Part shown: in pieces, positions 1 to 64,000 of the stretch | Numbering within the stretch: the first letter of the stretch is position 1 | Layout of the letters: each line of letters begins with the position of its first letter | Assembly (NCBI GenBank): GCA_950097015.1 | Contig: CATNEN010000005.1 | Location: 4,898,001-4,962,000, forward strand | Direction: 5' to 3' | Length of the DNA: 64,000 bases | DNA from: Macrostomum hystrix | Taxonomy: Eukaryota > Animalia > Platyhelminthes | Translations under genes and position numbers: made by a program | Notes under the pieces: generated by a model | Seen by the model: the letters and a program-made list of their open reading frames with translations, nothing else | Told to the model about the DNA's origin: nothing | Database searches by the model: none

Positions 1-59
1 ATGGAATTGGCCAGGGCATGTGATGGGCGTCTGCCTGGTCTGCCCATTATAAATTAACC

Positions 60-1385
60 AGTTGGGATCTAAGAAAATTCAGTTGGGATCTGAGAATATT
101 CAGTTGGGATCTAAGAAGATTCGGTTGGGATCTGAGAAGATTCAGTTGGGATCTGAGAAGATTCGGTTGGGATCTGAGAAGATTCAGTTGGGATCTGAGA
201 AGATTCGGTTGGGATCTGAGAAGATTCAGTTGGGATCTGAGAATATTCAGTTGGGATCTAAGAATATTCAGTTGGGATCTGAGAAGATTCAGTTGGGATC
301 TAAGAAGACTCAGTTAGGATCTGAGAAGACTCAGTTGGGATCTGAGAAGATTCAGTTGGGATCTGAGAAGACTCAGTTGGGATCTGAGAAGATTCAGTTG
401 GGATCTGAGAAGATTCAGTTGGGATCTGAGAAGATTCAGTTGGGATCTAAGAATATTCAGTTGGGATCTGAGAAGATTCAGTTGTGATCTAAGAAGATTC
501 AGTTGGGATTTAAGAAGATTCAGTTGGGATCTGAGAAGATTCAGTTGGGATCGAAGAAGATTCAGTTAGGATCTGAGAAGATTCAGTTGGGATCTGAGAA
601 GATTCAGTTGGGATTTAAGAAGATTCAGTTGGAATCTGAGAAGATTCAGTTAAGATCGAAGAAGATTCCAGTTGGGATCTGAGAAGATTCAGTTGGGATC
701 TGAGAAGATTCAGTTGGGATTTAAGAAGATTCAGTTGGAATCTGAGAAGATTCAGTTGGGATCTGAGAAGATTCAGTTGGGATCTGAGAAGATTCAGTTA
801 TGATCTAAGAAGATTCAGTTGGGATCTGAGAAGATTCAGTTAGGATCTGAGAAGATTCAGTTGGGATCTGAGAAGATTCAGTTGGGATTTAAGAAGATTC
901 AGTTGGGATCTGAGAAGATTCAGTTGGGATCTGAGAAGATTCAGTTGGGATCTAAGAAGATTCAGTTGGGATCTGAGAAGATTCAGTTGGGATCTAAGAA
1001 GATTCAGTTGGGATCTGAGAAGATTCAGTTGGGATCTGAGAAGATTCAGTTGGGATTTAAGAAGATTCAGTTGGGATCTAAGAAGATTCAGTTGGGATTT
1101 AAGAAGATTCAGTAGGGATCTGAGAAGATTCAGTTGGGATCTAAGAAGACTCAGTTGGGATCTGAGAAGATTCAGTTGGGATCTGAGAAGATTCAGTTGG
1201 GATCTGAGAAGATTCCGTTGGGATTTAAGAAGATTCAGTTGGGATCTGAGAAGATTCAGTTGGGATCTGAGAAGATTCCGTTGGGATTTAAGAAGATTCA
1301 GTTGGGATCTGAGAAGATTCAGTTGGGATCTAAGAAGATTCAGTTGGGATCTGAGAAGATTCAGACGGGATTTAAGAAGATGCAG
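60..1385 (+). repeat. 21-bp minisatellite (GTTGGGATCTGAGAAGATTCA)n, left arm of an inverted pair
   Basis: About 60 tandem copies visible directly; source of the spurious GSEKIQL ORFs. Confidence 0.97.
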
Positions 1386-2090
1386 TTTTTTTTCTCCGAA
1401 AATTTCGCAAAATACAAAAATCCGGAACATACTCAGAACAACTGTCACCACACAATCAGCGCACGACAATCACTAAAATATGCTATATACATGACACGAA
1501 CAATTCCGCTGCCCGTGTCAAGAGAGTGGCTTTCGGCCATAGACATTGAAAACACTTAAGAAGCGTAGACATTCCTTCATGTCCAGGTGGGCACAGGCGG
1601 AGTGTCCGCTACAATTGGCAGCTGTTCACGGAGCGTAGCGAGCAATATATATTTTAAACAGAGCAACAACTGACTTTTTTGACAAGTTAAAAGCGCGGTC
1701 AATACAGACAGTGCTTATACAGTGTGAGGCCACCTGGCAGAGTCAGATATATCCGCATCCATATGCGATGGATCTATTAGCTTTATAGTATGTGACAGCG
1801 TGAGGGTTGGGCTCATTGTTCACGTCCAGGGTCCACCTGTGTCGGCTCAACGAGATGCACAACTGTCTGATAGAATAGCTGTTATATGTTTTTCAACCCA
1901 TGAAGCATTTGTAACGGGACCATTTTAAGGTCATCAATTTACAGCTTGGGTGTGTCAATGACAAATACGGAATATGGCGCCGATATAAAATGTCAACGAA
2001 GCAACTGTTGCGATGATTTAAAAATTAATTGTACAAATTCCAAAAAATTGGCAAAAAACAATACAGGCCGCAAACTTTACCGATCTAACA

Positions 2091-2750
2091 TAGATCCCAG
2101 CTGAATCTTCTCAGATCCCAACTGAATCTTCTCAGATCCCGACTGAATCTTCTCAGATCCCAACTGAATCTTCTCAGATCCCAACTGAATCTTCTCAGAT
2201 CCCAACTGAATCTTCTCAGATCCCAACTGAATCTTCTCAGATCCCAACTGAATCTTCTCAGATCCCAACTGAATCTTCTCAGATCCCAACTGAATCTTCT
2301 CAGATCCCAACTAAATCTTCTTAGATCCCAACTGAATCTTCTTAGATCCCAACTGAATCTTCTCAGATCCCAACTGAATCTTCTCAGATCCCAACTGAAT
2401 CTTCTCAGATCCCAACTGAATCTTCTCAGATCCCAACTGAATCTTCTCAGATCCCGACTGAATCTTCTCAGATCCCAACTGAATCTTCTCAGATCCCAAC
2501 TGAATCTTCTCAGATCCCAACTGAATATTGTCAGATCCCAACTGAATCTTGTCAGATCCCAACTGAATCTTGTCAGATCCCAACTGAATCTTCTCAGATC
2601 CCAACTGAATCTTGTCAGATCCCAACTGAATCTTCTCAGATCCCAACTGAATCTTCTCAGATCCCAACTGAATCTTCTCAGATCCCAACTGAATCTTCTC
2701 AGATCCCAACTGAATCTTCTCAGATCCCAACTGAATCTTCTCAGATCCCA
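2091..2750 (-). repeat. Same 21-bp minisatellite in reverse orientation (CAGATCCCAACTGAATCTTCT)n
   Basis: Exact reverse complement of the 60-1385 unit, about 31 copies. Confidence 0.97.
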
Positions 2751-3200
2751 ACTTCCCTCAGATCCCTACTTCCCTCAGATCCCAACTTCCCTCAGATCCC
2801 AACTTCCCTCAGATCCCAACTTCCCTCAGATCCCAACATCCCTCAGATCCCAACATCCCAAAGATCCCTACTTCCCTCTGATCCCAAGTTCCCTCTGATC
2901 CCAACTTCCCTTAGATCCCAAATTCACCTCTGCTCCTAACTTCGCTCTGATCCCAACTTCCCTTAGATCCCAAATTCCCTCTGATCCCAACTTCCCTCTG
3001 ATCCCAACTTCCCTCTGATCCCAACTTCGCTCTGATCCCAACTTCCCTCTGATCCCAACTTCCCTCAGATCCCAACGTCCCTCTGATCCCAACTTTTCTA
3101 AGATCCCAACTTCCCTAAGATCCCTACTTGCCTCAGATCCCAACTTCCTTCTGATCCCAACTTCCCTAAGATCCCTACTTGCCTCAGATCCCACCTGAAG
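2751..3200. repeat. 17-bp minisatellite (CTTCCCTCAGATCCCAA)n, derivative of the 21-mer
   Basis: GATCC recurs at 2761, 2778, 2795, 2812; shares CAGATCCCAAC with the adjacent 21-mer. Confidence 0.92.
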
Positions 3201-3972
3201 CTTTTCAGATCCTTACTAAAGTTTTTGGGGCAGTATATTATGAATATTTAGCGCATAAAAGGTATTTTATTTATTTGGTGGCCAGAAACCTGGCCAGGGT
3301 TTTTGATATTCCCAATGGTGTTTCCTTGGCCATTGATGTGTTTACTCTAGATTACTACGAGTATGATTTTATAAAAACGGCTTTATAGATTTAATCTACG
3401 TAAAATACACTTTTGTATTTCGGCATGCAAGGCAGAATACAGTTTTTGGTTCGTTTGGCTGTATGGGTCATTGCTATGGATGTGGGGAGGATGTTAAACC
3501 CACCGGACGAACCAACCAATGAGCGAGGTCCCGCTTTAGTTCCAAGCGGTCGGTGAAAGTCAGGCCCCCGAAGCGTCAGCCAACCCAGAAGGAACCTGCA
3601 GCCGGTCTCTCTTGTCGAGTTCCCCCACGATCCCTCCTCCGCCTATACTAACTAGTATCGGCGTCGCAAACAGGACCGGAACTGCTCTTATAGAGGGTCC
3701 AGCATTTTTTCATTTGTTTATCTTTTCTCTTCGCGTTCAGTGTAAACCAAAGGCCAGAACCGAGGCTGCGCTTCAATTGCAGGAAATTTAGTCCAAACAA
3801 TTCCTGCAGCTCTACAAGTCCCGTGTCTCCAATAAACTATATACCGCAGTCTCCTCTTTTGCTTACATTTTAACATATATACACAATCCTACTAGCGTAA
3901 ACGTAGCCCTACTACAAGCACAGCTTCAGTGCCAGTGTGTATATAAACGCCACGCTTAAATATCGAATAATT

Positions 3973-6900
3973 ATGCAGCAGCTAGGCCAGGTGACCAACA
4001 CCTCAGCAGTAACAGCAGCGGCAGCTGCAGGTGCCTCATCAGACTCTCAACCCGTTGATGCCACGTCCGCATCATCGTCAGCGGCGGCTGCTACCGCCTC
4101 CGCTGCATTCGGCAAAGGCTTCTATCTGCAGTCGGGTGAGATTTCATTTCGAATGCCGAATAATCTAATTTTTCCAGGAAGGCTGTGGGCAATGGCACAT
4201 CATTTGGTGACAGTATAGACCCAGTGAGGAGACAATTCTACCCCCCATTCCGCTGACTCCTGAGCACACACTCACACAGATGTGTACATCTGCCCTCACT
4301 TTCTCATCGTCATGCAGTGTACACTATCACTGTGCCTTGATGCTCTAGCACTAAGGACCCTGTCTCCCTGAGCTCGATTTCGCGGCTCGTACAATTCACG
4401 CCCTTGAGGGCCCACCTCCGAGGAACAGTGAGAGTGTGTGCTCAGGAGTCAGCAAATTGGGCAGAGTTGCATCCTGGCTGGCTGCAGGTCTAGAGTCACC
4501 AAATGATGCGCCATTGCCTGCAGCCCTCATGCAATTATTAATCGTTAATTAAAATTCCTAATCGTTTCCATCACCTCATTCCTAACAGTGCCAAGCTATC
4601 ATCACTCGCCGGAATGTGATTCGACTCATCAGCATCAGCAGCAGCTGCACCATCACCACTCATATTGGGGCGATACAACACCGCCGAATGCAACTCAGAT
4701 GTTACCTCTGCCACCAACATCGAGTGTCGGCAATGACAGAATCAACTATCTTCAGCAGCAGCAGCAGCAGCAGCAGCACAATGTCAGCGGCTACAGCGTC
4801 TGCGGCGCCGGCAGCAGCTGCAGCGGCAGCTCCGGCGGTGAGAGCAGCTTCAGCCAGCAGTTCTGCGACGAGTCCAGCTTGGTACTTAGCGGAGTCGGTG
4901 GCTCAGCTAGCAGGCATCAGCATCAGCAGCAGCTTCAGCCCCTACCGTTGACTCCACTGCACCAGCAGCAGCATCAGCAGCAGCAGCAGAATCATCATCA
5001 TTTGCCAATTCTAGCTGCGGCTCAACCGCCGATAATCGTCAAAGACTTCGATATGCCGGATCCGGACCTCGTGGCTGGCGATGTCGGCTCAGCCGTCCGC
5101 ATGGAAGATGAGGATGACGACTCGCTAGATGAGAAGGAGAAGAAAGCTGGTGAGCGCAACATCCTAAAAATACTAGATGCCAAATATCTCAGATCCTAAA
5201 AATCCTAAGTCCTTAAAATCCCAGATCCTTAGAATCCCAGATTTTCAAAATATCTGATACTCAGTATCATAGATCCCCAACGTCCCGGATCCTTAAAATC
5301 CCAGTTCCACAAAACCCTAGATCCTTAAATTCCAGGATCCTCAAAATCATTGATCATCAAATCTTTAGATCCTCAAAATCCTAGATCCTCAAAATTCTAG
5401 ATCCTCAAAATCCTAGATCCTCAAAATCCTAGATGCTCAAAATTCTAGTTTCTCAAAATTCTAGATCCTGAAAGTCTTAGATCCTCAAAATCCTAGATCC
5501 TCAAAATCCTTAGATCCTCAAAATCCTAGATGCTCAAAATTCTAGATCCTCAAAATCCTATAGATCCTCAAAATCCTAGATGCTCAAAATCCTAGATCCT
5601 CAAAATCATTGATCATCAAATCCTTAGATCCTCAAAATCCAAGTTCCTCAAAATCCCAATTCCTCAAAACCCTAGATCCTTAAAACCCCGGATTCTTAAA
5701 ATCCCGGATTCTTAACAACCTACACAACTTAAATTAGCATCAATGAAACTCCCAATTGCTTTGAATCATTTCGCAATGGGGTATGCGAGTAATTTATGCG
5801 AGCATAATTTAGCTGATATCGCTAGTGACATATGCGTCTCCTTAATCGTATTATAGTGCCACAGGTGAACGTATTGGCTCATTATTTTTATAGCTAAGGC
5901 TATTTGTTCTCGCATTTTCAATGAATCCAGTAGACTAGGAGTATAAAATCAAGGTTCTATAATATATCTTGTATCCTTATTAAATAAGGGCTTCATGTCT
6001 CGGGTCTGATTTAGTGTTTCAGGTAAGAATTTCAGATAAACTTCATGTCTTGACGTGTGTGAGTGTGTGCTAACTGGGCCACTTCCTGCATAGCGCAAGT
6101 CTTCTATAAAAACTGCGAAGGTTAATGAATAATTCACAATGTCACTTTCAAGGCTATAGCTATATATATAGAGGTCAAGCATTGACCACACTAGGACACT
6201 GAAATTCGACACTCTTGGGAACATTGCTAACGCCATTGCATTTCTTCTTTCCAAGGTATAGAGAATTGTAGCTTCGACAAAGCTTAACACCCATACAGAG
6301 AGAGAAAGCATTTTATTCTGAACTGTACAAGCTTTTTTATAGTCAAAGCTTTAATCGCAATTACGACATTACAGACATTGTATAGGATTTTATAATTCTT
6401 GGGAAAATTGGGAAGAAACTGATTTGTTTACCTGTTTGTTGGAGGGCATAGGCGGATGGGCGGAGCCTGTGTCGGTATTATCCTATCTGTTTAGGTTGGG
6501 ACAACGAAATCATGCCATGAAGCTATATAATTCCTTGAAGTTGTCCACCTGTGCGGCGGCGGTGGCAGCAGCAGCAGCAGCAGCAGAGGAATGCCATTTA
6601 TGTAAATTTGTGTGTATATTCTAGGCTGGATTTGTTCTATAGGCTGGGGGTAAATTTCCCAACCCTCAGATAATGGCTAACTGATAAGGATGCAGCGCTT
6701 GCAGTGTTCCGCACAATGCCCCCCGCAATTGAACGATGCCATCTGCCGCTTTGCAAAAGTTAAATGCTTCGAGGAAGAAAAATTGAGAGAGAAAAAAGGC
6801 ACATAGGTAAAAGCCGATGCATTTGACTTTTCTGATTTTTGCCATGCAAATTCCAGGATAAACGAGAAACAAATTTTTTCGAAACAAAAAACAACCTGCA

Positions 6901-9900
6901 TGGCCGGTGCTTTAAGCTGACTGTATTGTCTAATGTATTGTCTAATGATAAAAGCCATATGTTAGGAAATGTGTAGCATTGTGGGCACACACACATACCT
7001 GCTGTGGTGGTACAATCATATAGCATAGATGAAAGTGTGAATCTTTAATAATATACTATACATGTTAGAACTTTACACCAATCTGCTAATACTAGAGCCG
7101 ATAACATAGATATCTTGAACGCATATCCGTTTAGCGTCTTGGTTACCATAGAAACTGGTTTTTATTTAGATTCTGTTCCGATTCCGACAGTTTAAATTGG
7201 CCTTCATCAATTAAAGATGAGATATTGCAAGCAACATCTTACACTTTAATGCAGAATTTGTATTTGTCATAGCCGGATAGAGGTGATAGAGTTTAACATT
7301 TCAGAATAATAATGAGATGCTTCTCAGATACAACCGATATAGAGTCAATTGAGTGTGGCTTGAATTTCCTATCGACCAATATCCACTGCATTGCTTTCTT
7401 ATCCACCCTTATTCGCTCCTATCCATTGATATCCACTCCTATCCACTCCTATCCACTCCTATCCACTCCTATCCACTCCTATCCACTCCTATCCACTCCT
7501 ATCCACTCCTATCCACTCCTATCCACTCCTATCCACTCCTATCCACTCCTATGCACTCCTATCCCTTCCTATCCACTCCTATCCACTCCTATCCACTCCT
7601 ATCCACTCCTATCCACTCCTATCCACTCCTATCCACTCCTATCCACTCCTATCCACTCCTATCCACTCCTATCCACTCCTATCCACTCCTATCCACTCCT
7701 ATACACTCCTATCCACTCCTATCCACTCCTATACACTCCTATCCACTCCTATCCACTCCTATACACTCCTATCCACTCCTATCCACTCCTATACACTCCT
7801 ATCCACTCCTATCCACTCCTATCCACTCCTATCCACTCCTATCCACTCCTATCCACTCCTATCCCCTCCTATCCACTCCTATCCACTCCTATCCACTCCT
7901 ATCCACTCCTATACACTCCTATCCACTCCTATCCACTCCTATACACTCCTATCCACTCCTATCCACTCCTATCCACTCCTATCCACTCCTATCCACTCCT
8001 ATCCACTCCTATCCCCTCCTATCCACTCCTATCCACTCCTATCCACTCCTATCCACTCCTATCCACTCCTATCCACTCCTATCCACTCCTATCCACTCCT
8101 ATCCACTCCTATCCACTCCTATCCATACTCATCCGCAGGCGCTCGCCGCTCGGAGAAGCCCCCCTACTCCTACATCGCCCTGATAGTGATGGCCATCCAG
8201 GCTTCACCACTGAAGCGCTGCACCCTAGCGGAGATCTATCAGTATCTGCAGGACAACTTCATCTTCTTCCGCGGACAATACCAGGGCTGGAAGAACTCCG
8301 TGCGCCACAATCTGTCACTCAACGAGTGCTTCATCAAGCTGCCAAAGGGTGAGAACTTCTGCACTGAAGATTATTTTTTTCACGCTTCTCTTTAAGACAA
8401 ATGAAAATAGATTTCACAAGAAAGTTTAGTTATTTCACCCGCCCCAAGTGGGCCAGATGTGCAGCTGACAGCACAGCCGCAGCTATTGCGCGGCGCATCT
8501 GAAGGCTGCGTACGGCTGTTCAGTCCATGGACTGGGGGGACGCCACACCCACCCTCAATTACCCCAGCTGATGCTTAGTACCCATTTAACAGCTGGGTGA
8601 ATTGAAGCAATGCCGAGCAAACTTTCTTGCTAAAGAACACAAATTGTTCCAATGGAGTCGGGAATCGAACCCCCGACCTTTAAGCCATGACCCCTTTGTT
8701 ATAATTCAAACAACCCGCTTAATAAACATTAGAGAAGTTATCTATTGATAGCAAACAGGAATCCAGTTTTTTTCACTCTTTATCCGAAAAAAGACTGGCA
8801 TATAGCACCAATGAAAAGTAGCAAATCACTGCTTCTCGCAAACATTTCAAAGACATATTGCTCTTCGAACAAGCGCAACAAAAAATCGCGTTTTCCTGGA
8901 AACACAAATGTTTACGCTGCAAAAGTGATACAATTTAAACTAGAAATAGCGTTTGTCAGTGGCAAATCTCATCCAATATAAAGGTAAGGGTGTATCAAAT
9001 TCAAGAAACAATTTCGACCATTTCGATTCCAAGCCTATAGTGCTTAAGTGAAGATGGTTTCAAGTGTTGTGTCTGCAGTGAGTGGCATCGCGCATGCCGA
9101 AATTCAGAAGTTAATATTCTGAGATTTCAGTCAAGGAAAAATTTTTAGTAAAACAGCTTCAAAGTTAAACAATCCGCAAGCTTCAACCCCCAGCTGTTAA
9201 CGGTTTATTTTAACGACTAATTCGCAGCCACAGAGATCAGATAGATCTGCTTGGATTCTTGGAAGCAGGCAAGACAGTCTTGCTGAAATGCTGTAAAAGT
9301 TTTGGAAAATCTTGTTTAAAAATAAACAATTCTATTAGTCTCCAGGCCCTTATGCGTCGCTTTCTAAGATCTCGCCGTACCGGACCTTCATCTGTCAATA
9401 TAACTTGCCTTATCGTACTCTACCACTCTCTCTCACTCTGCAATCTAAAATCTACTATGGATTATCTATTTTTTTAAATCTACCAACTACTATCTAACAC
9501 CTACCGTCCACCATCTACCATCGACCATCTACCGCCCACCGTCTACCATCTACCATCTACCGTCCACCGTCTACCATCTACCATCTACCTTCCACCATCT
9601 ACCATCTACCATCTACCATCTACCGTCTACCATCTACCGTCCACCGTCTACCATCTACCATCTACCATCTACCGTCTACCATCTACTATCTACCATCTAC
9701 CATCTTCCATCTACCATCTACCATCTGCCATCTACCCTCTACCATCTACCATCTACCGTCCACCGTCTACCATCTACCATCTGCCATCTACCATTTACCA
9801 TCTACCATCTACCATCTACCATCTGCCATCTACCATCTACCATCTACCGTCCACCGTCTACCATCTACCATCTGCCATCTACCATCAACCATCCGTGCAG

Positions 9901-10550
9901 GCATAGGCCGGCCCGGTAAAGGTCACTACTGGACCATCGACCAGCAGGCAGAGCTGATGTTTGAAGATGGCAGCTATCGACGCAGGCCGCGGGGTTTTCG
10001 TCGAAACAAATCGTCTGTTCAGCAACAACCGCAGCCGCAGCATCAGCAACAGCAGCAGCAGCAACAGCAACTGCAGCATCAGCAGCAGCAGCAGCAGTTT
10101 CATTCTCACCATCATCCGGCCTATCCGCTGCATCAGTCTTATCCTCCACCGCTCGATGACCCGTCTGTCCAGCAGCAGCAGCAGCATCTTCAGCCAGATC
10201 AGCAGCAGCAGACATCAGTGACACCTACTGGATCCTGCGGCCAGTTGAGCCTGGACTGCAATCCGTGCTGGTACAGTCAGTACCCTGACACTGGCTGCTA
10301 CCTTGGCGTACACCACCATCATCATTATGGGTCGGCTGCGGCGGCAGCTGCGGCTGCTGCTGCTGCGGCTGCGGCTGCTACCAGCGCTGTCACTTATACT
10401 TGGTCGGGATTTCATCATCATCATCATCACACCCAGCAGCAACAGCAGCAGCAGCTACAACAGCAGCAACAGCAGCAGCAGCTACAACAGCAGCAACAGC
10501 AGCAGCAGCATCTATATGCTTATCCTCCTGAAGCTTTTGGTGCAGTTTAA
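3973..10550 (+). CDS. foxF: Forkhead box F transcription factor; exons 3973-4135, 4589-5149, 8139-8348, 9901-10550 (527 aa)
   Basis: Joined frame reads [65 protein letters not shown]|[34 protein letters not shown], the FoxF-type forkhead domain. All three introns are GT-AG phase 1 and the total of 1584 nt is a multiple of 3. Exon 1 and the start codon are less certain than exons 2-4. Confidence 0.92.
4176..4340 (-). mobile_element. SINE family A fragment (3' part) in FoxF intron 1
   Basis: GGGCAATGGCACATCATTTGGTGAC...GCTGACTCCTGAGCACAC matches the full-length copy at 18872-19236. Confidence 0.85.
4345..4545 (+). mobile_element. SINE family A, internally deleted copy, head-to-head with the previous copy
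   Basis: CCCTGAGCTCGATTT (B-box region) ... GCTCAGGAGTCAGC ... GTCACCAAATGATGCGCCATTGCC ... ATTATTA tail. Confidence 0.8.
5160..5710. repeat. 16-bp degenerate minisatellite (CTAGATCCTCAAAATC)n at the start of FoxF intron 2
   Basis: Tandem AGATCCTCAAAAT units beginning just after the donor at 5150. Confidence 0.9.
7420..8126. repeat. 10-bp minisatellite (ATCCACTCCT)n abutting the FoxF exon 3 acceptor
   Basis: About 70 near-perfect copies ending 12 nt before the AG at 8137-8138. Confidence 0.97.
8430..8695 (-). mobile_element. tRNA-derived SINE family B copy in FoxF intron 3
   Basis: Matches 19255-19532, 30335-30580 and 48790-49030; B-box GGTTCGATTCC on the - strand; internal palindrome CAGTCCATGGACTG. 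Confidence 0.85.
9500..9892. repeat. 7-bp minisatellite (CTACCAT)n abutting the FoxF exon 4 acceptor
   Basis: Tandem CATCTAC units ending about 8 nt before the AG at 9899-9900. Confidence 0.95.
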
Positions 10551-11059
10551 TATTTCTTATGGTAATTATAATTGCTTTTTAATCTGTTCTGTGTACACAA
10601 GCTTCAATTTATGACGCTGTATATTTCGATTTGATTTCGATAGCTTAAAACAAACGGCGATTGACCTTGGCTAGAAGACAATCAAATTTCAACCTTTCAC
10701 AATGCAAATTTTGTTCTGTAAAGAAACAAGCTTCATTTATTATCCCGCGAATTAAGAAAATTTGTATTTCTACCAACATTAAGCAGCTGTACTATGCTTA
10801 TTTGCTTTCAGCAGAAACAACTTTTGCATCACTTTCAATGCTGTAAAGACAACCTTACATGTTTTAGCGAAGAAATGCTTGTTATACTCGTAAATACAAC
10901 TCACATATCATATACAATATGCCTAATAAAACATCATTCACTACTACAATCTGTAATTTACAATCTGTATTTTAAAGCATATAGAATCTGTTTTCTATTT
11001 CGTTGAAGAAACACTGCTGATCAGATCCATTTTCGTCAACGGAAAATTATTATAATACG

Positions 11060-11520
11060 TATATTTGATGTCAGTGAACTGTCAGTAAAATGTCAGAAGT
11101 GAAATGTTAGTGAATATTGAAATGTCAGTGAAATACAATTAGTGAAACGTCAGTGAATTGTGAGTGAAATGTCATTAGTGAAATGTCAGTGAACTCTCAG
11201 TGAACTGTCACTCTTGAATTACCAGTGAAATGTCAGTGAATTGTCCGTGAACTATCATTAGTGAAATTTCAGTGAAATGTCAGTGAAATTTCAGTGAAAT
11301 GTCAGTGAAATTTCAGTGAAATGTCAGTGAAATGTCAGTGAAATGTCAGTAAAATGTCAGTGAAATGTCAGTGAAATGTCAGTGAAATGTCAGTGAAATG
11401 TCAGTGAAATGTCAGTGCAATGTCAGTAAAATGTCAGTGAAATGTCAGTAAAATGTCAGTAAAATGTCAGTAAAATGTCAGTAAAATGTCAGTAAAATGT
11501 CAGTAAAATGTCAGTAAAAT
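11060..11520. repeat. 11-bp minisatellite (AGTGAAATGTC)n
   Basis: Period-11 tandem, homogeneous toward the 3' end. Confidence 0.93.
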
Positions 11521-12349
11521 GTAAGTGAAGTGACAGGAATTTAGGCTGAGATTTGTTAGATGTCCAAGACAAAATAGCGTACAAAAGTGAAAGTTGATTG
11601 TGGGTAGCGACTAATTCTATTTTCGCCGCAGTATGAGCATTAAGTGAAGATAATATCGCGTCAAGTTGTTGCGCCGTTTCCATGGGTGAAGGTGAATTAA
11701 CAATTTGCGACGCTATAACTTTAACGACACAGACCTAATTTTGTGGACAAATAAAACTTCAAGCTTTAGAAGTGGTTCCGTTATTATACAACTGTGTCAG
11801 ATCTACCTGTCTAGTGTGAGTATTTTACACTACTGTGCAAAGGTATTTCACCTTTTATTCGCATTTCAATCAGTCCGAACACACGCGCACACATCTATAT
11901 AACTATGCACGAGTCCCAGATACTTGACTACTAATTTAGCCAGTCATAACAGGGCAGCTATTAAACTTAGCGGCATATATAAATAAAGGGGAAAATTGTA
12001 GGACTTGCGAATAATTTTTTAAAGATATAAAATTAGTCGCTCTACGTGTTTGTCCATTATTTAGTTCCGTCTGCAGCTAGGAGCAATAACGGGAGCCGCA
12101 AACTTTATCTTTAGTGGCGATGGATGCATTGCTTAAATATGTCTAAAACTTGCGTTCTATTCTGCTTTTTTGTTTAGCGGAATTCAGCAATTTGACACAT
12201 TAACTGCCCACGCCTTTGTGGTGGGTGGCTTTGAAGTATGAAGCATGAAGTCACTGAGAGCAGCCATTGCGTATGTCTTTCGGGATGCCATAACGCTGCC
12301 TTTGGTAATCCTAGCCGTCTTTGAGGTGTGCTAATCCAGCGTTTGTTAA

Positions 12350-12640
12350 AGGAATGGGAATCCTACCTGTCTTTGGGGTGTGGGAATCCTACCTGTCTTC
12401 TAAGGTATGGGAATCCTACCTGTCTTCTAAGGTATGGGAATCCTACCTGTCTTCTAAGGATGGGAATCCTACCTGTCTTCTAAGGTATGGGAATCCTACC
12501 TGTCTTTTAAGGTATGGGAATCCTACCTGTCTTTGGGGTGTGGGAATCCTACCTGTCTTTTAAGGTATGGGAATCCTAACTGCCTTTTAAGGTGTGGGAA
12601 TCCTACCTGTCTTTGACGTGTGGAATCGTACCTGAGTTTG
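12350..12640. repeat. 27-bp minisatellite (GGTATGGGAATCCTACCTGTCTTCTAA)n
   Basis: About 10 tandem copies. Confidence 0.92.
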
Positions 12641-12854
12641 AGGTGTGGTATATTATATTCATTTGAGCTATAGAATCCTACCTGTGTTTTGAAACAATTG
12701 AATCATTAAGCGAAGACGACAACCAATGTACACTACTCTGCTAAGTAGTTAGTTTTGCTTAAAATTTTCGCTTTCGGTTGTTTTTGTTTAAAATCCTAAT
12801 TATTTTAGGCTGAAAATGACTAAACGACTAAATTAAGCTTCATTTAACTGTTAA

Positions 12855-12998
12855 ACCGAAAGACATCGTCCTTCACAAGACCGAAATTTTACAACGCCGA
12901 AAAGTAAAAATGCGGACCCCTTCACAAGTCCCTTGAAAAGGACAATGCAATGTGAAGTTTCGGTCTTGTGAAGGACGATGTCTTTCGGTCTTGTGAAG
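12855..12998. repeat. Perfect 32-bp inverted repeat (12855-12886 / 12958-12989) plus a 16-bp direct duplication
   Basis: ACCGAAAGACATCGTCCTTCACAAGACCGAAA is the exact reverse complement of TTTCGGTCTTGTGAAGGACGATGTCTTTCGGT. Confidence 0.9.
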
Positions 12999-14539
12999 CC
13001 ACCCCGGCAGCCGGAGTGCCTCAACCCAGGCCCGCACACGCACAGACCTGGCCAAACCAGGGGAGGACTTAGATGCCTGAAGGGTAGGGACGAGAGGACC
13101 AAGCCACGCGCGCAGACGGCTGGTGAAGCCTCGCCACTCAGAGCACGCATGGTTGGTGCACACCCGCCCCACCCCCCATACAACGCCTCACACCCGGCCC
13201 AACGCGCAAACACGAACTCAAACAAGCAGGCATGCAGAAGGCAGGGGTTAAGCTACTTTTTAATTAGCTTTGGTTGCACATAATAAGGTGCATCTCCGCA
13301 AGTCACTACTTCGCAAACCTCCAACTAAGCCCCGAAGTAATCGTGACTTGGAAAGTGAGGCAGCGACACTAGCCGCTGACCCACTCAGCCCCAAAGCCAT
13401 CACAGTAAACACAGTCCAACAATGCGTATATGACCTTATGGCATCACATTGTCCTAATTCGTCTTATTTGGCTGCTCCATCTATGCAATCCGTTTTAATA
13501 ATTATATACTCGTATGAATAAAACAGCACAAAGCAGCTTCGGCTAATGAAAAAAGCATATGCGCATAGAATACCAAAAAAATTATTATGGGCCAGCCATG
13601 GCGAAAAAACGGAGCTGTTGTTGCAAAACTTGCGACCACGCTTGCTTAAAGTAGAGCTATTCGCCTAGGACTATTGTCTATTGTGCTGAAATCTTTCGCG
13701 GTTTTTCCATAGAAAAATGAAGAGGATGAAGTGAAGAAATTCTAGGCAGTTATTTAATTAAAAAATTCTTTTCATCCGCATCTTCTGTTGTATCTATATA
13801 TACTGCGGCAAAGGGAATCCGTATCTGTTAAGCTTTACAGCTGACGAAACCAAGTTTAGCGCATTTCTATTTCAAAACTCTTCCACTGGATTATCTGTGT
13901 AAGTATTCGGAGTAAATCCTGAATTTCTAATTAGTAGGACTACCAAGCCATTTTGCCGCCCGTTTTTATACAATTTTTTTGGCAGCGCCCAAATGCTAAC
14001 AGCGTTGGGTGGTGACTGATTGGTTGACAGACTAGGCGATGGTGTCCTGTGGTTGAGTTGCGCCTAATATTTTGGCTTGAGCATTGAAATTTGAGAAATT
14101 CGCGTCAGGGTGTCCATAGTAGCTTAGTTCAACCTGTTGTAGCCCTTGAAGGTCCAGCAGTCTGTCTAGATAAAGGTAGGTGACAAAGGTAGGTGACAAA
14201 GGTAGGTCTCCGAAGACGGAGATGATGCAGGCACATTCGGGTGACATGCTGATAAAGTTTGAAGGTCTGGAAAGGCCGCACTGAGGCGCAGTGCAAATTC
14301 GTGTAAGGGGTGTATGAAATACACTAGCTCTTATCGGACCTTCGGCCAGAAACATTGAATATCTCGACGGTCTGAAGAGCTGGCGACTTGTTTCTTGTTT
14401 CAGAAGATGCGCAACAAAAAGTTGGCCCGTGTTCTTGAGTTTCGTGTGCTTGCATTGTTCCGCTCGGGTGCAGCAAAAAAAATTGTCAGGGGAAAATTCC
14501 CCCCCCCTTGGTAGTTCTACTGCTAATCCCCCCAGGGGA

Positions 14540-14625
14540 AAAAACCACGGAGGTATTTCAAATACCCACATCCTTACTTTCACAATAGCTCCCAAACGGA
14601 ATGAAAGATTTTCGCGAAAGTGAAT
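14540..14625 (+). mobile_element. Fragment of the long-TIR MITE-like family
   Basis: GGTATTTCAAATACCCAC...ATAGCTCCCAAACGGAATG...TTTTCGCGAAAGT resembles 59795-59870 and the reverse of 46800-46875. Confidence 0.55.
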
Positions 14626-14689
14626 TGACATGAATTAACATTGCTCGGTATACACCTTTTTGGCGAATCAGTTTTTAGTTCAAAAATGT

Positions 14690-14830
14690 ATATACTACAT
14701 TATTATACTATATACTATAATGTATATATATACTATATAATATAATAGTATATAATATAATATAATATAATATAATAATATAATAATATAATATATACAA
14801 TACTATATATATACTCTATACTATATTACA
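14690..14830. repeat. AT-rich (TATAA)n-type microsatellite
   Basis: Visible TATAA/TAATA run. Confidence 0.85.
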
Positions 14831-15274
14831 AAAGTATTAAAGATAGTACAATACGAGCCATAGTCGATAACAATAGCCGCCATAGTTACATGTTTTCATT
14901 TTATGAGCAGAACATTTTTGCCACCAGACACCAGACACTTTCGGATAGAGTGTAAAACTTTAGCCAGGGGATTTAGATGGCGATTGGTTGAATATTCTAG
15001 GAGATACAGAAAAAAAAGAAAAAATTGGGCCTTCAAAACACGCCGTGCTCTTTCTAATGTTAAGCCAAGAATGCGTTGAGGGAGATAGCTAAGGCCATTT
15101 TTTTAAATTCGGCGATCTTTAGCGAGACATTTTGAGCAAGTTCTAGAGCAGGTACTAGCGATTTATTTTAATGTTTTTTTAGTATTCATTGTATTCACGC
15201 AATTTGTTTTGTAAGCATGCCATGCCTTCCAGCTCTGCGCACTGTGATGACATAAAAACATAGTCTCACAAGAA

Positions 15275-18200
15275 ATGACCGAAAGCAACGAGTTTGTCTG
15301 CAGCGATGGTCGCGTTGGTGAGATCTATGCTCAGCTCCTGAGAGCAATCGAGCTAAGAGACAAAAATTCAAAGCGCGAACTTTGCAACAGAATCTTACCA
15401 GAAATAAAAAACTACCCAGTCTATGCTGAGGTGTTTCTGCTAGCTGCTACTGACACGCGTCGAATAGTGCTAGAGTTTCTACTGACCGAATTCGGAAGCT
15501 TATCTTTGAAAGCGCAAGACAGTGGAGGTAGGAACTTGGTTCACTATGCTGCTTTCTACCAGAAGTACAGCAGATCACCGCCGGTTCTTTCTATGATAGT
15601 TTCGAAGATTGGCGCCAGGTCGCCTGTCTTGTTGATGAAGTGTAGAGGCGGACGCACTGCTGCGCACTATGCAGCAATCAACAAGAACAGCTCGAGTTCA
15701 CTTCGTTGGTTGATTGAGACGCAAAATGTCAACTTGCTTTTCATCGAAGATAAAAATCGAGACACGGCATTCTGTCTTGCGATACAACATCAAGACGTTT
15801 TCACAGTGCAAGCTCTACTTAGTAAGATTGGAGTGGAGAAGCTGCTCACTCGTGACTCGCTAGAACGCAACGCGCTCTACTTCGCAGTGCAAAATGAAAA
15901 CTCAATCGATGTGATTGACGTAGTTTGTCAGGTTTTGGATAGCGCGAATCGAAGCTCAGTCCTGAGATTTCTACAAGGCTCCAATTATAACGGAACTTTC
16001 CTGCACCAGTGTGCCCTCGCTTTCAATGGTAAAAATGTTGCTCGCCTTGTGAGAGGTCTAGCACCTGTGCTTAATTACCCAAGTCCACAGGCCGCGTTAA
16101 AGAATTCCTTAGACGATGCGGGTAGGAACCCGCTGTTCTATGCGCTTGTTGGCAAAATTTTTCAATTATTATTCGAAGACATCGTAGACCTAAGAGAGCA
16201 TCAGTGCATCGACACCGAAGGCAACACTCTGCTTCATGCACTGTTTTACGCATTCGACCTTCGAGCTACCATCGATGCTGAGCAGCTAGCCAACGCCGCC
16301 AGAGTCCTCATTCAGGCGGAAGTTAATCCGCTTTTAGAGAATTCGCGAAAACTGAACTGCCTATTGGCGACAAATATTGATACGGACAGTTTGAGTGCCA
16401 TTCTTGCACACCTTGCAGACACTGAGTTGAAGCGAACTTTTAAAAAGTTACAAAGCAACTCTGAGGGACTGCACGCTGCACACCTATTCTGTGGCCGATA
16501 CGACATTCGGAAGCTCGAGTCATCACTCAGCAGGCTCTTTGACCTCAGTCCTAGCGAGCTCTGGTCGATTCGGGTGTCTGACGGTCCGTTGAAGGGTGCT
16601 ACGTGCCTTCATTTCGCCTGCGCAGCTGGTAACGTTGAGAACATCGAGCACCTCCTTGACAACGGATTGAGTCTGTTCTCTCAAACTGTGGCGGAGCAAA
16701 CTTGCATCGACTTTGCCTGCGACAGTGGAAAGCTTCACGTCCTTATTAAAGCATCGGTCTGTTCAAACATTGATCTAAGCGAGATTTTGAAGAGTGTTGA
16801 TCTCCCCAAAAGAGCGCTGCAGCTTCCAGACCTTCAAAGTGCAAGGGCTTGCTTAAGAGCTTACAGACCAGCAGACATGCCAGTAGGAGTCGTGAAACGC
16901 TTTCAGGAAGCAGTCTTCCTACCAACGGAGGTAGAAATCATCATAGATGCATTGAAAAGGGACTCAAGTGAAATGCTAAGGTCGATGTTAAAACTAAACT
17001 TAAACACCGATGTGAGCTCGGTGTCAATATTGATGCATTACGATGCTACAGGTGTATCAGACGAATCAGAGGACAGCACTTTTGATGAGCTCGTTGAAAT
17101 TCTTGCTTTTATGCGTTTTGCTGACTTGCGCGTCAAATGCTTGAATTGCCCCGTGTCTGAATGTGCTATACGCCATCAGAAGCCAAAGTTTCTGTCTGAC
17201 TGGATGCTTTTGAACCAGTTTGAAATAATTCCGCGCACAATGCAGCTAATAATTAGGATTAGTAATTACAGAAATACTAATTTCCGGAAAATTAATAAAA
17301 TCCTAGATAGGACTCCGGAAAACAAGCTTTTCGAGCCATACGAACACGCCTTGACGCAGGTCATCAACGTACTTGAAGTGTTATTCCACAATGCGTCCAG
17401 CCATGAGCGTGATTTGCTTATCGACTACATGGAAGGAAACTTTACGGATTCAAAAAGCGACCCTGGACCAAAGTTTGCCTGTAAAGAGAGCTCAGGTGAC
17501 AAGGGTGCCAAAGCCGTAGTGGAGCTTGCTTTCAATATTGACTCTGACGAACTGTTTGCAACAAAGTGCATGATAAAACTAGTGAATCGACGGTGGAATA
17601 TGCCATCAGAGAAGTTGTTTCCTTCGGAAATGATTGCTAGCCGGTGCACCATACCAAGGATGATGATTCGGCAAAAGTTTATCGTGCACTTCGGTTTCCT
17701 ATCTATATTTGCCTTTTTTTTCTCTTGGTACCTCGTGGACTTTGGTCGAACATTGGAGAATCCTGCTGCTGATATTATTTTGCTGATGTACTCGCTCTCA
17801 TTAATAATGCAGGACTTCACTGACAGTTACCTAAATGTATCTCCAATTTTCAATTTTTCTTCAAGAAAAAAACATACTAACAAGTCCAATTCAGTGTTGA
17901 TTCATATGAGTAAGTGGTTCTACGGCTACGATCAGTGGTGCTCTTATTTGCTTTTTGCAGCCATTGTGATGAAGTTCCACGCACGAGTGAGCAACCCGGG
18001 ACTCCTGTACAACTGCCATATTGTCATGAGTACGTCTCTATTATTCTTCGTAGTTCGAGTTATAAGAATATTGGGCTATTTTAGGAGAGCCGGGACAATT
18101 CTTGCTATCATGGCTGATTCAAGTTTCAACATCGCAATGACACTATCGATAGTGTTTGTCTTTATCTGCGCATTCGGAATATTTTTCTATACTCTACTCT

Positions 18201-20224
18201 TCCCGATCGCGTCGGCTTCTGATGTTCGCGACGGCGCCGCAGTCATGCAGCAGCTCCTGCTTTTGCCATCGTCTCTGGTGTTCGGGTACTTTGAGAGGGC
18301 CGAGTTCTTGGTGTGTGGCTCGGGAAACAAAACTAACTGGTCCGATTGCGTTGATCCAACTGGATACAATGCCTTCAAAATACTGATGTTTGCATTCCTG
18401 ATTATCGTCAACATTCTTCTGTGGAACATCATGATTGGCCAGCTGAATGAAACAGTCAAGGGAATTCAGCCGCGAGTGCAGTGCATTTGGAGGCGGCATC
18501 GGTGCAGCCTGCTCAAGGAGATGACCAACATGAGTCCGATTCCGCTGCCATTTTCCTTTGTAGACTACACAATGCTTATTGGCGTAGGTTGCTGGAAACG
18601 CTATAAAAAAAATCGAGCTTCCATCCGAGCAGTGCATGCAGATGACGACGAGGTGAGAGTTTAATGATCGACTGAGCTATTAGATTAAAAAATCATTATA
18701 TGAAGAAAAAAATGTAGAAAAAACTTTTCGCAAATTCCTATTTTTGTCCATGAGCAAGACACTTATGCCGACGTAGACCATGCTTCAGCTCATATGCTGT
18801 GAACTTGCTGTAAGCTGTAAAATGGGTAACAGCATTCGCTGGGGTAGAAATTTGTACTAGTGTGGCAGCCTATAATAATAATAATAATTTCAGGAGGGCT
18901 GCGGGCAATGGCACATCATTTGGTGACACTAGACCCGCAGCCAGCGAGGAGGCAATTCTGCCCATTTCGCTGACTCCTGAGCACACACGCACACAGATAC
19001 TGTACGCAGGCACATCTCACACAGGTGTGTACATCTGCCCTGACTTTCTCATTGTCAGGCAGTGTGCACTTTCACTGTGCCTTGGAGGTTGGCCCTCAAT
19101 GGCGTAAATTGCTCGACAAGCCCCCAAGCCTTCTCTCCGCGGCTGCGCCCCAAATAAATGTGGCTCCGCCGTGGAATCGAACTTAGGGACCGTGGTGCGA
19201 GAGGCAAACGCGTTAACCGCTCTGCCATCGACCCCCGTGTGGCAGCCTCACACTAATTATAATAATGAATAACACCTGCCCCAATTGGACCAGATGTGCA
19301 GACGACAGCACAGCTTCAGCAATAGCGCGGCGCATCTGAAGGCTGCGTACGGCTGTTCAGTCCATGGACTGGGCGATGGCACACCCACCCTCAATTAATC
19401 CAGCTAAAGCATTAAACAGCTGGGTGAACTTAAGCAATGCAGAGTTACGTGTGTCTTTCTAAAGGGCACAAAAAGTTCTAGTGGACCTAGGAATCGAACC
19501 TCCGACCTTCAAGTCGTGAGTCCGACGCTCTAGAAACTAGGATACAAACCCTCAATGTGCTGCTCAGCTTGAATAGATAAGGGAGACATACAGCTTGAAC
19601 ACAGACATTGAAATGGAAACTTACGTTTGTCTGCATCTCTTTGAGCAGGCGCAAGAAAAGCCGAGTCACTGGTGGCAGGAGCGCCAATCGTTCGCCAACT
19701 ATCCGCAAGGCTATCGACGCTTTCTCACGTTCCAAGCTGAGCAGCTGAGGCGGCACCGGGGCAATCTTCGACGACCGATTGAGTCGGGGCGAAGCAACAC
19801 GGAAAAGTGTATTGCGCGCACGCAGAATCTTCAGACTGACCTGCAGGACAACCTGGCTAGGCTGACTGCCGAATTAAAGTACGCGATTCACGACGGTCTT
19901 GGTAAGCATGCGCGGCCTTGGGTACCCAGACCGCCACAATAAGATGAGACAAAGACTGCTGATACAAATATATCGTCAAATTTTAACTAGATAATTGACT
20001 GTAAGAATAATTAAGACTGTTCGTTAACCTGTACTGTCTTCTACAGTTAACTTGTTAACTTTAAAACGCTTCACTAGAGGCACTTAGAGTATTATGGAGA
20101 CAATTACTCGTATGTTCGCGAATATTTTTTGATTGCTTTCCAGCTTTCCAGCTTTCCTGCAGAGCAGCATTCTATGCACAAGTATTCAAGTAGAAGTACT
20201 TCGCAGGCCGAGGAGACCTTTTAG
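15275..20224 (+). CDS. TRP-superfamily cation channel: about 11 N-terminal ankyrin repeats, TRPM-like 6TM pore, TRP box and coiled coil; exons 15275-18652, 19649-19901 and tentatively 20163-20224
   Basis: Ankyrin motifs GRNLVHYAA, GRTAAHYAA, ERNALYFAV, GRNPLFYAL, GNTLLHAL, GATCLHFACAAGN. S4-S5 FFVVRVIRILGYFRRAGTILAIM..AFGIFFYTLLFP; S6/TRP box NILLWNIMIGQLNETV..WRRHR..SPIPLPF. The ORF ends at a donor GAG|GTGAGA (18652/3) that joins in phase 0 to CAG|GCG at 19649, a coiled-coil-like exon. The last exon is unresolved. Confidence 0.85.
18872..19236 (-). mobile_element. Full-length tRNA-derived SINE family A with 12-bp TSD
   Basis: Head GGGGGTCGATGGCAGAGCGGTTAACGCG...GTTCGATTCCAC (A and B boxes); (TTA)n tail; TSD GTGTGGCAGCCT at 18860-18871 and 19237-19248. 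Confidence 0.93.
19255..19532 (-). mobile_element. tRNA-derived SINE family B copy in TRP intron 1
   Basis: The - strand reads CTAGAGCGTCGGACTCACGACTTGAAGGTCGGAGGTTCGATTCC (tRNA-like), then the shared body and an ATT-rich tail. Confidence 0.87.
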
Positions 20225-20309
20225 AAAAAAATTGCAGTGTGTAGATAAGAGATAATGAGAGAGGGATGATGACATTATTTGCGAAAGATATGGGACACAG
20301 GAAATATTA

Positions 20310-20885
20310 GACAGAGGAGAGATGAGACAGGGAGAAATGCGACTGGGAGAGATAAGAGAGATATGGGACAGAAGCAATGCTACGGGGAGATGTGAGACAG
20401 ATGTGGGACAGGAGAGATGCGACTGGGAGATATGAGACAGATGTGGGACAGGAGAGATGAGACTGGGAGATATGAGACAGATGTGGGACAGGAGAGATGC
20501 GACTGGGGGATATGAGACAGATGTGGGACAGGAGAGATGCGACTGGGGGATATGAGACAGATGTGGGACAGGAGAGATGAGACTGGGAGATATGAGACAG
20601 ATGTGGGACAGGAGAGATGAGACTGGGAGATATGAGACAGATGTGGGACAGGAGAGATGCGACTGGGAGATATGAGACAGATGTGGGACAGGAGAGATGC
20701 GACTGGGAGATATGAGACAGATGTGGGACAGAGGAGAGATGAGACTGGGAGATATGAGACAGATGTGGGACAGAGGAGAGATGAGACTGGGAGATATGAG
20801 ACAGATGTGGGACAGGAGAGATGCGACTGGGAGATATGAGACAGATGTGGGACAGAGGAGAGATGAGACAGGGGAGAGTTGAGAC
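20310..20885. repeat. 40-bp GA-rich minisatellite (GAGATGCGACTGGGAGATATGAGACAGATGTGGGACAGGA)n
   Basis: Identical register at 20401, 20521 and 20641 (3x40); related to the reverse complement of the 16-mer at 21575-24740. Confidence 0.93.
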
Positions 20886-21574
20886 AGGTTGAGGTAAGAC
20901 CGGGAAGGGCCCGAATCCTTTGCCAACACGTGAGATTTGAGGTCCCGAGAATGTTGACCCTTGACTTGATAATTTTTTATTGACAACTGAAGAATTTTCC
21001 CCTTCGTGTGCTCACGCGAATATTGAGATTTTACTCCTGCTCACTGATTTATCCCATAAACTATCTAACACCTTAATTAGACAATTAGATTGCTTCTTAA
21101 TTAGTTCGTATCTCTTTGAAAAAGCAGAACTGTTAATTCAATTTTTTTTAGAATTCAACCGACCTTACTAAACTACTTTAAAGCGGAATTGAAGACTTTA
21201 GATATTTTAAAGCTGAAAATAGCTCGTATGTGTATTGCGTGTTTGCCTTGGCAAGTATTATATGCCATGAATACTCAAGATTGCCTTTTGCAAAATCATG
21301 TGTTAAACAACTTTATTTCTGTTTTATAACTAAGTATAGTGCTAACAAAATTTTTATTTTTATGTGCACAAAGTTCTGATAAAATCTATTTTTTATTACT
21401 ATTAGAAAGTTGATTTTCCGTGTAACAACAAGCGTACAAACAGAAGTGCATAAAGTGTTATTAATTTACTATTTAAATTTACCCAAGAGAGTGCCATTCG
21501 TTCATGTACGAGAATATTGGTACGTTTTTCCAACTTGAAGATGACTTGCTAAGAATTTTAAAAGGGAAAAATTC

Positions 21575-24500
21575 GCTACCGTGTCTCATCTCTCCCGTGT
21601 CTCATCTCTGCCTTTTCTCATCTCTCCCTTGTCTCATCTCTCCCATTTCTCATCTCTCCCTTGTCTCATCTCTCCCTTGTCTCATCTCTCCCTTTTCTCA
21701 TCTCTCATGTGTCTCTCTCTCCCGTGTCTCTCTCTTCCGTGTCTCATCTCTCCCTTGTCTCATCTCTGCCTTTTCTCATCTCTCCCTTGTCTCATCTCTC
21801 CCATTTCTCATCTCTCCCTTGTCTCATCTCTCCCTTGTCTCATCTCTGCCTTTTCTCATCTCTCCCTTGTCTCATCTCTCCCTTTTCTCATCTCTCATGT
21901 GTCTCTCTCTCCCGTGTCTCTCTCTTCCGTGTCTCATCTCTCCCTTGTCTCATCTCTCCCGTGTCTTATCTCTCCCGTGTCTTAACTCTCCCGGGTCTCA
22001 TCTCTCCCGTGTCTCTCTCTCTCGCGTCCGTGTCTCATCTCTCCCTTTTCTCATCTCTCCCGTGTCTCATCTCTCCCTTGTCTCATCTCTCCCGTGTCTC
22101 ATCTCTCCCGTGTCTCATCTCTCCCGTGTCTCATCTCTCCCGTGTCTCATCTCTTCCTATCTCGTCGCTACCCTGTCTCATCTCTCCCGTGTCTCATCTC
22201 TCCCGTGTCTCATCTCTCCCGTGTCTTAACTCTCCCGGGTCTCATCTCTCCCGTGTCTCTCTCTCTCGCGTCCGTGTCTCATCTCTCCCTTTTCTCATCT
22301 CTCCCGTGTCTCATCTCTCCCTTGTCTCATCTCTCCCGTGTCTCATCTCTCCCGTGTCTTAACTCTCCCGGGTCTCATCTCTCCCGTGTCTCATCTCTTC
22401 CTATCTCGTCGCTACCCTGTCTCATCTCTCCCGTGTCTCATCTCTCCCGTGTCTCATCTCTCCCGTGTCTTAACTCTCCCGGGTCTAATCTCTCCCGTGT
22501 CTCATCTCTTCCTATCTTGTCGCTGCCGTGTCTCGTCTCTCCCTTTTCTCATCTCTCCCGTGTCTCATCTCTCCAGTGTCTTAACTCTCCCGGGTCTCAT
22601 CTCTCCAGTGTCTTAACTCTCCCGGGTCTCATCTCTCCCGTGTCTCTCTCTCTCGGATCTCATCTCTCATGTGTCTCATCTCTCCCGTGTCTCATCTCTC
22701 CCGTGTCTCATCTCTCCCGTGTCTCATCTCTCCCGTGTCTCATCTCTTCCTATCTCGTCGCTACCCTGTCTCATCTCTCCCGTGTCTCATCTCTCCCGTG
22801 TCTCATCTCTCCCGTGTCTTAACTCTCCCGGGTCTCATCTCTCCCGTGTCTCTCTCTCTCGCGTCCGTGTCTCATCTCTCCCTTTTCTCATCTCTCCCGT
22901 GTCTCATCTCTCCCTTGTCTCATCTCTCCCGTGTCTCATCTCTCCCGTGTCTTAACTCTCCCGGGTCTCATCTCTCCCGTGTCTCATCTCTTCCTATCTC
23001 GTCGCTACCCTGTCTCATCTCTCCCGTGTCTCATCTCTCCCGTGTCTCATCTCTCCCGTGTCTTAACTCTCCCGGGTCTAATCTCTCCCGTGTCTCATCT
23101 CTTCCTATCTTGTCGCTGCCGTGTCTCGTCTCTCCCTTTTCTCATCTCTCCCGTGTCTCATCTCTCCAGTGTCTTAACTCTCCCGGGTCTCATCTCTCCA
23201 GTGTCTTAACTCTCCCGGGTCTCATCTCTCCCGTGTCTCTCTCTCTCGCGTCCGTGTCTCATCTCTCCCTTTTCTCATCTCTCCCGTGTCTCATCTCTCC
23301 CTTGTCTCATCTCTCCCGTGTCTCATCTCTCCCGTGTCTTAACTCTCCCGGGTCTCATCTCTCCCGTGTCTCATCTCTTCCTATCTCGTCGCTACCCTGT
23401 CTCATCTCTCCCGTGTCTCATCTCTCCCGTGTCTCATCTCTCCCGTGTCTTAACTCTCCCGGGTCTAATCTCTCCCGTGTCTCATCTCTTCCTATCTTGT
23501 CGCTGCCGTGTCTCGTCTCTCCCTTTTCTCATCTCTCCCGTGTCTCATCTCTCCAGTGTCTTAACTCTCCCGGGTCTCATCTCTCCAGTGTCTTAACTCT
23601 CCCGGGTCTCATCTCTCCCGTGTCTCTCTCTCTCGCGTCCGTGTCTCATCTCTCCCTTTTCTCATCTCTCCCGTGTCTCATCTCTCCCTTGTCTCATCTC
23701 TCCCGTGTCTCATCTCTCCCGTGTCTTAACTCTCCCGGGTCTCATCTCTCCCGTGTCTCATCTCTTCCTATCTCGTCGCTACCCTGTCTCATCTCTCCCG
23801 TGTCTCATCTCTCCCGTGTCTCATCTCTCCCGTGTCTTAACTCTCCCGGGTCTAATCTCTCCCATGTCTCATCTCTTCCTATCTTGTCGCTGCCGTGTCT
23901 CGTCTCTCCCTTTTCTCATCTCTCCCGTGTCTCATCTCTCCAGTGTCTTAACTCTCCCGGGTCTCATCTCTCCAGTGTCTTAACTCTCCCGGGTCTCATC
24001 TCTCCCGTGTCTCTCTCTCTCGGATCTCATCTCTCATGTGTCTCATCTCTCCCTTTTCTCATCTCTCCCGTGTCTCATCTCTCCCTTGTCTCATCTCTCC
24101 CGTGTCTCATCTCTCCCTTGTCTCATCTCTCCCGTGTCTCATCTCTCCCGTGTCTTAACTCTCCCGGGTCTCATCTCTCCCGTGTCTCATCTCTTCCTAT
24201 CTCGTCGCTACCCTGTCTCATCTCTCCCGTGTATCATCTCTCCCGTGTCTCATCTCTCCCGTGTCTTAACTCTCCCGGGTCTAATCTCTCCCGTGTCTCA
24301 TCTCTTCCTATCTTGTCGCTGCCGTGTCTCGTCTCTCCCTTTTCTCATCTCTCCCGTGTCTCATCTCTCCAGTGTCTTAACTCTCCCGGGTCTCATCTCT
24401 CCAGTGTCTTAACTCTCCCGGGTCTCATCTCTCCCGTGTCTCTCTCTCTCGGATCTCATCTCTCATGTGTCTCATCTCTCCCTTTTCTCATCTCTCCCGT

Positions 24501-24740
24501 GTCTCATCTCTCCCTTGTCTCATCTCTCCCGTGTCTCATCTCTCCCTTGTCTCATCTCTCCCGTGTCTCATCTCTCCCTTGTCTCATCTCTCCCGTGTCT
24601 CATCTCTCCCGTGTCTCATCTCTCCCTTGTCTCATCTCTCCCGTGTCTCATCTCTCCCCTGTCTCATCTCTCCCGTGTCTCATCTCTCCCGTGTCTCATC
24701 TCTCCCGTGTCTCATCTCTCCCCTGTCTTAACTCTCTTTT
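21575..24740. repeat. 16-bp CT-rich minisatellite (TCTCCCGTGTCTCATC)n with a 387-bp higher-order repeat
   Basis: 3.2-kb array; identical blocks recur at 22931, 23318 and 23705. Confidence 0.97.
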
Positions 24741-24999
24741 GTCTCATTTCTCTCTTTCACATTTTATCTGTTGGTTTATTCTCTGCTTAATTTTCACCAA
24801 GTAACTCTTGATTGAATTACTATTTTTCTTTTTATATTTCTTACGTGTTTTATTGTTGAATAATAGCCGAAGGAGCGGACTGATATTTTGTGATATTTAA
24901 TTGATTAATTATAATTGTAAGTTCATAGCTAGCTTGCTGAATTCGACCAAAATGGTCATCATTTATTTTGACCTACGATTTATGCTAACATCAGTATTT

Positions 25000-25050
25000 T
25001 GAGGAGGGCTGTGGGCAATGGTACATCATTTGGTGTGACCTGCAGCCAGC
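25000..25050 (-). mobile_element. SINE family A 3' fragment
   Basis: GAGGAGGGCTGTGGGCAATGGTACATCATTTGGTG. Confidence 0.7.
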
Positions 25051-25684
25051 TTGGCAGCGGGTATTTGAACTACGGTGTTTCTACAGATAAAAAGTTAAAT
25101 TAATGAATAAACTGATTCAATCTTTGAAACTACGAGCTTGTATTTACGATTGAAAACAACCCTCAGGTGATTCGATGACGATATACCGATCGAGATGAAG
25201 CCATCCAGCCTCAACGTCAGCACAGCAAATCATCACCTTGCTGATTCACCCGATGACGCCAGCAGTGTTGACAGTGAAGAACCGGCTAAGAATATTGCAA
25301 AGAAAATGTGCGACTCTTCAACGTCTTCGTCCGAAGCGTCTACTCCTTCCACGGGGGTACCAACCAAGCGATAGCTTTTGAAAGCTTCACAACCACCAGT
25401 CTGAGTGACGAAGTTCAAACTAGAAGTAATGGGTCAGTGTTCACCAGCAATCAACTAATTGACCTGCTAGACGCTAGACGAGCTAGAAGCTGCTCACAAA
25501 TTGGCAGCGGTGAAGCGGGAAGTTCTGATCATTGCTGTTGTGTATGCGGCTTGCATGCTGCCTAGAGTCCAAGCGCACGTGGCGCGTTGTGATTGGCTGG
25601 GGGGTTTTACTGTCTGCCCCAGACCAGTCTAAGCCGGGGTGGGGGTTGGTTGTTGACAGTCTAAATTATATAAAATAGTGCACA

Positions 25685-25950
25685 TTGTCAACTGGGGGAT
25701 TATTGTCAACTGGGGGATCATTGTCAACTGGGGGATCATTGTCAACTGGGGGATCATTGTCAACTGGGGGATCATTGTCAACTGGGGGATCATTGTCAAC
25801 TGGGGTATCATTGTCAACTGGGGGTTCATTGTCAACTGGGGGATCATTGTCAACTGGGGGATCATTGTCAACTGGGGGATCATTGTCAACTGGGGGATCA
25901 TTGTCAACTGGGGGATCATTGTCAACTGGGTGATTATCATCACCTGGGGG
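25685..25950. repeat. 18-bp minisatellite (ATTGTCAACTGGGGGATC)n
   Basis: About 14 tandem copies; source of the IVNWGI and MIPQLT ORFs. Confidence 0.95.
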
Positions 25951-26498
25951 ATCATTGTAGATTTAAAAAGCTGTAAATTACTAATAGTTACTGTAAGTTA
26001 CTAATACGGCCTTAGTAACTGTTTCGCTTTGCCCGGGATCGATAGCAACTCCTGACATTTTCCCGTCGTCAAAACATCAAATAAAGCCAACAGTGGTTTT
26101 CCGATTTCGGATAGCAGTTAATCACTATTTAGATATTCATTGCTAATCAATATAAATGTTGTGTCTGTGCCTTAAAGTACTGTCACAGCAAGATCGCACC
26201 GAGGTACTTGAAAGTCCATGAAAGTCGTGCAATTTAAATATCTAGAGTTAAATATCTTTTTATTTGCGTAGTTTTTGTAAACTTTTTATCAAGATATTTT
26301 TTTTATTATTATTCTAATGATATTTTTTAATTTTGGTCTGATCTAGCTGAGTTGCTGATTAAGAAATATATATTTTTATTACAGCCATTAAGATTTCATG
26401 TGCCAATGGGCATTAAACAAACTACGAGCGTAGATTTTTATAGTGTTTTAGAATTCACTGCTTTAAAAAGCAGTTTCAGTTACTTGGCTTTTATGCAT

Positions 26499-29400
26499 CT
26501 AAATTCTCAGAAGTCTGTCTTCAGCACTCGGATTGGCCCCGTTCGTGTCTTCATTGATGCCGCAGTCGACATCAGAACCCGAAGCCGCCGCCGCCGCGGC
26601 CACGGCAGCCATCATTTCAGCGGCCCGCAGTTGCCCAATCTTCAGAATGCCGCAGAAGAGCAGCAGTTGAGTCAGGTACAGCGCACCGCACACCAGCCAC
26701 ACGTCGGCAAAGCTCTTGCGAGTATCGTAAACTAGACCTGGGTTCCATTTATACGCTCGTATATGATGAGATGTGAGAGATGAGACACGAGAGGGATGAA
26801 ACACGGGGGGATGAGACACGGGGGGGATGAGACACGGGAGGGATGAGACACGGGAGGGATGAGACACGGGGGGAGATGAGACACGGGAGCGATGAGACAC
26901 GGGAGCGATGAGACACGGGAGAGATGAGACACGGGAGGGATGAGACACGGGGGGGATGAGACACGGGAGGGATGAGACACGGGAGGGATGAGACACGGGG
27001 GGGAGATGAGACACGGGAGCGATGAGACACGGGAGCGATGAGACACGGGAGCGATGAGACACGGGAGAGATGAGACACGGGAGCGATGAGACACGGGAGG
27101 GATGAGACACGGGGGAGATGAGACACGGGAGGGATGAGACACGGGAGAGATGAGACACGGGGGAGATGAGACACGGGAGAGATGAGACAAGGGAGAGATG
27201 AGACACGGGAGAGATGAGACACGGGAGAGATGAGACACGGGAGAGATGAGACACGGGAGAGATGAGACACGGAGAGATGAGACACGGGAGAGATGAGACA
27301 CGGGAGAGATGAGACACGGGAGATATACGACACGGGAGAGATGGGACACGGGAGAGATGAGACACGGGAGAGATAAGACACGGAGAGATGAGACACGGAG
27401 AGATGAGACAAGGGAGCGATGAGACACGGGAGAGGTCAGACACGGGAGGGATGAGACATGGGGGAGATGAGACACGGGAGGGATGAGACACGGGAGAGAT
27501 GAGACACGGGAGAGATGAGACACGGGAGCGATGAGACACGGGAGGGATGAGACACGGGGGAGATAAGGCATGGGAGGGATGAGACATTCAAACCAAGTTA
27601 ATGTCTGTGTTCGGTTTTTCAGTTATCTAAGACCCAGTAATCTAGTTGAGTAGGCCATGCTCACCTGAAAACAGTGGGCCAACCAGAATGCCGACTCCGG
27701 ACCACAAGTTTGTTGCCGACCAGGCGATATCGATCGGCAGTTTCGTCACCTCTCCGGATGCCGCGTACTGATAGACAATGGACATGCCAAGCAGTCCGCC
27801 TAGCACTGTGAATCGAATTTTAACATTGTTTGCGATGTTAGCTCTGCCCATAAAGTTCAAAAGCATCTTCACAACAAAGCATCTTCAGTCACTCTTCAGA
27901 AACTTCAGTCACTCTTCAGAAACTTCAGTCACTCTTCAGAAGCTTTAGTCACTCCTCAGAAAATTCTGTCATTCTTCAGAAAATTCAGTCAACCATTAGA
28001 AACTTTAGTCACTCTTCAGAAACTTTAGTCACTCCTCAGAAAATTCTGTCACTCCTCAGAAAATTCAGTCACTCCTCAGAAAATTCAGTCACTCCTCAGA
28101 AAATTCTGTCACTCCTCAGAAAATTCAGTCACTCCTCAGAAAATTCAGTCACTCCTCAGAAACTTTAGTCACTCTTCAGAAACTTAAGTCACTCTTCAGA
28201 AACTTAAGTCACTCTTCAGAAACTTCATTCACTCTTCAGAAACTTTAGTTACTCCTCAGAAACTTCAGTCACTCCTCAGAAAATTCAGTCACTCCTCAGA
28301 AACTTCAGTCACTCTTTAGAAACTTCATTCACTCTTCCTAAACTTTAGTCAATCATCAGAAACTTCAGTCACTCTTCAGAAACTTCAGTCACTCTTCAGA
28401 AGCTTTAGTCACTTCTCAGAAACTTCAGTCACTCTTTAGAAACTTCATTCACTCTTCCTAAACTTTAGTCAATCATCAGAAACTTCAGTCACTCTTCAGA
28501 AACTTCAGTCACTCTTCAGAAACTTCAGTCACTCTTCAGAAACTTCAGTCACTCTTCAGAAACTTCAGTCACTCTTCAGAAACTTCAGTCACTCTTCAGA
28601 AGCTTTAGTCACTTCTCAGAAACTTCAGTCACTCTTTAGAAACTTCATTCACTCTTCCTAAACTTTAGTCAATCATCAGAAACTTCAGTCACTCTTCAGA
28701 AACTTCAGTCACTCTTCAGAAACTTCAGTCACTCTTCAGAAACTTCAGTCACTCTTCAGAAGCTTTAGTCACTTCTCAGAAACTTCAGTCACTCTTTAGA
28801 AACTTCATTCACTCTTCCTAAACTTTAGTCAATCATCAGAAACTTCAGTCACTCTTCAGAAACTTCAGTCACTCTTCAGAAACTTCAGTCACTCTTCAGA
28901 AACTTCAGTCACTCTTCAGAAGCTTTAGTCACTTCTCAGAAAATTCAGTCACTCTTCAGAAAATTCAGTCACTCTTCAGAAAATTCTGTCACTCCTCAGA
29001 AAATTCTGTCACTCCTCAGAAAATTCTGTCACTCCTCAGAAAATTCAGTCACTCTTCAGAAACTTTAGTTACTCCTCAGAAACTTCAGTCACTCTTTAGA
29101 TACTTTAGTGACTTCAGTAAACATTCTTCAGTCGCCGACTCTCGCTAGTTACTGACCCATCGAACAGGCCAGAATCTCAGCAAATCCGTCATCAATGAAG
29201 GGCCAAGCGAGGCAGAGAGCGCACAGACCAGCTGACGAGACCACATTGACAGTTGACAGTCGGCCTTTCAATGTGTCGCCAAGAGCAGAGCCAGTGACGT
29301 AGGTGACGCATTCGGCCAGTGACAAAGCGGCAACCACCCACTTGGAGTCGGCGAGGCCGATGCCCTTCTGCTGCATGTAGTAGGCCTACGGAAGTATAGA

Positions 29401-32400
29401 AATAATAAGTCACGTTTTATTTGTTAAGTCCTATTTAGAAATAGAGAAACCACATTAGAAATAGAGAAACCATATTAGAAATAGAGAAACCACATTAGAA
29501 ATAGAGAAACCACATTAGAAATAGAGAAACCACATTAGAAATAGAGAAACCACATTAGAAATAGAGAAACCACATTAGAAATAGAGAAACCACATTAGAA
29601 ATAGAGAAACCACATTAGAAATAGAGAAACCACATTAGAAATAGAGAAACCACATTAGAAATAGAGAAACCACATTAGAAATAGAGAAACCACATTAGAA
29701 ATAGAGAGAACCCCCATTAAAAGTAGAGAAACCCGATTAAAGTTAGAGAAACCCTATTAGAAACAGAGAAACATGATTAAATATAGAGAAACCACATTAG
29801 AAATAGAGAAACCACATTAAAAATAGAGAAACCACATCCAATTCCTAAATGGAAAAATCCCATTGCTAGGTCCCATTTTCAATACGCTGATCGCTAGGAA
29901 GCAGCAAGGCATACCAGATTCATAAACGGCATGTAGAATCCAACAAAGGCTATGGCATTGCCCAGCAACCAGAGTCCGAGCTCGGGTCTCACTGCCGCCA
30001 GCCCAGGACTGCACACGGCGCGTAGACGATAATGAAAATCGCCTTGGTCCAGTGGTGCAGCTGACGAGTCGTCGTTGTCTTCTTGAAGGCGCCTGCTGGC
30101 AGGCAGGAAGGCCAACATGCTGCATGGCAGGCCGATAATTAGGATGAGAATGCCGCAGACACGAAATGCTGCTGCTGGGCCGTAGCTGCTCACTAGCCAA
30201 CCATTCAGAGGGTTGAACAGCAGACTGCCTGCAAATTTTCAATCAGCCTTGTGTTGGTAGTTTGTATAGAATCGAACGTCTGACCTAAGGGCTGTTGTTT
30301 ATTCGAATCCCAATCTGTGTCCTTGATTGCACCTGCCCAAATTCGAGCCAGATGTGCAGCCGACAGTACCACGGCGTATCTGAAGGCTGCGAACGGCTGT
30401 TCAGTCCATGGACTGGGGGGACGCCACACCCACTATCAAATACCCCAGCTAGATGCCTGTACTCATTTAACAGCTTGGGGGTGAACTGAAGCAATTCAGA
30501 GTTAAGTGTGTCTTGCTAAAGGACACAAATTGTTCCAGTGGAGTCGGGAATCGAACCCCCGACCTCTCTAGTCGTGGATCGCTTAGTCGAGATTCTGGGA
30601 CTTTGTTAATCTTCGAGAATATCCTGAGTGAATTCTTACCAATAGGGTAGCCGCACATAAGACTGCTAGTTGCCAGCACATGCCTCTGATGCCCAACAGG
30701 ATAGTGATCGATAATCACCAGACTGGAGCTCATGTACGTTAGCGAAGATCCAACACCGTGCAGCAGAGTGTAGGTCAGCAGGAGCCAGAGCTCAGTTCTG
30801 GCTGCCAACACCTGAGCTGACATGAAACAGGAAGCCGCCAGGATCACAATGCCTACTGTTGCCACCAATCTGAATGCGTCCCTATTGGCACCGATGCTGC
30901 GAATCAGCAGTACAGACACTGGCGACAGTGACAGTGACAGGGAGAATGAAAGAGTGCCGATCCAGTCTGAAAATTAGATAGATAGATAGATAGATAGACA
31001 AACAGATAGATAGATAGATATGAGAGCTGCTGTGAATAGGCGTTGAGAACAGTCTGTGAATAGGCGTTGAGAACAGTCTGTGAATAGGCGTTGAGAACAG
31101 CTGTGAATAGGCGTTGAGAACAGCTGTGAATAGGCGTTGAGAACAGCTGTGAATAGGCGTTGAGAACAGCTGTGAATAGGCGTTGAGCACAGCTGTGAAT
31201 AGGCGTTGAGAACAGTCTGTGAATAGGCGTTGAGAACAGTCTGTGAATAGGCGTTGAGAACAGCTGTGAATAGGCGTTGAGCACAGCTGTGAATAGGCGT
31301 TGAGAACAGCTGTGAATAGGCGTTGAGAACAGCTGTGAATAGGCGTTGAGAACAGTCTGTGAATAGGCGTTGAGAACAGCTGTGAATAGGCGTTGAGCAC
31401 AGCTGTGAATAGGCGTTGAGAACAGTCTGTGAATAGGCGTTGAGAACAGTCTGTGAATAGGCGTTGAGAACAGCTGTGAATAGGCGTTGAGCACAGCTGT
31501 GAATAGGCGTTGAGAACAGTCTGTGAATAGGCGTTGAGAACAGCTGTGAATAGGCGTTGAGCACAGCTGTGAATAGGCGTTGAGAACAGCTGTGAATAGG
31601 CGTTGAGAACAGCTGTGAATAGGCGTTGAGAACAGCTGTGAATAGGCGTTGAGAACAGTCTGTGAATAGGCGTTGAGAACAGCTGTGAATAGGCGTTGAG
31701 CACAGCTGTGAATAGGCGTTGAGAACAGCTGTGAATAGGCGTTGAGAACAGCTGTGAATAGGCGTTGAGAACAGTCTGTGAATAGGCGTTGAGAACAGCT
31801 GTGAATAGGCGTTGAGCACAGCTGTGAATAGGCGTTGAGAACAGTCTGTGAATAGGCGTTGAGAACAGCTGTGAATAGGCGTTGAGAACAGCTGTGAATA
31901 GGCGTTGAGAACAGCTGTGAATAGGCGTTGAGAACAGCTGTTGAATGGGAATTGAGAACAGCTGTGAATAGGCGTTGAGAACAGCTGTGAATAGGCGTTG
32001 AGAACAGCTGTGAATAGGCGTTGAGAACAGCTGTGAATAGGCGTTGAGAACAGCTGTGAATAGGCGTTGAGAACAGTCTGTGAATAGGCGTTGAGAACAG
32101 CTGTGAATAGGCGTTGAGAACAGCTGTGAATAGGCGTTGAGAACAGCTGTGAATAGGCGTTGAGAACAGCTGTGAATAGGCGTTGAAAACAGCTGTGAAT
32201 AGGCGTTGAGAACAGCTGTGAATAGGCGTTGAGAACAGCTGTGAATAGGCGTTGAGAACAGCTGTTGAATGGGAATTGAGAACAGCTAATTATGGAAAGA
32301 ACATTGCCTATCTTTAAGCTTACTGTGCAGTGCCATTGCACTGTGTCCGTGCGCTCCTCCCATAGATAATGAGGAGTTCACTGCATTGTTATCTAATTCG

Positions 32401-32585
32401 ATGCCGTCAAGGTCGCTATTGTATTCCTCTAATTTGACAACGAAAACTCCGAAGCTGTAGGTAACACCGCTGCGCACTACAGTCAGTAGCAGTACAGCCG
32501 TGCACACTAGGTAGCCCTGACTACCAGCCGGTAGCGAGTAGAAGCTCCGCGTCACTTTCAGCCGAACCAGTCGTCTAAGGGGCAT
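26499..32585 (-). CDS. Major facilitator superfamily transporter, SLC16/monocarboxylate-transporter-like; exons 32585-32324, 30966-30640, 30228-29915, 29385-29157, 27805-27665, 26737-26499 (503 aa)
   Basis: Phase-consistent GT-AG joins (1,1,0,1,1) totalling 1512 nt. MCT-like motifs: GVTYSFGVFVVKL, NWIGTLSFSLSLSLSPVSVLLIRSIG, HGVGSSLTYMSSSLVIIDHYP, GFYMPFMNL, GILVGPLFSG|LVYDTRKSF; about 12 hydrophobic segments. Confidence 0.88.
26775..27585. repeat. 16-bp GA-rich minisatellite (GAGATGAGACACGGGA)n in MFS intron 5
   Basis: Reverse complement of the 21575-24740 unit. Confidence 0.96.
27880..29110. repeat. 20-bp minisatellite (AAACTTCAGTCACTCTTCAG)n filling MFS intron 4
   Basis: About 60 copies; a variant block recurs at 28321, 28441, 28641 and 28801. 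Confidence 0.96.
29435..29836. repeat. 20-bp minisatellite (TTAGAAATAGAGAAACCACA)n in MFS intron 3
   Basis: About 20 copies. Confidence 0.96.
30335..30580 (-). mobile_element. SINE family B copy in MFS intron 2
   Basis: Shared body CTGAAGGCTGCG...CAGTCCATGGACTG...CAGCTTGGGGTGAACTGAAGCAA...GGGAATCGAACCCCCGACC. Confidence 0.85.
30977..32285. repeat. (GATA)n microsatellite plus 23/25-bp minisatellite (GAATAGGCGTTGAGAACAG[TC]CTGT)n filling MFS intron 1
   Basis: About 55 copies of two interleaved length variants. Confidence 0.96.
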
Positions 32586-32959
32586 GACAGATTCTCTCGA
32601 ACAGATTGCAGAACTTTCTAGAAATCTCCATTCCGCTGGGGTCTTTTATTCGGTCAGATGCAGGCAAAGCCCTATCGATTGAGAAAATACCTTATTGGCG
32701 AGAGATTCCGAAGTGAATCCCCGGCCCCTACTTCACTTCCATCCAGTATAAAGCTTCAGCCCAATTTGATTGGGTTTGGCTAATCAAACTCACATGAAAG
32801 CAAATATATTGAAGCCTTATTTTTTATATCAAGATGTGTTTCTGACACAGCCTATTGCTGCTTCCATTAAGCGAGATCCTGGCTTCAATGATGAGGACAA
32901 TGTCTTGCAAATGACTTTTGATGACTAGAATTATAACTTTTTCTGATCGACTCCCACTG

Positions 32960-33178
32960 TCAGCTGTTAGATCAACTGTTAGATCAGCTGTTAGATCAAC
33001 TGTTAGATCAACTGTTAGATCAGCTGTTAGATCAACTGTTAGATCAACTGTTAGATCAGCTGTTAGATCAACTGTTAGATCAACTGTTAGATCAACTGTT
33101 AGATCAACTGTTAGATCAACTGTTAGATCAACTGTTAGATCAACTGTTAGATCAACTGTTAGATCAACTGTTAGATGC
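32960..33178. repeat. 12-bp minisatellite (CTGTTAGATCAA)n between the divergent MFS and Rab6 starts
   Basis: About 18 copies. Confidence 0.95.
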
Positions 33179-34562
33179 ATCAAACCGCTTTGATAACGAA
33201 CAATTTATGAGGTTTAAAAGAAAAAAATTTAGTTAATGCATGAACTTCTACATCGCATCATAACTTAACTTGCAATATGAAATGACAGACATGAACTTGG
33301 TTGTGAGAAAATCTATAATCCATACAACCAGTTAGGCCCCTAAAATGTTGCTGCGTTAATTGGGGTATCGAGCGCTTGGATCAATTACTATAAAACAGTA
33401 GCTATTATTGGCTGCAGTATTTTCAGATCAATAAAAAAGTAGACATGGAAAACAGTTTGTTGTTAAAAACGTTATTCACTTTAACGTTATTATTGTCTTC
33501 TTCTATAGTAGTGGCCCTGGCCTTGAATGTACGTAATATCGACAGAACTGAGAAGTGCATTTGTACTACACACACTAAATATGAAAAAAATTATGTAATT
33601 ATGTATTATGGGCACTCGTACAAGGGTACAATCAGTCAGTTTATTACGGATAATATATACTTTATGACGCAATATCGCCGCAGCTATTAACGATTTGTTT
33701 ATTTTCTAATACATTAAAATGAATGCAGTTTAAAAAGGTGTCATTTTTCTGCAGCATGTTTTAAAAGTTACTGCAAAAAAACTAATAGCTAAATAATGAT
33801 ATCAATTAATATTCTGCTTATCGAGACGATAGTGTGCTTCTTCAAGAATTTTTTAATTGTTAGTAATTTATTCTCCTGCCCTATTATTTCAGAGTTTAAA
33901 AGTATTAAGGCTGATAGCTACTATGGCTATTAGGACGCGTTTAAAGCACAAAATCGAGAAGATACATTAATATTTGGATTGTTGATTCTCCCGAATGTTC
34001 TCAGAAGATAAGAAAGGCTGTGCCGGAAAGCCGTAATATTTTGAGCACTCTTAAGAATCATTTTTAGGTTAATCATAAGTTTTGTATTCGTTTAAAAAAT
34101 GGCATGGAATTGTGTTGTAATAATCAATTCAAATAAAGCGTGAATAGAAAACTGAAAACTTTTTTAAGTTTATGTAAAAGTTTCTCTTTAATATTGACCA
34201 CTTAATATTCTCTATATAGAATAAATAAGGAAAAAATCTGCATAAAAGTATTATATTCATTATAATAAACGATTATATTTAAATTTTTAAGCTTTTTATT
34301 TATAATAATACTGCATGAGCATTGAGCAATGCTAAATGTACAGAAACTTTTTTGTTTCAGACTGCCTTCTCCACATATACAGAAGCGTTTTATTTTCGTT
34401 AATCACGCTCCGAAGTTAAGCAATTTAAGCGGCATTTAGTAGATATATTTTCCAAGAAACTGAATTGTGTTGTCTGTAAGTCAACAAAACCGTATTTGTT
34501 GTGTTTGTTGGACGCAGCCAATTATTAATACCTTCTCACAGAGTCATTATATTGTACTTTAA

Positions 34563-47176
<12,614 letters not shown>

Positions 47177-48059
47177 TGCTGTGGTTAGAAATGCAGTGGA
47201 TCTAGTGATAATTCTGACTGGCATTGTTTGCCTTTCTTGACTTTGATAGACTGGTAGCTTCTTTCTAGATATAAATTTTATTTTACCTAAAAGATGTTGT
47301 CTAATTAATATTGTTAACATTAGAAATACCTGCTACTGTTTTTCCCCCAAAAGTTTTAGTACCAAGGCTAAATGTGTTTTTTTCCTGCGCCCAAATAGAC
47401 GACAGCGGGCCGCATTATCTGTAGGAATATGAGACGGGAGAGATAATACACGGTAGAGATAAGACTCAATCTTCAGATGAAATAAGAGATGAGACAGGTT
47501 GCTATAGGTGTCGCACCTGGGCTTCATCTGGTCCGCGGACCGTAGTTTGCCGACCCTTTCGTCTAGAACCAAAGTGCAGCGGTCAAAAATATGAAAATAT
47601 TTCCACATTAATTAAGTGATGCCAACTTGGTTAAACTTACACCTGACCTTGGTACTTTTACTGCTGCTTCTAAATGTTCTTTTACTAGAAAGCATGCTTG
47701 CTTGTGACTTTAAAACGCTTCGTAGTGCAATCGCTTACAGAAAAAACAGCATAACTAAAAGTTTTACTGCTTTCGAATATATATTTTTGTTTGCTGCTTT
47801 TGCCTGAAATTTTCTATTCCTTGCATATCTCTACTAACACAAATTAGTACTATCTGGCATATTCTACAAAAGTCTTTTTATATACAAAATTCTTCTATTT
47901 TACATTCCTTGACTCTTTAACTTCGCTCTCTGCGTGTGTGCCTACCTTGACGCACCGAAACCTATCGTCCACTTCGTGCCTTGGTTGTCGTCTTGATAAA
48001 AATGTTACCTAACACACGCGTACAAAACAAACACCTGGAAATGATTACAAATCAATTAG

Positions 48060-48127
48060 ATATTGAACTGAGACCAGTGGAACAAACTGCCGCCAGTGAC
48101 CAAGCCAAGAGCTACTGCAACTGCTAG
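48060..48127 (+). CDS. rab6: Alternative terminal exon of Rab6 (T|AT: YIELRPVEQTAASDQAKSYCNC*)
   Basis: Same 68-nt coding length and phase as exon 47109-47176; ends CNC-stop; 185-nt AG-free zone upstream with TTCCTTGAC/ACCTTGAC/ACCTAAC motifs; AATAAA near 48171. Confidence 0.72.
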
Positions 48128-48789
48128 AGTAACTGCAATACTTCAGCGGACTTTAATTAGTTCATTTAATAAATAAATAATTAATGGGCATTCGATTTCT
48201 ATACTAAAATGTGTTATTTATTAAAACAGTTACTAGTGCAAGATCTTAGCATGCTTGTTTTTCCTTATTTCAGACTACTGCTTCGGTCTAGTAGTCAGTT
48301 TGCACGTTTTTGTATTAAGCGTAATTTTAGACCATTTTTACCGCCTATCCAGCCTCTGTTTTTGTTCGAATGCTTAAGCTTCGACTTAATATTTAAAACT
48401 ACCTGATCAACGCACCTGTCGATATGTGAGTACGATATTGAATGGCAAATTGTATTGTGTTTGTAATTACTATTTAGGCGTATTAATTCTTGTAATATTA
48501 GTACTACCTTGTACTAATTTCTATATAGCTTGCTTGTTTAAAATATTGAGTGAACCCAATATCTTTTTTAACTTGTTTCTTTTTTCGCTTTCTGTACTTG
48601 TTGTTGTTTTTGTTTTTTTGATTCACAAGAAATACAAATTAGTGTTTAGCTTGAGTTTCTACAATCTGTTTGCTTGCTATTAACTAGCGCAGCAAATGTT
48701 TTTATCGCCTTAAAAACTGATCTATTGACGCTTTGTACTTTGTTGAGTATAAGTTCTTCTATATCTGAATAATAAAATTATTTGTTTAC

Positions 48790-49030
48790 ACCTGCCCTGA
48801 TTGGATCAGACGTGCAGCCGACAGCACAGCCTCAGCGATTGCGCGGCGCATCTGAAGGCTGCGTACGGCTGTTCAGTCCATGGACTGGGGGGACGCCACA
48901 ACCACCCTCAATTTCCCAAGCTAAATGCTGTTACGCATTCAACAGCTGGGTGAACTGAAGCAATGCAGAATTAAGTGTATTCCTAAAGAACAAATTGTTC
49001 CAGTGAAGTCGGGAAGCGAACCTCTGACCT
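48790..49030 (-). mobile_element. SINE family B copy
   Basis: Shared body including CAGTCCATGGACTG and CAGCTGGGTGAACTGAAGCAATGCAG. Confidence 0.85.
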
Positions 49031-49279
49031 TCTTGGATACTTCTTCAACTTGCCTAATGCTTGCCAACTTGATGCTCTACCGAATGTTATAAAGTTTTGT
49101 ACATGACAATTTGATCTAGAGCAACATGTTAAGCAAGTTATACCAACAGAACAGCTTTGTATATGCTTCCAATCATATGCTGTCACCATTTCAATCTGAA
49201 AAAGTAATTGTTTCCTATCTCCATAGGTGTGTCTTTTTCTAAGAAACGTAGCTTCCCGTCCTTATCCTAGTGGTCCTTG

Positions 49280-49485
49280 ACTCACACAGGTATGTACATC
49301 TGCCCTTGCTTTATCATCGTCAGGCAGTGTACACTCTCTCTGTGCCTTCATGGAGCTAGGTTGGCCTATATGCAGGTTGGCCTTCTTTCCGAAACTGCGC
49401 CCCAAATGAATGTGGCCTCGTCGCGGAATCGAGCTCAGGGACCTTGGTGCGAGGCGCAAACGTGTAGGTCTGCTCAGCCACTCAC
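49280..49485 (-). mobile_element. SINE family A 5'/middle fragment
   Basis: TGTACATCTGCCC...CAGGCAGTGTACAC...GCGGAATCGAGCTCAGGGACCTTGGTGCGAG. Confidence 0.8.
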
Positions 49486-50278
49486 TCTCTTCAAATGGGC
49501 AGAAAGTCAAAAGAGAATACTAATGTGGTTTACCGAAGCCTTCTGCCTTCAACAAGTGGATCACCAGTGTTTCGAGAGAACTGGAGACTTTGAATTTAGA
49601 AGTAACTGCGTTTTTGCTTTTTGTGTTTTCATGTGTTTTCGAAAAACAATATTTTTTGCATCACTATATACAATTTTAAGCTCGCTCGTCTGTTTTCCTT
49701 TTCTGCTACTGTTATGCTATCCCTGCTATCAATTTACAAATGTAGGACTGACGAATTTCATCTACTCAGCGGCTGCTGAGCCACTGCATTGAATTAGCTA
49801 ATCGCTGACGAATTTAAACTTACCTTTGACGAATTCTAAATTGAAAAGGTACAGTTAGACATTTTGCCAGAAATCTTAATTCTACGGGCTACCGAAATTG
49901 GAGTCAATTGATACTGTCAAAGTTGAGAAACGCGGAGCGGAGTGAATTGTAAATTGAAATGCTATCTCTTGACAAGCTCCTTTTTGCTGAAAGCTTTAGC
50001 ATACTCGGAGAGTGGTAGAGAAGATTTATAGCTGTGCAAATCTTTTTACCTGTCAAGCAGTAGATAAAATATTCCCTTCAGATAGACGTGCGCACAAAAT
50101 AGGGTCGCAGAGAACCAGATAAAAAGTAAACTATCACAGTTGCTAAGCACTGAGTGGTCATTCTGCTTTTGCTAAAGTAGGCAAAATTTTGTGAATTAGT
50201 CTGTTGTCAAGTCAAGAGCAATTCTTTTTCCAAAAAGTGTTATTCAACGACATAGCAACACAAGACTCATCAACAACA

Positions 50279-52969
50279 ATGAGTCTGATTTCCTTAGCTA
50301 CACTGCTCGTGGCTGTCCTGCCGCTAGTTTCCACAGCTCCTCATTTACCGCCGACGCATCGGCCACTGTGCCAGCCTGGCGTTAATCCGCCACCGAATCG
50401 ATTCAATTCGACTGCCAGATTGAACCAGCTGCGAGACAGAATGACCAAGATCCAGATGAATTGGTACCTGGAGACCGGACTCAATAGGATGCTGTCCGCG
50501 CCGCAACCGAGTGAACAGTACCGAAACTGGCTCAGCGGATTCACTGGATCTAGTGGTAATTTACAGCATAAATTTATAGTGATGATCAACTCTGAATCTG
50601 TGTCGCGTTTAACAGCTTTATGAAGCAGAATTAAACTCCGCTTGTGGAATTGACACAGTTTGTATCGCAGGGTGCTGCTAGGTGATGGAGGAAAATGGGC
50701 CCGCTGCAAATCGAAAGAGGAAAGCTTTCTAAATACCTCGGTGGCATCACCCCAAATCCTCGGTGGCGTCACCCCAAATCCCCGGTGGCGTCACCCCTTC
50801 AAATCCCCGGTGGCGTCATCCCAAATCCTCGGTGGCGTCACCCCAAATCCCCGGTGGCGTCACTCCAAATCCCCGGTGGCGACCCCTTCAAATCCCCGGT
50901 GGCGTCATCCCAAATCCCCGGTGGCGTCATCCCAAATCCCCGGTAGCGTCACCCCAAATCCCCGGTGGCGTCACCCTAAATCCGTGGTGGCGCCAACGTA
51001 AATTAAATCTTAGTCTCGTAGACGTAATAAATTTAGTTTATTTTTTAGAATCAATAGGCGTACTATACGTTGTACTAATAAAACGCGACAACTCTAGTGT
51101 TCTGGAAATTCTCGATATTGATGTCTTCACTTCCCCTACCAGGACAGGTAAAGATATTATTCATAAACCATCCGTATAAATATAATTCCAGGGCAAGTAA
51201 TGATTACTATAAGCGACGCCTATTTGTTCACGGACACGCGGTACACTCTGCAAGCTGATCAGGAGCTCCAGTGCGACTGGTACATCTACGACTCAACTAG
51301 TCTGGAAGAATGGGTCAAGACGTACAATGGCTCCGTCGCCAAGCTGGCTGTCGATTCTAGACAGATTCGCGCGAGTACCTACGGCGGTTTGCAAGGCAAC
51401 CCGCTAGTTACACTGCAGCCGTTGCAGTCGAATCTCGTAGATGAGATCTGGGTTGACAATAGGCCCCAAGCGATTTCTCAGGACATCTACCCGCTGGCGC
51501 TGAACTACACAGGCAAAACATGGCAGGCCAAGGTTGACCAGATGCGCACCCAGGCCTTGGGTAGTAGCACAGACAAAGCTGATTTCTTAGTCGTCAGCGG
51601 ACTAGACGAGACGGCCTACCTGTTGAATCTGCGCGCCACTGTATTGGCTAGTTTTCCCTACTTTCCTAGCATTGTGTTGCTCTCGACTAACACGATGCAC
51701 CTATTTGTTGACAATACAAGCTACTTCCTAGCCACCGACAGTTTGCGCAAGCATCTAAACCTGAATATTGACGGCTTCTGCGAATCTGGTGCACAGGTCT
51801 GTGTCACTCTGGTTCCGATTGCGCAACTCAGCAACACAACCATTCGCCTGATAACCAACAACACCCGCGTCTGGCTCGACATCAGCTCCTGCTCGTATAG
51901 TGTCCAATCGGCTTTTTCGGCTGCGAAACAGGTGCAAAAAACTACACCCGTTCAACTAGCCAAGTCTGTAAAGAACGCGGCAGAACAGACTGCATACAAG
52001 GACTGCTCTCTAATGGACTCTGCCGCATTGGTGGCATTTCTCAACAAATTAAACCAGCAAGTAGGTGCTGGCGTCAGAATGACGGAACTTTCTGCCAGCG
52101 CACTTCTGGCCAGTTACCGCGGCAAGGTACCCGACTTCCGCGGCCTGAGCTTCACCGCGATTGCCGCATCTGGCCCCAACGCTGCGGTGATTCACTACCG
52201 ACCAACTGAGGCTACTGATAGAGAAATCACCAGAACTGAGCCATTTCTCCTCGACTCCGGTGGCCAGTACCTGGGCTGCACTACCGACGTCACCAGGACG
52301 CTGTTCTACGGAGACAAGCCCCAGGAAGAAGTTCGAGACGCCTACACTCGAGTCCTGATGGGAGTGATTGATTTGTTTAATCTGACCTGGCCTCAGAGGC
52401 TGAATACGCGTGTTGTAGACTCGTTTGCTCGCCACAACCTGTGGGCAGTGATGAAGGACTACGCCCACGGCACGGGGCACGGCATTGGACTATTCCTCGG
52501 AGTGCACGAAGGACCCAACGGCATTGGCAGGGATTTCCCACTCGTTGAAGGCAACTTTCAGTCGATTGAACCCGGCTACTATCAGCCAGAGTCAGCTGGA
52601 GTACTCGGCTTCGGCATTCGCCTAGAGACGATCAGTGGAGTGAAGAAGAATGGCGATTTCCTGCGCTTCGAGCCAGTCACTTGGGTGCCGTTTGAGCGCA
52701 AGCTGATTAGGCCGGAAATGTTGACCAGTGATCAGCTGCGCTGGCTGAACTGGTACCACGCAGAGTGTCGAAAGCGACTACCGGCTGCGCTGAGTCAGCT
52801 AGGCGAAGAGGCTGCCGTCGGCGAATGGCTGAACGCTGCCACAGAGCCGATTGGCATCGAGGTGAAGTCGGCTGATGGACTGCTAGGACGACGGTCGACT
52901 TGGTCGGCATTTCTGGGCACCGTGGCGCCAGTCCTGCTTGTCAACTTGTTGATTTCCGCTGCCAATTAA
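50279..52969 (+). CDS. Xaa-Pro aminopeptidase (M24B), secreted/GPI-anchored XPNPEP2-like; exons 50279-50555 and 51192-52969 (684 aa)
   Basis: Signal peptide MSLISLATLLVAVLPLVSTA; WLSGFTGSSG|QVMIT..FTDTRY..CDW; metal ligands LLDSGGQYLGCTTDVTRT, HGTGHGIG, SIEPGYY, GIRLE; hydrophobic C-terminal tail; phase-1 GT-AG intron. Confidence 0.93.
50735..50990. repeat. About 22-bp minisatellite (ACCCCAAATCCCCGGTGGCGTC)n in the aminopeptidase intron
   Basis: About 12 copies. Confidence 0.93.
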
Positions 52970-54914
52970 CTGTTTAAATTTGCGGACTGTAACATTTCAA
53001 GCTTAAATTTTCACTCAATTTTGGTTTTATAAGACTGCTGTACTTTGTACTTTCCGCTAAACATCGCTATCGATGTTTACTGATGTCGACGTAGGAGCTG
53101 CGGGAAATAACACTTCGTTATTTCGTGAGTTCAAGAACAAGTTTTGTTTATTGCTCGATATGAGTCATAAAAAGACTTTCCATTCAGCCCTTTTGATTAA
53201 TAAGCAGAAGCAATTGAGTACAGATGCTTTATTTATAGCACCATCGTACAGTATGGTTTTACACACATTCAACAGTGTGTTCGTATTATACGTATTTGCA
53301 AAACGAAAGCCAATTTTTCATTCAGTTTTAATATTTTTATTTTTATTTTCATTTGGCGACGCTTAGTGCATGCACTTCGAGAAACCAAAAAAAAATTATT
53401 TTAGAACTTACAAATACAATATCATTGCAAATAGCTGCATAATACTCTTGGCTTTATTCCAGAGATCATTTCTTCAGTAAGAAAAAACTGTTCAGAATGC
53501 TGTTTCGCAATTCAAATTTATTTAAGTCATTCTAATTGACAGTAAACACGTGATCGCAACCTTAACAAAAATTTCACACTTGCGTCTTGCAAAAGTTGAT
53601 GCGGAACTCTCCGAGATAAAGTCAGAACCAAGTACTGAAAAGCTAGTGACACGTGTTAATTAAAATAATTTAAAGTCAGATTCTATTTAAATTTTCATAT
53701 TATAAATTTAATTTACAAAACTCTAAGCTCTGCCAATAAGAACTTTCGTACTTCAACGGATCGAGGAATTGAGCCACTCGTTATCATAGGTTTTAGATGT
53801 CACAAACAAGACTTTTTTTATTTAGCAGATTAAGTTTCAGATTAATGTCAATTTGTTTGTTTAAAAAACTCCTAATAATGTTCGGCTGGTTTTTATTAAT
53901 TTAGCAAAATTTTAATGGAAATAGCAATAATTTAAACCGAATGAAATATGATTACAATAATATTTATTCAATTACAATTTAAACAAGGTTTTAAAGCTTA
54001 CGGCTTGGTTGCAGCAAGACGTCGTGGATTTCTGCCGGATATGTCATAATTTATTTATAAGTTATTTATAAGTCAGACGCTAAAAAGGCAATAGTAAATG
54101 TGTTTATTTTCTTTCATATTGTCAGAAAGAAACTAGCTAACGTCAACAAATGGTTTCACAATTTGTTTTTCTACTCACGAAAACAGTGCAACGCTGAAAT
54201 TTAAAAGCATTCCCCTGTAATTCAGCCGATAAAAATATAATTCAACAAACTACATTGTTGATTGTATCAAACAAGAAGCAAATGATCAAATAAACTAAGG
54301 TAAGTCATCTTGACTAAAATTCATAACGAAAATTCTAGATTATCTATAATTTGACTGTTTTAAACGTATTTAACTTCCTTGTCCAACAAAAACTCTTTTC
54401 ATAAATTACTATCACTTTTATATGACTAATGTAAAAAACTATAATTCCATCATCTGCTTTTTTAAATCAATCGATGACTGACAGTAATATTTAAATTTAT
54501 TCGACGTCAAATCAAAACTATAAAGTCAATTCTAACATTCTGTACTATATTTTAATTGATAAAATGTGTCCAAAGCTTGCAGTGATACGTTTCTGATTCC
54601 TTGCTCAAACAGATCAAAGTATTTGATCTATTTTAAACGGAACATTTTATAGTTTATTTGAGTTGTGAAAGCAAGATACTTTTTCATTTATGTTTTAAAA
54701 AAAATTCCAATAAAAAACTAGTCATTTACTAGATACATATAATCATAATATGATGCGAAAATTCGCATCTTTATCGACTATTTAAATACCTTAACACGGG
54801 GAAGAAAGTTTAATTAAATTAAATACCCAAAGGGACACAAAAGACTAAATTATTTTATACGAGCTATTAAAGAAAGTGCACAACTGCCATGAAAAGCCTT
54901 GGACTTCACTTAAG

Positions 54915-55232
54915 CATAAAAACGCGACTTGGTCCCTAAAGTTCGATTCCGCGGCGAGGCAACATTCATTCGGGGCGCAGCCGCGGAGAGAAGGCTTGGG
55001 CGCTTGTCGTGCAATTTCCGCACTAGAGGGCCAACCTCCAAGACACAATGAGAGTGTACACTGCCTGACGATGAGGAAGTCTGGGCAGATGTACACCCTG
55101 TGTGCGTGTGTGCTCAGGAGTTAGCGAAATGAGCAGAATTGTCTCTTCGCTGGCTGCGGGTCTAGTGTCACCAAATGATGTGCCACTGCCCGCAGCACTC
55201 CTCCAAGTATTATTACTATTATTATTAATATT
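54915..55232 (+). mobile_element. SINE family A copy directly upstream of the P-protein start
   Basis: GTTCGATTCCGCGG B-box, shared body, (TTA)n-like tail at 55208-55230. Confidence 0.87.
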
Positions 55233-55264
55233 TCAGCTCAGCTATTATAATAAAAATAACGATA

Positions 55265-58200
55265 ATGTCGTCAACAATGCTACTTACTGAACGCGATTCA
55301 TTGTTAAAGCGTCAGCCACAGCCAGCAGTTGTCGATCAGCAACCGTCCTGGCCTCCACTTCGAATCGATCATCGGCAACTTAAGCGCCGCTCGTCTTTTG
55401 ATTTCCTAGATTTGATGCGAGTCCGGAGAACCGGAATCTATTACGCTAAGACTGGCTTTGTGTTCCTGCTGGCCATCGCTTGCTGTGTGAGTTCAGCTTG
55501 CTTTTATTAGTTTCGGTTGAAAGATAATATAGGAATTGTTATTGCTCGTGCATTAGCTTATTTTGGGATTCAGTTTTGATGAACTGACTAATCTATCGGT
55601 AGCTAAATAAAGAATAATTAATTAGAACTATTAAATAATGGTGCTGGAGTGCTGTGGGCTCTGGCATAGATTTTGGTGATAGTAGACCCGCGAGAAGGCA
55701 ATTCTGCCCATTCCGCTGACTCCTGAGCACACGCGCACTCAGGTGTGTACATCTGTCCTGACTTTCTCACCGCAGTGTCAGGCAGTGTACACTCTCACTG
55801 TGCCTTGGAGGTTGACATTCAAACGCGTAAATTGCATGACAAGTCACCAGGCCTTCTCTGCACCCAAAATGAATGTGGCCTCGACGCGGAATCGAGCTCA
55901 GGAACCTTGGTGTGAGAGGAGAACGCGTTCGACCGCTCTGCCTCTGCCACTCACCCTCCTGAAGTTAGACCATAGACAAATATAGAAAGAATGAAATTAA
56001 ACCCATCTCATTTTTTCGATGAAAAAATCACATTACTCGTATATTGTCATTCAGTGCTTAATTCGCAATGTTGTAAAGAATTATTGCGGGGGCAGAAATT
56101 TTCGGTGGTGTGGTGTCCCCCCCAGTCCATGGACTGAACGTGGGTGTAGACAGCCTTTGGAAGCCCCGTAATGATTCAAAGACAAAATTTTTTAATTCAG
56201 GCCATCATCGCTGCAACACCGGAGAAGACGCCAATGACGCATCTGTACACCGTGAGCAGTGTTCGTGCGCCCAGTGAGTAGAGAAATGCGACTTAGTTTT
56301 TTTTAATGCACTATTTTCCTGCGGTTAGGGTTAGGGTTAGGGTTAGGGTTAGGGTTCAACTAAATTGAATAATTTAACAGCCCAAACATTGGTCGAGTAA
56401 TAATAATAATAATAATAGTCACATAGTAAACACAGGCTTTGCATTGGACCCACTGAGTGTATTTGTAGGCCTTATCTGTTTACTGACAAACTAGTTCTCT
56501 CATTTCCTAGGTCAGCGGTTTCGTCGGCTCTAAATTGCCGACGAAATTTTTGAAATGAATTTATTGACAACAATTTAACAGATAAGCTTTATCGAAACTT
56601 TCAAAGTTATGGTTGAAAATAGTTTACTTAAGGGCAGTGAGCTCTTAGGCGCATATTTATGAATTCAAAGTATTTAATATTTGTAACCAAGTAGCGCATA
56701 AAATTGCTAAACAAAACAAGACCTGTTGGACTTCGATTTTATCTGTTAGAGAAATGGGAAAACCAGTTAGACAGGCACACACCTGCTAGACATGCACAGA
56801 CCTGTTAAACAAGCACACACCTGTTAGACAATTACACACCTGTTAGACAATTACACACCTGTTAGACAAGTACACACCTGTTAGACAATTACACCCCTGT
56901 TAGACAATTACACACCTGTTAGACAAGTACACAACTGTTAGACAATTACACACCTGTTAGACAAGTACACAACTGTTAGACAATTACACACCTTTTAGAC
57001 AATTACACACCTGTTAGACAAGTACACACCTGTTAGACAAGTACACACCTGTTAGACAAGTGCACACCTGTTAGACAAGTACACACCTGTTAGACAAGTA
57101 CACACCTGTTAGACAAGTACACACCTGTTAGACAAGTACACACCTGTTAGACAAGTGCACACCTGTTAGACAAGTACACACCTGTTAGACAAGCACACAC
57201 CAGTAAGAAAAGTGCAAACCTGTTAGAAAATGACGAAACCTAATTTATTGCTTCGCACACAAAGATATTTTAAACCGATTTCAGCCATCAACGTGACACC
57301 GTCGATACACTCCTATTCGGTGCTGTTGGTTCGACTAAAAGGTGCTCTACTGTACTCGGCCGGACCGCATTCAGCTAATTTGACTGTCACTGTGGATCAT
57401 CTGCTGCTTAACGAAGACAACTCCACTGTGGAATCACAGGTAAAGGAACCCTGGTTTCTCTAGCTTGAACAATATAAAAACAGTTACTTGAAAACACTTA
57501 CAGAATTGGACCGTGCCCATTCAGCCAACCATTGTGAATGACTTATCCGAAGAGATTGTACGAGAAATGTACTTTCCACTTGGACAGACGGCGTAAGGTC
57601 TACTTCCTTTGTTATCTAGGTGCAGCGCAAAATTTTCCAATTTCAGACACAGCTCTCCCATGTTAGACACAGCTCTCCCATGTTAGACACAGCTCTCCCA
57701 TGTTAGACACAGCTCTCCCATGTTAGACACAGCTCTCCCATGTTAGACACAGCTCTCCCATGTTAGACACAGCTCTCCCATGTTAGACACAGCTCTCCCA
57801 TGTTAGACACAGCTCTCCCATGTTAGACACAGCTCTCCCATGTTAGACACAGCTCTCCCATGTTAGACACAGCTCTCCCATGTTAGACACAGCTCTCCCA
57901 TGTTAGACACAGCTCTCCCATGTTAGACACAGCTCTCCCATGTTAGACACAGCTCTCCCATGTTAGACACAGCTCTCCCATGTTAGACACAGCTCTCCCA
58001 TGTTAGACACAGCTCTCCCATGTTAGACACAGCTCTCCCATGTTAGACACAGCTCTCCCATGTTAGACACAGCTCTCCCATGTTAGACACAGCTCTCCCA
58101 TGTTAGACACAGCTCTCCCATGTTAGACACAGCTCTCCCATGTTAGACACAGCTCTCATTCTCATTCGCGTGTCGCAGTCACATTGGCCAAGATCGTCTA

Positions 58201-61200
58201 AGAATTCGGCTGAGCACGGATCACTCGCACTCGCTGCCAGTCATCCTCGCCTACGAGACTTTGGCCGACGCGATTCGCAACGAAGTTCTCTACGCTGGCA
58301 TTGTGCTAGCATTTGTCTATGGCCTGATCACCTTCGAATTGGCGCATAGGGCCCTGGCGGCCATGCTGGGCTCGCTGATGAGCGTGGCTGCTCTGTCTCT
58401 GGTGAACCGGCGCCCCAGCCTTGCCGAGGTGATTTCATGGCTGGACTTTGAAACTCTCAGCCTATTGTTCGGCATGATGGTCATGGTTGGCATTTTCTCC
58501 GAGTCTGGATTCTTCGACTGGCTGGCTGTGGCCGCCTACCGATTGGCCAGGGGGCGCAAGGCCACCCTGACCACCCTGCTGTGCCTATTCGCTGCTGCAG
58601 TATCCGCTTTTCTAGACAATGTCACCACCATCCTGCTGATGGCGCCTGTCACTATTCGACTGTGTGAGCTGCTGCGGATGGATCCTAGGCAACTGCTCAT
58701 TGCTCAGGTACTCATAGCTCAGGCACTCATTGCTCTGGTACTCATTGCTCAGGCACTCATTGCTCAGGCACTCATTGCTCAGGCACTCATTGCTCAGGCA
58801 CTCATTGCTCAGGTACTCATTGCTCTGGTACTCATTGCTCAGGCACTCATTGCTCAGGCACTCATTGCTCAGGTACTCATTACTCAGGTACTGATTGCTC
58901 AGGTACTAATTGCTGAAGTACTCATTTCTCCCGTGTCCCATCTCTGCCGTGTCTCATCTCCCTCGTGTCTCATCTCTCCCGTGTCTCATCTCTCCCGTGT
59001 CTCATCTCTCCCGTGTCTCATCTCTCCCGTGTCTAATCTGTTCCGTGTCTCATTTCTCCCGTGCCTCGTCAGACGAATCTCTTTTGAGTCTTATCTATCA
59101 GTTTAAGAAGTTTTGGTGGTTTCTGTACTGTATTAATTTTCTCTCTGAGCATAGTTTTTGCGACCCAAGCATTGTATGAGATTGGTCTCATAGTTCTAAG
59201 AACGGCAAGAGACGTAGCTGCACTTTTTTGAGATGTTTTCGATCATCCTATTCACTGAGTAGACCCCAATTATTCACCAGGTGATGTTCTCCAACATCGG
59301 CGGCGCAGCCACCGCAGTAGGCGATCCGCCGAACATCATCATCGCCTCCAGTGCTGAACTAACTGCCCAGGGAGTCAGCTTTGCCGGCTTCACTCTGCAC
59401 ATGACCCTGGGCGTGCTGCCAGCCGCCATGGCAGCGTATATTCTATTCCGCCTGGTCTACTGGCGTGACGAAACCACGGCATCAGCTGGCAACACCTCCG
59501 AGGACAGAGCGGCTGCGGCGGCGGCTCAGGCAGCTGACGAGCTTCGTCGGGAAGCTGAGGTGTGGCGCCGGACAGCCTACGGATTTTCAGTGACCACTCG
59601 GGAGCAGGCGGCTGTCAAGGCGATGCTGGAGGCTCGGATCTGTGAGCTGGAGCATCGCATGGTGACAGTTGAACAGCCGCCACCTGACACCGCAGCTGCC
59701 GATTCGTCTCGAACATTCGAACAGAATCTGGCCGAGCTGAGCAGGAAGGTAATGAAACCTTTAGGACTTAAAGACTAGAGAGAACACGGGTGGTGTTTCA
59801 AATACCCACTGCCTACTTCACAATCTGTCGAAACCGAATGACCGATTTTCGTGAAGATCCACGATATGGTTTACGATGAAATAGCTTTCAAAGCCGTTCG
59901 ACGTAAGCATCGTCAAGAAATTCATTGATTCTTGTCGAAAATTCTGGTGACAAGGACACGGCGAATCCACATTGGTTCCATAGCCAGGCGTCCTCTTCGT
60001 CGCCTTGAAGAGCAGCTGAGAGCAGCTCAAAGACAACTGCGCTGCCAAAGCTGACATTGAAGAAGCCTTGTCTTCAGTCGTCAGTCAGTAGACGTAATCG
60101 ATGACGCTGGTGACTGCAATCCTGAGAACAGACGTCCCTGCGACTGATAGCATTAACATGAATTGTTTGAAGCCGATATGGTTCATTATAGAACTTTGTG
60201 AGAAGAAAAATTATGCCTATAGTGGTGGTTTTCGTCAGATCACAGTCCGACAAGAATCGTTGAATAACTTGACGATGTTGACGTCGGACGGCTTTGAAGT
60301 TAGTTCATTGTAAAGTGTGAACAATTCTGATCCATATGGTGGAGTTTCACGAAAACAGGTCTTTGTTTTGGGAGCTATCGAAAAGTTGGCAGTGGCAATT
60401 TGAATATTTCGACGATGCCGATGTTTTGTGATTCTGGAAGTGATTCTCCTATTAATTAACTAGAGTTACATGATAAGACCTTTGAACTTATGGTCGAGAG
60501 TTCCAGAGTTCGAATCTCATGGCAACCAGACAGATCTGATATTCCTTAAAAAACACATCTGTTACTTACAGTAGCTAGATAAGAGGATTAATGGAAAGTA
60601 TAATAAATTTATTTCAATGCTTAATTTCTGATCTCTGACAACCAAATTTTAGTACAAAATCAAGGACAATGAGCTTCTACTCAAATGCTTTATTGTTATC
60701 GTTGGAGTCGTTTTGCTGTTCTTCATTTATTCTACTGTGCCGTCGCTTCACTTGGATCTGGGTGAGAATCAGGTCTTTGTGAGTAGCCAAATTACATAGC
60801 ATAAATTAAAGTTAAAACGTCCAAGTTTTTATCTAATTTTTATTTTGCGTGCATAGGTTATGGGCGTTGACAACTCCATTTACAATTTTAAGGCGCTTTT
60901 GTCAGACATTGTTCAAGACATTAGACACAGCTCTCCCATGTTAGACACAGTTCAATTGGTATTAGACACAGTTCAATTGGTATTAGTCACAGTTCAATTG
61001 GTATTAGACACAGTTCAATTGGTATTAGACACAGTTCAATTGGTATTAGACACAGTTCAATTGGTATTAGACACAGTTCAATTGGTATTAGACACAGTTC
61101 AATTGGTATTAGACACAGTTCAATTGGTATTAGACACAGTTCAATTGGTATTAGACACAGTTCAATTGGTATTAGACACAGTTCAATTGGTATTAGACAC

Positions 61201-63449
61201 AGTTCAATTGGTATTAGACACAGTTCAATTGGTATTAGACACAGTTCAATTGGTATTAGACACAGTTCAATTGGTATTAGACACAGTTCAATTGGTATTA
61301 GACACAGTTCAATTGGTATTAGTCACAGTTCACTTGGTATTAGACACAGTTCAATTGGTATTAGACACAGTTCAATTGGTATTAGACACAGTTCAATTGG
61401 TATTAGACACAGTTCAATTGGTATTAGACACAGTTCAATTGGTATTAGTCACAGTTCACTTGGTATTAGACACAGTTCTGACATGTTAGACACAGTTCTG
61501 GCATGTTAGACACAGCTCTCCTATGTTAGACACAGTTCGATTGGTATTAGACACAGTTCAACTGGTATTAGACACAGTTCAATTGGTATTAGACACAGTT
61601 CAACTGGTATTAGACACAGTTCAATTGGTATTAGACACAGTTCATTTGGTATTAGACACAGTTCTGCCATGTTAGACACAGGATGTTAGACACAGTTCTC
61701 TGGATGTTAGACACAGTTCTCTGGATGTTAGACACAGTTCTCTGGATGTTAGACACAGTTCTCTGGATGTTAGACACAGTTCTCTGGATTTTAGACGCAG
61801 TTCTCTGGATTTTAGACACAGTTCTCTGGATGTTAGACGCAGTTCTCTGGATGTTAGACACAGTTCTCTGGATGTTAGACACAGTTCTCTGGATTTTAGA
61901 TACAGTTCTCTGGATTTTAGATACAGTTCTCTGGATTTTAGATACAGTTCTCTGGATTTTAGATACAGTTCTCTGGATTTTAGATACAGTTCTCTGGATT
62001 TTAGATACAGTTCTCTGGATTTTAGATACAGTTCTCTGGATTTTAGATACAGTTCTCTGGATTTTAGATACAGTTCTCTGGATTATAGATACAGTTCTCT
62101 GGATTTTAGATACAGTTCTCTGGATTTTAGACACAGTTCTCTGGATTTTAGATACAGTTCTCTGGATTTTAGATACAGTTCTCTGGATTTTAGATACAGT
62201 TCTCTGGATTTTAGATACAGTTCTCTGGATTTTAGATACAGTTCTCTGGATTTTAGATACAGTTCTCTGGATTATAGATACAGTTCTCTGGATTTTAGAT
62301 ACAGTTCTCTGGATTATAGATACAGTTCTCTGGATTATAGATACAGTTCTCTGGATTTTAGATACAGTTCTCTGGATTTTAGACACAGTTCTCTGGATGT
62401 TAGACACAGTTCTCTGGATTTTAGACACAGTTCTCTGGATGTTAGACACAGTTCTCTGGATTTTAGATACAGTTCTCCGGATGTTAGACACAGTTCTCTG
62501 GATTTTAGATACAGTTCTCCGGATGTTAGACACAGTTCCCTTGGTGTTAGGCACCGGAAATGTTTCAACTCACCCCCACTGCAGGTTGGATAGCGGTGAT
62601 GGGTGCCATAAACTCACCCCCACTGCAGGTTGGATAGCGGTGATGGGTGCCATAAACTCACCCCCACTGCAGGTTGGATAGCGGTGATGGGTGCCATAAA
62701 CTCACCCCCACTGCAGGTTGGATAGCGGTGATGGGTGCAATAAACTCACCCCCACTGCAGGTTGGATAGCGGTGATGGGTGCCATAAACTCACCCCCACT
62801 GCAGGTTGGATAGCGGTGATGGGTGCAATAAACTCACCCCCACTGCAGGTTGGATAGCGGTGATGGGTGCAATAAACTCACCCCCACTGCAGGTTGGATA
62901 GCGGTGATGGGTGCAATAAACTCACCCCCACTGCAGGTTGGATAGCGGTGATGGGTGCCATAAACTCACCCCCACTGCAGGTTGGATAGCGGTGATGGGT
63001 GCCATAGCTCTGCTAGTGCTGACAGACTTTGCCGATTTGGACACCCTGCTGCACCGCATCGAGTGGAGCACTCTGGTGTTCTTTGCCGCATTGTTCGCCA
63101 TGATGGAAGCGCTGGGCCAGCTGGGTCTGACTGGCTGGATTGGAGATCAGGTTCGCCAAGTCATTCTGGCACTGCCCGAGTCTGCTAGGCTTCCAGTGGC
63201 GCTCATTGTGATCCTGTGGACCAGTGCTGTGGCTTCTGCGTTCATTGATAACATTCCATTCACCGCGGCTATGGTACCTGTGGTGCTGCAGCTTGGCGAC
63301 CTGCTGCCACTGCTGCCTCTGGTTTGGGCCCTGGCTTTCGGCGTGTGCTTCGGCGGCAACGGCACACTGATTGGAGCTTCGGCGAATGTTGTTGCGGCCG
63401 GGGTGGCCGAACAGAACGGATACCCGTTTAGCTTTGTGCACTTCTTGCG
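55265..63449 (+). CDS. oca2: P protein / OCA2-like (ArsB/NhaD-type) 12-TM transporter, 3'-partial; exons 55265-55486, 56201-56273, 57285-57439, 57504-57592, 58179-58707, 59281-59748, 60653-60761, 62981-63449; last exon beyond the window
   Basis: OCA2-family motifs [41 protein letters not shown]|[23 protein letters not shown]|[32 protein letters not shown]. Intron phases 0,1,0,2,0,0,1,2 are all consistent. Orthology versus paralogy not tested. Confidence 0.92.
55640..55945 (-). mobile_element. SINE family A copy in P-protein intron 1, inverted relative to 54915-55232
   Basis: GCTGACTCCTGAGCACAC...TGTACATCTG...GCGGAATCGAGCTCAGGAACCTTGGTG...ACCGCTCTGCC. Confidence 0.83.
56100..56165 (+). mobile_element. 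SINE family B fragment
   Basis: GGTGTCCCCCCAGTCCATGGACTGAAC...CAGCCTT, the reverse of the family B body. Confidence 0.65.
56325..56356 (+). repeat. Interstitial (TTAGGG)5 telomeric-type repeat
   Basis: Five perfect TTAGGG units in P-protein intron 2. Confidence 0.9.
56780..57200. repeat. 19-bp minisatellite (TGTTAGACAAGTACACACC)n
   Basis: About 21 copies in P-protein intron 2. Confidence 0.95.
57645..58156. repeat. 20-bp perfect minisatellite (TGTTAGACACAGCTCTCCCA)n
   Basis: About 25 identical copies ending about 22 nt before the acceptor at 58178. Confidence 0.97.
58696..58920 (+). repeat. 15-bp tandem array of the exon-5 donor junction (CTCATTGCTCAG|G[TC]A)n
   Basis: 15 units; GT-bearing units at 58708, 58738, 58813, 58828, 58873, 58888, 58903 and 58918. 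Confidence 0.93.
58925..59060. repeat. Short array of the 16-bp TCTCCCGTGTCTCATC minisatellite
   Basis: Same unit as 21575-24740. Confidence 0.9.
59795..60410. mobile_element. Decayed MITE/foldback-like element with about 150-bp imperfect TIRs (59795-59938 / 60247-60410)
   Basis: TTCAAAGCCGTTCGACGTAAGCATCGTCAAG...GATTCTTGTCG pairs with CCGACAAGAATC...CTTGACGATGTTGACGTCGGACGGCTTTGAA; the outer parts also align; TSD not identified. Confidence 0.65.
60921..61670. repeat. 21-bp minisatellite (TATTAGACACAGTTCAATTGG)n
   Basis: About 35 copies, preceded by one unit of the 57645-58156 20-mer. Confidence 0.96.
61680..62540. repeat. 21-bp minisatellite (TTTTAGA[TC]ACAGTTCTCTGGA)n
   Basis: About 40 copies; source of the WILDTVL ORF. 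Confidence 0.96.
62568..63006 (+). repeat. 44-bp tandem array of the exon-8 acceptor junction (ACTCACCCCCACTGCAG|GTTGGATAGCGGTGATGGGTGC[CA]ATAA)x10
   Basis: CAG ends at 62584+44k for k=0..9; the last copy (62980) opens the conserved [12 protein letters not shown] exon. Confidence 0.95.
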
Positions 63450-63514
63450 GTGAGACTCTGCTCTCTGTTCTGCTCTCAAACTAATTGGTTGTTTAAATTT
63501 GTAAGTTTTTCACT

Positions 63515-64000
63515 GTGGTGACGCGTTTGAAGATGTTGGTTTTGTCTCTGCAGTGACGCGTTTGAAGATGTTGGTTTTGTCTCTGCAGTGACGCGTTTGA
63601 AGATGTTGGTTTTGTCTCTGCAGTGACGCGTTTGAAGATGTTGGTTTTGTCTCTGTAGTGCCGCGTTTGAAGATGTTGGTTTCGTCTCTGTAGTGACGCG
63701 TTTGAAGATGTTGGTTTTGTCTCTGCAGTGACGCGTTTGAAGATGTTTGTTTCATCTCTGTAGTGCCACGTTTGAAGATGTTGGTTTCGTCTCTGTAGTG
63801 CCACGTTTGAAGATGTTGGTTTCGTCTCTGCAGTGACGCGTTTGAAGATGTTGGTTTCGTCTCTGCAGTGACGCGTTTGAAGATGTTGGTTTCGTCTCTG
63901 TAGTGCCGCGTTTGAAGATGTTGGTTTCGTCTCTGTAGTGACGCGTTTGAAGATGTTGGTTTTGTCTCTGCAGTGACGCGTTTGAAGATGTTTGTTTCAT
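63515..64000. repeat. 35-bp minisatellite (GTGACGCGTTTGAAGATGTTGGTTTTGTCTCTGCA)n, runs off the window
   Basis: At least 14 copies in the last P-protein intron. Confidence 0.95.

Follow-up and report, generated by a model that had tools for sequence, protein, structure and literature searches.

A highly diverged ankyrin-bearing, TRPM-like channel gene in the free-living flatworm Macrostomum hystrix

The window analysed here, a 64,000-nt stretch of the M. hystrix genome (GCA_950097015.1, contig CATNEN010000005.1, positions 4,898,001–4,962,000), probably contains a protein-coding gene for the subunit of a tetrameric cation channel belonging to a flatworm lineage of ankyrin-bearing, TRPM-like proteins. 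The locus is a very diverged free-living relative of TRPM_MCLZ rather than a new type of channel. The characterised member of this lineage and the target of meclonazepam in schistosomes, TRPM_MCLZ is a meclonazepam-activated 'TRPM-like' channel of parasitic flatworms for which the same ANK-MHR4-channel layout has been published (PMC10788528, PMC11731825, PMC12861061); among these papers are a flatworm TRP tree in which it adjoins the TRPMs, and the cloning and expression of the Sm.TRPM_MCLZ cDNA, which yielded a Ca2+-permeable cation channel in HEK293 cells.

In the proposed protein, an N-terminal ankyrin array about 12 repeats long substitutes for the SLOG/MHR1-3 module and is followed by a diverged MHR4 with pre-S1, a TRPM-type S1-S4 voltage-sensor-like domain, an S5-pore-S6 unit with the TRPM pore-loop disulfide pair, the TRP helix and the post-TRP segment; from there the coding sequence would continue, across a conserved intron, into a helical exon at the C-terminus. 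Analogy with TRPM and TRPM_MCLZ suggests that four such subunits assemble around the S5-S6 pore and pass cations non-selectively, and that the MHR4 layer and the TRP helix link the S6 gate to events in the cytoplasm or the S1-S4 cavity.

Gene structure and channel core

The features of the gene, all on the forward strand, are as follows (positions are those of the window):

15275–18652, +, coding exon 1, 1126 codons from ATG to GT donor (ORF list)
15308–16774, +, ankyrin-repeat array, residues ~12–500, about 12 repeats
17147–17605, +, MHR4-like helical domain and pre-S1 motif, residues 625–777 (QFEIIP ... ELFATKCMIKLVNRRW)
17666–18445, +, transmembrane core S1-S6, residues 798–1057 (AlphaFold model, phmmer and profile matches, Foldseek)
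Core helices, +, S1 798–821, S2 830–859, S3 873–905, S4 910–933 (AlphaFold model)
Core helices, +, S4-S5 linker 937–948, S5 953–975, pore helix 987–1002, S6 1028–1057 (AlphaFold model)
18233–18349, +, pore helix, filter F1003-G1004-Y1005-F-E1007 and pore-loop Cys1014/Cys1025 (family/TRPM alignment)
18455–18529, +, TRP helix with W1072-RRHR, residues 1061–1085 (model helix 565–589, offset +496)
18530–18652, +, post-TRP segment (SPIPLPF, then a helix), aligned with the TRPM 'lPPPf' segment
18653–19648, +, intron 1, 996 nt, GT...AG, between codons (predicted from splice signals)
19649–19901, +, coding exon 2 (homology to three M. lignano paralogues; ORF 19595–19942)

The first exon lies in an ORF at 15275–18664 (+, 1129 aa), with an upstream stop only 8 in-frame codons before the ATG at 15275. 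A preliminary description, made from the sequence alone, had counted about 1126 codons in a single exon, and exon 1 comprises exactly that number, carrying the ankyrin array, the MHR4-like linker, S1-S6, the TRP helix and the post-TRP segment; residues 577–1622 of the M. lignano protein P0001 match it in a tblastn search (E 8e-170). The donor GTGAGA directly follows 18652 and an AG acceptor directly precedes 19649. P0001 is interrupted at this very position by a whole-codon intron of 144 nt, the flanks compared being ...EEEAE/KQQQSVWW versus ...DDDE/AQEKPSHWW (the slash marks the intron). Exon 2 matches P0001 residues 1644–1730 at 41% identity (tblastn, E 2e-13), as well as the tails of P0002 and P0003, and carries a conserved WW...FANYP..YRRFLTFQAEQLR motif followed by a short heptad-like helix. 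The C-terminal coiled coil that had been proposed is thus no more than plausible from this stretch, and exon 2 has no Pfam match to TRPM_tetra. The exon ends either at a GT after 19901, as modelled earlier, or at the in-frame stop 19940–19942; a search up to 50 kb found no exon 3.

The Pfam Ion_trans domain matches residues 886–1064 below threshold, and the AlphaFold model of the channel core, built on an 82-sequence alignment, reaches a pLDDT of 81 and a pTM of 0.82. All the motifs quoted in the preliminary description are present and conserved across the family: the pre-S1 motif ...ELFATKCMIKLVNRRW, which includes W774, the S5 motif FGIFFYTLLFP with G968 and P977, the pore Cys pair, the S6 motif N1051-I-M-I1054-G, the TRP box WRRHR, whose Trp is 98% conserved in the superfamily alignment, and SPIPLPF, where P1092 is invariant in the same alignment. 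The filter F1003-G1004-Y1005 aligns with FGQ/YGE of TRPM, with a hydrophobic Tyr at the position of the Gln or Glu of TRPMs; it had been called degenerate but is not simply so, as the Gly is retained and the acidic E1007 follows.

Divergence of the window protein

Comparison with the superfamily consensus identifies the window protein as the most derived member found in its clade. Of 33 strongly conserved positions, 15 differ from the consensus in this protein, compared with 4–12 across the clade to which it belongs, 4–7 in its nearest M. lignano relatives and 0–2 in TRPM_MCLZ orthologues, and its terminal branch in the maximum-likelihood tree described below is 1.41. Among the changes are the Asn of the S3 TRPM Ca2+ site (to Tyr883), the S4-S5 Gly-Pro (to Gly-Thr), the S6 NLLIA.F (to NIMIG.L) and the meclonazepam-pocket His in S4, a position that is Ala in the window clade and Arg931 in the window protein. 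These substitutions make it likely that the activating stimulus and selectivity differ and, given the number of changed positions and the long terminal branch, the protein may work as a channel in another way or no longer do so.

The same two measures could be taken as signs of a decaying or neofunctionalised paralogue within an expansion of ankyrin-bearing TRPM-like genes, with an open frame but no ability to form a conducting channel on its own, and thus either a young pseudogene or a modulatory subunit of heteromers with paralogues, in a genome that, like that of M. lignano, holds many paralogues and hence high redundancy. We nevertheless regard this as unlikely. A stop-free frame of 1126 codons in a protein at most 37% identical to every known relative points to long-term purifying selection, the splice signals and the intron position are conserved, and the pore-loop Cys pair, filter Gly, S6 Asn and Ile, TRP Trp and post-TRP Pro have all been retained. 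Furthermore, four small runs from one study account for 82% of the words, close to the 78% that is exonic, as might be seen if they were transcript assemblies.

Relatives and phylogenetic position

An exhaustive profile search returned 1446 matches, 39 of them at E<=1e-30, and the whole-profile matches were all from M. lignano where named. The same architecture recurs in at least 43 representative proteins of Macrostomum, trematode and cestode origin. Also recovered were the exact TRPM_MCLZ orthologues listed in the JBC paper (CAH8438365.1 and CAH8481013.1), which have Ank and Ion_trans domains but no SLOG, and the orthologue P0197 carries H946 and Y1038, matching the published residues.

The nearest relatives of the window protein are uncharacterised M. 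lignano proteins whose annotation goes no further than hypothetical, ANK_REP_REGION or Ion_trans protein, among them PAA 'BOX15_Mlig023275g1' (P0001), A0A1I8J8S0 (P0005) and BOX15_Mlig016225g2 (P0002). P0001 is 36% identical over 87% of the protein and 37% identical in the core. These relatives share with the window protein the linker, an FG(L/I)FE filter, the Cys pair, an LWR(R/K) TRP box, the post-TRP intron position and the WW...YRRFL motif, but have up to about twice the number of ankyrin repeats and longer coiled-coil tails.

A careful maximum-likelihood tree of the channel core, unrooted and without outgroup sequences, recovered two ankyrin-bearing clades. The window clade (17 rows, support 100/99) has so far been seen only in Macrostomum, while the TRPM_MCLZ-type clade (26 rows, 100/97) unites neodermatan TRPM_MCLZ with M. 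lignano co-members. Together, the ankyrin-bearing rows were set apart at 99/96 from the 54 other rows, comprising 49 SLOG-bearing TRPMs and 5 sequences with an N-terminus of unassigned type. As the tree has no outgroup, the two ankyrin clades need not be sisters, and grouping with the TRPM7-type clade was not rejected by an AU test (p 0.30). Compared directly by BLASTP, the window protein and TRPM_MCLZ show a weak match (24% identity over S4-TRP, E 9e-05); the evidence that they belong to one family therefore comes from profiles and the tree.

From its placement, the window gene is identified not as a TRPM_MCLZ orthologue but as a member of a second, faster-evolving clade; M. lignano is itself represented in the TRPM_MCLZ-type clade. 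The two genes nonetheless have the same domain order, with S. mansoni TRPM_MCLZ (Smp_333650, UniProt A0A5K4FCC0) and its orthologues CAH8438365.1 and CAH8481013.1 showing ankyrin repeats without SLOG/MHR1-2, an MHR4-type linker, S1-S6, the TRP helix and C-terminal helices; both lie beyond the 99/96 split from SLOG-bearing TRPMs and both are intron-poor. They differ in several respects: in the window gene ankyrin repeats are more numerous and MHR4 has diverged much further, the filter is FGYFE as opposed to ...AFYSIFE (Y1038), Arg931 stands in place of the pocket His946, and the introns lie at other positions.

The tree also allows a reading, which we consider quite improbable, in which the ankyrin-bearing clan is the surviving sister of all SLOG-bearing TRPM (and TRPS) and has retained an ancestral ANK + MHR4/linker-helical + 6TM architecture, since the unrooted tree places the clan outside every one of the 54 other rows sampled, at 99/96. 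In that case an ankyrin array would have given way to SLOG/MHR1-3 in the TRPM stem and not the reverse, and the ankyrin-bearing clan would be no flatworm invention but would preserve a state in common with TRPC and TRPN. Its restriction to flatworms, the long branches and a TRPM7-type origin left standing by the AU test speak against it.

Ankyrin array, MHR4-like linker and origin of the architecture

The N-terminal array matches the Pfam families Ank_2, Ank_4, Ank_5, Ank and Ank_3 at about residues 60–500 (E 1e-17 to 9e-08), as well as DARPin and ankyrin structures in the PDB. The full-length AlphaFold model, poor overall, shows about 12–13 helix pairs at residues 12–500 (pLDDT 60–85 in the ankyrin part), and the preliminary count of about 11 repeats was therefore a fair one. 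The window protein had no Pfam match to LSDAT/SLOG or the TRPM2 domain, and a hemichordate TRPM N-terminus used as a jackhmmer seed did not match it; in hhalign comparisons of the N-terminus with TRPM MHR1-4, probabilities stayed below 2% outside MHR4.

The segment between the array and S1 was identified by profile alignment as a diverged MHR4 plus pre-S1 motif. The linker of the window clade aligned with that of the TRPM_MCLZ clade at 97.2% (hhalign, E 4.5e-11) and directly with TRPM MHR4 at 63% (E 6.9e-05), and the TRPM_MCLZ linker aligned with TRPM MHR4 at 99.5%. These alignments are collinear and pair ELFATKCMIKLVNRRW with TRPM FiaH.cCQ..L..iW, and the structural match to TRPM starts at model residue ~24. 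From the ankyrin array to pre-S1, the two ankyrin clades form a single collinear alignment of 455 columns (99.4%, E 1.9e-21; window 285–785 versus Sm-type 63–687), in which the register inside the ankyrin repeats is inherently ambiguous. The proposal that ankyrin repeats replace the MHR domains should thus be narrowed, as the repeats stand in place of SLOG/MHR1-3 alone, a diverged MHR4 having been kept.

The preliminary description had inferred an unusual chimera produced by retroduplication or domain shuffling. The suggestion that an ankyrin array was recently joined to a TRPM pore at this locus draws on the single giant exon that holds both parts and on the statement that canonical TRPM and TRPS channels are without ankyrin repeats (Himmel et al. 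2020), to which the later flatworm literature records an exception in the ankyrin-bearing TRPM_MCLZ (PMC10788528, PMC11731825, PMC12861061). It is, however, very hard to sustain: the same layout is published and recurs in dozens of Macrostomum, trematode and cestode proteins, the ANK-MHR4 junction is collinear between clades with MHR4 retained, and the cloned and expressed cDNA excludes an annotation artefact. Low exon number is a family trait, the S. turkestanicum TRPM_MCLZ gene having three exons only, and together with the intron common to the M. lignano paralogue it indicates that the gene is not a recent retrocopy or shuffle. The giant exon is accordingly no evidence for such an event.

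TRPM-type identity of the core

By sequence, the region from S1 to the TRP helix is of TRPM type, in agreement with the TRPM pattern first noted for S1-S6. The transmembrane part alone matched almost exclusively TRPM structures in a phmmer search, the best being nvTRPM2 (E 3.6e-10). The family profile matched structures of TRPM2/4/8/3/5/7 (E 3.5e-30 to 5e-18), with all 60 of the 60 matches listed being TRPM, and the best 50 Foldseek matches of the core model were likewise all TRPM. Grouping of the core with TRPA, TRPC, TRPN or TRPV did not emerge from the sequence searches: there was no significant similarity to TRPC or TRPN among the listed matches of the transmembrane-part and family-profile searches, and for these four subfamilies the only sequence match listed was a 56-residue TRPV3 S6 stretch (E 0.06), the sole non-TRPM match to the transmembrane part, leaving likeness at the level of fold.

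Canonical TRPMs (nvTRPM2 6CO7, zebrafish TRPM2 6D73 and human TRPM4 8RCR) are homologous to the window protein from S1 to the TRP helix and are its best structural matches, sharing MHR4, the pre-S1 motif, the pore-loop Cys pair, the filter Gly, the S6 Asn and Ile, the TRP Trp and the post-TRP prolines. Unlike them, the window protein has a long ankyrin array instead of a detectable SLOG/MHR1-2 and MHR3, and is without a TRPM_tetra match, NUDT9H or kinase domain. TRPS (soromelastatin, ced-11-like) was also considered and set aside, as it is defined by a SLOG-linked, ankyrin-free N-terminus (Himmel et al. 2020) and the window protein has ankyrin repeats and no SLOG.

TRPC and TRPN (NOMPC) resemble the window protein in body plan, with ankyrin repeats, a linker-helical domain as the counterpart of MHR4, six transmembrane helices, a TRP helix and C-terminal helices. 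Although that plan and the near fold scores (VIA Z 12.9–14.1 for TRPC, 13.5 for NOMPC and 15.0 for TRPV2, versus 15–16 for TRPM4/7/2) might suggest a core truly of TRPC, TRPN, TRPA or TRPV type, with its TRPM likeness due to convergence or a search artefact, this is scarcely credible given the TRPM sequence matches, the position of TRPM_MCLZ beside the TRPMs in the published tree, and structural matches that cover more than 400 residues including the MHR4 region in TRPM (409–428), against 287–318 including the linker domain in TRPC and NOMPC and about 200 transmembrane residues in TRPV.

Gene structure

The gene in the window is real and was accurately characterised in the preliminary description, but its architecture had been described before. 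Among the ankyrin-bearing TRPM-like channels of flatworms, the locus is a new and highly derived member from a free-living species, and belongs to a Macrostomum clade apart from the orthogroup of TRPM_MCLZ, the meclonazepam-activated TRPM-like channel of parasitic flatworms. The open frame, GT/AG splice signals and 1126-codon first exon were all present, as was every channel motif quoted for the protein.

Coding features of the locus
15275-18664, + strand: uninterrupted open reading frame, 1129 aa
15275-18652, + strand: exon 1, exactly 1126 codons, GT donor after 18652
from 19649, + strand: exon 2, AG acceptor before 19649

Eight in-frame codons separate the ATG at 15275 from the upstream stop, and tblastn with Macrostomum lignano relatives found no extra ankyrin-coding sequence upstream of 15275. 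Pfam detected five ankyrin families at approximately aa 60-500 of the window protein, with E values from 1e-17 to 9e-08; its Ion_trans match, at aa 886-1064, stayed below threshold. Exon 2, whose motif WW..FANYP..YRRFLTFQAEQLR is conserved in three paralogues, has two candidate ends, a GT after 19901 or a stop at 19940-19942, and a relaxed tblastn search for a third exon with the C-terminal tails of three relatives (P0001-P0003) returned nothing but noise downstream of 19942. The exons were searched separately as queries. Four runs of 43-50 M letters, all from a single study of 2020, each contained 82% of the sampled words of 15275-19901, not far from the 78% of this stretch that is exonic. 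Such a share would fit transcript assemblies but proves nothing.

The size of exon 1 had been taken as a sign of retroduplication or domain shuffling, a reading opposed by the structure of related genes. The coding sequence of S. turkestanicum TRPM_MCLZ is split into three exons (aa 1-~140, ~140-595 and 595-1378), and P0001 (M. lignano BOX15_Mlig023275g1, one of the nearest relatives) has a whole-codon intron of 144 nt between ...EEEAE and KQQQSVWW, a position that agrees to within two residues with that of intron 1 (between ...DDDE and AQEKPSHWW). Within the clade, this intron must therefore be old. Having few introns is a family trait rather than the mark of a recent retrocopy at this locus, an idea that was rejected on the shared intron together with the intron-poor TRPM_MCLZ genes. 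Within intron 1, strings at 19140-19560 resemble tRNA-derived (SINE-like) fragments (e.g. ...GGAATCGAACCTCCGACCTTCAAGTCGTGAGTCCGACGCTCT...); ARAGORN called no tRNA in this intron and a repeat finder saw no internal repeats.

TRP subfamily of the channel core

The assignment of the core to the TRPM type holds, as its sequence matches TRPM and does not group with TRPA, TRPC, TRPN or TRPV. When the C-terminal 379 residues encoded by exon 1 were compared with solved structures, essentially TRPM chains alone were matched, led by Nematostella TRPM2 (E 3.6e-10) and followed by TRPM4, 3, 2, 5, 8 and 7; the sole non-TRPM match listed was a 56-residue S6 stretch of TRPV3 (E 0.06). A profile built from the window protein and four M. 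lignano relatives (A1) matched zebrafish TRPM2 at E 3.5e-30, with TRPM making up all 60 matches listed and the alignment running from S1 past the TRP helix.

An earlier AlphaFold model of the whole exon-1 product (5-sequence alignment, pLDDT 56) was too poor for fold search, and a predicted model of residues 497-1126 from an 82-sequence alignment (pLDDT 81, pTM 0.82) was used with Foldseek, where each of the best 50 matches was a TRPM, aligned across 600-700 columns. When every PDB cluster was reduced to one representative, TRPM4, TRPM7 and TRPM2 ranked top (Z 15-16, 409-428 residues aligned, beginning at approximately residue 24 of the model), compared with TRPC (Z 12.9-14.1, 287-318 residues), NOMPC (Z 13.5, 306 residues) and TRPV2, which scored Z 15.0, yet over 205 transmembrane residues only. 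The TRP subfamily is told apart modestly by fold alone and clearly by sequence. A feature search of the ESM Atlas did not discriminate, its matches being a mixture of TRPM, TRPC, TRPA and TRPV.

Retention of MHR4

Because the first ~228 positions of the A1 profile were left unaligned to TRPM, the linker between the ankyrin repeats and the channel was tested separately. The window-clade linker matched that of the TRPM_MCLZ clade (97.2%, E 4.5e-11, 130 columns), which in turn matched TRPM MHR4 (99.5%, E 1.6e-22), while the direct comparison of the window-clade linker with TRPM MHR4 gave 63% and E 6.9e-05. All three comparisons were collinear, pairing QFEIIP with QFDVLP, and the window sequence ...ELFATKCMIKLVNRRW aligned with the TRPM pre-S1 motif ...FiaH.cCQ..L..iW.G. 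The linker is homologous to TRPM MHR4, and the ankyrin repeats therefore replace only SLOG/MHR1-3; the proposal that they stand in place of the MHR domains is correct for this N-terminal module, but not for MHR4, which is retained.

Relatives and phylogeny

In a first word search, swamped by ankyrin words, the matches were four hypothetical proteins of M. lignano (27-36% identity), and a word search with the channel part alone gave no match, M. lignano paralogues included. An exhaustive profile search was therefore used, yielding 1446 matches, 39 of them with E<=1e-30; matches covering the full profile (linker and core) were from M. lignano in every case that bears a name, while weaker matches covered the core only. 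Sorted by an ankyrin profile and by a jackhmmer profile seeded with the N-terminus of a hemichordate TRPM, the matches fell into three classes: (i) SLOG/MHR1-4 TRPMs, (ii) ankyrin and MHR4 proteins and (iii) the window type, with two relatives (P0036 and P0039) bridging classes (ii) and (iii).

Some M. lignano UniProt models (P0013, P0177, P0178 and P0190, among which are family models of 2489-3003 aa) are fused to other domains, such as an EF-hand in P0013 and an integrase in P0177; the merging of gene models or the insertion of transposons is the probable cause. Four further TRPM-core proteins of 1209-1345 aa (P0064, P0080, P0110 and P0142) form a well-supported clade; in their long N-termini Pfam found no ankyrin and no SLOG, and the MHR4-type signal was weak, so that they could represent a TRPS-like or other N-terminal variant.

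Phylogenetic analysis covered 309 core columns (S1 to post-TRP) and 97 rows (IQ-TREE, LG+C20+F+G4, unrooted), after removal of near-identical members of clusters and of fragments whose N-terminus could not be interpreted; the bootstrap stopped short of full convergence (correlation 0.982). Three clans joined at one node, their order not being fixed by a tree without an outgroup: the window clade, with 17 rows (100/99), the TRPM_MCLZ-type clade, with 26 (100/97), and a third clan of 54 rows (99/96) comprising 49 SLOG-bearing TRPMs and five long proteins of unassigned N-terminus. The branch of this third clan is also the one that divides the ankyrin-bearing rows from all other sampled rows. The TRPM_MCLZ-type clade contained an M. 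lignano subclade (100/99) and a group uniting P0039/P0040 with Neodermata (100/98); P0039 and P0040, which come from Logan assemblies and bear ankyrin repeats, branch as sister to the TRPM_MCLZ orthogroup of Neodermata.

For the N-termini of the two ankyrin clades, the best alignment was a single collinear stretch of 455 columns that begins in the ankyrin array and reaches pre-S1 (99.4%, E 1.9e-21), whereas with TRPM the one part to align was MHR4. Such collinearity lends independent support to a single ANK-MHR4 fusion. A 'TRPM7-like' origin was considered and is neither supported nor rejected, as union of the ankyrin clan with the TRPM7-type clade was not rejected by an AU test (delta lnL 6.3, p 0.30).

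Relation to TRPM_MCLZ

The ankyrin layout is not a new architecture, having already been published for TRPM_MCLZ (PMC10788528, PMC11731825, PMC12861061). The Schistosoma mansoni channel, Sm.TRPM_MCLZ (Smp_333650), has three exons and combines a long N-terminus, in which ankyrin-like modules are repeated many times, with S1-S6 and a TRP helix; (S)-meclonazepam activates the channel, and function is lost in the mutants H946Y and Y1038A (PMC10788528). TRPM_MCLZ lacks MHR1/2 or SLOG and carries ankyrin-like modules instead (PMC11731825), and its clade adjoins the TRPMs, the name 'TRPM-like' being proposed owing to the ankyrin repeats (PMC12861061).

A Dicrocoelium class (ii) protein used as query recovered trematode and cestode orthologues, and cluster look-up identified P0198 and P0217 as CAH8438365.1 and CAH8481013.1, both of which were expressed in the JBC paper; S. 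mansoni XP_018647895.1 belongs to the same cluster. A further relative, P0197, has Ank and Ion_trans without SLOG, and both His946 and Tyr1038 are present. Bona fide TRPM_MCLZ is therefore among the class (ii) proteins. The BLASTP match between the window protein and TRPM_MCLZ was weak (24% identity, E 9e-05), and their link thus stands at profile level.

TRPM_MCLZ-type channels are validated anthelmintic targets for which published work is confined to parasitic species, and their relatives are present in Macrostomum, a free-living, experimentally tractable genus. Alongside these, Macrostomum has another clade of the same ANK-MHR4-channel layout, far larger and evolving faster, which could, with a properly rooted tree, decide whether the ankyrin repeats are an ancestral feature of the TRPM lineage or one that was regained.

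Functional residues

At the TRPM S2/S3 Ca2+ site, which is E, Q, N and D in established TRPM2/4/5/8 structures, the window protein has D847, D850, Y883 and D886, the Asn being kept by paralogues. In S4, R928 is kept and R931 occupies the position of the TRPM_MCLZ pocket His946, while the S4-S5 Gly-Pro is Gly-Thr. The filter reads F1003-G1004-Y1005-F-E1007, versus FGQ or YGE in TRPMs, with Leu or Ile at the Tyr1005 position in paralogues and Glu in the basal P0036. Cys1014, Cys1025, TRP Trp1072 and post-TRP Pro1092 are kept, and S6 has N-I-M-I-G where the consensus is N-L-L-I-A. Of the 33 most conserved columns, the window protein is changed at 15, the rest of its clade at 4-12 and the orthologues of TRPM_MCLZ at 0-2. 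An open frame of such length argues for constraint on the gene, and the substitutions argue for a change in gating or selectivity, or for incipient decay. The second clade holds natural variants at the filter (FG-Tyr/Leu/Ile versus TRPM FG-Gln/Glu), Ca2+ site and drug pocket that could serve the study of gating and ion selection in this layout.

Flanking DNA

Downstream of exon 2, minisatellite arrays occupy 20286-32000 almost throughout, and this block may hide a further exon of the window gene.

Minisatellites downstream of exon 2
20326-20887: 40-nt unit
21579-24752: 16-nt unit, x198
26775-27586: reverse complement of the 16-nt unit, x51
within 20286-32000: 18-, 20- and 20-nt units
from 31021: 23/116-nt unit

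Spurious tblastn matches at ~35978-36369 and ~44495-44886 were identical pairs exactly 8517 nt apart, which suggests a duplicated segment inside a GC-rich (53-56%) block at 36-44 kb.
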